From assembly GCA_051546255.1 (NCBI GenBank), contig CP128816.1, positions 1,798,001-1,862,000 of the forward strand: a DNA stretch of 64,000 nt, given 5' to 3'. Made by a program: the position numbers and the translations under genes. Shown piece after piece: positions 1 to 64,000 of the stretch. How positions within the stretch are numbered: position 1 is the first letter of the stretch; each line of letters starts with the position of its first letter. The notes below the pieces were generated by a model. The model was not told the DNA's origin, made no database searches, and saw only the letters and a program-made list of their open reading frames with translations. Source of the DNA: Meyerozyma guilliermondii (taxonomy: Eukaryota).

Positions 1-2381
1 TGCAAAGCTTCTACCAACAAAAAGTTGACTGGGAACCAGATAGGACCTCTCCAATTAGAGTTTCCACCAAACATACCTGAATCAGATTCACCCGGAAGGT
101 AGTTGACAGTATACTTTTCGCCATGAACATCCATTTCGAAGGGATTCTTTTCATGGTACTTGGAAAGAGAACGAATTCCATGGGGAGATAAGAACTCATC
201 CTCATCCAACATCTTTTCTAAAATTGCAACTAAGCGATCTTTGTCGACCAACGCAAGAAGAAGTCTTTCACCCACACCCCTGGTTTCCATGGAGGCAATG
301 TTACGTTCGGCAACGGTTTTCCTGTGCTCAATAAACCAATCGAGACGTTTCTTGAACGAAGGGAATCTAGCCACCAACTCAGGTTCAAGGGTCAAAGACG
401 CATATAAAGGAATGAGTCCAACCAAGGAGCGAACAGGAAGAAGCTGCGAATGGTTACCATAACTGATGGCATCATAGTAGAACTGATCATTTTCATCCCA
501 TAACGACAGCTCCTGTTCAGCACCACCTCTATAAGTCATTGCATCAGCAATCAATATAAAGTGTTCGAAAAACTTTGAGGCAATGTTCTCATATATGGGG
601 CGGGTCTTTGCCAATTCAAGTGCAATGTTCAACATTTGCAAGCAAAAAAACGCCATCCAACCGGTGGAATCAGCTTGTTCCAAACTACCACCAGTGGGAA
701 GTGGTTCCGAACGATTGAATACACCAATGTTGTCAAGACCCAAAAAGCCTCCTGCAAACACATTGTTACCTTCGGCATCTTTCCGATTGACCCACCAAGT
801 GAAATTGAGGAGTAACTTTTGAAACACAGTTTCCAAAAAGTCAAGATCTTCTGTACCATACATTTTCCTCTCAATCTTGAAAATTCTGTACGCAGACCAA
901 GCATGAACCGGAGGATTGACATCACTAAAGTTCCATTCATAAGCAGGAATTTGTCCATTAGGGTGCATGTACCATTCACGAGTAAGCAAATCAAGTTGCT
1001 TTTTGGCAAATTCAGGGTCTATCATGGCAATAGGAACACAGTGGAATGCAGTATCCCAGGCTGCGAAAAATGGATATTCCCATTTATCAGGAAGCGAAAG
1101 CACATCATCAATATGCAAATGCTTCCAATCCCTATTTCGACCATTTGCACGGTTCACGGGAGGCTTTGGGGTGTTGGGATCACCACGGGACCAATAACTG
1201 TGAACAAAGTAGTAAAATTGCTTTGTCCATAAAAGACCAGCAAATGCTTGTCTTTGCACTTGACGAAGTTCGTCACTCAATGGAAGTGGTGATATCTTCC
1301 AATAAAAAGCATCTGCTTCATCTTGGCAGCGCGAAAATACCTCATCAAGTTGCAACTCATCAATATCACCCGGTTGCCGAGTAAATTTGTAACGAATGGT
1401 GACATAATCGCCAGCGGGAACACTTTCAAAATTGAACCAAGCACAAGCTTTCGTACCAGTACGTTCCGGATTGACCGTCTCTGACTTACCATCGATGACA
1501 GCATCGTGAAATGCATCCTTGACATACTTGACCTTGTTTGGTTGACCGTAAAGACGATCAGTATTGGTCTCATTTTCGGTGAAAAGAAGTTGAGGATCAA
1601 TATCGGGAGCATCATCATCAAACCCTGGAGCCGGTGCAAAAACAAGATATCTCTTCCCAAACTTGGCATGGTCAACCTCAATTGTGTAATCATCAAGAGC
1701 CTTCACGCTAGGCTTTTCTTTCTTGGATTCATCGTCGCCCCAAGACCAAGTGTTCCGCAAAACCACATGTGGCATAATATGCAAAGGTGCTGCATCTGGA
1801 CCACGATTGTAGGCGGTGATTCTAAATACGAGTTCCTCATCGTCATCTTTTGCCATTTCGAAAACCACATCGAAATACCGATTTTCATCAAAAATTCCTG
1901 TATCGGAAAGTTCATATTCAAGCTCTTGTCTTGAACGTTTGCCATTGGTCTCAACAAGATCTTTGTATGGAAATTCCCGTTGCGGATACTTGTACAAGTA
2001 CTTCATATAAGAATGTGAAGGGGTGTTGTCAAGATAATAGTACAACTCCTTGACATCTTCACCATGGTTACCTTGCGAATTGGTGACACCAAATGCTTTT
2101 TCCTTCAAGATCTCATCTTTTTCATTCCACAATGCCATCAGCATACATACCATTTGATGGGTATCGGACACTCCTGCTAATCCATCTTCTCCCCACCGAT
2201 ATGTTCTAGACCGTGAATGTTCAAATGGGAAATCACTCCACGCATCTCCGTCGTGGGAATAATCTTCTCTAACAGTTGCCCACTGACGCTCACCAAGATA
2301 CGGACCCCATTTTTTCCAGTATTTAGTACGTTCTTTATTTTCTTTAAGTCTTTGCTCCTCTGCCGTGACCCCGTAATCCAT
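1..2381 (-). CDS. Glycoside hydrolase family 63-like (MGH1-like, YMR196W-type) protein; 3' end runs off the window
   Basis: ATG at 2381 gives MDYGVTAEEQRLKENKERTKYWKKWGPYLGERQWATVREDYS. The same frame at the window edge reads NSNWRGPIWFPVNFLLVEAL. Absent from the ORF track because there is no stop codon in the window. Confidence 0.9.
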   Translation of the reverse strand, partial: MDYGVTAEEQRLKENKERTKYWKKWGPYLGERQWATVREDYSHDGDAWSDFPFEHSRSRTYRWGEDGLAGVSDTHQMVCMLMALWNEKDEILKEKAFGVTNSQGNHGEDVKELYYYLDNTPSHSYMKYLYKYPQREFPYKDLVETNGKRSRQELEYELSDTGIFDENRYFDVVFEMAKDDDEELVFRITAYNRGPDAAPLHIMPHVVLRNTWSWGDDESKKEKPSVKALDDYTIEVDHAKFGKRYLVFAPAPGFDDDAPDIDPQLLFTENETNTDRLYGQPNKVKYVKDAFHDAVIDGKSETVNPERTGTKACAWFNFESVPAGDYVTIRYKFTRQPGDIDELQLDEVFSRCQDEADAFYWKISPLPLSDELRQVQRQAFAGLLWTKQFYYFVHSYWSRGDPNTPKPPVNRANGRNRDWKHLHIDDVLSLPDKWEYPFFAAWDTAFHCVPIAMIDPEFAKKQLDLLTREWYMHPNGQIPAYEWNFSDVNPPVHAWSAYRIFKIERKMYGTEDLDFLETVFQKLLLNFTWWVNRKDAEGNNVFAGGFLGLDNIGVFNRSEPLPTGGSLEQADSTGWMAFFCLQMLNIALELAKTRPIYENIASKFFEHFILIADAMTYRGGAEQELSLWDENDQFYYDAISYGNHSQLLPVRSLVGLIPLYASLTLEPELVARFPSFKKRLDWFIEHRKTVAERNIASMETRGVGERLLLALVDKDRLVAILEKMLDEDEFLSPHGIRSLSKYHEKNPFEMDVHGEKYTVNYLPGESDSGMFGGNSNWRGPIWFPVNFLLVEAL

Positions 2382-2643
2382 TGCTTGAATTCGGATAGAC
2401 AAAGAACAATCCCTAAATTTCACTCGCAGCAACTTCGACGCACCTTGCATGTTCTGTGCAGGGCACGAGAGTGGGCAACTCCGAAGCTGCAAATACGAGC
2501 ACGAAAAGACAGGAGTCGTTCACGAGTTTGATACTGTTCGATGCTGAAAAATTGAGTGTGCTGACTGTTCAGTTTACCTTTCATATCTGGTTAACTTTTA
2601 TCATTTTATATTGAATCTCACTCTCTTATCTATCTACTTTAGC

Positions 2644-4194
2644 TCACGCAGTTTCTCTTTTAACCATTTCTCCAAATACCAGTTCTAACCCTCTTTCTTG
2701 CACTATATGGCGGTAACAGTTGAAGAAATACGTTTCGGACGCTTCAAATACTAGGTACCTCAAAGTGGTTAAAAATGTCTTGAAATCACGACAAAAGTTG
2801 GCAAGCTGGTCCACAATGGTATTGTGGTAGTTGAGGGTGACTGAGTTGGGGTAATCAAAGTATTCTTGGCTAATGAGAGTGTTATTATTGATGATGGGAG
2901 TTTTGAAATCTTTTAGTGCCAATTGCAAAAATTGCAACCGTTGCAAATTATTGACCACTCTTATAAGTTCAGGAATCTCATACTGATTAACGGGAACACG
3001 AAGAAACTTCAAATTGTGGAGCTGCGATAACTTTTGGAGTTGGCTGGCATACCTGTAACAGCCATCTTTATTTTGGTGAACTGACTCAAAGTCAAAATCT
3101 AGATATGTCAACGTTCCACGATGAGCCGTGATAGCATTCACTGTCTCACGTAATTCGGGTTCCCGGTGTAGAGAAGACCAACGGACTTGCAATTCAAGCT
3201 TTCGAAGCTTACTGGGTAAGTATTTGATAAAGCGAATTGCTGAATCATTAGCGTTGGCTTCATTACTGAGACCAAGACTAAGAGTGTGAAGGTTAACCAT
3301 TTTTGGCTGCAAAACGTCAAGGAAATAGTCCACGCCCTGAACCTTTTCCGTGCAATTGAGGAGCTTGAGCGTCTTGATTTGATTGAGATCAATAGTTTTT
3401 GACAACCGATTGGCATCATTGGCACATATGCACATATCTTTCAAGACCAATTCCGTGATCGATTGCAGCAAAGGAAATGCCGAAAACTGTGCAATATAAT
3501 TTGCTTCGTCAACATATGGATCCGGAAGCTCAATAAAGTTTGAAACAGAGCTTGCATGTTCACTATTCTTCAAGGCACTTGTCAGACTGTTTCTTGACAA
3601 GGTGAGCGAGCTGAGATTCACAAACCTAGGCAATGCAAGTTTTGCTAGATTTGTGTGCTGGCCAAATCCAGAGACCAGTAGCTCTTCTAGACGATACACA
3701 TGGTTGTCACCGGCAAATAAATTGACCTTTTCAAAACTCTTGAAATTTCCAACTACTGATTTCATGTTCACCAAATTTGGCACTTTTGAAAGAAGTTCAC
3801 AAGATAAGTACATTTGAATAGTGAACCACTTGAGTTGCTCCAAATTCGAAAGGTTTGGGAATATCTTTTCAAGGAAGTGAAAAAGTTCAAGTTCCGGAAG
3901 ATCGGGAATTTCGTCCATGAACTGAAGAACCCGAACGTATGAACAATATTTTTGGTTCAGGTACAAATTCTTCATAAATAGCGTAAAAGAATAAAGAGAC
4001 TTGATGGTGGTGGACCTCGTCGACTTTAAGTCTTCAGTTCCATATGGTAGACGCGACGAATCAATAGTGACCGATGAGTAAATCTGGGGTAGAAGAAGGT
4101 CATAGTTGGCCTTACAAGTATACCCAAGACGAAGTACATCGCTGGTCGCGATATATGTGCTGATCTTGCTGATCAACTCTGGTGGTAAATCCAT
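2644..4194 (-). CDS. F-box protein with leucine-rich-repeat-like body
   Basis: N-terminal F-box signature MDLPPELISKISTYIATSDVLRLGYTCK starts at the first ATG (4194); LxxLxL repeats follow downstream. Confidence 0.75.
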   Translation of the reverse strand: MDLPPELISKISTYIATSDVLRLGYTCKANYDLLLPQIYSSVTIDSSRLPYGTEDLKSTRSTTIKSLYSFTLFMKNLYLNQKYCSYVRVLQFMDEIPDLPELELFHFLEKIFPNLSNLEQLKWFTIQMYLSCELLSKVPNLVNMKSVVGNFKSFEKVNLFAGDNHVYRLEELLVSGFGQHTNLAKLALPRFVNLSSLTLSRNSLTSALKNSEHASSVSNFIELPDPYVDEANYIAQFSAFPLLQSITELVLKDMCICANDANRLSKTIDLNQIKTLKLLNCTEKVQGVDYFLDVLQPKMVNLHTLSLGLSNEANANDSAIRFIKYLPSKLRKLELQVRWSSLHREPELRETVNAITAHRGTLTYLDFDFESVHQNKDGCYRYASQLQKLSQLHNLKFLRVPVNQYEIPELIRVVNNLQRLQFLQLALKDFKTPIINNNTLISQEYFDYPNSVTLNYHNTIVDQLANFCRDFKTFLTTLRYLVFEASETYFFNCYRHIVQERGLELVFGEMVKRETA

Positions 4195-4439
4195 TAGGAT
4201 AGATCGGTTTTCACCACCAACAAAATATTTCAAGGTTCCGGCCCCGGCATATGCATATGCACGATGGCCGCAATCGGGAATTATCTGATCGGATCTATAA
4301 ACCCGAGAGAAATCGATTCAAGCTCAAGACACCAGGGACACCATTACATCCAATGCACCATATTCACCTGCGTGTCGGCGCAAAAAAATAAACAAAGTGT
4401 CAAGACCTGCAGGCGGAATACCGGACCTATTTGGAGGGG

Positions 4440-4649
4440 TTACCCGGTCATCGGCTCAACATGCATGTCCTCCGATAGAAATATGAAACTACCCCTGATT
4501 TATATCCACATTTCAAACTTTTTCTTGTTGCTCCGCCCAGATTTTTCGCTGTTCTGCACCACACGTTTCCAAACGACGTTTTTCCCGAGAGTGGCGGTGG
4601 CAACAACGGGCCACATCCATCCACCAATTGCTGATTGGCGGTTACCCGG
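4440..4649. promoter_or_regulatory. Two Reb1-type sites (TTACCCGG) in the divergent F-box/SFP1 promoter
   Basis: Exact TTACCCGG at 4440-4447 and 4642-4649. Confidence 0.45.
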
Positions 4650-4993
4650 GAGTCGTGTGCGTACCCCTTGGCCAACTTAATAATCTGTCCATCTGCTAGG
4701 AGAGATATTACAGAACCGTCCGTTTACAACACGGTATAGACTAGACAGGAGAAGCACATTGGAGGTGGAATCAAGCATAGGGGGTTTTATTAATTAAGAG
4801 CTTCCCAATTACATGTACTGATAAATTTGTCGATTTTTCACCATCAAGGAGTAGTCACGAGCAACACCTAATTTAGAGTCATAGACGAACCTTTGGAGGT
4901 TCCAGAACCAAGCAAGGCATTACCGAGGGACGATAGTATCGTAGAGTATCGTTTGACAAATCATTTGTTTTCCTCATCGATCTCCAGATCTAA

Positions 4994-6190
4994 ATGTTCA
5001 ACACTGAAATTTTCAATAATGGGTCCGGGTCTGGTTCCGATAACCATCTAGCCATTCCCCAGCCCATAGATATTACATACCAGCGACAGCAGCTGATATT
5101 CAATAATTCCAGGTTCCGCAGAGAGTCCATAGCTCATTCTCAGGGTATGGGAGGAGTGCTGTGGGGGTCAGTTACCATCGGGCTGTGGCTCAAGGATGAA
5201 GTGATGATGTTGAACCAGCATCAGAACCAGAATCAAAACCAGAATCAGTTTCAAAATCAGGCAGCCCAACTCATCAACCCTAGAAGGGGACTGTTCCGCC
5301 ATCCTAGTACCAGTCATCATATGGCTACTTCGCCACCACTGCAAGCGTCATATCTTCCTAATCTCGAAGCGGATTACTGTAAGGATTACAGTTGCTGTGG
5401 ACAGCATCTCCCCACATTGCATGATTTGTTGCGACATTATGAAGAGGCCCATATTAGTCTGTCACCACCGGCTGACCATAACCTCTTGAATTCAGCCAGA
5501 TCCAATAGGGCCAATCTCAATAATATCCACAATGTAATGGAGACCGTCAGCACCAACGACGTGTTCTTGAATACCCAGCAGCATCCTCAAGTGCAACCCA
5601 CCATCAATGCGGCACCATTTCAATTCAATCTTCAGCACCAAACCATCAACCAAAGCTTTGGCATTCCTCAACAACGTAACAACAGCAATACTCACCAGAA
5701 CCACAACGGAGGCATCCAACAGCATGGCAATGGTGCTACTTCGATTCCTCCTTCCAGTATTCAGCAACAGCAATTACCTCAACAGGTACATCCACAACAA
5801 GTGCACCATCAGTCACCGCTTGGTCAATCTAGACCAGGGTCGGCTCAGGCTGAAGATGATGATAGCACCATGTATATCGATGACCCAGCACGTCATTTAT
5901 ATGTGATGGAAAATACCGAGCATAAACCATTTAAATGTCCCGTGATTGGATGTGAAAAAACGTACAAGAACCAAAACGGTCTCAAATACCATCGTTTGCA
6001 CGGGCACCAGAATCAAAAGTTGAAAGAAAACCCCGATGGAACTATTTCCATTATCGACCCGGAATCCAACACGCCGTACTTGGATGGAGCGGGCATGGAA
6101 AAAGATAAGCCATACCGCTGTGAGGTATGTGGCAAACGGTATAAGAATCTTAATGGTCTCAAGTACCACAGGGGCCACACTACCCACTAG
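4994..6190 (+). CDS. SFP1: Split zinc-finger transcription factor Sfp1
   Basis: FRRESIAHSQGMGGVSWGSVTIGSW motif (CTG read as Ser), YSCCGQHLPTLHDLLRHYEEAH, and two C2H2 fingers each with YKNxNGLKYH; N/Q-rich middle. Confidence 0.93.
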   Translation: MFNTEIFNNGSGSGSDNHLAIPQPIDITYQRQQLIFNNSRFRRESIAHSQGMGGVLWGSVTIGLWLKDEVMMLNQHQNQNQNQNQFQNQAAQLINPRRGLFRHPSTSHHMATSPPLQASYLPNLEADYCKDYSCCGQHLPTLHDLLRHYEEAHISLSPPADHNLLNSARSNRANLNNIHNVMETVSTNDVFLNTQQHPQVQPTINAAPFQFNLQHQTINQSFGIPQQRNNSNTHQNHNGGIQQHGNGATSIPPSSIQQQQLPQQVHPQQVHHQSPLGQSRPGSAQAEDDDSTMYIDDPARHLYVMENTEHKPFKCPVIGCEKTYKNQNGLKYHRLHGHQNQKLKENPDGTISIIDPESNTPYLDGAGMEKDKPYRCEVCGKRYKNLNGLKYHRGHTTH

Positions 6191-6293
6191 CATGTAGTAT
6201 AGCGGTGTATGAGCGCATGAATAGGAAATGTAATGTTTAAATTTTTAAAGTTCGCGTCGAATAATTCAATTCCCCACAAATTAACTTTACACA

Positions 6294-7079
6294 ATGGTTA
6301 ATCTAGCTGTACCACTAGCGTTGACGAGGCAATCATTGTACTATAGTACAATTCTCTTCTCGACTCTTGCTATCTTGCTTCCGTTATCCATTTTATCTTA
6401 CTTGTACTTTTATTCAACTTTGATCCCCATTCTGGTTTTGAGGGTCCCCATCACTTTTTCTCCAAAAGAAAGTTTTCACGAAGAAAGGAGAGGCTATGCA
6501 AATCTAGAACCATACATCAAGGTATTTGAGCAGACTCCAGACCTCATGTATTTATTATCTTTGAACTTGGACATTATATGCTACTCTGAGAAAAACAGTA
6601 TTAGGTCGGTGATCCATAACGTAACCCTTGGCTCATATTCGGCCAGATCAACATTTGTACTCAACTGTGAAGAGGATTACATTTTCCACTCGAATAATCG
6701 GCTCATTCCTTATAAGCTACGCCATTATGTGTCTCCCCAATTGACCGATATACGCAAGATTGTAAATGTCAATTCTCAGTATTCTTTGCAAAGTGGACGA
6801 CAGATATCAGAGACTCTGTCATATAATGCTAGAATTGATGTTCATAGAAACACCGACGTTGACGATAACCATTCGTTTTTGGAATTTTATGTCCAGTGGG
6901 ATGGTATTAGGTACTATATGGTGACATACTATAAATCGTCCATGTTAGTGGGTATAATTATATTCTGGGGGTTCAGCTCGTTTGTGTGTTTATTGACAGC
7001 ACTAGTAACATGGACGAAATACAACGAGCAAAATGAACAAGATTTCAGGAGAAACATAAAAGTCAAGAAAGAGACCTGA
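6294..7079 (+). CDS. SEI1: Seipin (Sei1/Fld1)-like lipid droplet protein
   Basis: Two terminal TM segments (LAILLPLSILSYLYFY; WDGIRYYM...VGIIIFW) flank a ~170-aa luminal domain, as in seipins. Confidence 0.65.
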   Translation: MVNLAVPLALTRQSLYYSTILFSTLAILLPLSILSYLYFYSTLIPILVLRVPITFSPKESFHEERRGYANLEPYIKVFEQTPDLMYLLSLNLDIICYSEKNSIRSVIHNVTLGSYSARSTFVLNCEEDYIFHSNNRLIPYKLRHYVSPQLTDIRKIVNVNSQYSLQSGRQISETLSYNARIDVHRNTDVDDNHSFLEFYVQWDGIRYYMVTYYKSSMLVGIIIFWGFSSFVCLLTALVTWTKYNEQNEQDFRRNIKVKKET

Positions 7080-7194
7080 AAGACATGAAGAGAGAGAGTC
7101 ATGAATTACGAATAGATAGGAACATGGTCCAATGAGAGAGTCATTTAATAAATAGGAATAAAAACCTAAGTATCATGAAAAATGAATTGCGGCC

Positions 7195-9981
7195 TCAGCC
7201 TCCATTCATCTTTAAATCGTTCGCTTCTTCTACCAGCAAGAATGGCACAATCTTTTTGAAGTAGTCTGTCTCGTTGATATCTCCCGTGCTCCAAGCTCCC
7301 ATCAATGGTGCATTGATCTTGCTGTTGAGTTGATCCGTTTCGACTCGATGAATCATGTACTTTTCAAACTCCTCGACCACCAGATTCCATTCGTTTAATC
7401 GTTTACCGAGCTTCTCCCATTTGGCCCTATCATTTGGACTCAAATTCTCATACACCAGAGATTGTTCTATACCTCCAAAATCATTCAGTATCATCAAGTC
7501 ATTCTCTTGACTCAAATATAACTTATCGTAGGGATCATCTCGAACGAATATGGATATGGTAGGTATTTCAGGCACATCAGGTACACAACGACTAAAAGGA
7601 ACTCTTGGTGCTTGCATTTTCATGATCGAAAACCTGTTACTAAGGGAATCATGATCAACAATGAGTTCAAATTTGAGGACTGGCCGTACAACCTCAGGAA
7701 CCTTATTGAAAAGCTCAGGCGGCTGCGTTTGTTCATCGTTGGGGCTCCACAGTTCCGTGGAAATGCTGCTGATATCCGAATCCTCAGTGGAGTTGTCGGT
7801 ATTGGAAGTGGGAGTAGATTTGTAGGACATGACAGACGGACTTGACGACTGTGACATTGTGGAATATGAAGTTGATAGGGATGTCAATGATACCGAGTTC
7901 CTATTGTTGCGAAGTTGAGGAGGTTTCTTGGGCTCTTCCATGGACAACATCTTGAAAAGTTTGCCAATAGAGGTAACCAAAGAGCTCTTGTCTTTGATAT
8001 CGGGGCTTGACGTACTTCTATCGATGACCAGAGCTGGAGTAACAGGTAAGGAAGAGCATGAATAAACCGCCTCATCAAAGATTTCGTATGGATGAGTTTT
8101 GCGAATCTCACTTGGGGTTGAAATAACTGGCGCTGTTGAAACGTCACCTGCCAAGTAAAACTCGTCCTTGGCATTGACGGGCACAATACCCAACTTTCTG
8201 CTACCCAATGGACTGTCTGGTTTGTAATAGTCACACTCATTATCATGAGCAAGTAACATCTCGTGAGCTTTACGAACCCGAGATTCAACCTTCTTGGTGG
8301 TTTGTATGGCAATTGAAGACTCGAAATTGTTGATGCCAATGACACGCCAAACCAAGAGCCTGATGAAATAAGAGCTAACAAGTCCATTCCAATGGGTGAA
8401 GAATCGCTCCCAACATTGATTAGATATCAACCAATTGACAAAATTTACCTTGAAACTCTCATTCAAATCTTGAAGCCACTTAAGATGAGGTGCTGAAGTA
8501 TCTTCACAAGTAGGAAGTGTTTCTGGTATTCTATCCCAAACATTGAAAAGAAACGAGAGGCATTTAAGCAACGTTTGTACATGATCAGTATTCTGTAACA
8601 TCATGTAAATACATCCAAGCCAAAACTCCCAATTAATGTCTTGACCTACTTGATGGACAATTTCATGGGCTACATTCAAGATCACACCATTCTTGTGGTA
8701 GTCGTAAATGCTGCTTGTTCTAGCAATGGCAACAAGAAGACCGTCCACTTTTCTGCATAACGCATATCGAAACGAGATGTCAGAAAACGTCAAATCACGG
8801 AAGGTCTTGAGAATTTTTAGGATAGGCGATGCCAAATTCGATTTTGCAGGACCACGACTCATATTAGTTGGTCTGTCCGTTGGACGTTCGGAATTTGCAA
8901 TTGCCATGCGATTGATACTTGTTTCGAAAATTTGGAAAATGTGCCCTAAAATTATCTGGAAGCCCGGGAGTGAAGGCGGATCAAAATCCTCATCAACATA
9001 ATGCAGACAAACATTTAAATAGTGACGTAGAAAAGAGTTGAATATGTCTGAGTCACTAGAGCACCATCGGTGTACCCAGGTTCCATTGGGGTCTTTTATA
9101 CCATCGACGGGATGCTGTGGTGGAGGCATGCAATTAAGGTGATGACGATTCTTTGGCACGTTTATACCAGAAAAATTAACCCAAGCTTGCACTGGAACAG
9201 GAAACAATAGCCTTGACTCATTTTTTGAGGTTACATTCGCTTCGGAACGTTTTAAAACTGAAACCCGAACGTTTAATAGGAACAAAAGGGCATTGCTAAC
9301 CTTGGGAATGTGGAAGAAACCATAAGCAAAAACCTTACCTGCAAACGCCAGAAAGGCAAGCAGTGTCACCTTGAGAGACAGGAGACGAGAAATGACATAA
9401 TCCAAAGTGGAAACCAAGAGTTGGCGATATTGACGAAGGGTATCTTTATCAGACGAAAACCATTCTGAACGAGATATTATGCGAGAGATACCCTCGAGGT
9501 AAGCGTTTCGATCGGTGCTTGTAACCAGAGAAGTAAGTGCTACCGAGCCGAGAAGTGATGACCACCATCTAAGCAAAATAGAAGTTAATACGCTTGCAAG
9601 TGAGCGCTGGACTTGAATGTCACAATTTTCCAGAAGTTCAAGCGAATTGGATGCACGGAGAAATGGTAGAAGGGTCTTTCTTAGGATGTTAGTTTTGGTG
9701 ACGTAGTTGCTTTTGGTAGCAAATTTGGAGTGAACCACCTCAAGTTTTTTAATACGTTTAAGGACAACTTTGATGTACTTGGGATCACGTACGGAAGGGT
9801 TTCGAGGCGAGCTAGGCGTGGCTATAGGGGATGATGTTAATCGTGGCGTCGAAGGGGCACGAGGAGGTGTTATAGCAGTTGGTATTGAAGGCAGGGGGGC
9901 TGTAAGCGTGGTTTGGGAATTTGTTGATGACACCGAATGGGTGGATTTGGATGACCTCTTGCGGTTTATCGTTGGAGACAT
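7195..9981 (-). CDS. DUF1765/UPF0592 family protein (YDL073W/Ahk1-like)
   Basis: 928-aa ORF with INWEFWL, LSFLFNVW and FFTHWNGLVSSYFIRLLVWRV motifs typical of DUF1765. Confidence 0.7.
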   Translation of the reverse strand: MSPTINRKRSSKSTHSVSSTNSQTTLTAPLPSIPTAITPPRAPSTPRLTSSPIATPSSPRNPSVRDPKYIKVVLKRIKKLEVVHSKFATKSNYVTKTNILRKTLLPFLRASNSLELLENCDIQVQRSLASVLTSILLRWWSSLLGSVALTSLVTSTDRNAYLEGISRIISRSEWFSSDKDTLRQYRQLLVSTLDYVISRLLSLKVTLLAFLAFAGKVFAYGFFHIPKVSNALLFLLNVRVSVLKRSEANVTSKNESRLLFPVPVQAWVNFSGINVPKNRHHLNCMPPPQHPVDGIKDPNGTWVHRWCSSDSDIFNSFLRHYLNVCLHYVDEDFDPPSLPGFQIILGHIFQIFETSINRMAIANSERPTDRPTNMSRGPAKSNLASPILKILKTFRDLTFSDISFRYALCRKVDGLLVAIARTSSIYDYHKNGVILNVAHEIVHQVGQDINWEFWLGCIYMMLQNTDHVQTLLKCLSFLFNVWDRIPETLPTCEDTSAPHLKWLQDLNESFKVNFVNWLISNQCWERFFTHWNGLVSSYFIRLLVWRVIGINNFESSIAIQTTKKVESRVRKAHEMLLAHDNECDYYKPDSPLGSRKLGIVPVNAKDEFYLAGDVSTAPVISTPSEIRKTHPYEIFDEAVYSCSSLPVTPALVIDRSTSSPDIKDKSSLVTSIGKLFKMLSMEEPKKPPQLRNNRNSVSLTSLSTSYSTMSQSSSPSVMSYKSTPTSNTDNSTEDSDISSISTELWSPNDEQTQPPELFNKVPEVVRPVLKFELIVDHDSLSNRFSIMKMQAPRVPFSRCVPDVPEIPTISIFVRDDPYDKLYLSQENDLMILNDFGGIEQSLVYENLSPNDRAKWEKLGKRLNEWNLVVEEFEKYMIHRVETDQLNSKINAPLMGAWSTGDINETDYFKKIVPFLLVEEANDLKMNGG

Positions 9982-10603
9982 GGACAGTAAAGCGAAGGTA
10001 TAGGGTGGGAAACCTCAAAGGGAACAAATGTATGTCAAATATATCACGGTTACGAGCGAGTTTATGACCTCAAACAGGTCAATCTCGACGGTGTGGGGAA
10101 AGATCTTTCAAAAGATCGTGAGCACCAAAAGGGTTCAATGAATAAAAATGATGTTATTTGCTAGTTCCATGTGATAGGTACACGAGGGTGAAGCCAAAAG
10201 TATTAGCGCCGAGTAAAACTCTAAAAAAAACGATGGAAAAACGCCGGAATGAAGGAGCTCAGCTGTTCCTTCTTTTGGCAAATGTACCTGCAGGACATGC
10301 ACCACGAAAATGGACATTGGCATTAAGGTTTGGGACCAAAAAGAGCCGAAAAATGCCGAAAACCTGTAGAAGACACAATTTCGCCTCAAAAATCAGAATT
10401 ATTTGTTTTCAATCTCGTCCCATGGATATTGCAAGTTTTGACTACTCTATCGTGTTCCCCTGATCACCGTTCCTTGCTGAAACACCCGTACACCAGGCCA
10501 AGCCTTCTCATCCGCCCTGCTTAGTATGCACGCCCATAGACGCTGTGCTTGTATGCATGCGCGCGAATACCAAGACCATTTTGTCTCACGACTACTAACC
10601 ACC

Positions 10604-12202
10604 ATGTCACAACCCCATTCTCGTCTGCGGTCTCGTCTGAGGCACTCAGCGGCTCTGTCGCGACTGACTAGTGCTACAAGAAGACCATCCTTACGTCGGA
10701 GGTCACTTTCAGCTTCGTCTCTCACAAAACTTTTGCTTACTTCGACTACTGTCGATTCCGATTCGTCGATTCCAACGGTTTCTGCAACCATTGACAATAC
10801 TCTTCCCCTTGATTTCTTCAAACTGGACTTGGTGGGAGTTATAAAAGCCCTCAAGGTCAGTAAATGGCACAAGAGACAGCTTATACCAGCGCAGTTGTCG
10901 GTGCAACGTATTCTGGGTGCTTTAACGAACTCGATCTACAAGCTTGAATACAAGGATCCAGTACTGAATGTCAACTTGCCTGCTCTCTTGCTTCGTGTTT
11001 ACGGAAAAAATGTTGATCTGGTTGTTGACAGGGATACTGAGCTCGAGGTTTTGATCAAATTGCTGCAGAAAAAAATTGGTCCTCGACTTTTGGGAATTTT
11101 CATCAATGGTAGAATCGAACAATTTTTGGAAGGCTACGTTACGCTTAATCGATTACAAATCCGAGACGCCGTGATTTCACAAATGATAGCGAGAAGAATG
11201 AAGGATCTTCACTACAAATTGGAATTGGATGATAAGGACCGTAAAGGCATCCCAGCAACTTGGAAATTTATTTTGAGATGGTTAGACCTTTTTGAACGGA
11301 CAATTTTGCCCACCTGGGACAACTTTGACCATCGGGAAGCATTTTTGACTGATTACCGTAAATTTAGAGATGCAGTCTTGAGGTACAGAAAATGGTTATT
11401 TGACCAATATGAGGAGGATATCAGCACAAACTTGAGGTTTTGTCACAACGATACTCAATATGGTAACCTTCTTTTACATGATCTGTTCTCGCCTGAGGAT
11501 ATTATAGTGCCACAAGAGTCATCGTCTCTCACATCCACCACCAATAAGAAGGACACCAACTTGGCAGTAATTGATTTTGAGTACTCTGGACCAAATTTTC
11601 CTGCCTACGACCTTGTGAACCATTTTTGTGAATGGATGTCTGACTACCACAATGAAGAATGCTCATACTATATTCATCACGATCGCTATCCCACCCAATT
11701 AGAGCAGCTCAATCTCATTAAATCGTACGTGGAGTACGACTTCCATTATCCTTCAAGTAACTACAAAACCAACGCTAATGTGGATGTGACTTCGGTGACC
11801 GATATACTTCAATACGAAATCAGGAAACTCTACAACGAGTGCATTTTGTGGCGTCCAACAGTGCTGATTTTTTGGTGCTTATGGGGCCTTATCCAAAACG
11901 GACCTGAGAACGATACCACTACCGATGACTTGGGTTCGAGAAAGGAAGAGCAGGGCGTAGGAGCTACTTATAGTATTTCTACTGGGGTCGATGCTTTACA
12001 ATTGGACGAAAATGTGGTTGTTGAAGATGAGATCACTTCAAGTGACGACAGTTTCGAGTACCTCAAGTATGCCCAGCAAAAGGCTTCTCTCATGTGGGGA
12101 GATCTTATTGGTTTAGGCATTGTGGACGAGCTGCAAGTCGATCAATCAATGCATCACCTTATCAAGCATTTAGACTGTGGATTATTCGAGTTGGCTGCGT
12201 AA
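10604..12202 (+). CDS. CKI1: Choline/ethanolamine kinase
   Basis: RISGALTN (CTG = Ser), LLLRVYG, Brenner motif FCHNDTQYGNLL and IDFEY. Start placed at MSQPHSR (accATG context). Confidence 0.9.
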   Translation: MSQPHSRLRSRLRHSAALSRLTSATRRPSLRRRSLSASSLTKLLLTSTTVDSDSSIPTVSATIDNTLPLDFFKLDLVGVIKALKVSKWHKRQLIPAQLSVQRILGALTNSIYKLEYKDPVLNVNLPALLLRVYGKNVDLVVDRDTELEVLIKLLQKKIGPRLLGIFINGRIEQFLEGYVTLNRLQIRDAVISQMIARRMKDLHYKLELDDKDRKGIPATWKFILRWLDLFERTILPTWDNFDHREAFLTDYRKFRDAVLRYRKWLFDQYEEDISTNLRFCHNDTQYGNLLLHDLFSPEDIIVPQESSSLTSTTNKKDTNLAVIDFEYSGPNFPAYDLVNHFCEWMSDYHNEECSYYIHHDRYPTQLEQLNLIKSYVEYDFHYPSSNYKTNANVDVTSVTDILQYEIRKLYNECILWRPTVLIFWCLWGLIQNGPENDTTTDDLGSRKEEQGVGATYSISTGVDALQLDENVVVEDEITSSDDSFEYLKYAQQKASLMWGDLIGLGIVDELQVDQSMHHLIKHLDCGLFELAA

Positions 12203-12413
12203 TGCTGACTGCTAAAAGTGCAAGACTATTTAATACCAAAAGGGTAGATTTAATTCTTACGAGTATAGAATAAGGCTGGACTACTAGCTTACTATATATT
12301 AGCCTTAGACTTACTGTAGATCACCTTTTACTCTTTTTCCATGGATACCTAATGGTATATCTTCCTGTATACAGCTCAATACTATCTGCCTCGGCGCACA
12401 CTCTCTTGTCATC

Positions 12414-13547
12414 ATGTTAGCATTTAGGACTGCTGGTCACAATGGTTATGGCGTACAATACCTGCCGTTTTTCGATAACAAGCTAGCGGTAGCGACGGCA
12501 GCCAATTATGGGTTGGTAGGAAATGGTCGATTATATATTCTTCTGATCGAGCCAAATGGAACAATTGCAAATCCGATTTCTTGGGATACCCAAGATGGAC
12601 TTTTCGACATATCTTGGAGCGAGAACCATGAAAATCAGCTTGTGGCGGCAAGCGGTGATGGCTCTATAAAATTATTCGATACGACGGTTGGTCAGTTTCC
12701 AGTTATGAATTGGAGAGAACATGAAAGAGAAGTGTTTCTGGTCAATTGGAACCTCGTAGACAAATCTACTTTCGTGTCGTCTTCGTGGGATGGAACCATA
12801 AAGATTTGGGACCCGCTGAGACCTCAATCGTTAATGACTCTTCGTTCTCCTACAGATCACTCTGTGCGAAGTTCTGGGCCCAATCCAGGACCTAATTCAG
12901 CAACAAATTCTGGGGCTCCCGGGGCTCCAGGAACCACCCCGTCTTCGAGTACCGCCCAGTGTGTCTACAATGCATCTTTCTCGCCTCATTCTCCATCCAC
13001 CATCATCAGTTGCAATGGCACATCCCATATTCAAGTGTGGGACATCCGTGCACCACGACAGCTCCAAGTTGACTATATTGGCCATGGCGGAATGGAGGCC
13101 TTGAGTTGTGATTGGAACAAGTACAAGTCTACAGTGGTGGCTACGGCAGGAACGGACAAGCTGGTGAGGATTTGGGACTTGCGAATGATCACCAAAATCG
13201 ACCAGCCAAATCCCATTGCACCCATGCCTGCATACCACATACGAGGGCCTACTCCACTAAATGAATTACTAGGGCATGAATTTGCAGTACGAAAAGTCAT
13301 GTGGTCTCCACACTCGGGAAACGAGCTCATAAGTGCATCGTACGATATGACATGCCGAGTATGGAACGATATGTCAAATGAAAGAGCCCGGTTCTTGAAC
13401 TCTGGGGCCGGTGGGTGTAAGGGTGTGATGTCCAGGCATCGAGAATTTGTTATTGGATGTGATTATAGTTTATGGGGAGAACCTGGATGGGCTGCATCTA
13501 CCGGGTGGGACGAAATGGTGTATGTATGGGATTCCAAGCGGTTGTAA
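12414..13547 (+). CDS. PEX7: PTS2 receptor peroxin-7 (WD40)
   Basis: GYGVQYSPFFDNKLAVATAANYGLVGNGRL, WD repeats, CDWNKY, SASYDMT. Confidence 0.95.
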   Translation: MLAFRTAGHNGYGVQYLPFFDNKLAVATAANYGLVGNGRLYILLIEPNGTIANPISWDTQDGLFDISWSENHENQLVAASGDGSIKLFDTTVGQFPVMNWREHEREVFLVNWNLVDKSTFVSSSWDGTIKIWDPLRPQSLMTLRSPTDHSVRSSGPNPGPNSATNSGAPGAPGTTPSSSTAQCVYNASFSPHSPSTIISCNGTSHIQVWDIRAPRQLQVDYIGHGGMEALSCDWNKYKSTVVATAGTDKLVRIWDLRMITKIDQPNPIAPMPAYHIRGPTPLNELLGHEFAVRKVMWSPHSGNELISASYDMTCRVWNDMSNERARFLNSGAGGCKGVMSRHREFVIGCDYSLWGEPGWAASTGWDEMVYVWDSKRL

Positions 13548-13697
13548 CTTTGGGAATATTTCCTGCATTTTACCCATGTCATGTTATTACCTTTCCTAAT
13601 TGGGATGGGTTGCAACCGATTGCAGTAAGCAAAACAATGGAACTTTAGATAGCCTTATATACCCGGGGCTATAATAATTGCTTGCGAGACTGTCATT

Positions 13698-16109
13698 ATG
13701 TATCATGTGGTGATTCCCCTTGAATACACCTATGTCATCAACTTGATAACCAACAACTACTTTCATACTCAAAACCAATGGTTCAAGTACGATTCAGGTC
13801 CATCGGTAATCGATATCATTGACAACGTCCAAGCTATCCATCGCGAAGCCGACAAACTCAATGAATCCATTGATGGGTCTGTGAATGTGGTAGAGGGACT
13901 GTCCAGTCAAGAATATGTGGTAACTATATCTTCCACCAACCAGTCGTTTGTCAATAATGCCAGAACCAAAATTCTTCAAAAGTATAACCGGGTTGGGTAC
14001 AAGCAAGTGGAGCTTGAGGCTAGCTCTTTCCGCAAATTGAACCACGACTTTTTCTTCTATTTGAACGACTTGGCTTCTCGTTATGATGTGGATATTATTA
14101 TCAGTGACGAGAACACCGACTTTCAAACCAAGGTGAACCGGTCAAATCATCCGTATGTGTATGTGTTGGGATTTGAGGATAACATCACCGTGGCTGAGTC
14201 ACAATTGAGAATTCTCTTGGACACCATGATGGATGAATATCATTTGGATTATGTGAATATTGATCTCTCGGTGGTGCCATTGATCGGAGGTATTGACCTC
14301 TACAACTTTAACCAAATTGCTATGCAACTGAAAGCCAACATTTATATCCTGGACCTTCTCCCCAGCTTGTTCAGTACCAAGGTTCTCGATACCACAAGCC
14401 AACTCAAAATCTCCATCACTGCTAGAAACGTCCATGAAATCGCCTTGTCCAAGCATATTCTTACCAGGCTCTTGGAACAACTAAAAAGCAACGGGAAATG
14501 GGATCTTTTCGTCAAACTGGTGACGCTTCCAAAGACCACCATTGATGCCTTAGTATTGCACAACCAGCCTGAATTATTGAATATCATGTTCAAATACGGT
14601 GTCTATGTTCAGGTCCCATCGCTCGCCGAACCGGGCGAGTATGACATTATCATTCAAGGTCAGACGGCCGAAATGGTGAATGATGCAGTAGAGGACCTTG
14701 CTTTGTTGGGCAGCAGGTATTATACCCTCACGCTTCGGCCTGCTGGATTCCCCAACGATATCGTTAACAAGCTTCTGAAACTTGTCAGTAATAAGCGTTC
14801 ATGCGTGGTCACCGCTAGCAGCCATTGCATTGAGTTAACAGGATTAGCTGAAGATATCAAGGCGGCTCTCTCTGATTTTAACACTGACTATGTGTACTGG
14901 CATTCATGTTTCAGTGGAGACTTTGATATCAAGCTTCAAATTGAGTTGAACAATAGTCAAAAGGACTTTATAAGCGGTAAGAAAAACGGAAAGCTTATCA
15001 AGATATTGAACCAACTCCATCTGATTCCCCAAATTCAATTCAAGCCATTCAACCAGAACAATTTTTATATTGATATCAGTATCACCAGTGGAAACCCCAC
15101 CACACTCCCTCAATTGCTCCAGGCTATTCACCTTGTTGAGTGCGAGCTTCCAGCAGAAGATCAGTTTAACATTCCCGAGGTGTTCCATAAATCTATCATT
15201 GGTAATGGTGGATCGATTATTCAGTCAATTATGAAAAAGTATAACGTTTTCATCAAATTCTCGAACAAAAATAACTTAAATGAGTCGCGAGTGTTCTACA
15301 CCTACAAACGAAGCAACAATGTCTTGATCAAGTGTCCTAGAAAAAATAGTCGAAACATCATGTTGGCTAGGTATGAGATCGACCAACTCGTTCAGCTGTG
15401 TCTCAAAAACCAAGCCATGATACCTGGACTTGCACATTATCGTACCACTGGATTTAAGCTTCTCAAGGGACATTATATGTTGATGATCAATGCCAAGAAT
15501 AAAAACTTGAACTTTGTCAATGAATTGGAAATCAAGCATGGAGTGTATATCGATTTCCCCAAATCTGTTGAAGCGTTTCAGAATAGCAACGAGTTGACGG
15601 TTTCTATCCGTGGTTCTGATCACCGTTCTCAACAATGTGCTGAGCAATTACGGTTGCAAATGCCAATAAACTACGAAATCAAAGTGACATTTTCTCCAGG
15701 GAAATTCGACCATATGATCAGCGAGGCCAATGTCGAGTTCTGTGAGCGGGTATTGGTACCATTAAACGTGAGACATGATGTAACTCTTACGATTAATGAG
15801 ACGCCTATTGGCACTTACGACACTGGATTTCACCAGGTGATCTTGAGCTCGTATCTGGATGCAAGCATCAAGGCAGGAGTACAGCAATTGACTAGCTTTT
15901 TGAGAGAGAAAGAGTTTATGATTGCGGACCGTAGTCCCTGGAAGTATGAGCAAATTGTGGATACTGAAGTCGAGCAATTGCGGCCAATCAATAATGTGGT
16001 GCGACCAGTTGCAAAATTCGAGAAAAATGCAGTAAACTACAATTTCACTAACGACCAACCAGGAATGATAAGATATCGCAATCAATATGCCAACATCTTG
16101 ATACCATAA
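13698..16109 (+). CDS. KH-domain RNA-binding protein (YLL032C/Mug60-like)
   Basis: KH GxxG motifs FISGKKNGKLIKI and HKSIIGNGGSIIQSIMKKYNVFIKF; NVLIKCPRKN. Confidence 0.75.
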   Translation: MYHVVIPLEYTYVINLITNNYFHTQNQWFKYDSGPSVIDIIDNVQAIHREADKLNESIDGSVNVVEGLSSQEYVVTISSTNQSFVNNARTKILQKYNRVGYKQVELEASSFRKLNHDFFFYLNDLASRYDVDIIISDENTDFQTKVNRSNHPYVYVLGFEDNITVAESQLRILLDTMMDEYHLDYVNIDLSVVPLIGGIDLYNFNQIAMQLKANIYILDLLPSLFSTKVLDTTSQLKISITARNVHEIALSKHILTRLLEQLKSNGKWDLFVKLVTLPKTTIDALVLHNQPELLNIMFKYGVYVQVPSLAEPGEYDIIIQGQTAEMVNDAVEDLALLGSRYYTLTLRPAGFPNDIVNKLLKLVSNKRSCVVTASSHCIELTGLAEDIKAALSDFNTDYVYWHSCFSGDFDIKLQIELNNSQKDFISGKKNGKLIKILNQLHLIPQIQFKPFNQNNFYIDISITSGNPTTLPQLLQAIHLVECELPAEDQFNIPEVFHKSIIGNGGSIIQSIMKKYNVFIKFSNKNNLNESRVFYTYKRSNNVLIKCPRKNSRNIMLARYEIDQLVQLCLKNQAMIPGLAHYRTTGFKLLKGHYMLMINAKNKNLNFVNELEIKHGVYIDFPKSVEAFQNSNELTVSIRGSDHRSQQCAEQLRLQMPINYEIKVTFSPGKFDHMISEANVEFCERVLVPLNVRHDVTLTINETPIGTYDTGFHQVILSSYLDASIKAGVQQLTSFLREKEFMIADRSPWKYEQIVDTEVEQLRPINNVVRPVAKFEKNAVNYNFTNDQPGMIRYRNQYANILIP

Positions 16110-16693
16110 AAAATTTATATATGTGAAGCAATCCTCAATATATAAGCTCACACGCTAGTTTAATGATCACAAGAGAATATGAAACTCACACTACATATCA
16201 AAATACTAAATATTCAACAAGCAAAAAACAAATATGAAGTGATTACTACAAATAGACGCCCATCTGCTTACTTGCCCGTCACTTCTTACTCATTTTTTAC
16301 TCATTGTTCATCGATTTGTTCAAGCCCAATATCCGATTACATCCGCCCATCAATCATCTGCGGCGCATCCCAACAAATGCAGCAAGCGTCAGTGCGGCGC
16401 GGACTCGGCACCGTAACATTAACCCCGGTTTTATGAGAATCGATTTCCCCACTATACCAGTTACAGACTTCAATTCAAGCACACAGATTGTCACCACCAT
16501 CTACTACACAACCTCTTTTTCTATTTCCATTTTCGTCTTGGACTTGCCAGTTTTTTTTGCACCCGTTTGAATCAGTCGCACCGTTTTGGGACATGTCGCA
16601 AACTGCCAATGCATCGCTGTTCCTCGGCAAAAATCTACTGGTTGTTGCGACAGTAATTATATAAGTCAATTACTTTCACCACTCGGGCAAGTC

Positions 16694-17689
16694 ATGATTG
16701 AGTTTGGGAAACCTAGTAGCAACATATGGAAGTTTCCTTCGGGACAAACTCCATTGGCACCATCACCATTCAAGAGTGATTGGCTTTCCAATCTTTATCA
16801 AACCTCCATGAAAATCACCACTCCGATAACCATTGCTTTGGTTTACTTCACTTCGGTCCACTATGCCAATGGAATAGTACGTCGGCGCCAGGCAACTAAG
16901 GCTAACAAGAACATCGAATCGCTATCTCCAGCAGAACTCAAAAAACTCCCTCCAGCACCATATTCCATTGCCCGTCTGGGATTGTTCAAGTTATTTGTGT
17001 TGGCTCACAATGTGTTCTTGTGCTTGTACTCGGCTTGGACACTTGTAGGAATGTCATCTGCTATTTCCCAAACGGTGGAGATCATTCTGAATGTTTCCAA
17101 TACCTCTAGTGTGGTGGACAATTTCTTCCACTCTGTATGTGATTTGCAGAATGGAGTCTTTAGCTCGAAACTTCCCTTCCGTAACTTGGAAATCTTTGGT
17201 TACTGGTTCTACATGTCCAAATTTTACGAGGTCATCGACACCATCATCATCTTGTTAAAAGGTAGGCCGTCATCGTTGCTTCAAAGTTATCACCATTCTG
17301 GTGCCATGATGTGTATGTGGGCTGGTATCAGGTACCAAAGCCCTCCAATCTGGATCTTTGTTGTGTTCAATTCGTTCATCCACACCCTTATGTATTTTTA
17401 CTTCTCCCTCAGCTGTCTTCGTATCCGGGTCCCGGTACTTTTCAAGAGGACATTGACTTCATTGCAAATTACCCAATTTCTTGTTGGTGGGTCTTTGGCA
17501 GTTGTACACGCTTTTATCTGGTATACCGACTTATCCAGCGGTGAGCTTACCAGTTGTATTGGTACTACCGATCAAGCTCTTCTGTTGTTCATTAACGTTG
17601 GATACTTGACTCCATTAACGGCGTTATTTGCAGCCTTTTACATTGATAGCTATATTCGCCCCAAAAAGGCCAAGAACCAAAAAAGCTAG
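16694..17689 (+). CDS. GNS1/SUR4 (ELO) family fatty acid elongase
   Basis: SKFYEVIDT, LQSYHHSGAM, NSFIHTLMYFYF, TSLQITQF and a C-terminal Lys-rich ER-retrieval-like tail. First in-frame ATG at 16694, with TATATAA 30 nt upstream. Confidence 0.9.
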   Translation: MIEFGKPSSNIWKFPSGQTPLAPSPFKSDWLSNLYQTSMKITTPITIALVYFTSVHYANGIVRRRQATKANKNIESLSPAELKKLPPAPYSIARLGLFKLFVLAHNVFLCLYSAWTLVGMSSAISQTVEIILNVSNTSSVVDNFFHSVCDLQNGVFSSKLPFRNLEIFGYWFYMSKFYEVIDTIIILLKGRPSSLLQSYHHSGAMMCMWAGIRYQSPPIWIFVVFNSFIHTLMYFYFSLSCLRIRVPVLFKRTLTSLQITQFLVGGSLAVVHAFIWYTDLSSGELTSCIGTTDQALLLFINVGYLTPLTALFAAFYIDSYIRPKKAKNQKS

Positions 17690-17935
17690 GCCAAGGACTC
17701 TCCAAAGCAATTAAGTAGTAAATAGTTTCACTGTACGTTATAAACCGTAACACCACCCTACACTAGTCTACCATCGTTCCTCGCCGCACGCAACCAATAT
17801 TCGCGCCTTGGATGCAGGCACCCCACTCGAACCCGACCCTCGAATCGCGCCAAGACGTATTGTTTCCCATATCCACTTTTATGACGCCAGGATCATTCTC
17901 TGGCGCCTAGATCTTGAAGACACCTCCAATTTCCC

Positions 17936-19924
17936 ATGAGCAGTCTGCAGAACCCCTTTGAGGACTCTCAGCGCTTATCAAGCGATTCTGTGACGTCTGA
18001 CTTTTTGCACCAAGATTCCTCGGCGCAACAATCGCTTCTTCAATCTGAACCAGATGGGCTAAGAACCCACCACGACACCCGTGCGAGAACTGGTGCTCCT
18101 GGAAGACCCATATCCAACAAAAATCTTCATTTATCACGCGATACCGACAAACCATATGATTCTTTCCTTGAACATAAAATAGATGACGACGAAAAAACCG
18201 AGAATGGATCGGGATTGAGCGATTCTTCTGCTTCCGCTTCTCAAGCAGTAACACACCGGCGTAACAGTAGTGATTTGGAATACGACTCCGATGATCCGGT
18301 TCGTTTAGCAAATGCGCTGTCTTTTGACGGTCTGGCTGGGTACTTGGATGATTATGGAAACCGTTACGACCATGTCGATTTCGACTCTAAAGGGTATACA
18401 AACAAGCTTTCGTTCAAGGGAAACAGACTTGTCTATTTTACATCGGCATTTGTTTCATTATTTGTATCGCTTTTCGGATACGAACAGGGTGTATGCTCAG
18501 GAATATTGACGTTTGTCACCTTTGACAAATACTTTAACTCCCCAAGCTCAGCACAAATAGGGTTCATCATTGCAATTCTCGAGATTGGTGCCATGATTTC
18601 TTCCTTGATGGTGGCAAAATTGTCTGATAAATTGGGAAGAAAACGCACTATTTTAATCGGTACTTTCATCTTCATGATTGGCGGTCTGTTTCAATCATTT
18701 GCATCAAATCTCTTTGTTTTCGCCATTGGCAGAGTGCTTTCGGGGTTCGGTGTTGGTATTCTCCTGACAATGGTACCCTCCTACCAGTGTGAAATATCTC
18801 CTTCTGAAGAACGAGGTAAACTCGTGTGTGGTGAATTCACCGGTAATATTAGTGGTTATGCATTGAGTGTGTGGGTTGATTATTTTTGTTACTTTATCCA
18901 GAACGTGGGTAATGCTCGTAAGGACCCCCATTCATTTGCTGCTAACCTCCTGTGGCGGCTTCCTCTATTCATTCAGGTTGTAATTGCATTTGTTTTATTT
19001 TTGGGTGGCTTTTTCATAGTCGAGTCGCCTCGATGGTTATTGGACGTGGATATGGATCAGCAAGGATTTCATGTTCTTTGTTTATTGTACGACAGCTCTC
19101 CAGATCGTGACAAGCCTCGCAAAGAATTCTTTATGATAAAGAATTCTATCTTACATGAACGGGTCACCACTCCAAAATATGAGAGAAGTTGGAGACACAT
19201 GTTACGTCATTACAAGACAAGAGTATTGATCGCATGTTCAGCACTTGGATTTGCTCAATTGAATGGTATCAATATCATTTCCTACTATGCTCCATTGGTA
19301 TTTCAAGAAGCAGGCTTCGAAGATTCCAAAGCATTGCTTATGACAGGAGTCAATGCTCTTGTATACCTCGCATCTACGATTCCACCATGGTTCTTAGTGG
19401 ACAAGTGGGGTCGTAAACCCATCTTGATAAGTGGTGGAGCCCTGATGGCAGTTTGCCTATTTCTCATTGCCTTGTTCATGTTTTTGGACAAATCTTACAC
19501 CCTGTCTTTAGTGGCACTTCTTGTCATTATCTACAATGCATCGTTTGGTTATAGCTGGGGTCCTATTGGATTTTTGATTCCGCCAGAGGTGCTTCCTATG
19601 GCTATTCGATCCAAAGGTGTTTCGTTATCGACCGCTACGAATTGGCTAGCTAATTACATTGTTGGACAACTTACCCCAGTACTTCAAGAACTGATAGGGT
19701 GGGCAATGTATCTTATACCCGCAGGCTTTTGCATAATATCAGCAGGTGTGGTTATCGTATTTTATCCCGAGACGAAAGGCATAGAGTTGGAGGATATTGA
19801 TAAGCTTTTTGCAGATTATTATGGCAAACTGGGACCTAAAATGAATGAGTATGCACTAGTCGGAATCCGCGACGATGCAGATGACGACATAGACGATATG
19901 GATTACGAAAGAACAATGTTATAG
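17936..19924 (+). CDS. MFS sugar-porter family transporter (YDL199C-like)
   Basis: LFGYEQG, DKLGRK, VESPRWL, QLNGINIISYY, DKWGRK and PETKG motifs; long acidic N-terminal tail. Confidence 0.9.
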   Translation: MSSLQNPFEDSQRLSSDSVTSDFLHQDSSAQQSLLQSEPDGLRTHHDTRARTGAPGRPISNKNLHLSRDTDKPYDSFLEHKIDDDEKTENGSGLSDSSASASQAVTHRRNSSDLEYDSDDPVRLANALSFDGLAGYLDDYGNRYDHVDFDSKGYTNKLSFKGNRLVYFTSAFVSLFVSLFGYEQGVCSGILTFVTFDKYFNSPSSAQIGFIIAILEIGAMISSLMVAKLSDKLGRKRTILIGTFIFMIGGLFQSFASNLFVFAIGRVLSGFGVGILLTMVPSYQCEISPSEERGKLVCGEFTGNISGYALSVWVDYFCYFIQNVGNARKDPHSFAANLLWRLPLFIQVVIAFVLFLGGFFIVESPRWLLDVDMDQQGFHVLCLLYDSSPDRDKPRKEFFMIKNSILHERVTTPKYERSWRHMLRHYKTRVLIACSALGFAQLNGINIISYYAPLVFQEAGFEDSKALLMTGVNALVYLASTIPPWFLVDKWGRKPILISGGALMAVCLFLIALFMFLDKSYTLSLVALLVIIYNASFGYSWGPIGFLIPPEVLPMAIRSKGVSLSTATNWLANYIVGQLTPVLQELIGWAMYLIPAGFCIISAGVVIVFYPETKGIELEDIDKLFADYYGKLGPKMNEYALVGIRDDADDDIDDMDYERTML

Positions 19925-20578
19925 GAGACAATAAAACGTGGCGCTTGCACCTTCCCAATTTTGTTTCGCGACACTTTTGCATCTGAGAACGCCGTCTATT
20001 GTGCGGGAAAAATACATAAGCGAATTACAGACGAGATAGGTACAAAAGTATATTTTACATATCATATATGAAAACTTTCAAACCTTGTAGTAACACAATT
20101 ATGTAATTGCGTAGCAACTCTTTCTCTACTTCAAAATAAGCTTTTTTCGGTAGTTTCCGACCGGAACCCCACGCCGCTTTCTCCGAGCGGAGCGCATCAT
20201 TTTTTTGCGCAGGTTGATCCATTTCAGTGACATAATTCTTCTCACAACTAATTATATAACCTATCATTTTTTTTTAAAGAACAGCTAGATTGATCAGTTT
20301 GCCGTAAACCCTGTGGTACATTACTAGCAAACGTTCATATACCTTCTTGCAATACTTTATCTTGGCAGCCGGTCTGTTAAAAGCAAGAATTGCAAATTCA
20401 ACTGCAACCCCACCCCTTTTCACCACCGTCACAGGTAACTTTCGACCAAACCATTGGTCTCTAGTTGCTTGCACAGTCCAACATAGCTCCCAGGCGAAAT
20501 CTGGACCTTATCGGATCGTTGGAAAACTAATTATTTGACCATTCTCAAAGTCAACAAAGTCGTCATACATGACCTATA

Positions 20579-21850
20579 ATGACCGCCCCCGATCTACCCA
20601 TGCAGTCATCAAGACCTATACCGATACCTCTTGGTGATGCGGACCACACCGAATCGAAATCAGGCGCAAAATTACCAGTTAAACGCTCAATTAGCATCAG
20701 TTCCATCAAGCATATATCCAGAATTTCAGATTCTCCTCCCAACCCATCACATCCCTTGCAAGGGTACGACTCCACCGTGAACCAGTACTGTTCATTTGAC
20801 TGTACCGCGTTCGAAGATAGCGATTGCGACGATACCTTTGACGATGAAGATGATGACGGATCAAAACTGTCGCTTTCCATTGAGTCTTCTAGCAGCCTTG
20901 CCAGTTCTGCTCAAAGCAACCAATGGTTCGGTTCTCCATCAATGCGCCCATCTAGACGAACACCACCCACTTTTCCTCGGCAATTGAGATTGTCAATTTC
21001 GTCTTCAACCTCTCCACCCTCATTCGCAGCACTTTCCATTAAAAGTGCAAGTTCAAACTGCACGACGCATACGTTTGCAACCTCGACCCTCGCGCGCCTG
21101 TCGTCACTAGAGTCGGTTTCAAGTCTCAAGCAGGCGTCGCGTAGACCATCCAGAACCCTTGCATCAAACTTGACAGAATCTCTCAAGAGTATTCAGAATT
21201 CTGTGCGTAAAAGAACTGCTAGCATTACAGCGACATTCACCCTCACACCCAGAATGACCGATGATGTACTTCCTCACCAGCCGGCTGTCGTTGAGGAAGA
21301 ATTGACTACATTCCGTGGAGATGGAGCCGACATCACCAGTAGAAATCCCACCATTACCCCACGATTCAAGAATAGAGATCAGAGGGTAAATCCTGATTTT
21401 CTTCGACTCTATGCTTTTGACTATAGTGGAAGAACCCTGGGAATGCTTCCTATAGCCCACACCAGCAGCGAACTTGAACGTCTCTTACAAGGAAGCGAAG
21501 CCATTAGGCAATTCCATCATGCTAATAATCTCCATAAAATACTGAATGCTTCTAAAGAGAAACTATGGCGCGGAGTGATACTTGGTCCTCGATCCGATAG
21601 ATGCCCTTATAGTCATATTGAGTGTGATCTGTACGTGAACACAGACATCACAAGTACTCAAAGTCTTGTTCGTCTACATGGTACACATCAGCCGTGGAAT
21701 GTTAATGGTGCACGTTGTTTCAAACCTGCAGGTATCCTTTATGGAGCAAAGGAATGTATTAATGGCCATGCTCCTAGTAGTGGAGTGACTCGCTCACAAT
21801 ACACCGTCAAAGGATGGTGCAACTCACGGTGGCTTGCTACCGAAATATGA
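20579..21850 (+). CDS. Hypothetical protein: Ser-rich N-terminal half, globular C-terminal half
   Basis: 423-aa ORF; the C-terminal blocks NPDFLRLYAFD, KPAGIL and QYTVKGW look conserved-like, but I do not recognise the family. Confidence 0.7.
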   Translation: MTAPDLPMQSSRPIPIPLGDADHTESKSGAKLPVKRSISISSIKHISRISDSPPNPSHPLQGYDSTVNQYCSFDCTAFEDSDCDDTFDDEDDDGSKLSLSIESSSSLASSAQSNQWFGSPSMRPSRRTPPTFPRQLRLSISSSTSPPSFAALSIKSASSNCTTHTFATSTLARLSSLESVSSLKQASRRPSRTLASNLTESLKSIQNSVRKRTASITATFTLTPRMTDDVLPHQPAVVEEELTTFRGDGADITSRNPTITPRFKNRDQRVNPDFLRLYAFDYSGRTLGMLPIAHTSSELERLLQGSEAIRQFHHANNLHKILNASKEKLWRGVILGPRSDRCPYSHIECDLYVNTDITSTQSLVRLHGTHQPWNVNGARCFKPAGILYGAKECINGHAPSSGVTRSQYTVKGWCNSRWLATEI

Positions 21851-22092
21851 ATTATATACTGCTATTTCAGCTAGAGAATAGATTACTGAAACGACTGCAA
21901 AATCAGGTACCATGCGTTATCTGCAGGTCAAAAATTACAGCGGATAGATTGCAAGAATGTTGGTAAGACAAAATTAAATTGAACAGAATGAGTGAAATAC
22001 ATTTATGAACCGACCCCTTCACTATCCCGTTCTATCTGGTGTTTATCGCCATTTACACCACCCACTTACTTCCACACAAAACGCAGTCACGC

Positions 22093-22140
22093 GCACGTGA
22101 CCGATATTCTCATTCATTGAATTTTTCACGCTGAAAATTT
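22093..22140. promoter_or_regulatory. RPL8 promoter elements: Cbf1-type E-box and RRPE-like motifs
   Basis: CACGTGAC at 22094-22101; TGAATTTTTCA at 22118-22128; TGAAAATTT at 22132-22140. Confidence 0.5.
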
Positions 22141-22160
22141 CCCTCATCACCAACACTACC

Positions 22161-22943
22161 ATGGCTCCAAAAGGAAAGAAGGTTGCTGCTGCACCATTAG
22201 GATCCAAGTCTACCAAGACTGCCAGTGCCAAGAACCCATTGATTGAGTCCACTCCAAAGAACTTTGGTATTGGTCAATCTGTTCAGCCAAAGAGAAACGT
22301 CTCCAGATTTGTGAAATGGCCTGAATACATCAGATTGCAAAGACAAAAGAAGATTCTTTCTTTGAGATTGAAGGTTCCTCCAGCACTCTCCCAGTTCCAA
22401 AACACTTTGGACAAGAACACCGCTGCTCAAGCTTTGAAATTGTTCAACAAGTACAGACCAGAGACCGCTGCTGAGAAGAAGGAGAGATTGACCAAGGAGG
22501 CTGCTGCCGTCGCTGAGGGTAAGTCTGCCAAGGACGCTTCTCCAAAGCCCGTTGTTGTCAAGTACGGATTGAACCACGTTGTTTCTTTGGTTGAAAACAA
22601 GAAGGCCAAGTTGGTTTTGATTGCCAACGACGTCGACCCTATCGAGTTGGTTGTTTTCTTGCCAGCTTTGTGTAGAAAGATGGGTGTTCCATACGCCATT
22701 GTCAAGGGTAAGGCTAGATTGGGTACTTTGGTTCACAAGAAGACCTCTTCTGTCGCTGCTTTGACCGAAGTCAACTCTGCTGACGAGGCTGAATTGGCCA
22801 AGTTGATTTCTACTGTCAACGCCAACTTCATCGACAAGTACGAGGAGAACAGAAAGCACTGGGGTGGAGGTATCATGGGCTCCAAGGCCAACGACAAGAT
22901 TGCCAAGAAGGCTAAGACTATGGACGTTAAGCCAGTTCAGTAA
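22161..22943 (+). CDS. RPL8: 60S ribosomal protein L8 (eL8/L7a)
   Basis: [46 protein letters not shown]; strong codon bias. Confidence 0.98.
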
Positions 22944-23101
22944 TATAGTAGGAAGATTGCGTATTAACAATCGTATTGAAAAACATATTGAAAATGTAGG
23001 TTAAAGGAAGATACTTCTACAAGGATCAAGTGCTCTCGGAGGTATATTACATTAGACGGCTGATAATGAATGGTCTTCACTTCCCATCTCTCGTTATCGA
23101 T

Positions 23102-23145
23102 GCACGTGACCGATTGAATCCGGGTAACGAGCGCGCTCGACCAAT
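23102..23145. promoter_or_regulatory. QCR6 promoter: Cbf1 site, Reb1 site and CCAAT (Hap complex) box
   Basis: CACGTGAC 23103-23110, CCGGGTAA 23120-23127, CCAAT 23141-23145. Confidence 0.5.
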
Positions 23146-23183
23146 GGTTTCATTGACTTTTCTCACCAACTGAAAAACCAACC

Positions 23184-23682
23184 ATGTCATTTATCAAGGA
23201 TTTGTGGGAGTATGCCGTTCCCGTAGCATATGCTGACGAGGTATGTATCATTTAACCAACAAGATTCATAACTTCAATTACTAATTCAGCCCGAAGAGTC
23301 CGAGGAGACTCCGGAAGAAGAAACTTCCGATCTGACATCCGGTTCAGACGACTCAGAAGATGCCGAAGGCAATGACGAGGAAGGTGGAGATGAAGAAGGT
23401 GACAACGACGAGGATGAAGACGATGAAGAAGACGAGGACGATGAAGATGAAGAAGAATTGGTTGATCCATTGGATACCATGAGAGAAGAATGCACAAAGT
23501 CCAAGCATTGTCAGCCTTATGTGCACCATTACGAGGAGTGTGTCGAGCGTGTGACGAAGGCACTGGAAGAGGAGGGATACGAACACCAAGCATACAAGGA
23601 AGACTGTGTAGAGGAGTACTTCCACTTGCAACACTGCGTCAACGACTGTGTCGCACCAAAGTTATTTTACAAGTTGAAATAA
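23184..23682 (+). CDS. QCR6: Cytochrome bc1 hinge subunit Qcr6; exons 23184-23240 and 23290-23682
   Basis: Exon 1 reads MSFIKDLWEYAVPVAYADE. The 49-nt intron is GTATGT...TACTAAT.CAG. Exon 2 has an acidic tract, then DPLDTMREEC...CVERV...EDCVEEYFHLQHCVNDCVAPKLFYKLK; frames join correctly. Confidence 0.93.
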
Positions 23683-23887
23683 GCATAAAATAGAATGCGC
23701 ATGAAGTAAGAGTAGTGGATCGTGTAGTCATTCAATTAATTAGTGGATAAATCAATTCTTAATTTAGTGGTTAGTTTGTTCAGTGCTTGGGCTTGCTGCT
23801 CCTGCACCAACGGGTTGCAAACCGCGTGCAGGCGCTGCCACTATCACTCCGCGACTTCTCGAAAATTTGTCACCATTAACACACATC

Positions 23888-24925
23888 ATGTCCGTAATTG
23901 AAGATAGAATCTACATTGGTAACGTCGACTACAATGCCACTGAGGAAGAATTACGTGAATTCTTCGCCAACTCTGGTGTCAAGAGTATCGAAATTCCTTC
24001 CAAGACCTTAATGCGTGGCAAAAAGGAAATCACGCGTCGACTTGGATTTGCATTTGTCCTGTTTGAATCCAAGGAGGCAGCGGATAAAGCGGTAGAGGAG
24101 TTCAATGACAAGCAGTTTAAGAGCCGCAAGATATTTGTGAAAAAAGCGGTTCCGCCACCTACAGAGGAGGAAAAGTTGAAGAAAACCGAGGAGTATAAAG
24201 CCAAAAAAGCTGCTCGTCAAAAGGAAAAAGCTGCCAAGCAAGCCGCCGCAGTGGCAAATGGTGACCTGTCGGTAGAAACCACCGCAGCGGCCGGCGAAAC
24301 CTCTGCTTTGGCTGCCAATGGCGACAAGGGAGTCCATGATGACAAGTCAATTAATGCCAGCGCCACCGGATCATCACCAGCACCAAGGAAGAAGAAAACC
24401 AGAAAACCAAAGAAAAAGGTTGTGGCGGATACCGAAGCAGCCTCTGAGCCTAATACCTCGGATTCTGCTGCTGCCAACACCCCAGAAACTGCAGCTACCA
24501 CCCCAGGCAGTGCTCCGAAGGCTCCAGAAGGAACGCCGTCCCCAGATACCGTCTTCATCACCAACTTACACTACCAAGTCCGTCAACGTGCCCTCATCAG
24601 CCATTTCAAGGAATTGAAGCCCAAATGGGTGCATGTACCTCTTCGTAGGGTTCCTTACCGAAACAGAAAGGATGGCAAGAAGGCAACCATCTTTAACAAG
24701 GGTATTGCGTTCATCAAGTTCCCCAATCACGAGGTACAACAAGAGGCTATTAGCAAGTTCAACGGCCACGAAATTGAGGGCAGGGCCATCATCGTGGAGG
24801 TTGCCATTGACACCAAGGAAAAGGCTGCTGAAAGAGAAGCTAACGGCGCAGTAGAAGAAAGTACCAACGAAGTCAAGGAAACCGGAGACAAAGCTGCTGC
24901 CTCTGAGGTGCCTGCCTCAGCATAA
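23888..24925 (+). CDS. Two-RRM RNA-binding protein (Sbp1/Rrt5-like)
   Basis: RNP2 IYIGNV with RNP1 LGFAFV; second RRM VFITNL...KGIAFIKF. Confidence 0.8.
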   Translation: MSVIEDRIYIGNVDYNATEEELREFFANSGVKSIEIPSKTLMRGKKEITRRLGFAFVLFESKEAADKAVEEFNDKQFKSRKIFVKKAVPPPTEEEKLKKTEEYKAKKAARQKEKAAKQAAAVANGDLSVETTAAAGETSALAANGDKGVHDDKSINASATGSSPAPRKKKTRKPKKKVVADTEAASEPNTSDSAAANTPETAATTPGSAPKAPEGTPSPDTVFITNLHYQVRQRALISHFKELKPKWVHVPLRRVPYRNRKDGKKATIFNKGIAFIKFPNHEVQQEAISKFNGHEIEGRAIIVEVAIDTKEKAAEREANGAVEESTNEVKETGDKAAASEVPASA

Positions 24926-25593
24926 CTACCGTGTACATAGCGTGTAGAATAGCACAAAAGTTACAAGTTGTAGTCAACCATCAGTAGTCAACTTCCACAC
25001 TTTTCACACTTTTCACACCTTTCACACCTTTCCCATCGCTATCAGAAGTAGATGCCACTATTAATCTCTCTTTCCTATTCTCTCCGCTTTAACACTTTCT
25101 GCTTCACCAGGTTATCGTCGCCGTTCGATACTGCATAGTCTAATCTCCATTCGAAGCACGGCACTATAGTTGCAACCATAAGATAAAGAATTCTGGCCAA
25201 TTGTCTAGCCATTGAGTCTTTGGAACACTAAAACCAAAACCTGATGGTATTACTCATTCTGATACATTTTCCTTTCTTCCTCTAAAAATAACCTTCCCCA
25301 CTATGACTCTTATCACCTCATCGCGGATATGCCGTGCAGAAGCGGCGCGCGCTACGAAACTCCTGAGAGCGAATTTCATTCATTTTTCATTTATCCCTTT
25401 TCCACAACGGTCGTACTAGTACACAGTTAGCTCCAGAAAAAGGGGATAGAGTGCTAATTATCATATATTCAAATTAGAACTTGCTAGAAGCTATATCCTG
25501 CTAGAAGCTACATCTTGCTGAAAAAAAACTACCCTTCATTAACACAACTAATTTTTACGTATTTTCTACGTCATCTATTCTTCCTTGAAAACA

Positions 25594-28500
25594 ATGCTGT
25601 GTCCCTTGTGGGTCTACGACGATGTTACCGTCTGCTTTAGACACCAAGTTCTCGAGTACTGGTACCCTATCGTGGTTGGTGGAGCTTCTGTCGTTATATT
25701 ACTTTGGCGTATAGTGGCTTCCTTGACAAAGAAAAAGGGCTCCATTCGACTTGATGACGAGACTAGACCATTATTGGCATCCAACAACACCCAGAACGAG
25801 ACCGGGGCAACAGAAGACTCTGTGAAAAGTCGACACTTTGACCTCGTACGACTCTCCGATACCGGCCCCGATGATAAACCCCGAGGACATTTTCAGGTAA
25901 TTAAAAAGAGCACCTTTGAGCGATTGCGGGTGTGCTTGGAATTCGTTCTCGTGGCCTTTGAGCTCGCCTATGCCATTGCTGTGTTTTTCCTTCCCTCTCT
26001 TAGCAAAGAATGGAAACAACCAGCTATTCCTATCGTTCACTTGGCATTGTGGGGCTATTTATTCGTCCTTGTGTTGATTCGTACTATCAATCTTAATCAG
26101 GTTAACATCAAATTACCAGGTTTGTGGCGCCATTCTACTTTCCTTTATGCTTTCAACTTTTTACCTGCGGTGATCACTTTTAGATCGGCATTGCTCGGAC
26201 ATGTCAAGAGCGAAGAGTCCAAGTGGTTCTATGTGGGCCATTTCATTGCTTCGACGTTGCTTCTTTTCCTTAATCTTACTTCTACAACTGGTGACAAACC
26301 AGCAAGACTTTTCTACCCAGCTGATGGTTCTGCTCCATCACCCGAAAGAGTTACCAGTGTTCTTAGTTTTATCACCTACTCTTGGCTCGATAAGATGGTT
26401 TGGGGTGCTTACAAGAATGGAGGAGTCGAAAAGAGTGATATTTGGGGATTGAGCGACGACGATTACGCTTTACCAGTTTTGAAGTCTTTCGAGGCGATGA
26501 AATCCACTGCCAGTTTCTCATGGCGGTTGTTCGCTCATTTCAAGTATTTGTTTGCATTTCAAGGTTTTTTCGCCATTTGTGAATCTATCTTGATTTTTGG
26601 TCCTTCTCTTTTGTTGAAAAAGCTTTTAGAATACGTTCAAGACCCTTCGGCTTACCCAGTCAGCGTTGCTTGGGGATTTGTTCTTCTCATGCCTATCGTC
26701 AAGATTTTTGACTCATTTTGCTCAGGCTGTTCTTTGTTCATGGGAAGAAGAGTGTGTGTTAGAATGAGAGCTATCATTATTGGTGAAGTTTACGCTAAAG
26801 CTCTTAGAAGAAGAATTACCGTAGCAGACGATACTGAAGAGGAAAAGGACCAAAAAGCCGACAAGAAGGAAAAGAAGAAAGACAAGGAAGGTGAAGAACC
26901 TAGTGAAAAAACTGCCGAATTAGGTGCTATCATCAATCTTATGGCTATTGATGCCTTTAAAGTTTCTGAAATTTGTGGCTACCTTCACTTCTTCGTGAGT
27001 GCCTTGTTGCTGATTTTTATTTGTGTGTTTTTCTTGTATACCCTTTTGGGTTACAGTGCTTTGATTGGTTCTTTGTCAATCATTTGCTTGCTTCCTGTGA
27101 ACTACAAAATTGCCCTGTACTTGGGTGAATTGCAAAAACGTATGTTGGCTGTGACTGATAAGAGAATCCAGAAGATGAATGAAACCTTCCAAAGTATTCG
27201 TATTGTCAAATTCTTTGCTTGGGAAAACAAGTTTTTCGAATCCATTATGGACATTAGAAATGATGAGTTGAAGAAATTGAAACATAGAAGTGTGGTGTGG
27301 GTTGCTGGTGGATTTGTGTGGTTCATGACCCCCACTCTTGTGACCTTGTTCTCATTCTATATTTTCACAATCATTCAGGGTAATACTTTGACTGCGCCAA
27401 TTGCTTTCACTTCCCTTTCGTTATTCACGCTCTTGAGATCACCATTAGATCAATTGTCTGATATGACTTCTTTTGTCATGCAATCCAAGGCATCTCTTGA
27501 CAGAGTGGATGACTTTTTGAATGAGCCAGAAACGAACAAGTATGAACAACTCAAAGCACCAAAATTGCCAGATGATCCAGTTGCTGGATTCAAGGGTGCA
27601 TCGTTCTCTTGGAATCCAAACTCGGAAAATGACTTTAAGCTTCGTGATATTTCCATCGATTTCCAGATTGGAAAGTTGAACGTTATTATTGGTCCTACTG
27701 GATCAGGAAAGACCTCGCTTTTGTTGGCTTTACTCGGAGAAATGCACTTGACTAGAGGTGAAGTGTTTTTACCTGGCTTTATTCCTCGTCACGAGCTTGT
27801 AATTGACCCAAATACTGGGTTGACTGATTCGGTTGCATACTGCTCTCAGTCACCTTGGTTGCTTAACGACACCATTCGTAACAATATTTTGTTTTCTGCG
27901 CCTTTTAACCAAGAGAGATATACTAAAGTCATTGAAGCTTGTGGATTGAAGCGTGATCTTGAAATCCTTGCTGCTGGAGATTCCACAGAAATCGGTGAAA
28001 AGGGAATTACGTTATCTGGGGGACAAAAGCAAAGAGTGTCCTTAGCAAGAGCTTTATACTCCAACTCGAAACACGTTCTTTTGGATGACTGTTTGTCTGC
28101 TGTTGACTCCCATACCGCTTTGTGGATATACGAAAACTGTATTTCTGGGCCATTGATGAACAACAGAACATGTATCTTAGTGTCGCACAATGTTGCCTTA
28201 ACTGTTCAAAAGGCCGATTGGATTGTTGTGATGAACAATGGACGAATTGAAAAGCAAGGAACTCCTCTGGATTTGTTAGACAGTGGACATTTGGGAGAAG
28301 ATGAATTGGTGAAGTCTTCTATTATGAATTCAAGAAATCAATCCAGTACAGACCTCAAAGGTTTGGAAGACAAGAATGCTGACATGAATGCCAAGGCGAA
28401 TGCAATTGAGGCCAAATTAAAGGCAATCGCCGGAGAAGAGACAGAAGGAGTGGCACCACACGACGGTAAGTTGACTGAAGAAGAAACCAAGGCAGAAGGT

Positions 28501-30477
28501 GTTGTGGACTTTAAAGTCTACAAATGGTTCATGGGAACTTTGGGTGGCTTCTTCACATGGTTTAGAATTCTCCTTATGTTCGTTATTTCACAGGGCACAT
28601 TTATCTTTCAGTCTTGGTGGTTGAGGAACTGGTCGTTGCACAGTGAAAGTTCCGCTGAGAACTACTTGGCTTCAACCGTGAATGCATTGTCAGGCCGCAC
28701 TATTGGTGATATTATTGGAGTCAGTAATTTCCTGGTGGTTCGTGGAGCGAATAACATTTTCATGCTTGGAATCTCAAAAGCTGGAGGAGATCCAGAAAAT
28801 ACCGCCGTATACTACATTGCCATTTATGGACTCATTGGATTGATTTACGGCGTCACTGCATGTCTCAGAATCTACGTTGTGTTTTTCGCTGGTATCGATG
28901 CCGCAAACATGATCTTTAAACAGGTACTTACCAACGTTCTTTACGCCAAATTACGCTTCTTTGACAAAACACCTATTGGTCGTATCATGAACAGGTTCTC
29001 CAAAGATATTGAATCTGTAGATCAGGAACTTACTCCTTGTGCAGAGGGTGTCTTTGGTTGTGTTGTCGCATGTGTCTCCACCTTGATGCTTATTGCTGTA
29101 ATCACGCCTGGCTTTTTGTTCTTCGCATTCCTCATCGGAATCCTTTACTACTTGGTTGGCTACTTCTACATGTCATTATCGAGAGAGTTGAAGCGTTTCG
29201 AGTCAATTACAAAGTCTCCTATTCATCAACACTTTTCCGAATCGTTGACTGGAGTTGCTACCATCAGAGCTTACGGAGTGGAAACAAGATATATGAAGGA
29301 GAACTTGGCGGCCGTGGATACCAACAACAGACCATTCTTTTACTTGTGGGTAGCCAACAGATGGTTTGCATTCCGTAACGATTTGGTTGGATCTTTGGTT
29401 ATGCTCACATCTGGTATTTTTGTCCTTCTTTCTGTTGGAAAAATTGATGCTGGACTCGCCGGTTTATCCATGTCTTATGCTATCAGTTTCTCCGAAAATG
29501 CCTTATGGATTGTGCGGTTGTATGCCAATGTTGAAATGAACATGAACTCGGTGGAACGTTTGCGTGAATACTTGGTGATTGAACAAGAAGAACCGGCTGA
29601 AATTCCCGAAACTAAACCTAGAAAATCCTGGCCTGAACGTGGTGAGATTTCTGTTCGGGATGTGTCTTTGAGATATGCTCCGGAATTACCTCGTGTGATC
29701 AAAAATGTCACATTTGATGTTGAACCGAATAACAAGGTTGGTATTGTTGGTCGTACCGGTGCTGGAAAATCTACAATTATCACAGCATTCTTCCGTTTCT
29801 TGGATCCTGAAACAGGAACCATCACAATTGATGGTGTCGATATCAGTAAAATTGGATTACGTGACTTGAGACAAGCTATAACAATCATTCCTCAAGACCC
29901 AACATTGTTCACAGGAACAATCCGGTCAAACTTGGACTTATTTGAACAGTACAGCGATGCTGAGATCTACGAAGCTTTACGCCGTGTGAACTTGATCTCT
30001 CGTGAAGAGTTGAACGATCTTGATGCTGCCAAAGCTTTGCAAGAAGGTGAAAATGCAAACAAGTTTTTGAACCTCGATTCACAAGTCAGTGAAGGAGGAG
30101 GAAACTTATCGCAAGGTCAACGCCAGCTTATGTGTTTGGCTAGAAGTTTGTTGAAGAGCCCAAAGGTGATTCTCTTGGACGAGGCTACAGCTTCTATTGA
30201 CTACAAATCCGACGCCATGATTCAAAACACCATTCGTGAAGAGTTCGGCAACTCCACGATCTTAACTATCGCTCACAGATTACGGTCTATTATCGATTAC
30301 GATCGTATCTTGGTCATGGACGCTGGAAAGGTTGTCGAATATGACGATCCTTATGTGTTGATTGCAGATAAGAGCTCATTGTTCTACAGTATGTGTGAAA
30401 ATAGTGGTGAACTTGACGTGCTCACACAGCTTGCAAAGGAGTCTTTTGTTGCCAAAAAGAACAAATCTCAAAAATAA
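25594..30477 (+). CDS. YBT1: ABCC/MRP-family ABC transporter (Ybt1/Bat1-like bile acid transporter)
   Basis: N-terminal TMD0; Walker A motifs GPTGSGKT and GRTGAGKS; signatures LSGGQKQR and LSQGQRQL; DSHTALWIY. Confidence 0.85.
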   Translation: MLCPLWVYDDVTVCFRHQVLEYWYPIVVGGASVVILLWRIVASLTKKKGSIRLDDETRPLLASNNTQNETGATEDSVKSRHFDLVRLSDTGPDDKPRGHFQVIKKSTFERLRVCLEFVLVAFELAYAIAVFFLPSLSKEWKQPAIPIVHLALWGYLFVLVLIRTINLNQVNIKLPGLWRHSTFLYAFNFLPAVITFRSALLGHVKSEESKWFYVGHFIASTLLLFLNLTSTTGDKPARLFYPADGSAPSPERVTSVLSFITYSWLDKMVWGAYKNGGVEKSDIWGLSDDDYALPVLKSFEAMKSTASFSWRLFAHFKYLFAFQGFFAICESILIFGPSLLLKKLLEYVQDPSAYPVSVAWGFVLLMPIVKIFDSFCSGCSLFMGRRVCVRMRAIIIGEVYAKALRRRITVADDTEEEKDQKADKKEKKKDKEGEEPSEKTAELGAIINLMAIDAFKVSEICGYLHFFVSALLLIFICVFFLYTLLGYSALIGSLSIICLLPVNYKIALYLGELQKRMLAVTDKRIQKMNETFQSIRIVKFFAWENKFFESIMDIRNDELKKLKHRSVVWVAGGFVWFMTPTLVTLFSFYIFTIIQGNTLTAPIAFTSLSLFTLLRSPLDQLSDMTSFVMQSKASLDRVDDFLNEPETNKYEQLKAPKLPDDPVAGFKGASFSWNPNSENDFKLRDISIDFQIGKLNVIIGPTGSGKTSLLLALLGEMHLTRGEVFLPGFIPRHELVIDPNTGLTDSVAYCSQSPWLLNDTIRNNILFSAPFNQERYTKVIEACGLKRDLEILAAGDSTEIGEKGITLSGGQKQRVSLARALYSNSKHVLLDDCLSAVDSHTALWIYENCISGPLMNNRTCILVSHNVALTVQKADWIVVMNNGRIEKQGTPLDLLDSGHLGEDELVKSSIMNSRNQSSTDLKGLEDKNADMNAKANAIEAKLKAIAGEETEGVAPHDGKLTEEETKAEGVVDFKVYKWFMGTLGGFFTWFRILLMFVISQGTFIFQSWWLRNWSLHSESSAENYLASTVNALSGRTIGDIIGVSNFLVVRGANNIFMLGISKAGGDPENTAVYYIAIYGLIGLIYGVTACLRIYVVFFAGIDAANMIFKQVLTNVLYAKLRFFDKTPIGRIMNRFSKDIESVDQELTPCAEGVFGCVVACVSTLMLIAVITPGFLFFAFLIGILYYLVGYFYMSLSRELKRFESITKSPIHQHFSESLTGVATIRAYGVETRYMKENLAAVDTNNRPFFYLWVANRWFAFRNDLVGSLVMLTSGIFVLLSVGKIDAGLAGLSMSYAISFSENALWIVRLYANVEMNMNSVERLREYLVIEQEEPAEIPETKPRKSWPERGEISVRDVSLRYAPELPRVIKNVTFDVEPNNKVGIVGRTGAGKSTIITAFFRFLDPETGTITIDGVDISKIGLRDLRQAITIIPQDPTLFTGTIRSNLDLFEQYSDAEIYEALRRVNLISREELNDLDAAKALQEGENANKFLNLDSQVSEGGGNLSQGQRQLMCLARSLLKSPKVILLDEATASIDYKSDAMIQNTIREEFGNSTILTIAHRLRSIIDYDRILVMDAGKVVEYDDPYVLIADKSSLFYSMCENSGELDVLTQLAKESFVAKKNKSQK

Positions 30478-30515
30478 TATATATGCGATATAGATGTCAA
30501 ATGTAATGCATTTGA

Positions 30516-30579
30516 TTGTGTGGCTTGTGTGGCTCTCTTACGTAAGGCTTATCAAGTCAATTTCAACACTTGCTGATAA
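30516..30579. promoter_or_regulatory. Compact MUP3 promoter: tandem Met31/32-like TGTGGC, a TTACGTAA palindrome and two GATA sites
   Basis: TTGTGTGGC twice at 30516-30533, CTTACGTAAG 30537-30546, CTTATC 30548-30553, GATAA 30575-30579. Confidence 0.5.
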
Positions 30580-30592
30580 AGGTCGCGGGTAG

Positions 30593-32176
30593 ATGTATGA
30601 TCGGCTCCCAAGCGAACCTCTCGTAGACGATGTTATAATTCCGTCAGAGGCACCCAAGTCTCCCATTCTTCCCAATGAGGATGTCTTGTTTCTTCAGGAC
30701 TTGGAAGACGTTCCTCAAGGTCGTCATCTAGGATTATTTTCAACCATCGTACTTTTTGTTGCCAGGATGGTTGGATCTGGTATTTTTGCAACATCCAGTG
30801 GAATATTCCAGGATTCGGGAAGATCACCGTTTTGGTTCTTTATGGCGTGGATAGTAGCAGCATTGCTTTCTTTTGCCGGCTTGTATGTGTACTTGGAATT
30901 GGGATCATTGGTCCCTCGAAGTGGAGGCACCAAACCGTTTCTAGAGTTCATCTATAATCGACCTAAAATGATGGTCAGCGTTGTGTTTCTGATGTTCTCT
31001 GTGATGTTCGGAGTCACCATCCTGAATATTTTGGTGTTTGGGGAATACTTTTGTTATTCAGTTGGCATAAATCCAACAGACTTTCTGATTCGGCTCTCTG
31101 GGCTCTTATTTTTATTCCTCGCTACCACCATCCATGGCATCAGCGTGAGCCATGGTATAAGAGTACAGAACATATTGGGGGCATTAAAGTTGGGCCTTCT
31201 TGCGGCAATGATCATAACGGGAGTTTATGCTGTTTTTGTTCCCTCATCAATTTCCCACATTGATTCAAATCTTCATTGGGACACCTTTTTTAAAGTTCCC
31301 GGCACTTTTACAGCCTCATCGTTTTCCTCAGCGGTAATTAGGGCCACTTTTGCATTTTCCGGATGGAATACAGTCCACACCGTTTCTAACGAGATTAAAG
31401 ATCCTGTTCGTACCTTTAAAATAGCAGGCCCTGCTTCCTTAATCATCGTCTCCATTACTTACTTGTGGACCAACCTTGCATACTTGGTAGTCATCCCAGA
31501 AAACGAGCTCGTTTCCACGGGACGGTTAGCAGGTTCACTTCTTTTCGAAAAGTTGTTTGGAGTCAATGTTGGTCGAAGACTATTAACATTTTCAATAGCA
31601 ATGAGTGCAGGAGGAAACGTATTTGTTGTTCTCTATACCATATCAAGAGTCAACCAGGAAGTATTCAGGGAGGGATATTTGCCCTTATCTCGCTTTTTTG
31701 CATCCAACTGGCCATTTGGTTCACCTTTTCGATCGTTGCTTTTGAGCTGTGTGCTCAGTACTCTGGTCATTGCATTGTCACCAAAGGGAGATGTATACAA
31801 CTATGTGGTAGCGTTGGAACAATATCCCCAGCAACTATTCATCGCCATGGCAGCCATAGGTGTTTTCATCTTGAGACACAGGTATCCGGATGTCAGAGCG
31901 CCAATTCGTTCCACTCGTATCGGAGCGCTTCTTATCGTCTTGGTTGCTGGCTACCTTCTCATTACCCCTTTCACATCGAAAAGTCCGAACCCTAAAGGGT
32001 TGGAGCAGTGGCCATCTTATGCGCTAGTAGCCATTATATGTCTCCTGATTCCATTTTTTTACTGGCTTGTAATGTTTCATATTGGTCCTAAAGCTGGAGG
32101 ATACACTCTCATGTCAGAAGAAATGCAACTTAGTGACGGACTCACTATCAAGAACTGGGTCAAGATTTATAGATAA
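30593..32176 (+). CDS. MUP3: Low-affinity methionine permease (APC/LAT family)
   Basis: PQGRHLGLFST, MVGSGIF, YLELGSLVPRSGG and FAFSGWN motifs; ~12 TM segments. Confidence 0.8.
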   Translation: MYDRLPSEPLVDDVIIPSEAPKSPILPNEDVLFLQDLEDVPQGRHLGLFSTIVLFVARMVGSGIFATSSGIFQDSGRSPFWFFMAWIVAALLSFAGLYVYLELGSLVPRSGGTKPFLEFIYNRPKMMVSVVFLMFSVMFGVTILNILVFGEYFCYSVGINPTDFLIRLSGLLFLFLATTIHGISVSHGIRVQNILGALKLGLLAAMIITGVYAVFVPSSISHIDSNLHWDTFFKVPGTFTASSFSSAVIRATFAFSGWNTVHTVSNEIKDPVRTFKIAGPASLIIVSITYLWTNLAYLVVIPENELVSTGRLAGSLLFEKLFGVNVGRRLLTFSIAMSAGGNVFVVLYTISRVNQEVFREGYLPLSRFFASNWPFGSPFRSLLLSCVLSTLVIALSPKGDVYNYVVALEQYPQQLFIAMAAIGVFILRHRYPDVRAPIRSTRIGALLIVLVAGYLLITPFTSKSPNPKGLEQWPSYALVAIICLLIPFFYWLVMFHIGPKAGGYTLMSEEMQLSDGLTIKNWVKIYR

Positions 32177-32193
32177 CATTAATAGACATAACT

Positions 32194-32979
32194 TTAGTGC
32201 TCTTGATCGTCAATCATTGTGGCTTCCACCTTTTTGAGTAGCTGGAGAAAGGGCTTTTGCTTTAGTTTTTTCAAAAGCTCAGCCTTAAATTCCGAGTCAG
32301 ACATCGATAGGTCAAAGTGGACATTATTTACTGGCAAAAATTCATTCACTGAACTTGGGTCATAAGCCGGTTCGAGGATATCGCCATAAACCGCGGTACC
32401 TTTATCATGAATAGTTGTGCTTGTATCAGGAACCGAAGTATTTTGAGTAGAAGCAAATGTCAAGCCCTGGCTGAAATTTGAGGTATTATTAGACTGAGTA
32501 TAATCGTTGAATTCGCTGTGAATATCTTGTCCACGAGGCTGCAGACAACTGAATAGTGGCCACATTTGCGAATCGAGAATATCAACAGCCTGACTTGGGC
32601 CCTGGGACGCTCCCTCGGGTGCAGATTGACGTTCCAGGAATTTTAATGGCAAATCCAATCTCTTGATAGCATCACAGCATTTCTCAAACTCAGCTATGTG
32701 TCTAAAATCAACTTGAATTCGCTGATTCACATTTCCTCGAGCCAGAACTTGCTTCACCGCAAGAGAAGGATAGCTCGCGTTGAACGAGAGACAGGATCTT
32801 TTATTCCAATACAATTTCATTAAAGCATCACCTTTCCAATATATCATCACAACACCTCCTCCATCACGTTCAACTACTATATGAAGGGTGAGACTAGATC
32901 TCTGAGGGAAATGTCGCCATGAACCCCCCAGTTCGAGTTTTGAACATTTTCTGATAGTAAAAGTGTTTACCGGTTTCAT
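32194..32979 (-). CDS. REC114: Probable meiotic DSB factor Rec114 (Rec7-like)
   Basis: N-terminal PH-like blocks FTIRKCS...WRHF, PSLAVK and RIQVDF...FEKC; low-complexity S/Q linker; C-terminal helix MSDSEFKAELLKKLKQKPFLQLLKKVE. Confidence 0.65.
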   Translation of the reverse strand: MKPVNTFTIRKCSKLELGGSWRHFPQRSSLTLHIVVERDGGGVVMIYWKGDALMKLYWNKRSCLSFNASYPSLAVKQVLARGNVNQRIQVDFRHIAEFEKCCDAIKRLDLPLKFLERQSAPEGASQGPSQAVDILDSQMWPLFSCLQPRGQDIHSEFNDYTQSNNTSNFSQGLTFASTQNTSVPDTSTTIHDKGTAVYGDILEPAYDPSSVNEFLPVNNVHFDLSMSDSEFKAELLKKLKQKPFLQLLKKVEATMIDDQEH

Positions 32980-33468
32980 AACCCAGCAAGTGGCCGCGTA
33001 GAGCAACCTTTTATAGCGCGGTTACTATTTCCGACTTTTGCAACCACCTCGGAATTGGTTTGGTGTATCGATGTGAAACGCATGCAAGGTGGTGGAGGTC
33101 GTATTGCTGCATTGCAGCGGCTTCAGCCGCATAGGCGAATCAAGTGTGAATGGAGACTTGAACTATCAAATGATGCGATGTGGATTACAATGTTGAGATC
33201 CGTGGCATATGGTACCACTAACAGTTGTTACCTCTTCTTTTTATGAAGAGAAAATGCTTATCTTACCCATTTTTGTTGACATTAAAAATATCCGGAAATG
33301 TTTGACAGGTACAGCTATTTAAAAAATAATGCGGGCACATGCAGCTCGCTTAAGTTGGGTCGTTAATACTTGATTGCAACCTCCTATCTCTCCGCTTATG
33401 GAACGGATTTCTCGGGGTATAAATAAGGGACATGTTTGCTGAATTATCACAGAATGCTGTTACAATCA

Positions 33469-34623
33469 ATGGTGTTCAAGGCTCTTGTTGCTGCCCTTTC
33501 AGTAACCACTACTTTTGCAGCAGTTGTGCCCGAGAAACGGAGTACATCAAAAGTTATTCTGGTTGATTTCCGTGTGGAAAAATCTCCACCTCTACCGCTT
33601 TCCAGCGATATCGTTTCAGAAGGGGCAGAACAAACCAAGCGTGAAGTTATTCCTCTCACCCTTGCAAGAGATGACATTCTGTACTTGCTTCAGCTAGATA
33701 TTGGATCGAATCAAGAAACATTTACATTCCAGATTGATACGGGATCCTCCAATTTGTTCGTTCCACTTGCGGGTGCAACTTGTGAATGTGCGGAAGAAGC
33801 TAGGTATGATCCTCAAGGTTCTACCTCGTCTCACCTATTGTACAATAACGTTACTCTTTTGTACGGAGAGGGCCATGCGTATGGCGATTTTTACACTGAT
33901 ACCGTCTCATTGACCCAGAATCCTCAAGTGTCGCTCAAAGATTTTCAATTCGTAGGTGCAAACAACACCGACATAGGATATGGTTATTTGGGTCTTGGGT
34001 TTGACAACGGTGAATATTATCCGGAATACCCAAACTTTCCACAATCGTTGAAAAATCAAGGATACCTTGACAAAAACGCATATTCTTTATATTTGGATAG
34101 TGCTGAATCGCCTCTGGGAACCATCATTTTCGGCGGTAAAGATACCAGCAAGTACGAAGGTGAGTTGAAAACATTGCCCATTACCCACGACTTTCGCTTG
34201 GCCGTTGCTCTTGAAAGCATTAGTTCCGGAAACTTTACGGTTTCTGGAAATCAAATCAATTCCATGTTTGATACCGGCTCCACATTCACCTGGTTGCAAC
34301 CACAAATTTACCAGCCATTGGCAGAAAAGTATGGCTGGACGAAACAACCTGGAGGAGGTTACCATGGACCTTGTGAGGGTGATGATTTGGTGTTCGATTT
34401 TGGATACGATTTAAAGATTTCCGTTCCTTATAACCAATTGATTACCCGATATGACGGCAAACAATGCTGGGTCTATATTATCGAGCATCCAACAGATGAG
34501 ATTATAAATATTCTTGGTGATAACTTTTTGAGATCAGTTTATGCGGTATTTGATCTTGATGAGAGAACCATATCAGCGGCTCCAGTGGTGTACACTAGTG
34601 ATTCCAACGTCGTACCATTGTAA
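33469..34623 (+). CDS. Secreted aspartic protease (SAP/candidapepsin-like, family A1)
   Basis: Signal peptide MVFKALVAALSVTTTFA, KR processing sites, catalytic IDTGSS and FDTGST, ILGDNFLRS; TATAAATA at 33418. Alternative start at 33454. Confidence 0.9.
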   Translation: MVFKALVAALSVTTTFAAVVPEKRSTSKVILVDFRVEKSPPLPLSSDIVSEGAEQTKREVIPLTLARDDILYLLQLDIGSNQETFTFQIDTGSSNLFVPLAGATCECAEEARYDPQGSTSSHLLYNNVTLLYGEGHAYGDFYTDTVSLTQNPQVSLKDFQFVGANNTDIGYGYLGLGFDNGEYYPEYPNFPQSLKNQGYLDKNAYSLYLDSAESPLGTIIFGGKDTSKYEGELKTLPITHDFRLAVALESISSGNFTVSGNQINSMFDTGSTFTWLQPQIYQPLAEKYGWTKQPGGGYHGPCEGDDLVFDFGYDLKISVPYNQLITRYDGKQCWVYIIEHPTDEIINILGDNFLRSVYAVFDLDERTISAAPVVYTSDSNVVPL

Positions 34624-35288
34624 AATTGGCCTTTCGTCTTAGAAAAAAACTAGCACTTTGTTTCGTTTTCAATATATGTTTTTGACCAGCTGAATTGATG
34701 CTCAAGAAAATAATCAGCCTTGTGTAGGTACCTGGCTGGAGTGTAAATGAAATTTGCAGCTCATAACGTTATGTCAAGGCAGGTGCAGTGCATGAGCCGC
34801 TCGCTCTCAGGGGTTACATGCTCTGCATGACGGGAGCCGAGCGATAGGCAACATTCAAAGAGATTCTAGCATAAAAGGTAGACATTAACAAGCCTTATAA
34901 TTTCTCTAAAGGATGATTGTCTTCCATCAGTAGGAATAATTAAACTGATTGAAAATTTGAGATGCTCTCTTTTTTGTTACAGAGCTGAAACTGAAGTTTG
35001 ACTCTGATTTCACCGCCCCGCTATTTCACTTGCGGAGAAGAGATAAGGCTAGAAAGTTGTGATAGGAAGTGTCCACATTCAACTAGAATATCCTCCACAT
35101 TCCTTACTCAAAAAGTTAAAGAGCAGGCTTCTCTAAAGAAAGGTAACGTTATATTTGCCACTTTACTATAAGGTATCATATGGCATTTCTATGATCTTCT
35201 TGCAGCCAATGCCATTATGATCCGGTGTATGGATGTGCGACAGTTCGGACAGAGCTCGGAAACGATCGCGGCTGAGGATTAGACCACC

Positions 35289-35942
35289 ATGCTGGCCCTC
35301 GTTAATGCTGTTGAATTTGTCGATCGAGAATTGACAAGTCTCATACAATCCACCAGCTTTACGGAAAATCTCCTTGCAACGACAACCAGCAAACTTATAA
35401 GTGAGGTATTTCTTTTGTCGTTTATCATTCTCGTAGGTTATGAAACCTTATATTGGCTGGGAATCTACTTGGGACTTTGGGAGTACCATGCCAAAGATAT
35501 ATTTACAGAAATCCCCATACATTGTGCTCATGTCTACGTAAGGATAAATTTGGCTTCAAAGGACAAGATAGATCGTATAAGGGAATACTATCGTCTCAAA
35601 CAGAATCGATACAATGTTCTTAGTTGGACCACTAGTAATCAGATTGGCAGTGAAGTGTTTGAATTCGAACAATTTGTCAAGTATCACTTTGAATTCAGCC
35701 CCGAGGACTTTGAAATGAACGATGAGCCGGAATATGGATCTACCATCAGTCACCTTCGCGATAAGATTCTCACAGTTGTTTCGCAATCCGACTTGTATCG
35801 TGATTATAAGAACAAGAAACTCGAAGTCATGGTATTTGATAACCAAAACAACGAAGTTGGCCACGATAAGGACAAACAATATCTCAGCAAGACCTACATT
35901 GAGACGGGGAATGTAATTGATTGTATAATATTGGTAGAATAG
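35289..35942 (+). CDS. Hypothetical single-TM protein with a possible C-terminal ubiquitin-like fold
   Basis: 217-aa ORF with accATG start and TM segment VFLLSFIILVGYETLYW; family not recognised. Confidence 0.65.
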   Translation: MLALVNAVEFVDRELTSLIQSTSFTENLLATTTSKLISEVFLLSFIILVGYETLYWLGIYLGLWEYHAKDIFTEIPIHCAHVYVRINLASKDKIDRIREYYRLKQNRYNVLSWTTSNQIGSEVFEFEQFVKYHFEFSPEDFEMNDEPEYGSTISHLRDKILTVVSQSDLYRDYKNKKLEVMVFDNQNNEVGHDKDKQYLSKTYIETGNVIDCIILVE

Positions 35943-36113
35943 CATATAGAACCAAGGAAAAGTATCTATTGATGGCAATGGAGAGTAAGAGTCGGCAATG
36001 GTATCAATAAGAATGTGGGATTTCGTATGGCGACATGATTAATATTGAGCTCTATCATTAAAGTAGCTCATTAGCTTCTCGATTCTCTTCTTCCAGTTAT
36101 GTCCTCTTTCACC

Positions 36114-37130
36114 CTACCAGTCGAGTTGTTGCTTTGTCACCACACAAAACCGTGCTAACCGTTCGAGTCGCGATTCGAGAACAGGAGGAATAACCACTTC
36201 TTCTCTCGATTCGTCTGCTTCGTCATTGGGAGTCTTGTCTCCGCTACTTATGCATTGGTTTTCAGAACGAGGCACGCTATAGTCGTAATTGATCAGATAA
36301 TGCAGACTAAGGTCAACACCATTACCACGTGGCATCGATTGCAGAATGACGGACTTGTAATTGGAAAAGTCAAATTGTGGATAAGTTGAGAGTGTAGTCA
36401 ATCTTGATTCTAGATCGCTGGTGCCCAAGTTTAATATCACCAGGTTAACGAGCTTCCAGCAGTCCTTTCGTAAGGATATATCCAAAAGACTGCGGAGTTC
36501 ATTTGGAAGTGTTTCGAGTCCATCGACGGGGAAATCGAAACAGAGAAGACTCATCGTCACTTCGAGTTCTTTGAGTAAACTACCAGAGTTAGCAACTTTG
36601 TTTATAAGGTTTTCACGAACAAACAGGAGCACTTTATCCAAAAACTCTCGTTCTTGATCTGGTGTAATATGAGGGTTGAGTTTATGACTGCGAATCATCT
36701 CAATGAGGTTGAGTTTGAGAAGCTTGAAGTGCAATAAATTGTTGGAGTCAAGCACGGTGGGGAAGTGGTCAATAATCTCCTGGATAGCACCAGTTATATT
36801 GCCTTCAAGAATTGAATTTTTAATCTTTTTTCGTTGTCTTATCGTAGCATATCCTTTGCGAATTTTAAAAGGGGGTTGAACCAACTCGGTTTCATCAACG
36901 CTGCCTCGAGGTCCGTCTGAAATACGCTTCTGGAGATACTCTTGAACTTTATCAGCGAACTCATCACCATTATAATTGCCAAATTGAAGGCCTGTTTGAT
37001 GATAACCAAGTTGAGAAACGACTAAATCAATACCATTTTCCTTTGCAAATGTCTCAGCAGCACGCTGGTAGCCCTCCTGAACAAAGTATTCGAGAACAAT
37101 ATTGTTCATTTGGGTATTGGTGACCGACAT
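36114..37130 (-). CDS. GID8: GID complex subunit with LisH-CTLH-CRA domains
   Basis: LisH MNNIVLEYFVQEGYQRAAETFAKE; CTLH RKKIKNSILEGNITGAI...LHFKLLKLNLIEMIR; LKELEVTMSLLCF. Confidence 0.8.
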   Translation of the reverse strand: MSVTNTQMNNIVLEYFVQEGYQRAAETFAKENGIDLVVSQLGYHQTGLQFGNYNGDEFADKVQEYLQKRISDGPRGSVDETELVQPPFKIRKGYATIRQRKKIKNSILEGNITGAIQEIIDHFPTVLDSNNLLHFKLLKLNLIEMIRSHKLNPHITPDQEREFLDKVLLFVRENLINKVANSGSLLKELEVTMSLLCFDFPVDGLETLPNELRSLLDISLRKDCWKLVNLVILNLGTSDLESRLTTLSTYPQFDFSNYKSVILQSMPRGNGVDLSLHYLINYDYSVPRSENQCISSGDKTPNDEADESREEVVIPPVLESRLERLARFCVVTKQQLDW

Positions 37131-37327
37131 TCTTGGTGGTAAAGATGTGGTACTGATTCTAAATGGGTGTGGGGTGCAGTTTGGAAGCAGCAGGTTGTTG
37201 CACGACTTAATCCGGGGGTGAAACGGGGGCACTGCCGCTGACATAAGCAGATGTCATGCACCTGACCTTCGCAGCAATCTTAACGAGTATATAAGAGTTT
37301 GAAATTCCTCCACATTCAGTATCGAAC

Positions 37328-37510
37328 ATGCCAGGAGACGCTGCAGAAACCGCTAAAAACATTGCCATTGGAGTTGCTGGATCCATGGGAGGTAACAAGG
37401 TTGCCGATAAATTGCATTTGGGAGGTGCTGGCCACATTGCTTCCGGAATTGCTGGAGGAATGGGTGCCAATGCTGCCGACCGCAAGGTTGAAGAGAAGCA
37501 TGGAAACTAG
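37328..37510 (+). CDS. 60-aa glycine-zipper microprotein
   Basis: aacATG start, TATATAA at 37288-37294, biased codons, and two small-residue zipper helices (GVAGSMGG, GIAGGMGA). Confidence 0.6.
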   Translation: MPGDAAETAKNIAIGVAGSMGGNKVADKLHLGGAGHIASGIAGGMGANAADRKVEEKHGN

Positions 37511-37644
37511 ACAATGAGTATTTTATAATGTGAGAGATTTTCAACGATTGTAGATTCTTCTGCCGTGTGCGACATTTTCGCAATCGGTGCAGCAGATAAT
37601 AGAAGTTGCGGTGTGTGGGCGCAATTAGTATTGTCCTCTATCTA

Positions 37645-37843
37645 TGCTGGCAAAGTTTAAAATAACCATGACGCTGGCGTATAGTTCCCCTTGTTCCTTA
37701 ATGGATCAAGGTCCCTGGCAATTCGTTTTCGGTACTGCCAGCATCGATCCGCCATTATTTCCCGATGCGATATGGTAGGGCTGGCTAAACGCGCGATGTC
37801 TACCAAAAGCGGCTGGATTCTGTCCCAATGCGGAAGGAGCTGG
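37645..37843. promoter_or_regulatory. Cluster of six GCTGG/CCAGC Ace2/Swi5-type sites upstream of ASH1
   Basis: Sites near 37645, 37672, 37737, 37779, 37811 and 37838. Confidence 0.55.
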
Positions 37844-38166
37844 ATCAGAACGATGTATGGAATATCGGATCGCAGGTCGCACATATATAGCCTGACCCGT
37901 CTACCAATATTGCATTAATTCTTGCAACACTTTTGCAACATCAAACTTATCAGTGTGTTGTCACTGCTACCTATTTAATAACGTCAATCTTGCAGCCAAC
38001 TTGACACATTTGTGCAGGTATCTGTCAATTAGTTTCTCCGGATAGGTTTTAATCCGTCCGTCTCCGAAACTGCAAACAAGCAATTCCAACCATTAAATTC
38101 TGGCCCAATTGAGTTGCCAGACCCAGACAAACCTAATTGCTAAACTTCAGCATAATAGATCGTACC

Positions 38167-39606
38167 ATGAGCATAGTGCACAGCAGAATGTTAGACCCGC
38201 TGGTGAACTCATTTGAACCGGGCCATATGCGTTCTCGGTCTTATAGTGAATTAATGACACAATTCCGGTCGTCGTTGGCGGTTCCAGGTTTATCTCTGCC
38301 GTATGTTAAAAAGAGATCACACAGTGATATGCTGAAATCCACCAGTTGTTCCGATAATGAGCCGCAGATCAAACGCAGCCGGACAGCTCCAACTACTCCA
38401 CCAGCAACGCTTCTGTTGAAATCATCTGCAAAGACTATGAGATCCCGCTCGTTGTCGCCTAATAAGCGATTGTTCCCTGAACGCAAGAAACCAGTCCAGG
38501 AATGTAACAGAACCAAACTTCCCGGTATTGCTTCACTCAATATTCCCACCAAAGTTTCTGTTCCACCCATCACTCCCACCATTTCTTTAGACTACTTTGA
38601 CACTTACAAGCCTCATGACGAGCACTGGAAGTATGGGCTCTTGGATTCAATTCAAAAATCCAAGAACGACTTGAGTCGATACTCATATCTCAATCACCAT
38701 GCCGCATCCAAACCACTGTTCGATTCCCGTTTGAGTTCCAAGATCACCAATCCACCCGCCAACAATGTGTATCAAGAACGCAAGATCAACTTTCCCTACG
38801 AGTCCAATTACACATACTTGAACCAAACGTACAAGCGAGACATAGAAAAGTATCCCGAGTACTTGGAGCTTGCTCACTCGCTCATCTCGCTTTCCCGCAA
38901 CCAGACACTGAACCAGACACTGACAAACCAGCTGCAACTTCCTCAACAACCCCCACTTGTACCTGCAACTTCACAGCACCAGCATATTTACCATGGAAGC
39001 TTTCCCTACAGCCGCCAAAAGAATCACGATACACACCATTACGAAAGAGCAAACCATCACCACCAACACCGCCCCCACTACCATGACCACCACCATTATA
39101 ATGGAGCCTTGGCGTCGCTTCCAACACCCACTTCTTCAACTATGCAACTTCCTGCTACAGGTTCATTTTCTTCGTATCAGCCTTCAATTCCATACTCAAG
39201 ACATCCTTCCGACCCAGAGATCCGTCGTCTGCCCACAACCCCAGCACATAGCCCACAAGCTGCCAAGTTTATTCCAATAACTCCACCATCGATGAAGTCG
39301 AAATCGAGGTCTGATCTTCTTAAATCTCCACCTAAAGCATCTCAAATTAGAGTATGTATTTCGTGTGGATCCGACCAGTCACCATGCTGGAGACCTTCAT
39401 GGTCGATCAGAGAGGGCCAATTGTGTAATTCGTGTGGTTTAAGATACAAAAAGACATCGGCAAGATGTCTCAACCAAGGCTGCAAAAAAATTCCAGCCAA
39501 GGGAGAATGGTCACTTATGCTTGGTAAAGGAAAGAGTGTTTTTGAAGACGGCGAGGAGGGATACAGCTGCCTCGATTGTGGTTCGAGAGTCGAAGTTGCA
39601 AAGTAG
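38167..39606 (+). CDS. ASH1: GATA-like zinc-finger repressor Ash1
   Basis: C-terminal RVCISCGSDQSPCWRPSW...LCNSCGLRYKKT...C...CKKIP...C..C; exact start uncertain (38167 or 38188). Confidence 0.8.
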   Translation: MSIVHSRMLDPLVNSFEPGHMRSRSYSELMTQFRSSLAVPGLSLPYVKKRSHSDMLKSTSCSDNEPQIKRSRTAPTTPPATLLLKSSAKTMRSRSLSPNKRLFPERKKPVQECNRTKLPGIASLNIPTKVSVPPITPTISLDYFDTYKPHDEHWKYGLLDSIQKSKNDLSRYSYLNHHAASKPLFDSRLSSKITNPPANNVYQERKINFPYESNYTYLNQTYKRDIEKYPEYLELAHSLISLSRNQTLNQTLTNQLQLPQQPPLVPATSQHQHIYHGSFPYSRQKNHDTHHYERANHHHQHRPHYHDHHHYNGALASLPTPTSSTMQLPATGSFSSYQPSIPYSRHPSDPEIRRLPTTPAHSPQAAKFIPITPPSMKSKSRSDLLKSPPKASQIRVCISCGSDQSPCWRPSWSIREGQLCNSCGLRYKKTSARCLNQGCKKIPAKGEWSLMLGKGKSVFEDGEEGYSCLDCGSRVEVAK

Positions 39607-39758
39607 CATTTCCCAAGACATTAATTTTACCGCAGCCGCTTTCATAGTGTATAATAATTCAACCAAACACCACTTCGAGAACGTTCCAGTTGTAAAAAAC
39701 CCACACACCGGTTATATCGCACCGATTCATACGCCTCCATTTACCCACTTCTTCCACG

Positions 39759-40796
39759 ATGTCAGACATAACAATCACCATCAAATCGTCGGGAGACGCC
39801 AAGCACGAAGTAAGCATCGCTGGCGACGCCACTGTGCTTCAACTCAAAGAGAAAATTGCAGCAGTCGCCGACGTACCTGCTGATAGACAGCGGTTGATTT
39901 ATTCTGGTAAAGTGTTGAAAGATGGTGAAACGATCTCATCTTACAAAGTACAAAGCGGACACACGATCCACCTTGTCAAAAGTGCAGCAAAACCATCTGC
40001 ACCGGCTGCATCTGCTTCGACAGCATCGAACAATGAATCCAACACCGGCGCCGCGGCCGCTGCATCTACCGGAGCTCCTACCAACATTGCCCTGGGTCAA
40101 GGTGCTTTCAACCCACTCGCAGACTTAACGGGAGCCAGATACGCTGGGTACACCCAACTACCATCGGCATCTATGTTTGGACCAGATGGAGGCATGAATT
40201 CAGGTATGCCCGATCCCGAGCAACTCACAGAAATGATGTCGAATCCCATGTTTCAAGAAAGCATGAATGCCATGTTGTCAAACCCTCAAATGTTGGACTA
40301 TATGATAAACCAAAACCCGCAATTGCGTGCTATGGGACCACAAGCTAGACAAATGTTGCAGAGTCCCATGTTCAGACAAATGATGTCCAACCCAGAAATG
40401 ATGAGATCCATGATGGAAATGAGTCGTAATGCCGGTCTTGGTGGTGCTGGAGCAAACGCTTTTGCTGCCCCAGGAGCCAATCCTACTGTGGGTAGCACCG
40501 AAGAGTCGTCGGCCAGCTCCGAAACCCCAAGTGCAGGCAACACTGGAGCTGCAGCCAATCCCTTTGCATCACTTTTCCCGAACGGCATGCCACCAATTGA
40601 TCCTATGGCCCTCTTTGGAGGGGGCGCTGGCTCTGCTCCACAAGAAACCGATAATCGTCCGCCAGAGGAACGGTACGAATCGCAACTCAGGCAATTGAAT
40701 GATATGGGATTTTTTGACTTTGACCAGAACGTAGCAGCATTGCGCCGGAGCGGCGGGAGCGTGCAAGGAGCCATTGAGTATTTGTTACTGCAATAA
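39759..40796 (+). CDS. DSK2: UBL-UBA ubiquitin receptor
   Basis: UBL QRLIYSGKVLKD; STI1-like Met-rich repeats; UBA PPEERYESQLRQLNDMGFFDFDQNVAALRRSGGSVQGAI. Confidence 0.95.
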   Translation: MSDITITIKSSGDAKHEVSIAGDATVLQLKEKIAAVADVPADRQRLIYSGKVLKDGETISSYKVQSGHTIHLVKSAAKPSAPAASASTASNNESNTGAAAAASTGAPTNIALGQGAFNPLADLTGARYAGYTQLPSASMFGPDGGMNSGMPDPEQLTEMMSNPMFQESMNAMLSNPQMLDYMINQNPQLRAMGPQARQMLQSPMFRQMMSNPEMMRSMMEMSRNAGLGGAGANAFAAPGANPTVGSTEESSASSETPSAGNTGAAANPFASLFPNGMPPIDPMALFGGGAGSAPQETDNRPPEERYESQLRQLNDMGFFDFDQNVAALRRSGGSVQGAIEYLLLQ

Positions 40797-40869
40797 CTTG
40801 AAAAGACCCACTATGACTACTAGCTGAATGCTGCAAATATGTAATGTATAGGTGTAGGGATGTGACGAA

Positions 40870-42459
40870 ATGCAAAGCGAAATACAACACATTCCGAATT
40901 TGATTATTATGCTGACTTCGGAGGCAGACTCAATCAAAATGGAATCAGGTCGAGACGACGGGTCTGATTCGGACGTGGAGATTACACATGAGTCGAGAAC
41001 AGGGCCTCGTCGTACCAGGATTGTCATGGATAAACCACAAGTCGATGGACTTGTTGAAGAGCCGATGGAAATGCAGCTCCGGAAATCGGTAGCTTTAACG
41101 CTTGATGCACAGAATATGCCCATGACTCCCGGATTTCTCGACCAGATAACCGAACTCGCAAGTGAATACTTTCACAACATCATTGTAGCACTTCAGAAAT
41201 TTACCGAACTTCAACGAAGACGTCGTCCTTCACTCACAGATGTTCAGCTTTGCTTTTCTACCCTCGGAATCAATCACAATGCCGTTTTGCGACTACATGA
41301 GCTGATTACAGCCAAAATGACACCCCAGCAACATACATATGCCCGGAAAATTGCCGAGCAGAGTAATACCATACGCACCGAATCTCAAGATTTCACCATC
41401 GAACCAAAAGACCCATCGTATCCATTTATTGCCAATGAAAAGTATGAGATCACAGCAGTAGTACCCCAGCACCACGCAAGACCCGAATACGTTCCTGGAC
41501 ACATGCCTATGCTTCCCCCAGATTATACCTATCATCGAACACCGGAGTATATGCCTACCATCAGCGACTTGAAGACAGTAAGAACCAAGCTTGTAGAGGA
41601 GTCGAGGATGACAGAAAAGTGGCTATACGTGTTAATGAAAGACAACGAAAAGTATAAAGTCGACAACAACGAGATAGATGTGGAGATGGATAGAATCAGC
41701 AAAGAAGAAAATGAAGATACCCGCAAGGGAGAATGGAACGGAAGTGATGATTCTGATAGCGATGGAACCAACCACAATGGCGAGGTTAAAAGTCCCGAGA
41801 CGAAAGAAGGGCAAGAGAATGGAGAGAAGGAAACCCCTATTCCTCATTCTACTTCTAATCCTAAATTTTTCGACATAATGGCCTATGCTCGTAAACGGAT
41901 AACATCCTTAGAGCGTCGTACACAGAACCTCGAACAAAAAAGAAAACGCCGTCATGATAATATCTTCATACAAGCGGAAACTGTTTATTCTCCATATGCC
42001 ACAAAGAAACCTACTAAAGAAGTGGCCAAAAAATTTGACGATGCGTTGGAGGCCGCCTTCCTGTCTGTGCTTATACTGGTTAAAGAAGGTGAAAAGGAAA
42101 AGAGACGGAAACTTGCTGCTATTGAGGAAGACAAAAAGAGACGTCAAGAGGAACGTGAGTTGCAAGCAGACACTCTTGAGTTTGGAGCTTTGGGCAATAT
42201 TGCTCATTCTGACGATTCAGACGAGGAAGATGAAGGGTTTCCTGAATTTGATTTTCCTGATAATCCTGACCAAGCCACAAATAACTGGGAAGCATCCCAG
42301 CCAGAAACAACGACTCAAGAGATGGCTGAACAGCGTCCAACATTGGCTAAAAAAGGTTTACCTTCCAACGATCATCCTGTGGAAGAAACAAATGATAGTG
42401 ATGAAGATCTTGAGGCTGACCTCGAGGATGCTCTTGGGGATCTTGGAGCCATGACATAA
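40870..42459 (+). CDS. TAF8: TFIID subunit 8
   Basis: Histone-fold-like region (FTELQRRRRPSLTDV), TAF8-C motif PEYVPGHMPMLPPDYTYHRTPEY, KLVEESRMTEK; start could be 40909 or 40939. Confidence 0.8.
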   Translation: MQSEIQHIPNLIIMLTSEADSIKMESGRDDGSDSDVEITHESRTGPRRTRIVMDKPQVDGLVEEPMEMQLRKSVALTLDAQNMPMTPGFLDQITELASEYFHNIIVALQKFTELQRRRRPSLTDVQLCFSTLGINHNAVLRLHELITAKMTPQQHTYARKIAEQSNTIRTESQDFTIEPKDPSYPFIANEKYEITAVVPQHHARPEYVPGHMPMLPPDYTYHRTPEYMPTISDLKTVRTKLVEESRMTEKWLYVLMKDNEKYKVDNNEIDVEMDRISKEENEDTRKGEWNGSDDSDSDGTNHNGEVKSPETKEGQENGEKETPIPHSTSNPKFFDIMAYARKRITSLERRTQNLEQKRKRRHDNIFIQAETVYSPYATKKPTKEVAKKFDDALEAAFLSVLILVKEGEKEKRRKLAAIEEDKKRRQEERELQADTLEFGALGNIAHSDDSDEEDEGFPEFDFPDNPDQATNNWEASQPETTTQEMAEQRPTLAKKGLPSNDHPVEETNDSDEDLEADLEDALGDLGAMT

Positions 42460-42474
42460 GGATTTCATTACTAA

Positions 42475-44091
42475 CTAGGCTAGAGTATGTTCAACGTGCT
42501 CGACAGAAAGTTTGTGAGGACTAGCCAACATTGCAATTTCATGGTCGGCATCATCTCCAAAAACTTTTGCAACCTCTTCAAGAGTATAACCTGAGGTTTC
42601 TGGGAACATGAAGTACACAGTGATTACTTCCACCATATCCACACAACAGTATACGATGTAATATCTCCAAGATATGGCATCCATTGCAATCGGATTGACA
42701 AAGCCATTAAAGATTGAAATGACTTGCAGCACTCCTTGTACGATATTGATTCCTTTGGCACGATGACTATATGGCAAAACCTCTGTCAAGTACAAGAAAG
42801 GGAGTCCATTTGCTCCGGCATTGAATGCAACATAAAAGAGAAATATCATAGCCAATACTCCATTTGCAAAGGACTTGTCTTTAAAATCTCGCTGCTCATT
42901 GATTGCTGATAAGATGGTCCAAATCAGAAAAGTCATCACCATTCCTATGGTAGCGAACAAGAACATGGTACGCCGACGAAAGTAGCCTGCTACCGAAGCG
43001 ATAAAGATAGCAACGACAAGATTATAAATCATCAAGCAACCATTGATTTGAAGCTGACGATCGGGATCGGTAATGCCTATGGTGACCATAACCTTGGGCA
43101 AATAGAACGAAACGAGTCCGTTTCCTGAAAGTTGCATCAAGACGGGAAGAAACATGCAAATAAAGAGACGACGACGATAACTTTTCCTTGTGAAAAAATC
43201 AGTATATTTTGTCTTGTTAGCAAGTTTCTCCATTCTGATGGCTTTTTCAATCTCTCCCAATTCAAATTTGACAAGATTTTTGGCTCGTTCATCAGTGGAC
43301 CCTCCAGTATGGTATTTCACCAAAACCTGTTCTGCCTTGGCAATTTTACCTTTGCTAACCAAAAACCTTGGAGACTCCGGCACCATCAAAAAGAGACTGA
43401 TTTGCAATGCTGGCATGGCCGCTTGAAGGTAGCTAGGCAATCTCCATGAAGTGGAAGATTTGATATTTCTTGTACCATAAGTTACCCATGCAGCTATCAC
43501 CGCACCCAAGTACCAATTGGTGTTGTACCAGGTAGTAACGACTTGGCGATGGGTTGGATAAGCGATTTCAGATATTAATGTTGGTGAAGCAACCGCAGCA
43601 ATGAGGGTTCCTATTCCCAATATGATTCTTGAAACCAAAAAGAAGGCATAATTTGTGGATGCACCTTGTAACATTGCACCCACAACCGATACAATTTGAC
43701 CAATTACAATTGCCCACCAACGGCCCATTTTATCAGTCAAAGCTGGTGCTATAAAGATACCGATTATTCCACCGAAAACTTGACCATTTGCTAAAGCTCC
43801 CAAGATGTGTCCGGTAGGATGTCCCATTTTTGTTTCCCAAGTTTGTAACGACTGAAACCCGTTCAACATACTTCCGTCGTAACCATTATTGGTTGACGAG
43901 AGAGTCACCACAAAAATACAGAAGTTGAGGAACCAAAGATGCTTTACTTTCCACCATGGTTGAGAATGCGAAGTGAATTCGGAGATGGAGTGATTATCGA
44001 GGTCTGGATCGAGAGCAGGCACCAATTTGGCAATTTCAGGTTGGTGATTCGTATCGCCTTCCGAAGATTTTTCTGAAAACAGTTCTGACAT
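42475..44091 (-). CDS. Lactose/cellodextrin permease-like sugar porter (LAC12/HXT2.x/CDT group)
   Basis: NNGYDGSMLNG, DKMGR, ISEIAYPTHR, WYLGAVIAAWVTYGT, PESPRFL, QLSGNGLVSFY and PETSGYTLEE; TATAAATA 26 nt upstream of the ATG. Confidence 0.88.
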   Translation of the reverse strand: MSELFSEKSSEGDTNHQPEIAKLVPALDPDLDNHSISEFTSHSQPWWKVKHLWFLNFCIFVVTLSSTNNGYDGSMLNGFQSLQTWETKMGHPTGHILGALANGQVFGGIIGIFIAPALTDKMGRWWAIVIGQIVSVVGAMLQGASTNYAFFLVSRIILGIGTLIAAVASPTLISEIAYPTHRQVVTTWYNTNWYLGAVIAAWVTYGTRNIKSSTSWRLPSYLQAAMPALQISLFLMVPESPRFLVSKGKIAKAEQVLVKYHTGGSTDERAKNLVKFELGEIEKAIRMEKLANKTKYTDFFTRKSYRRRLFICMFLPVLMQLSGNGLVSFYLPKVMVTIGITDPDRQLQINGCLMIYNLVVAIFIASVAGYFRRRTMFLFATIGMVMTFLIWTILSAINEQRDFKDKSFANGVLAMIFLFYVAFNAGANGLPFLYLTEVLPYSHRAKGINIVQGVLQVISIFNGFVNPIAMDAISWRYYIVYCCVDMVEVITVYFMFPETSGYTLEEVAKVFGDDADHEIAMLASPHKLSVEHVEHTLA

Positions 44092-44821
44092 TTGGGCCAA
44101 TTAACTTCAGAGTTGTTATTTATAGTTCGGAGAGGCTATCAATGCACCGAAGTGTCAATGCAACTTCCCCGCAGTGCCGTAGCCAAGACTGCAACCTAAA
44201 AAGCATTCATATACGAAAACTAGAAAGTGCTAATAATAAAGGCCAACTGCCACAAATATGATTATGCCATACGAACTGACAGACAACTGACGAGGAAGCG
44301 GTGTCGCTTTTACCCATTGCAACCTCAGTGCGTCCCCCACACTCTAGCGCCGCATAGCTGCATTCCCTGCATTAATCCCCTGAGATTTGCGCAGGTCACG
44401 TCACATTCTTACCTCCGCGCCGCACGGTGAATAATCAATTTTCCTAAAAGCGACCCAAATATGAGGACAACAAGTCGAGAGCAATGTAGCAGCAATAATG
44501 GCAACAAATGAGTGTACGCCGAAGATCACAGAAGTTCAAGGAAAGTCATCAATGTCGTGAAGCGGAGAGGTACCTTAAGCAGGGAACATTACGTTATATC
44601 TGAGCGGTTGCTTGATCGTTCCGTCCCTGGTAAGTAGGTCAGCGTATCAATTAGGTTTATTTTCAAGAAACAAGCTATCAATTGAACATAGATATGTGCT
44701 TGTATTCGATATATAGGGCCAAAAAGTTATCAAATTCGTATGCGCGCCCAAAAATGGTTGCGAAAACTGGATGCGGATTATAACCTCTTATCTAAAGGGT
44801 GCGGTTAAAATGATTGTCCCG

Positions 44822-44977
44822 TTATAAGTGTATTTATATAACTTTCATACGGGTAGATCAAGATAAAAACTGATTTTCGATCGTTTTCCAGGATACGGCA
44901 GCAAGAACATGTCTTGCATTTCACATTGTAGTTGAGTACGATGATTTGACAAGCTTGCATTTATCATGTCAAGCTAC
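44822..44977. repeat. Array 3' cassette, copy 1 (downstream of paralog A)
   Basis: Shares TTATAAGT.TATTTATAT, CTGA.TTTCGATC, TCCAGGATA.GGCA, AGAACATGT, TTTCAC.TTGTAG and TTTGACAAG.TTGCA with the copies at ~46940-47158 and 48121-48316. Confidence 0.7.
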
Positions 44978-45109
44978 AAGAAAGTACTGTTCTGTAGACG
45001 AACAGTAGGTAGGGAAATACAATGAAGAGTTACCAAGTTGAACATATTCAATTCCACTAACCAGCCGCTAATATAACTGATAAATACTGTATAGCGAAGA
45101 ATCTTTGTA

Positions 45110-45470
45110 TTACTCTGCTTGGCGGTAGTAATAGTAGACCATACAACATGACCCAACGCCTATAATAAGAATAAATAAGTCCAGTATAATCTTTGTTGCT
45201 GGCTTTTTATATCGAATGGAATGGATTAAGGGTTCTATCCGCGATGCTGTATACCCCCCCAATGCCAAGTGCTAAAAGGAACCAGCACCAACCCAGATAG
45301 TTAGGAATCTTTATAGCAATGTCCTTTTTTGAGTCAGGGAAGACGAAAGATACCATTATGAACGAGCTTGAATAAAGTATGAAAAAAAGCAAAAATAAAT
45401 CTTCCCTTATCTTAAGCCTATGCCTATTTAGTTTTTCGGCCCTAGTTTCTGTAGTCCATTGTTTCTCCAT
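45110..45470 (-). pseudogene. Array paralog A: small multi-TM protein frameshifted in a G7 run (pseudogene, slippage allele or sequencing error)
   Basis: Starts MEKQWTTETRA. Removing one G at 45254-45260 gives a 119-aa protein ending YTASRIEPLIHSIRYKKPATKIISDLFILIIGVGSCCMVYYYYRQAE*, colinear with the C-terminus of paralog B. Confidence 0.75.
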
Positions 45471-45825
45471 TCTTGATCAAGAAACCATCAAAGGAACGCT
45501 GCGATAGAGGTTTCAAGTAGACGTATACGATAAATAATCTGCCAAATCTAGAGTCGCAAAAAAGTCGTACTTCTTATAGCAGGTCAAATGCACCTCAAAA
45601 TTATTATTGCAGCGTCCAGCCTACTTCTGCAATCTTTATACCCAATTAAATCCTTATACCTTCCCTTCCTCAACATTTTCCTTATACTTTCTGTACCTTT
45701 ATCTTTCTCTTCCTTCCTCTTCTGTAATAGGCAGGATTCCCACCATTATCAGCAGATTTGGAAGTTACCGAGTTGAGGCACATTTACTGCTTTTTTCCAT
45801 TCGTATTTGGCTCCTGATCGCCGAT
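45471..45825 (-). repeat. Array 5' cassette (promoter-like), copy upstream of paralog A
   Basis: Exact 23-mer AAATAATCTGCCAAATCTAGAGT at 45532-45554 also occurs at 46238-46260; GTATAAAG on the minus strand at ~45634-45641; boundary motif GTATTTGGCTCCTGATCGCCGAT at 45803-45825. Confidence 0.8.
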
Positions 45826-45849
45826 AATGTAGAAATCTTTGTACTTGTA

Positions 45850-46173
45850 TTACTCTAATTCGCAGTAGCCAATGTAAACCAAACGACAAAACCCAACGTT
45901 CATAAGAAACATGAATAAGAATTTAAAAATGTCTTCTAATGGTCTCTTATATCGAATGGAAGCGATTAAGATATACAAAGAAAATGCTGTACACATCACA
46001 AGAAAACCTGCAAGAAAGAGCCAAACAAAAACGTCAGGAATCTCTATATGAACAACAAGTACATGGATTGAAAGAAACACGAAAAAACTGAAAATCAAAC
46101 TCAAAATCAGTATCATGAGGTTATCAGCTTTCAGAATTTCGGTCCTAGTTTCTGTAGTCAATTGTTTCTCCAT
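45850..46173 (-). CDS. Array paralog B: 107-aa protein with ~3 TM segments, unknown function
   Basis: Intact ORF MEKQLTTETRT...SIRYKRPLEDI...VYIGYCELE; first ~10 codons nearly identical to paralog A. Confidence 0.65.
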   Translation of the reverse strand: MEKQLTTETRTEILKADNLMILILSLIFSFFVFLSIHVLVVHIEIPDVFVWLFLAGFLVMCTAFSLYILIASIRYKRPLEDIFKFLFMFLMNVGFCRLVYIGYCELE

Positions 46174-46543
46174 TTGTGATCAAGAATTATCAAAGGTACG
46201 CTGCGATAAAGCTAGGTTTTAAGTAGACTTATACGACAAATAATCTGCCAAATCTAGAGTTGTGAAAGAAAGTCGTAGCTTCCGCAAGTCCAAGTACCTA
46301 AATATGACTCTCGCAGCGTCCAGCTTACTTCACCAGCCTTTATACGCAATTAGATCCTTATACTTTCCGTTTCCTTCATTCTAGTCACAACTTTCTCCTT
46401 TTCTTCCTGTTCCTTTTTCTTACTCTTCTTCCGTCATAGGCAGAGTTCGCCGAAAATAATGAAAATTTACCGAAATAAAAAGTAGAACTACTGCAGTAAT
46501 GAACAGTCACATTGTAGTTTGTATTTGGCTCTCGATCGCCGAT
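46174..46543 (-). repeat. Array 5' cassette, copy upstream of paralog B
   Basis: Colinear with 45471-45825 and 48929-49157; GTATAAAG at ~46338-46345; boundary motif at 46521-46543. Confidence 0.8.
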
Positions 46544-46682
46544 CGAGCGGCAAAACTATATCGAAGGCATCATAAGATCTTAGATTAGCCGGTTCTGTGG
46601 GTCGCTGATAGTACTCGTCACGGTTGGAGAGTAGCACAAATGGATACTCAGGATGCTCTGTAGATGAGAGAAGGATGCACAT
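46488..46682 (-). pseudogene. 5' fragment of a TANGO2/NRDE family gene (YGR127W-like)
   Basis: MCILLSSTEHPEYPFVLLSNRDEYYQRPT...PLD is the TANGO2 N-terminus (MCI, NRDE, RPT). Homology stops after ~47 codons, where the array cassette begins. Confidence 0.8.
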
Positions 46683-46939
46683 TTGAACTGTAAGTGGTAT
46701 CCGCCAGCTGTGACCAAAAAAAATGGGTCACAATCGTGCAAAATCTTAGCGTGGGGTAACATCCAAACACCGCATAAATAGCTAAGTGGCTAGCAGAAAA
46801 ACTAATGCGAGACTTTATCCCATAAGTTGGGCCAAGCTGACACTATAATTGTAAGTTAAACTAGTTGCAAAGCTGCTTTTTGGTTTTTGTTTCTCTTTCG
46901 GCTGCTTGCTTTTCTGATTAACTTAGCTAACTTACTACT

Positions 46940-47158
46940 CTATTAGAAATCGATAAGTAATAGCCTGAAAGGGACTTACCGTTGAATTAAATGTTCAGTT
47001 TCTGGTCAATTCTTTTGACTTTCGATAGTAGCATCTTAAAGAATAAACTGGTTCTCGATCCAAGATTTTTAAGTTACAAGGTAAAGAACTTGTTGCACGC
47101 TTTCACAATGTAAATGAGTTTAGAGTGACAAGCTTGCAATTTCATTATGTCAAGGTAC
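46940..47158. repeat. Array 3' cassette, copy 2 (downstream of paralog C)
   Basis: TATTAGAAATCGATAAGTAATA matches 48122-48143; GTGACAAGCTTGCAATTTCATTATGTCAAGGTAC matches 44947-44977. Confidence 0.65.
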
Positions 47159-47291
47159 TTGCAAAATTTGTTATGTTTGAGACCAATGGTACGTATGACA
47201 GGCATACATTTTTATATATACGAGGACTATCGACCCACAAGCTAATGAAAGCATTTAGCTTGTGTTTATCGATCGTTAGACCTATAATTAT

Positions 47292-47813
47292 TCATGACAC
47301 AAAAGTAGCAAGTGTCATTTGACAGAGAATGACCATGCGATACACAGTTAAACTCTGTGAGTCGCTGTAGCCACTGTAACCAAACCATAATGCCAAAAGG
47401 CACGTAAGAAGAGCAAAACCGTTTTGCACAATATTTTCAATTGGCTCCCGACGCCAAATCGAAAGGATAAAGTAACGGCCCACATATACTGTATACGCGA
47501 GAGCAGTCGTTGCAGCAGCGTACCACCATCCCTCCGTAATTTCTAACTCTTGCTCGATGAAATCAGGTAATAGCTGCTGGCATGCTTGAAGGGATACAAT
47601 AGACACTTCCACTATTAAATTACCAATTCTTCTCCAGCCTACCCGATTGGCCCGAGTTTGGGTCGGACTAATCATGGACATTTCTTCCATTGGTGGTGTA
47701 TTCAATTCTTGCCATGCTGGTGTATTCAATTCTTGCCATGCTGGTGTAAACACCTCCACTGCTTCTTCTGGAGTCACTACTCTTCTTGCTCTTCTAGCTC
47801 TTGATCTAGGCAT
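47292..47813 (-). CDS. Array paralog C: 173-aa multi-TM protein with an Arg-rich/acidic N-terminal extension
   Basis: AAAAAATG start. PTQTRA resembles TTETRA; LEITEGWW...YTVY...LSIWRREPIENI...YSGYS aligns by eye with B (IEIPD...CTAF...SIRYKRPLEDI...YIGYC). Confidence 0.6.
   Translation of the reverse strand: MPRSRARRARRVVTPEEAVEVFTPAWQELNTPAWQELNTPPMEEMSMISPTQTRANRVGWRRIGNLIVEVSIVSLQACQQLLPDFIEQELEITEGWWYAAATTALAYTVYVGRYFILSIWRREPIENIVQNGFALLTCLLALWFGYSGYSDSQSLTVYRMVILCQMTLATFVS
47694..47748. repeat. Perfect 24-nt tandem duplication (2.3 copies) encoding TPAWQELN twice
   Basis: TGGTGTATTCAATTCTTGCCATGC at 47694-47717 and 47718-47741, followed by TGGTGTA. Confidence 0.9.
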
Positions 47814-47879
47814 TTTTTGCAATCGTGGACAAGAAGAAGACAAAGCACAAATGCGACCAGTGTTTTATTTGCAGCCATA

Positions 47880-47993
47880 TTACTCTTCTTACGTAATAGG
47901 ATTCTCATTGTTCGGCGGACCTGAGAATTTACCAATTGTTGAGGTAGAAGTAGGTTTTCGACCACCTTTCGTATTTGGTTCTTGATCGAAGAT
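47880..47993 (-). repeat. Partial array 5' cassette upstream of paralog C
   Basis: TACTCTTCTTACGTAATAGG resembles TACTCTTCTTCCGTCATAGG at 46421; boundary motif GTATTTGGTTCTTGATCGAAGAT at 47971-47993. Lacks the TATA-proximal part. Confidence 0.65.
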
Positions 47994-48120
47994 CATGCAA
48001 AAGCAAAAGGAATTGCCGCCTTAATTACAAAGTAAATTGGTTGCCAACTTTTTTTATTCTGTCATTTTTTCTCTGTATATATCTGATCAAGTCTGGCTAG
48101 AGAACTTCACCACTTCTCAT

Positions 48121-48316
48121 TTATTAGAGATAGATAAGTAATAATCTAGAAGGATGAACCGTAAAAATTCCAGCTTATAAGTCTATTTATATGACTTCCA
48201 TACTCGCACAGGTTAATGAGCTGACTTTCGATCCAAAATATCCAGGATAAGGCAAAGAGAACATGTTTTGGATTTCACGTTGTAGCTCGTGTTACAATAA
48301 TTTGACAAGTTTGCAA
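48121..48316. repeat. Array 3' cassette, copy 3 (downstream of paralog D)
   Basis: Colinear with 44822-44977 and 46940-47158. Confidence 0.7.
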
Positions 48317-48493
48317 TATTTGGTTCAGCTTATGACGAGCAGTATGTAGGAAAAACTTATATTACTAGACGACAACATTCAAAAGACGCACTCTCCATGA
48401 GCAATGGGAGCAAATAATCAACAACTTGCAGCAAAAAATGATTGGTGATCCACCCTTTTCAAGTCATTTCTAGTCATTCCAAGCGCAAGGTTA

Positions 48494-48928
48494 TTATAAC
48501 TCAGCATTCTCTTTGAGTTCATCCTCCTCCTCCTCCTCCTCTGTGATCTCTCCCGAGGTGGCTGATAGGATTAAAAATTCAAATAAACCAACCATAGTAT
48601 CTATTTGTAGTGATGGATAATAGTACTTGAAAGCGATGAAACTTGTCACATAGAACGCAACAACAGAATAAAACCTGAGTCTAACCTTTTTCCATGGCTC
48701 ACGGGATTGGCAGACGGCTCTCAACTCTTTAAAAGTAAATATCACACAACCGATTGCAATGCCAAACGAGATATAATTTTGAAGTTTATTCGTTTTTTTG
48801 ACAACATTCGCCTCCTGGCGTTCCTGAAGTTCACGAACTTTTTCTGCAAGCAGTATCAGCGCTGCCTTCAACGCTGCTCTCCAGCTATTGAGAGACATGG
48901 CCCAAGTTGTTGTCGTCGTATTTTCCAT
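48494..48928 (-). CDS. Array paralog D: 144-aa membrane protein with an acidic C-terminal tail
   Basis: MENTTTTTWA start behind the same 5' cassette. REPWKKV resembles REPIENI/KRPLEDI, FKYYYP resembles VYYYYR; hydrophobic segments and a poly-E tail. Confidence 0.6.
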   Translation of the reverse strand: MENTTTTTWAMSLNSWRAALKAALILLAEKVRELQERQEANVVKKTNKLQNYISFGIAIGCVIFTFKELRAVCQSREPWKKVRLRFYSVVAFYVTSFIAFKYYYPSLQIDTMVGLFEFLILSATSGEITEEEEEEDELKENAEL

Positions 48929-49157
48929 TTAATCAACTGCGCTGTAAAAGCTAGGTTTTAAGTAAACGTATGCCACTGCCAAGTCTAGAGCCGTGAAAGA
49001 AAGTGGTAGCTTCACAATTATAGCAGGTCAAATGAACCTGAAAATGAGCATTCAGCCTGATTTGCTATTGTTTCCTCTACTTTATACATTCCGTTCCTTA
49101 TTCTTTCCTTCCTTCATTCTCTGCACTGGTTTATGTCATCCGATGATAGCCAGAGAC
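48929..49157 (-). repeat. Array 5' cassette upstream of paralog D
   Basis: TAAAAGCTAGGTTTTAAGTA, CTGCCAAGTCTAGAG, GTGAAAGAAAGT, TTATAGCAGGTCAAATG and CTTTATAC are shared with the A and/or B cassettes. Confidence 0.8.
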
Positions 49158-49319
49158 AATTGAGCTTGACACCACAACCGGAAATGTAATATTGAGTACC
49201 ACTTCCTTGCTGAAGTAGCTCTCGGTCTGCATATTATTCACAGCTGTGCCTCCAGACACCACCGCATCCACCCGCCTGAGATGAGATGTAGTCAACACGC
49301 ACGCTCACCCCAACTCACA

Positions 49320-51662
49320 ATGTCGAAACTGACACCGATATCGCTCCCTCAATCGGTGCCGTTTCCGGTGACAGTGACACAGGTGATGATATCCCCAGGA
49401 CAAACATTGCCCCGTCACCAACCACTTCTCAAGTATAAATACTGGGATTATCAAGATAATCCAAATGACGCAGACACAGATGAACCCACGAAAATGCGGG
49501 TTGAACGTATAGGAACTTTCGAATCGCCTATTACAGGCGAAGTAGAAGAGGTTCAAGTGCGTGTGGGTGAGGAGATTCTTCATTCTCAAGTACAGTTGTG
49601 TCGGGTAAAAGAACCATGCGGACATGAAGTACAGTACGGTGGTTTATGTGCCATGTGTGGTTTAACTGTGGACGATAAGGATTATAGCGGCTACAGTTAT
49701 GAGGACCGTGCTACCATCAGTATGGCACACGATAGTACTGGGCTAAAAATTTCTTTTGATGAAGCAGCTAAACTCGAGCAATCTACAAGCGAGCGGCTCA
49801 CTTCTGAGCGTAAATTGATTTTGGTGGTGGATCTCGATCAGACCGTGATCCATGCTACTGTGGACCCCACTGTTGGCGAATGGCAGCTGGATCCTCTGAA
49901 TCCCAATTATAGGGCCGTCAAAGATGTGCGATCGTTCTGCTTGGAAGAAGACCCTATAGCTCCTCCAGGATGGTCTGGCCCTAAAATGACTCCTACCAAA
50001 TGCTGGTACTACGTCAAGGTCCGCCCTGGATTGGAGGATTTCTTAAAGAGGGTATCGCAATTATACGAGATGCATGTGTATACCATGGCTACTCGAAATT
50101 ATGCATTGGCTATCGCACACATTATTGATCCTGATGGTCGCTACTTTGGTGACAGAATATTAAGTCGAGACGAAAGTGGCTCGCTCACACACAAGAATTT
50201 GCGCAGACTTTTCCCCGTTGACCAACTGATGGTGGTTATCATCGATGATCGTGGAGATGTATGGCAATGGGAAAAGAACCTTATCAAGGTGGTTCCTTAC
50301 GAATTTTTTGTGGGAATCGGTGATATCAACCTGAGTTTCCTCCCGAAAAAGAATGGTCAAGTCACTGGTCCCATGCGTAAGCGTATTGCTCGCTTAGAGG
50401 CGTACGAAGAAAAACAAAGACGAAAGAGCCAGGGTGAGATTGTCGATGACGACGACCTGCAAGACCCACAAGACCCAGGGAGCGAGCCACCTCAAAACTT
50501 GGAGCCGCTGGCGATCCCGGAAGAAGCAGGTTCTGATCATTCAAACGACGAAGAATCACCTTCAAGAAGAAATTCAATTCATGATAACGACAAACCATCC
50601 CTGACCACCTCCTCACGCAGAAACCTGCAGAGTTTACAAGCATCACCTGTAGACCGAATAGTTGAACTTGGAGGTGACAAGGTCCAAATATTCGAGCAGT
50701 CTCTCACCCGCAATCAAAGCTTAGAGCAACAACAGCATGATCGACCCCTTGCAAAATTACAACACGATCTTGAAAAAATCAACCATGAACATGATGAGAA
50801 GGAAATTACCCCAGAATCGGATAACGAAGACAATCTCTTGTTTGATGATGATAATGAACTCGAATCGTTGAACGACGCTTTGGTTCGTGTGCATGATGAA
50901 TACTACCGCATATGGGATAGTTACAACGAAGACAAATCCCTAACGAATCCAGATCTTACTACCATCATCCCTTCGCTCAAAAGTAAATGTCTTGAGGGAA
51001 TAGTAGTGCTCTTTTCTGGAATTTTAAGATGGGGTAGTGATCCTCAAAAGGCAGACATAGTCATATGGTGTCAACAGTTTGGGGTCAAGGTGGTGAACGA
51101 GGTATATCCTGAAGTTACTCACGTCATCTGTAGAGAGCCCAGTGCTGGCGGAGGACTCACTTTCAAGGTACGAGTTGCTAAGAAGACACTTCCTAATGTC
51201 CATATAGTCACACCCGATTGGTTATTTGCATGTATGAGCAAATGGACTCGAGTGGACGAAAAGCCGTATGCAATTGAAGCCAGCGACGAAGATTTTTACT
51301 TGGAGGAAAAAGATTTGGTAAAGTATCAGGCAATTATCGAGGACCCAAGAAAAGCACCAGAACTGCGACCACGATTTGATTCTGTTGCAAGTATGGAGGA
51401 GTACGATTTGGATGGTGCCAGTAAAGAAGTTGATGACTTTTTGGCAGATATTAGCGATGAAGATGAAGATGGGCAGGAAGAGGAGGAAGAGGAAGAAATC
51501 AAGGAAGACGAACCCAAAAAGGATACTTTCATACTGGACTTGTACAAAAAGCGGAGGGCTAATGATGATATTGACTCTCTGGCCAAGAAAGCTAAGCAAA
51601 ATCCCGATACGCTAGACGACCTTGAACAGGAACTAATGGATGGGTTTGACGACCTTGAATGA
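49320..51662 (+). CDS. FCP1: RNA polymerase II CTD phosphatase
   Basis: N-terminal swivel/biotinyl-like region, LILVVDLDQTVIH (DxDxT), YYVKVRPG, SRDESG, IIDDRGDVW, and BRCT VTPDWLFAC. Confidence 0.95.
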   Translation: MSKLTPISLPQSVPFPVTVTQVMISPGQTLPRHQPLLKYKYWDYQDNPNDADTDEPTKMRVERIGTFESPITGEVEEVQVRVGEEILHSQVQLCRVKEPCGHEVQYGGLCAMCGLTVDDKDYSGYSYEDRATISMAHDSTGLKISFDEAAKLEQSTSERLTSERKLILVVDLDQTVIHATVDPTVGEWQLDPLNPNYRAVKDVRSFCLEEDPIAPPGWSGPKMTPTKCWYYVKVRPGLEDFLKRVSQLYEMHVYTMATRNYALAIAHIIDPDGRYFGDRILSRDESGSLTHKNLRRLFPVDQLMVVIIDDRGDVWQWEKNLIKVVPYEFFVGIGDINLSFLPKKNGQVTGPMRKRIARLEAYEEKQRRKSQGEIVDDDDLQDPQDPGSEPPQNLEPLAIPEEAGSDHSNDEESPSRRNSIHDNDKPSLTTSSRRNLQSLQASPVDRIVELGGDKVQIFEQSLTRNQSLEQQQHDRPLAKLQHDLEKINHEHDEKEITPESDNEDNLLFDDDNELESLNDALVRVHDEYYRIWDSYNEDKSLTNPDLTTIIPSLKSKCLEGIVVLFSGILRWGSDPQKADIVIWCQQFGVKVVNEVYPEVTHVICREPSAGGGLTFKVRVAKKTLPNVHIVTPDWLFACMSKWTRVDEKPYAIEASDEDFYLEEKDLVKYQAIIEDPRKAPELRPRFDSVASMEEYDLDGASKEVDDFLADISDEDEDGQEEEEEEEIKEDEPKKDTFILDLYKKRRANDDIDSLAKKAKQNPDTLDDLEQELMDGFDDLE

Positions 51663-52388
51663 CAGTGTACGATAATGTATAATAGCATACAGTAAACATA
51701 TCAATGTGCCTACGAGAATGAATATCTATAACAACCTTACATACGAGTTCCAGTTTCCCTTCTTCAACTACAATGACTTACACAGGCTCAAGTCTGTCGA
51801 GTAGACAATATTCGTGTGAGAACCCACCACATGGCAATTGTCAATATGCACCCAGATCCGTCCCTCACTAATACAATGGCCACAGTAAGCCTCTACCTAA
51901 GCACAATGAAGTGTATGGGCTATTTTTGCATTTCAATTCGAATACCCACTGTACATTTTTCGCAGCCAGCCATGCGTGAGCCGCACCGGCCACCAGATCG
52001 GGTAATAGACCAGCCAGCAGATCGAGACGGATCAAGGACCTTAGTATAAAGTGACCACGAGTCCGGGATAAGGTTTAGGAAATCTGATCTGCGTCTTATT
52101 CTTGTGGGTTTTTTCTTAATACTTGCTTGGTTTTTCACGTGCATCATTTTGCATCATTTGGAGTGTATAAATTGAAGCTGCGGAAAATTAAAAATAGAAC
52201 CAGACACAGCCAAAGAAGCTTTTTAACCGAAAGTATTTATAGCTTTACATCGAAAAGCAAGCCCCAGATTTCACCTAAAAGAGGAAGTGTTTGGAACTTT
52301 CCTGATTTTCAGATTAAAAACTATTTTCAATTTTGTTTACCCGACTTAACCTATCCAGAACACTTGAACCACAACAGCTACAAAAAGA

Positions 52389-53459
52389 ATGTTCAAATTC
52401 TTTAGATTTTTGCTCATAATCTTTTCGATTGCCGCGGCAATCTTATCTGTGTTTGCACTTATTGGGTCCTACAAGAATGAGCTGTATTTGACAGACATAT
52501 ACCTTATTGATGTTCATCTTAGTGGTCTTAAACTTAGCAAACTTTTTGACGTTAACAACTTCAAGAGAGAGCTCCCACCACTCGTCAATGAAGCATTGAT
52601 CTTAGAGGAAAGGGCTGATGTTTCGTCAAGTGAGATAACAACGGCTATTAACAACATTGTCGACAGTCTCACTTACCAAGAACTTGGACTTGCCGATGTA
52701 TACTCCATATCTTTCTGGGGTTATTGCCGTGGCACAGCTACCAATGACAAGATTGCCAATCCCTTAAAGAAGGTCACCAATAACTTTGACAATAACAAAG
52801 TCAATTTCACCTACTGTTCAAAACCTACACCAGGCTACAAGTTTGACCCTCTTACAGTGTTGAAGCATGAAATCAACGATACTATTAACGATACTGTTGA
52901 CGGAAATGGTGTTGTGAGTAATGCTATTGGTTCTACCGTCAAACAGCAGTTGACCCAATTGGTGGATAATCTTTCTTATGAGAACCTCAATCTTCCTGGA
53001 AACCTTAAGAAAGATTTGACACTTTTGAATAATCTCACAAGGGCAGCTTTTGCACTCACCATCGTAGGTGTTGTTCTAAGCTTCCTTTCTGTCATTATCC
53101 AGCTCTTGGGATGCTTTATGTCTCCAGACAACTGCTGTCTTTCCTTCCTCAACTTTATCTTTGAAGCACTTACATTCATTATACTATTAGTTGGAGCAGC
53201 TCTCAGTACAGGAGCGTATCTCTATGTGAGAAAAGAAGTGAACAATGCCACATCGGACTATGGAGTCAAGACATACTTGTCAATACAGTATTATGCCTTT
53301 GCATGGTCTGGAGCTGTTGCTGCACTTTTGGTGGTTATTTTCAATTTATTGGGCCATTGCTGTGGATTGTTTGGTACTAACAGAAATCGGTACCGTACAG
53401 TGGCTCCCCCAGTTCCTGAAAAGGAACCTTCGATGGCATATAGCCATCTGACTATGTAG
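52389..53459 (+). CDS. SUR7/PalI (Pun1-like) tetraspan membrane protein
   Basis: N-terminal TM, LGLADVYSISFWGYC claudin-like motif, three C-terminal TMs. Confidence 0.8.
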   Translation: MFKFFRFLLIIFSIAAAILSVFALIGSYKNELYLTDIYLIDVHLSGLKLSKLFDVNNFKRELPPLVNEALILEERADVSSSEITTAINNIVDSLTYQELGLADVYSISFWGYCRGTATNDKIANPLKKVTNNFDNNKVNFTYCSKPTPGYKFDPLTVLKHEINDTINDTVDGNGVVSNAIGSTVKQQLTQLVDNLSYENLNLPGNLKKDLTLLNNLTRAAFALTIVGVVLSFLSVIIQLLGCFMSPDNCCLSFLNFIFEALTFIILLVGAALSTGAYLYVRKEVNNATSDYGVKTYLSIQYYAFAWSGAVAALLVVIFNLLGHCCGLFGTNRNRYRTVAPPVPEKEPSMAYSHLTM

Positions 53460-53667
53460 AGTACGATTCGCTAAATATGGACAATGATTTACGCTTAAAG
53501 CAATTGGGCAGAGCAGGAACAGAGAAGGTACATTTATTGCTAGACTCCTATACTCATCTGTTCATTTTCTTCTCTATATTCTTCTCCACCTCTATCCATA
53601 TTCTCTCTTCCCATCCATCCACCAGCACATAATTCATCGCGCTATCGAATTTCTCATTATTTACACT

Positions 53668-55184
53668 ATGATATGTTCACGTAAGTACCACAGCTCCACA
53701 CTTTTAGTATCTGAACTATACTAACTCCAGTTTCCGGTAAAGAGGCCGAAGAACCAGTGATATCTCGCAAAAGTGGAGCGATATTCGAGCGTAAACTTAT
53801 AGAAGAGTACATCAGTGCTCATGGGAAAGATCCTATTTCTGAAGAAAATCTAACAATTGAGGACCTTACCAAAGTCCAAGGTGTCCCTGAGTACGTTCCA
53901 CCCCAATTACCATCTCTGGCATCGATTCCTAATCTCCTAAAAACTTTTCAGAATGAATGGGATGCTCTTGCATTGGAAGTTTTCTCGCTTCGTAAACAGC
54001 TTCACAAAGCTCGTCAAGAATTGAGCGCCAGTCTTTACCATTACGATGCCGCCGTACGTGTGGCTGCCAAGGCGACGGAAGAAAGAGATGAAGCACAAAG
54101 AGCATTGAAGGAATTGTCTCAAGCAGTAGGAAATGGTGTTTCTCAAATCAAAAACGATATTGATAATGGTCATCCATACAAAAACGGAGATGAAATACCT
54201 GTATCCACTAATAATATACTGCTCAGTGATATAGCTGAGGAATTGGAGGTGGAACGAGAACGTCTCTTTGCACAGCATAAGGCTCAGAAGAAGACCACCA
54301 AGCAATTTTCAGGAGCCGACTATTCGATTCAAATGAAGGAAAATATTCCACTTCCATTCAAAACACTTGCTACAGTGGCTTATCGCGACGGAATGCTTGC
54401 TCTAGCTTCCACAGCTGGGTCTATAACTATTGTGGACGTGCAAAACGATGCTAACACCACAAAAATTGTCCGTAAGGGAAAACCTTCAAACATCACACTT
54501 ATCAAATCCGAAGGACAAGTAGTACCAGTGGCAACGACCAAGGATAAAATCTTTGTTGGCAGCGAAAAAACATCATTACAGCATTCAGGAGAGATTATAG
54601 CCATTGCTTCGCATCCAACGTTGGCTTACTTTGTTGTAGTTGGACGAACAGGATGGCTGCTTGCTACTACCAACTCGATAATTCATCAAGATTCGACTCC
54701 ATACATAAGCGCTGCTTTCCATATTGATGGAAAATTGGTAGCATTAGGGTCCAGTTCAGCCATCGACATTGTGGATATTTCGACTGCTGAAAAGGTTGCG
54801 GCGATTGAATTCAGTAATGCCAACAAACTCCTATTTGCCCCCAACGGATATTGGCTACTTGCACTTTCCAACGAATCTCTCCTGGTGATTGATATTCGAA
54901 CACAATCCGTAGTGGGAAATATTGAAGGGTCCTTCAAGGACTTTGTTATCGACCCTACCTCCACCATTATCATTGCAACGAGCGAAGACTCCACTTTCCT
55001 ATACAAATATTCCAAATCTGAAAAGCAGTGGATGAATGAACCTGTTGTGCACCTTGACCAAGGGATACGCTCAATCTTTATCCTGGACGATGTTCACTTT
55101 GAAGATTATTTGCAAACTGGAGATATTCCATTTATTGGAATTGACACCGATATCAGAAAGGGAGAGCTAAAAAAGGAAAACTAA
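53668..55184 (+). CDS. PRP19: Prp19 U-box/WD40 splicing factor; exons 53668-53680 and 53731-55184
   Basis: 50-nt intron GTAAGT...TACTAAC.TCCAG. The spliced N-terminus MICSLSGKEAEEPVISRKSGAIFERKLIEEYI is the U-box; SIPNLLKTFQNEWDALALE. Confidence 0.93.
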
Positions 55185-55353
55185 GGATACAAGGAGAAAA
55201 AAGTGAACAAGAGAACGAGTAAATGAAGAGATGAAGCGGTAGCTGATGCTAGTTGTATAATAGAATAACCCTAGGTTCGTGTGCTATAACATCCACTGCA
55301 CCTGTAATCGGATTCGCAGTACCAAGTGTTTCTTCCCCCACAAAACGCTAAAT

Positions 55354-57180
55354 ATGAGCAATTCAGAGCATGAATTGGAGCTCTTGGTCAAGAGCTGGCT
55401 CTCCATAGATAGTAACCCATCCTCCCGTAAAGTAATTGAGGAACTTTGGGAAAAGAAAGATTATGAATCATTGAAGTCAATGATGATGCCAAGAATCGCA
55501 TTTGGAACTGCTGGACTTCGATCGGAAATGGCGCCCGGATTTGCACACATGAATGATGTTACGGTTCTCCAAGCCGCCCAGGGACTTGTGGACTACTTGC
55601 TAGAAACGGGCGAGAAGTCAATCGTTATTGGTTATGACCATAGGTACAATTCCCAGCGGTTTGCTGAGATAACCGTTAGTGTTGCCATTTCTAAGAAACT
55701 AAAAGTGTTCTACTTGGGTTCTACTACAAACCTTTCTGTTGAATCCTTGCGTTCCTCATCAAAAAAGTGGAATAACAACGACCGTGATTCACGCAGTTAT
55801 GTTCATACTCCATTGGTGCCGTTTGCAGTCGACCATTTCCGTGCTGGAGCAGGTGTTATGGTTACAGCATCCCACAATCCAGCTAAGGACAACGGGTATA
55901 AAGTATACTATAAAAATGGATGCCAAATCATTCCTCCTCATGATAAGAATATAGCACTGAAGATTGAGGTAAATTTGCAATCTTGGTCTGGTGTTCAAGA
56001 TGTGGTTTCTCACTTTGAAAATGGGATAGAATCGGGATTGTTAAAGGCTTGCAAGTCAGAAATTGACAGCCATTACATTGAAAAAATGAAATCTCTTCTT
56101 GTTCATCGATCTCTCGACTTTGAATTCGTCTATACTCCCATGCACGGAGTAGGTCTCGAGACCGTGGAGCCAGTTACCAATCTTTTTGAGAACCCGAAAA
56201 TGTCAGTTGTTCAGCAACAAGCTGTACCAGATCCTTCGTTTCCCACCGTCAAATTTCCCAATCCTGAAGAAAGCGGTGCTTTGGAGCTTGGAATTGCCCA
56301 GGCCGATAGAGAAGGACACAAGCTTGTAGTAGCTACTGATCCCGATGCTGATAGATTCAGCGTTGCAATCAAGGAAAAAGATGGATGGAAACAACTCACA
56401 GGAAACGAGATTGGATATCTCTTTGCAAAGTTCATTATAGAAAACACCGACAAATCAGAATTGAAGAGTACCTACCTTGTGAACTCCACAGTTTCGTCAC
56501 AGATTCTCAAGTCTATGGCAGCGCATCATGGATTCAATTTCGTTGATACTCTTACTGGGTTCAAGTGGATCGGTAACAAGGCAATTGACTTGAAAAAAGA
56601 AGGATACAGCGTACCCTTTGGATATGAGGAAGCTATCGGGTATATGTTTGGTCTTGTTAACGACAAAGACGGTATTTCTGCTCTCGTCATTTGGCTCCAA
56701 CTTTATCAGCAGTGGTTTTCCAGTGGTAAATCAGTTATTCAAAAATTAAACGAAGGTTACGAAAAGTACGGATGGCACAAGGAATGCAATGGATATTACC
56801 GAGTCAAGCAATTGACCCAAACGAACAAAATATTCACAACTGTACGGCTGCAATATGACAAAGCACCAACTACAATTGGAGATTTTCAAGTTGTCAGTTG
56901 GAGAGACCTCACAATTGGATACGATTCGTCCACACCTGATAACATCCCAACATTGCCAGTAGACCCGTCATCTCAGATGATTACAGGTGAATTACAAAAT
57001 AGTGAAGGACTCGTGCGGTTCACGGTGCGTGGATCTGGAACAGAGCCCAAGATTAAGGTATACATTGAAGGACAAGCCAAGTCTGAAAACAATGCAAAGT
57101 CACTTGCTGTAAAATGCTGGACCACATTAAGGTCGCTGTGGTTCGTGGATAAAGATTTGGTCGAGGTTAGAAACAATTAG
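55354..57180 (+). CDS. PRM15: Phosphoribomutase/phosphoglucomutase (Prm15/Pgm3-like)
   Basis: FGTAGLR, TASHNP, DPDADRF, TLTGFKW, YEEAIG, DKDG, RGSGTEPKIK. Confidence 0.88.
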   Translation: MSNSEHELELLVKSWLSIDSNPSSRKVIEELWEKKDYESLKSMMMPRIAFGTAGLRSEMAPGFAHMNDVTVLQAAQGLVDYLLETGEKSIVIGYDHRYNSQRFAEITVSVAISKKLKVFYLGSTTNLSVESLRSSSKKWNNNDRDSRSYVHTPLVPFAVDHFRAGAGVMVTASHNPAKDNGYKVYYKNGCQIIPPHDKNIALKIEVNLQSWSGVQDVVSHFENGIESGLLKACKSEIDSHYIEKMKSLLVHRSLDFEFVYTPMHGVGLETVEPVTNLFENPKMSVVQQQAVPDPSFPTVKFPNPEESGALELGIAQADREGHKLVVATDPDADRFSVAIKEKDGWKQLTGNEIGYLFAKFIIENTDKSELKSTYLVNSTVSSQILKSMAAHHGFNFVDTLTGFKWIGNKAIDLKKEGYSVPFGYEEAIGYMFGLVNDKDGISALVIWLQLYQQWFSSGKSVIQKLNEGYEKYGWHKECNGYYRVKQLTQTNKIFTTVRLQYDKAPTTIGDFQVVSWRDLTIGYDSSTPDNIPTLPVDPSSQMITGELQNSEGLVRFTVRGSGTEPKIKVYIEGQAKSENNAKSLAVKCWTTLRSLWFVDKDLVEVRNN

Positions 57181-57290
57181 TTGCAGCCGTAAGTTGCACC
57201 GATTCAATGCATCCATACACCTGAGGCGCGTGTGCTAGGTGGCTTAATTCCTGCAGTGAAACCTCAACACTTTGTTCTTTTATAGTCAAC

Positions 57291-58738
57291 ATGGGCTTCT
57301 ACCATGAGAAGAAAAATGACCTTCCAATGTAAGTATTTCGGTTGGAACCTTTTTTCTGTATTTAACTTACTAACCTAGGCATTTCACGCCTCGAGCAAGA
57401 TCAAAACTCAATAAAAAAGTCATCGCAATAATAGCTGTTGTAATTCTTTTCATTTTGGTCAAGATACGATGGTCGTCTATGCCGGCTTTGCCCGATCCCG
57501 GCTACTCCAAGTATATTGCCACCAAGGAGGGAATTCGGCAAGAAGTCAATGAGGCTCCGGATGAAGGTGAAAATCAACAACCCAACGCCGACTGGTGGAC
57601 CAGTGAAGATGCTTATGCTAATACTGTGGAGCATTATGATCTCAATGAGTTCCGTGGCTCTGCCGACGGGCTTCTGCATAACAACATTGTCTTGTTCTTG
57701 ATGCCACTTCGTAATGCGGAACATGTACTTCCTATGGCATTCCACAACATCATGAACCTAACATACGATCATAGTTTGATCGACATTGCTTTTCTCGTGT
57801 CAGACTGTTCGCCCGGAGACCATACTCTAGAGACAGTATTCGAGTATTCTGTGGCATTACAAAACGGTACTTTGGTTGATCTCTTGCATGAAGACGAACT
57901 TGTGCGGAAACAACTGTCGGTTCGTGGCTCTCTGGACTTGTACCAGCAGTATATGGATCCAGACTACATTCAGAACGTGAAGCAATCATATTACAACCCA
58001 AGTTCATATCATAAAGACTACCGCAAGCCATTTCGGTCGGTCTCCATTTACCACAAGGATTTTGGACAAGTCATAGGTCAAGGGTTTTCTGACCGTCACG
58101 CCGTTAAAGTTCAGGGTATCCGTAGAAAACTTATGGGACGTGCCCGTAATTGGCTTACAACCAACGCATTAAAGCCCGAACATCTGTGGGTGTACTGGAG
58201 AGACGTCGATATCGAAACCTGTCCAGGAAGTGTAATCCAAGACTTGATGAAACACGACTATGACGTTATGGTCCCCAATGTATGGCGGCCTCTTCCCACG
58301 TTTTTGGGAAATGAACAGCCCTATGATCTCAATTCTTGGATCGAGTCAGATGCAGCTTTGGATTTGGCGAAAACATTGGATGAAGATGACGTTATCGTAG
58401 AAGGATATGCTGAATATCCAACTTGGCGGTACCATCTAGCATATGGACGCGATCCTAATGGTAATCCCGACGAAGTCATTGAAATGGATGGAGTTGGTGG
58501 AGTTTCCATTCTCGCGCGGGCGCAAATATTTCGTCATGGTGTGCACTTTCCAGCGTTTACGTTCAGGAATCACGCAGAAACAGAAGCATTCGGTAAGATG
58601 GCAAAGGCTATGGGGTTCAGGGTGGCTGGACTTCCCCATTATACGGTATGGCATATTTATGAACCTAGCGAGGACGATCTTCGAGAGATTGCAAAATTGG
58701 AAAGAAAGAAGAGGAGGAGAGGATCTAGACGCGAATAG
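57291..58738 (+). CDS. VAN1: Mannan polymerase I subunit Van1 (Anp1/GT62 family); exons 57291-57328 and 57379-58738
   Basis: 50-nt intron GTAAGT...TACTAAC.CTAG. The spliced N-terminus supplies the type II TM (VIAIIAVVILFILV); KVQGIRRKLMGRARNWL, WRDVDI, ETEAFGKMA. Confidence 0.9.
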
Positions 58739-59198
58739 GATTGATAATAGAGATAAAAAGAATTTTGCACCGTCAGTAGGAAGGCAGGGTTTTTAATCAC
58801 TGGATAACTCAGAGATTGTTCACATCCATGTTGTTCATCATTTAGGTACAAAGCGCAGTTCGAACCACGCACCGGCCTGCAGGGCGAACACCACCTGGCG
58901 TTCGAGCTGGCGAGCGCACGACAACTGGGCCACAACGCGAAAATTCTTAGTTTTTCACTTCCCAGCTGTCAAGTGCGTTTCACCAACCCAAATTTAATTT
59001 CAAAACATATCCAACTAATGTGTTTCCAAACGACACATCCATCAGTATCTTTAGGCCAACGCACCTAGCGAGCGCTCTGTTTCACTTTCAAACGTATAGC
59101 TTTTTGCAGTCGTTGGACTGCATACAGACTACCACGAAATCAAGTCCGGTTACGAGCTTCGATTTAAACCCTCTCAAACCTAATCCTGACGAAACGTG

Positions 59199-60485
59199 AT
59201 GGCGATAACACGATCAAAACGAGGGTGTTTCACCTGCAGAGCAAGACGCAAAAAGTGCGATGAAAAAAGACCAATGTGTCTGGGGTGCCATCGCAATTTT
59301 TTGGTGTGTAATTGGCCCAACTATCAAAATCAAACTTTGCTGCAATTTCGAAAGAGCGAGGCAGCCGCTAGCAATGGCAAGGTAGTTTTGGTTTACAAAG
59401 ATCTGAGAGGTGGAATTGATGCTCAGGGAAAAACTAGAAAAGTACTAACTCGTCAATTTCTTAGGACTTTGATCCCAGAACCCAATCACAATAAGGCTCA
59501 GGAAGACTTGGACCAGCAACTAAAAACGAGTCTTCCTTTGCAGTTGATAGTGGAATGTGTGGATGCTATACTCGTTAGCAACGAGAACACTTCGCAAAAT
59601 CGACTATATGAGGAAACTCTCAATGCTCTTCGAGTAGAGTTCAGCAATTGTAACGCAAAAGGATCAGAGGATTGGAGTTTGAATGCTATTAATCTTTCAA
59701 TGATTCAAGAATATTTCTTGGATGCTCCTCGTATTTCAGAAATCCTTAGGCACTTGCAAGCATCTTTGCATATTCTTTGCACGAGAATAATGCTGAACGA
59801 TGTTACATTTTTGCTTCGTCTCAATGCTGATTCTTTTGTTTTCTATTCAGGTATGGCAACCCTCTGCTGCCTGGAGACAGAGATTCTTATGATGCCAAAT
59901 CCATTTGAAAGTGAAAAAATCTTTGAGCCACTCTTTGAGAATGCTAAACCTCCTCATGACTTTAATCTGAATCCTATCCTAGGCGATGCCTACGATGCTC
60001 TTATTTTGAGTAACCAGGCATCTTATTTGCTACGATCAAACACACAGCAGAGAATTTGCCTTGCAACCGTGCTATTGCGAAAGGTCAACTGCCTTATTCG
60101 GATGGCTGCAAATAACCACCTACACCTTTACATCCATTATTGTACTAAAATTGTGTTGCTAAAAATCATTCACCGCACGATTCTGGTTAAGGATAGGCAA
60201 ATCCAGCAGGCTAATGAACAGCTACTTCATTCTCTACAAAATGCTAAGAAGAGTGAAGTGAAGTTATTAGGTCTTTGGCCGGGCATAGTATGCGCTGCCT
60301 GTATTACAGCTCCATCAGATACAGACCTACTCTTGGAATTATGTGATCAGTCAGAAGTTTGTGGCATTACTGTTGAAACCAGTGAAAAACTCAAAAGTTC
60401 CTTGAAGAGAATATGGAGCGAAAATATGGGACTTGGGGTCCTAGATAATTTAGCATTCCTAAAGACGTTACTTTTAAACCCATGA
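59199..60485 (+). CDS. Zn(II)2Cys6 fungal transcription factor
   Basis: RSKRGCFTCRARRKKCDEKRPMCSGCHRNFLVCNW binuclear cluster. Confidence 0.85.
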   Translation: MAITRSKRGCFTCRARRKKCDEKRPMCLGCHRNFLVCNWPNYQNQTLLQFRKSEAAASNGKVVLVYKDLRGGIDAQGKTRKVLTRQFLRTLIPEPNHNKAQEDLDQQLKTSLPLQLIVECVDAILVSNENTSQNRLYEETLNALRVEFSNCNAKGSEDWSLNAINLSMIQEYFLDAPRISEILRHLQASLHILCTRIMLNDVTFLLRLNADSFVFYSGMATLCCLETEILMMPNPFESEKIFEPLFENAKPPHDFNLNPILGDAYDALILSNQASYLLRSNTQQRICLATVLLRKVNCLIRMAANNHLHLYIHYCTKIVLLKIIHRTILVKDRQIQQANEQLLHSLQNAKKSEVKLLGLWPGIVCAACITAPSDTDLLLELCDQSEVCGITVETSEKLKSSLKRIWSENMGLGVLDNLAFLKTLLLNP

Positions 60486-61208
60486 GTCATGCTGATGAAC
60501 CTGTTCCTTCGCTAGTTAATTGAAAACCTGACGAAGTTGATTATGCCTACTGAAAGATTCTTCCACCCGTCAGTGCAATCGGTAAATAGAACATTTCTGG
60601 AAAATGTTAAAAAAGCAAATATGAATCAAATCAGAAGATATCAGAGATTCAGCTAACGGTAGCTTCGACATTATGCCTTCATAAACTATATCGGCTCAAA
60701 CGCTATTTTATAGCGCGACTACCTGAACGGGTAACTCCGATAATCGTCCAGAGCTCAAAGGCAATAACCATAACCTATGAGATCTATATACGCAGCCTCC
60801 ATTATACTCACTTAATACAAACTAATCAAACTTTATCTCGCGCTGAATTCAACACATTTGGCGACTTTATTACCAAAAATACCTCGCACAGTGCGTATTT
60901 TTCATGCACGGTCTGCAGCGTGTTGCATAAACTACTCGTCCCATAAACTGCACTGCCCCACACTTTCCGTTCCCAGTCATTTCATAATTGTTCTACATAC
61001 TTTTTTTCGTACCTGACAGCGCTCCTCTCGTCACTATACCAGCCTATTGTTAATTCTCCGACACGATAAATAACAATTCGTTCATCTCATCGCCGCACGC
61101 ACCGCCTCGATCGACCAAGGTAGACTTAAACAAACGAACTTTATTTTTCGCAATTTGGCGTCTGGAAAATCTGTATTTGCCGAGTCTCCAACACTGTTGC
61201 AATTACCG

Positions 61209-62696
61209 ATGCTAGTACATTGGCTCGGCTTGCTAGCTGGTACGGCTCTTGCACTTCATCCTGTCAAAGATTTTCGAACCGCGTCGTTGCAAAAGCTTAA
61301 AGGCGGCGTTTCCAAACAAAATGTTGCCATACAAGTTCCGGGGAAATCTGAGTCAAATGCTGCTTCCTACACCATCATTACAGTGAGCACATTGCCGTCT
61401 CTGGCACCAACCATTGCTGTGTCAGACAAGATACAATATGTTCTTACTGACGTGTCTCAGTCGATATACTATATTAACACTACATTTACCGATACCGAGA
61501 CTCAGTATGAACAAACTTTCCAATTACTTTTGGATAGTGGCAGTGACTTCACGTGGATATATAACCAGTCGTGTAGCTCTGGTGCTTGCACAAGGGATCT
61601 GGTACCAAAATTTAACGACAGTCGAAAGATAAATTCTGGCGATAAGTTTGAGTTGTCTTACTCGGGCGACTCGGTTTCTGGAGACATTCTTAGCACGTCT
61701 TCTACGGACAAGACAGTGTTTGCATTTGGCTCATTACAACTAACGAGTTTTGAATTCGGGCTAGCCGACGAAGCACCCACGATCTTCAATGATTTCAACG
61801 TTAGTGGTATTTTGGGTATTCCCAGTCAATCAGAAGACCACACCAAAAGGTCAATGTTCTCGCAACTTTATAACGAAAAAATTATTGACAAGCCGGTCTT
61901 TTCATTGGCTCTTGTCGCTTCTAATCAGCAAATCGAGTACTCTGGAAACGTCTCAGCATTACCAGACAACTACGGAGGTTTGATGTTCTTTGGGTCAGAA
62001 GTGGCTAAAAACCAGCAAACTTTCACCGACTCTGTCAAGTATCTCAACATTCAAAGCAATGACAATGCCTATTGGCTTGTGAATGTGACAGACATAAAAT
62101 TATTCAACGACTCATATTCGGGAGACTTTGATATCTCGGAGTCTTCGCTCCAGGCTATCATTGATACTGGAACCACTGGCATGGCATTGCCTATGGACGA
62201 TGCCGACAACTTGCATTCTCAACTTTTTGGCTCCAGTTTGGTAACAGACAGCAAAGGTAATTATGCATTTCCTTGCGACGCAGACGCCAATATTACTATC
62301 AGCCTCGATGGCCAGAAATTTTCAATTTCAGTAAGTGACTTCAAAGGAGACGAATATGGGTCCCAACTAGAAGGTTATTGCGCATCCAAGATACAGGGTC
62401 TCGACGATAACAACTATTGGATTTTGGGATCTATCTTTCTCCGTCGTTACTATGCTATATTTGATATCCAGCAGCATAAAATTGGACTTGGCGTGAATAA
62501 TTTGCTGCTGTACAAGTTGAAAGAGGTAAAGCCAACCTCAATCACTTCAAGCAGTTTGTCCTCTTCCACCATAGTGCATGGCAACTCTTCAAGCTCTCAA
62601 TCTACAAAGCACTCTAAAACGAGCCTGGCTAATAGTTCAGGACTGATCGCTGGTCTTTCGTACGCTTTATTGTGCATGTTTGCGTACATAATATAA
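61209..62696 (+). CDS. GPI-anchored/yapsin-like aspartic protease (family A1)
   Basis: Signal peptide MLVHWLGLLAGTALA, LLDSGS and IIDTGT catalytic motifs, WILGSIFLR, Ser-rich stalk and hydrophobic C-terminus. Confidence 0.85.
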   Translation: MLVHWLGLLAGTALALHPVKDFRTASLQKLKGGVSKQNVAIQVPGKSESNAASYTIITVSTLPSLAPTIAVSDKIQYVLTDVSQSIYYINTTFTDTETQYEQTFQLLLDSGSDFTWIYNQSCSSGACTRDLVPKFNDSRKINSGDKFELSYSGDSVSGDILSTSSTDKTVFAFGSLQLTSFEFGLADEAPTIFNDFNVSGILGIPSQSEDHTKRSMFSQLYNEKIIDKPVFSLALVASNQQIEYSGNVSALPDNYGGLMFFGSEVAKNQQTFTDSVKYLNIQSNDNAYWLVNVTDIKLFNDSYSGDFDISESSLQAIIDTGTTGMALPMDDADNLHSQLFGSSLVTDSKGNYAFPCDADANITISLDGQKFSISVSDFKGDEYGSQLEGYCASKIQGLDDNNYWILGSIFLRRYYAIFDIQQHKIGLGVNNLLLYKLKEVKPTSITSSSLSSSTIVHGNSSSSQSTKHSKTSLANSSGLIAGLSYALLCMFAYII

Positions 62697-62700
62697 TAAA

Positions 62701-63603
62701 CTAGGTTATCACTGACAACCATGCTAACACTGCATACATAAGAGCAACTGGGTATACTGCCAAGAACACTCTTCCTGGGAGCACTCCAGAACACTTGAGA
62801 CTCAAAACTCCAACGTAGACACTCCAAACACCCATTATAGCCATGACTGCCAAACGTAGGAGTTTCCATCGAATTACAAGCAGGCATAATAACTCACCAA
62901 CGACAATGGGGAACATGGAGTAACCAGCAGCACTTATGGCTGACATGAACGAGATGTTACCACCTAACATTTGAATGTTCAATCCAATGACAATATAAAA
63001 GATCCATACAAATGCAAATGAGCCAGAAAACACCAGGTTGGTTTGGTTTTTGCTGGCTGAAACCCCCAATGTCACAGAGTATGCTAATGAAAATAAGAGT
63101 GGTCCCCAGAGATCCCAATCCAAATTCTCCAGCGACAAGAGGTCTCGATTGGAATAACTAGCTTCTCTGTCCTCATCTTCATTGGCATCCACAGCAACCG
63201 GTTGGTTCATTATTGTAGGAGGGAGGCGTATACCATTGCTAGAAGCAAAACGTACAAATCTTTGCTGTTGCTGAGAGGCTAGCCGTGAAAGTTGCATGGG
63301 CCATACTACAATTGCAAGTCTTTTGGCTATTTGCAACAAGTCTCGCCTTAATGTGTGCCACACGGGCTCATCAAGAGTATCTCCACCAGCATACTGATGT
63401 TCCAGAATGCGGTTATTATCGGTTCCAGAAACGAACGGTGTGAATGTCGAACTCAAATCAACCTTCGGTCCAAATTGACCCCACAGTCCAAATTGGAATC
63501 CAGGCTGAGAGGTTTGGGCACTTGGTACAGGTGCCAGCTTGCTGGCGGGAGCAGGGTCCTCGTCGGGAATTATAAAGTCGTCAACACTTGGAGAACCGAC
63601 CAT
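62701..63603 (-). CDS. YIP4: Yip1-domain Golgi protein
   Basis: DTLDEPVWHTL, WDLWGPL, LGGNISF, GYSMFP, LAVYPV. Confidence 0.82.
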   Translation of the reverse strand: MVGSPSVDDFIIPDEDPAPASKLAPVPSAQTSQPGFQFGLWGQFGPKVDLSSTFTPFVSGTDNNRILEHQYAGGDTLDEPVWHTLRRDLLQIAKRLAIVVWPMQLSRLASQQQQRFVRFASSNGIRLPPTIMNQPVAVDANEDEDREASYSNRDLLSLENLDWDLWGPLLFSLAYSVTLGVSASKNQTNLVFSGSFAFVWIFYIVIGLNIQMLGGNISFMSAISAAGYSMFPIVVGELLCLLVIRWKLLRLAVMAIMGVWSVYVGVLSLKCSGVLPGRVFLAVYPVALMYAVLAWLSVIT

Positions 63604-63704
63604 TATGTTATTAAAGCGTGAGACGAATCTTTAGATTGATGGACTGCAGATAATACGATATCGAGCGTTGAAAAATGGCTGCTAAAAATACCTACAGCAG
63701 TAAA

Positions 63705-64000
63705 CTAGAACACACCTCCGGCAGCTGCAAATGCCTCTTTCTTCTCCTCCTCCGTAGCATACGATTTGACAACCTTGGCGGGAACTCCTGCAACAACCGA
63801 ATTGGCAGGAACGTCAGAACGCACCACTGCTCCGGCTGCAATTACGGCTCCATCTCCAATTGTTACCCCCGGAAGTATAACAGTATTTGCTGCAAACCAG
63901 ACATTGTTGCCTACAGTGATAGGTGCAGTGTGCTCGACGGCATTTATACGTTTTTTCGGGTCACTTGGTAACGAAAAAGTGGTAAAGGTGACATTGGGTC
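63705..64000 (-). CDS. Maltose/galactoside O-acetyltransferase (hexapeptide repeat), C-terminal part only
   Basis: PNVTFTT...APITVGNNVWFAANTVILPGVTIGDGAVIAAGAVVRSDVPANSVVAGVPAKVVK; TAG at 63705-63707; 5' end outside the window. Confidence 0.88.
   Translation of the reverse strand, partial: PNVTFTTFSLPSDPKKRINAVEHTAPITVGNNVWFAANTVILPGVTIGDGAVIAAGAVVRSDVPANSVVAGVPAKVVKSYATEEEKKEAFAAAGGVF

Follow-up and report, generated by a model that had tools for sequence, protein, structure and literature searches.

A rapidly diverging family of small membrane proteins in Meyerozyma guilliermondii with a possible role in toxin defence

Four small, highly divergent ORFs (A to D) lie in tandem between a sugar permease gene and FCP1 in a 64,000-nucleotide stretch of the Meyerozyma guilliermondii genome, here called the window (Table 1), and raise the question of what such an array of predicted membrane proteins is for. 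A preliminary description of this DNA took the ORFs for paralogs of no recognised family, set in homologous non-coding cassettes and subject to birth and death, and likened them to the DUP240 and wtf families. The two flanking genes carry consecutive numbers in one annotated assembly, and C alone among the four is on record, as a sequence under the yeast code in NCBI and UniRef. The literature searched, with subscription papers and supplementary tables outside its scope, neither describes the family nor mentions the presumed neighbouring locus tags.

Table 1. The four ORFs, their non-coding modules and the flanking genes, in window coordinates
Feature	Position	Strand	Remarks
MFS sugar (lactose-type) permease, left flank	42475..44091	-	
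Module T after A	44780..44989	.	shorter copy
ORF A	45110..45470	-	frameshifted in window, 87-aa product; 119 aa when intact elsewhere
Module U of A	45472..45698	-	TATAAA at 45640, 170 nt before ATG
Module V between B stop and U of A	45703..45848	.	directly adjoins B stop
ORF B	45850..46173	-	107 aa; three long hydrophobic helices at 7-40, 47-74, 79-106
Module U of B	46175..46398	-	82% identity to U of A
Module V before U of B	46401..46557	.	
TANGO2 5' fragment	46488..46682	-	first 49 codons match; runs into module V
Module T after C	46851..47169	.	
ORF C	47292..47813	-	173 aa; exact sequence in NCBI/UniRef
Module V before C	47862..48016	.	
Module T after D	48027..48341	.	stops in all six frames
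ORF D	48494..48928	-	144 aa; family's most distant member; cluster n=17
Module U of D	48929..49139	-	75% identity to U of A and of B
FCP1 CTD phosphatase, right flank	49320..51662	+	divergent from D, ~390 bp between

Kinship among the ORFs was assessed by pairwise alignment under code table 12, with 2000 global and 2000 local shuffles for each pair. A and B align with a score of 139, which no shuffle reaches. In the same tests, restricted to the four ORFs alone, A-C (p 0.005/0.007) and B-C (p 0.008/0.054) follow, and the three pairs involving D are not significant (p 0.06-0.97), so that the membership of D is not demonstrable within the window alone and is shown through outside members. A profile built without its own ortholog scores D at 16.8 bits, a value that 0 of 1000 local shuffles reach. 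Leaving out the bridging protein P0138 as well, to which D is 35% identical (BLASTP, E 4e-17), still gives 12.5 bits (1 of 1000 shuffles). C reaches 32.4 bits against a profile lacking its ortholog (0 of 1000 shuffles). Judged from these alignments, all four ORFs are paralogous, A and B directly, C and D by way of distant members; the four minus-strand paralogs of the preliminary description are thereby confirmed at their coordinates, and a failure of the ORFs to align is excluded. A single clade of the array genes is rejected (p-AU 0.0005), for a group chosen after the tree had been viewed and in trees of a kind that recombination distorts. As the nearest outside members are also unplaced, no order of events is drawn.

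The motif skeleton said to be shared by the four proteins is present, in a looser form than had been claimed. D has no SI in its basic loop. The first of its helices is charged, not hydrophobic, and coiled-coil-like, and is followed by hydrophobic segments and a poly-Glu tail of varying length. C is moderately hydrophobic and carries an additional hydrophobic segment at its C-terminus; its N-terminus contains 24-bp repeats (47679-47750), and its second ATG, at 47690, aligns with the start of A and B.

The array is one locus of several, which the earlier account had understated. Searched with a profile, 1.84 billion representatives yielded family members, one repeat artefact and nothing else. 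Once P0136 (687 aa), a repeat artefact, and the fragment P0135 had been removed, 31 rows formed 14 clusters at 50% identity, spread over several chromosome-sized contigs; since protein databases show open frames only, intact members are over-counted. The family is thus a multi-locus one of single-ORF proteins of 100-175 aa with three, in some members four, helices.

Non-coding homology accompanies the genes as well. The cassettes noted earlier are real in their homology and resolve into three separate modules that do not attend every gene. U lies upstream of D, B, and A, T downstream of D, C, and A, and V ahead of C, B, and A. The window contains exactly three copies of each, with leave-one-out E values of 2e-6 to 2e-36. 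C is without U, its identity there (50-58%) being at the level of shuffles, and B is without T, a repeated non-coding element of ~300 bp. The unit of the array is V-U-ORF-T. U is likely promoter and 5' UTR; a TATAAA read by eye stands ~160 nt before the ATG in U of D and ~170 nt before it in U of B. The captured gene fragment reported before proves to be the 5' part of TANGO2, matching profile positions 1-49 of 257 in Pfam PF05742 (E 1.9e-13). An Rfam search of 44000-49400 gave a single match, at chance level.

AlphaFold builds B from three long helices (pLDDT 75.7, pTM 0.58), the number found in two models of family members. By the positive-inside rule, the N-terminus is predicted to be cytosolic, the variable loop 1 outside or luminal, and the basic IxSIRYKxP loop cytosolic. 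Variation is unevenly distributed over this plan. The N-terminal block and the basic loop have a column entropy of 1.5 bits, the helices and loop 1 one of 2.3-2.6 bits. Loop 1 ranges from 5 to 31 residues across the family (about 6 in B), and a net basic loop 2 occurs in 27 of 29 rows. Between A and B, identity is 82% in the upstream DNA, 90% in the first 13 codons and 83% in the IASIRYKRP block, and falls to 38, 44 and 62% in the helix segments. Non-coding DNA is therefore better conserved (75-82% upstream) than the DNA encoding the helices (38-62%).

Comparison with sequences beyond the window, which is at the protein level and assigns genes to one contig by equal contig size, indicates fast turnover. 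On a contig 321,350 long, the flanks differ at 36 of 1306 positions (2.8%), A at 8 of 116 and D at 10 of 85, and two B-type genes at 31 of 105 and 35 of 106. On another, 24,466 long, a B-type gene that differs at 34 of 105 positions (32%) lies between flanks that differ at 8 of 881 (0.9%), and resembles the form found in a more distant lineage. Within the commonest allele group the family again exceeds its flanks (10/525 vs 14/2622 differences, p 0.003); in one of four comparisons the excess is not significant (4/365 vs 7/2258, p 0.055). Exchange of segments is visible on a long contig, where P0086 and P0084 differ at 0 of 40 positions and then at 29 of 66 (0 of 1000 permutations), and the mosaic form of P0086 recurs in the independent Logan record P0127. 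Three further mosaics, P0087, P0119, and P0093, each on a single contig of 0.5-2 kb, may be assembly chimeras.

Loss is equally apparent. The reading frame of A is broken once, at a G7 run (45254-45260) that is the sole G/C run of at least seven in the 64 kb. Its cluster is intact in four of five members (18 contigs) and truncated in one, a Logan contig; on these records, the frameshift is strain-specific. A mere assembly slip is a weakened explanation, the 87-aa form being present also in a read-derived Logan record, possibly of the same strain. A nonsense allele is common in the P0130 cluster, with a 68-aa form on 36 contigs and a 124-aa form on 20. P0091, 70% identical to A, may be an allele of A or a paralog elsewhere, the latter because a cluster member seemingly shares a contig with the P0132 type. 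The family thus turns over through duplication, segment exchange and loss, and the birth and death first surmised from the window is borne out by the mosaics, the divergence relative to the flanks and the segregating nulls.

Selection on the proteins is harder to read. For A-B, the sole pair computed, dN/dS is 1.27 (95% bootstrap 0.74-2.08) and is not distinguishable from 1; in the third helix pN is 0.43 versus a pS of 0.19. A neutral simulation of B avoids a stop in just 12% of runs at 0.3 substitutions per site. In helix hydrophobicity the B and P0132 types exceed the neutral range, and A lies within it (mean 1.33 vs 0.28-1.51 at 0.6 substitutions per site).

The reading we favour, with a probability of about 0.35, is that the family acts as a toxin-defence repertoire in the manner of KTD1, a DUP240 gene. 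It draws on the placement of the variation in helices and loop 1, as in KTD1, and on divergence above that of the flanks, the mosaic, the segregating nulls and the frames kept open. The copies would represent specificities towards foreign proteins that enter membranes, of which yeast killer toxins are the most likely. A function common to all members, either sorting or contact with a host partner, would fall to the conserved N-terminal block and basic loop. The toxin that a given copy binds or diverts would be set by loop 1 and the helix faces. New specificities would arise by exchange, with the IASIRYK block, or the conserved promoter together with the N-terminus, as its anchor, and unneeded copies would acquire null alleles. 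In a broader form, to which we give a little less than an even chance, this would be an independent Meyerozyma conflict family unrelated to DUP240 and wtf, with at least 14 minimal three-helix subfamilies in modular cassettes on several chromosomes. Recombination anchored in the promoter and IASIRYK block would make its specificities, and deeply divergent forms would be kept across lineages as a combinatorial anti-toxin (or poison-antidote) repertoire in CUG-Ser yeasts.

The likeness to DUP240 and KTD1 is one of evolutionary pattern: in each case small multi-helix membrane paralogs are confined to a lineage, their alleles vary between strains and some copies are truncated (parts of PMC9974470; parts of bioRxiv 10.64898/2026.08.07.743514). 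In KTD1, too, variation is concentrated in the helices and luminal linker, which hold the selected sites (PMC9974470, in part). Positive selection and toxin defence are demonstrated for KTD1, whereas the family here is known from sequence, and no homology to DUP240 or to any known immunity protein is detectable in it. DUP240 proteins are about 240 aa long. They have two helices joined by a short linker and a large cytosolic C-terminal part, in contrast to the 100-175 aa and three or four helices found here, and fold comparison by PDB searches yields generic bundles only. Pfam holds both a DUP and a WTF model; the former is unlisted at E up to 0.5-1 for 11 or 29 members, the latter for all 29. 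Identity with DUP240 or wtf proper is rejected on length, the lack of Pfam matches, and the absence of intron signals and PY motifs.

An alternative only slightly less probable, which stays a near-equal rival because dN/dS is not significantly above 1, is a dispensable, lineage-specific accessory membrane family under weak constraint. Its repeats would simply recombine, with membrane insertion and two short motifs alone conserved and no antagonist involved. The dN/dS interval spanning 1, the common null alleles and the neutral-range hydrophobicity of A would all be expected, and the TANGO2 fragment and absent modules would mark a rearrangement-prone locus. Less easily accommodated are the persistence of fourteen subfamilies, the B form of a more distant lineage between nearly identical flanks, and the greater conservation of U than of helix-coding DNA, a difference that gene conversion by itself might produce as well.

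A poison-antidote spore killer like wtf, in which short forms would be toxic and forms with a longer N-terminus would neutralise the matching ones, is improbable. The wtf genes likewise encode transmembrane proteins at multiple loci and undergo copy-number change, non-allelic conversion that spans promoters, and intragenic repeat change (PMC6526906, in part). The 24-bp repeats of C and the repeated N-terminal blocks of P0128, P0133, and P0093 recall the last of these, and several members have alternative in-frame starts. Nevertheless, wtf antidotes need PY motifs (PMC10721834, in part), which are absent from 32 of 32 rows here. The drivers are multi-exon genes with a second transcription start in intron 1, and are associated with LTRs or other dispersed repeats. 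The ORFs here are uninterrupted and much shorter, with no branch-point motif in 44100-49300, no evident two-promoter structure and, in A and B, no room for a second N-terminal form. The U copies have no Ndt80- or Ume6-type site in common, and WTF is not matched in Pfam. The comparison first drawn with DUP240 and wtf thus stands for the pattern of fast divergence, segment exchange and segregating nulls, and is weakened on the wtf side.

More doubtful still is self/non-self or partner recognition, whether in mating compatibility or in contact-dependent inhibition between strains, with matching paralog sets defining kin. The outward loop is variable and highly divergent forms are common to lineages (P0086, P0127), but in B this loop is very short (about 6 residues), no pheromone-response motif was found, no signalling or death domain is attached, and common nulls fit poorly. 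Least probable, and largely refuted, is a conserved small membrane family (a transporter accessory, stress proteolipid, or OST- or cornichon-like subunit) diverged past detection: the resemblance is that of generic helical bundles and nothing more, the profile search gave family members and an artefact only, and no match emerged from Pfam (best E 0.008 over 29 members, none at the curated cut-off), PDB sequences (best E 0.21), Foldseek against PDB and viral structures (generic bundles, nothing at E 0.001 or below) or VIA-align (best Z 9.7, below the level meaningful for bundles), which does not prove a new fold. PHROGs and the ESM Atlas likewise give nothing above chance or generic bundles. 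The absence of a recognised family is thus upheld, and a known housekeeping membrane family excluded, none having matched.

Two other groups of genes tied to killer toxins invite comparison with the favoured defence repertoire. PAU (seripauperin) proteins are near-identical and secreted or cell-wall. They resemble the family in being small and multi-copy, and are linked to K2 tolerance (PMC13442484, in part), whereas the present proteins are polytopic, highly divergent and free of Pfam matches. Like the immunity genes of virus-like elements (VLEs), the array is slightly AT-rich (38.9% GC vs 43%). VLE immunity proteins are not secreted and stay inside the cell as partners of tRNA/rRNA nucleases (PMC13348850, in part). 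No toxin, chitinase or VLE gene adjoins the array, and searches with family alignment A1 gave 0 of 68 in viral contigs and 0 of 14 in prokaryote genomes.

Because M. guilliermondii serves as a biocontrol agent and faces killer yeasts as competitors, strain differences in the family could have practical consequences. A proven defence role within DUP240 belongs to one gene only. A 2026 preprint found a single Dup240 to be required for K28 defence (bioRxiv 10.64898/2026.08.07.743514, in part), so that a general repertoire is unproven even for the model family, and whole innate yeast repertoires against killer toxins are speculation in the KTD1 paper (PMC9974470, in part). An unrelated family that bears this evolutionary signature in another yeast clade would offer an independent test, with proteins small enough for one-by-one screening. 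Were it a spore killer, it would place such a system in a budding yeast; were it neutral, it would still be an unannotated family.

Some minor observations concern the searches. A 19-bit profile match at 61387-61629 of the window is compositional and lies inside an unrelated gene, in another frame. With B as query, 0 of 595 pattern matches in JGI metagenomes were confirmed, and an FCP1 probe led to 3 distant loci of 29-44% identity, where nothing scored meaningfully as a family member. CTG in hydrophobic stretches was considered as a trace of standard-code origin and rejected, the residues aligned at A96 being polar; the B protein, read with CTG as Leu, is present on 23 contigs (P0099).

The four minus-strand open reading frames A, B, C and D, whose coordinates in the preliminary description proved correct on re-checking, are, judged by their sequences, members of one family, as had been proposed. 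Pairwise tests within the window were clearly significant for A and B and borderline for A and C and for B and C, and D gave no significant pairwise match to any of the other three. A profile from the A, B and E types (E being a further family member) gave C 14 bits, a score as high in 0/1000 local shuffles, and D 4.6 bits, as high in 30/1000. The paralogy of all four is borne out by leave-out profiles after members were added (C 32.4 bits and D 16.8 bits, 0/1000 shuffles each) and by the alignment of D with P0138, a protein from outside the window (35% identity over 104 residues, E 4e-17).

Coordinates of the array, its parts and neighbouring features within the window
Feature	Position	Strand	Remark
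MFS sugar permease	42475-44091	minus	flank of array
Array	44780-49280		38.9% GC; 43% on both sides
A	45110-45470	minus	frameshifted
G7 run	45254-45260		breaks A
B	45850-46173	minus	
TANGO2 5' fragment	46488-46682	minus	fused to module V
C	47292-47813	minus	
D	48494-48928	minus	
D C-terminal poly-Glu tract	48494-48540	minus	length varies by several residues between assemblies
D-FCP1 interval	48929-49320		about 390 bp, divergent genes
FCP1	49320-51662	plus	flank of array
Prp19-like WD40 ORF	54333-55184	plus	283 aa; propeller alone covered

Family searches returned 4 matches with a single protein, 15 and 11 with two word-seeded profiles, and 18 with an exhaustive profile search of 1,835,955,588 representatives, of which 17 were family by inspection and one a repeat artefact. 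Clustering of 31 selected rows, from which near-identical alleles, a fragment and the artefact had been removed, gave 14 groups at 50% identity; at 80% there were 22. Member listings gave no names for family members, and Pfam, PHROGs, PDB, fold and Atlas searches with the family yielded no usable match, in line with the earlier failure to recognise one. No description was found in the literature, supplementary expression tables that possibly list C lying outside its coverage, nor was any mention found in the available portions of PMC13348850, PMC13442484, PMC11855519 and bioRxiv 10.64898/2026.08.07.743514. The family is real and apparently undescribed, a fast-turning set of membrane proteins likely restricted to Meyerozyma.

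Evidence from outside the window is protein-level throughout, and genes there are linked solely via equal 'longest contig' values. A common value of 1,268,964 suggests a second array holding the P0125, P0129 and P0133 types, the latter two found on 49 contigs each. Other members list contigs of 1,022,981, 965,880, 941,479 and 335,987; P0164 lists 1,973,873, the value shown for A, B and D in one of the assemblies, and the placement of E is ambiguous (672,201 versus 672,061 for the array group). In P0093 and P0131 an E-type core is preceded by a long N-terminal stretch built of 7-residue repeats, which resembles the repeat region of C.

The homologous non-coding cassettes noted previously, partial ones included, resolve into modules U, T and V, each present in three copies in the window, all within the array. 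Read along the minus strand, the order is U-D-T, V-C-T, TANGO2 fragment, V-U-B, V-U-A-T, most simply derived from an ancestral V-U-ORF-T unit through later loss of pieces. Module U also lies upstream of E (from the read-through translation P0094), and within the U of A, B and D a TATAAA, read by eye, stands 160-170 nt 5' of the ATG. Searches with motif patterns revealed no meiotic or pheromone motif shared among U copies. With D and FCP1 divergent across about 390 bp, the U module of D may have regulatory DNA in common with this housekeeping gene.

Signs of birth and death were likewise upheld: A is frameshifted, module pieces are missing, and the captured gene fragment is a piece of TANGO2. 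Within the window three frames are open, one carries a recent frameshift and zero copies are decayed. A is intact in 4/5 cluster members (18 contigs), the fifth, a read-derived Logan record, being truncated to 87 aa; the G7 run is the sole G/C run of at least 7 in the window, and a putative slippage-based on/off switch is possible there. In the P0130 type, a common nonsense allele at a conserved Trp codon 5' of the second helix leaves a 68-aa form on 36 contigs, with the intact 124-aa form on 20, contigs not being equal to strains.

Family proteins differ more than their neighbours. Within the commonest allele group, divergence is 1.9% for the family versus 0.53% for flanks (p 0.003); on contig 1,973,873 the values are 1.1% and 0.31%, an excess that is not significant (p 0.055). 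The 321,350 contig, which lists A, D and two B-type genes, differs from the window by 2.8% in three flanking proteins, 6.9% in A, 11.8% in D and 30 and 33% in the B types, with CTG differences discounted, and the 24,466 contig by 0.9% in two flanks and 32% in its B type. P0086 equals the B allele P0084 over 40 columns, after which 29/66 columns differ (0/1000 permutations). Among 14 pairs given this mosaic test, 10 stood at <=7/1000 and 4 above, several of the 10 drawing on single short contigs, possibly chimeric.

From a 32-row alignment, AlphaFold predicted for B three helices (7-40, 47-74, 79-106; pLDDT 75.7, pTM 0.58). Its model of the intact A allele was similar and weaker (pLDDT 65.8). 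Loop 2 is net basic in 27/29 rows, so by the positive-inside rule it and the N-terminus would be cytosolic and loop 1 outside. At the DNA level the window's A and B are 82% identical upstream, 90% identical over codons 1-13 and 83% identical across the IASIRYKRP block, dropping to 38-62% for the helices. Their dN of 0.68 and dS of 0.53 (ratio 1.27, bootstrap 0.74-2.08) exclude strong purifying selection and are compatible with neutrality. Neutral simulation of B without indels left stop-free frames in 28%, 12% and 4% of cases at 0.15, 0.3 and 0.6 substitutions per site; for hydrophobicity, the B and P0132 types lie above the neutral range and A does not. A fair reading is that the scaffold is constrained while helix and loop sequence is nearly free, possibly driven.

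On the favoured reading, the family may be a defence repertoire like KTD1, the S. cerevisiae DUP240 gene acting against K28 killer toxin (probability about 0.35), a tentative proposal in which we infer the steps from pattern to function. According to PMC9974470, KTD1's selected sites lie in helices and the luminal linker, which sets K28 protection, and the same kind of parts, helices and loop 1, vary here. A dispensable family under relaxed selection, an almost equally probable alternative, would account for most of the data that defence explains. The preliminary analogy with DUP240 and the wtf meiotic drivers stood as to evolutionary pattern, which resembles both; membership in either is rejected on the features testable here. 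A wtf-like driver is unlikely: the pattern fits (PMC6526906), but the family is without intron signals and without the PY motifs described in PMC10721834, and a motif search found no branch point in the locus. Kin recognition is less likely again, and a hidden housekeeping family the least likely.

Records of Meyerozyma sp. JA9 and of Meyerozyma guilliermondii (FCP1 as PGUG_02226) are found in the 90% clusters of the flanking genes, which points to M. guilliermondii or a very close relative as host; translation accordingly used table 12 (CTG = Ser). In JA9 the permease (RLV86130) and FCP1 (RLV86143) share a 'longest contig' value with accessions 13 apart; if accession numbers run in positional order, JA9 has a larger or rearranged interval there. 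KAJ9094581-5, labelled Naganishia cerealis, are 98-99% identical to their counterparts in the window (permease, FCP1, SUR7-like and phosphomutase), and their locus tags follow the window's order. Naganishia cerealis is a basidiomycete, and its assembly probably contains Meyerozyma DNA here; because permease and FCP1 carry successive tags, its annotation has no array gene. For the Prp19-like WD40 ORF, the 5' part may be absent or encoded by an exon further upstream.
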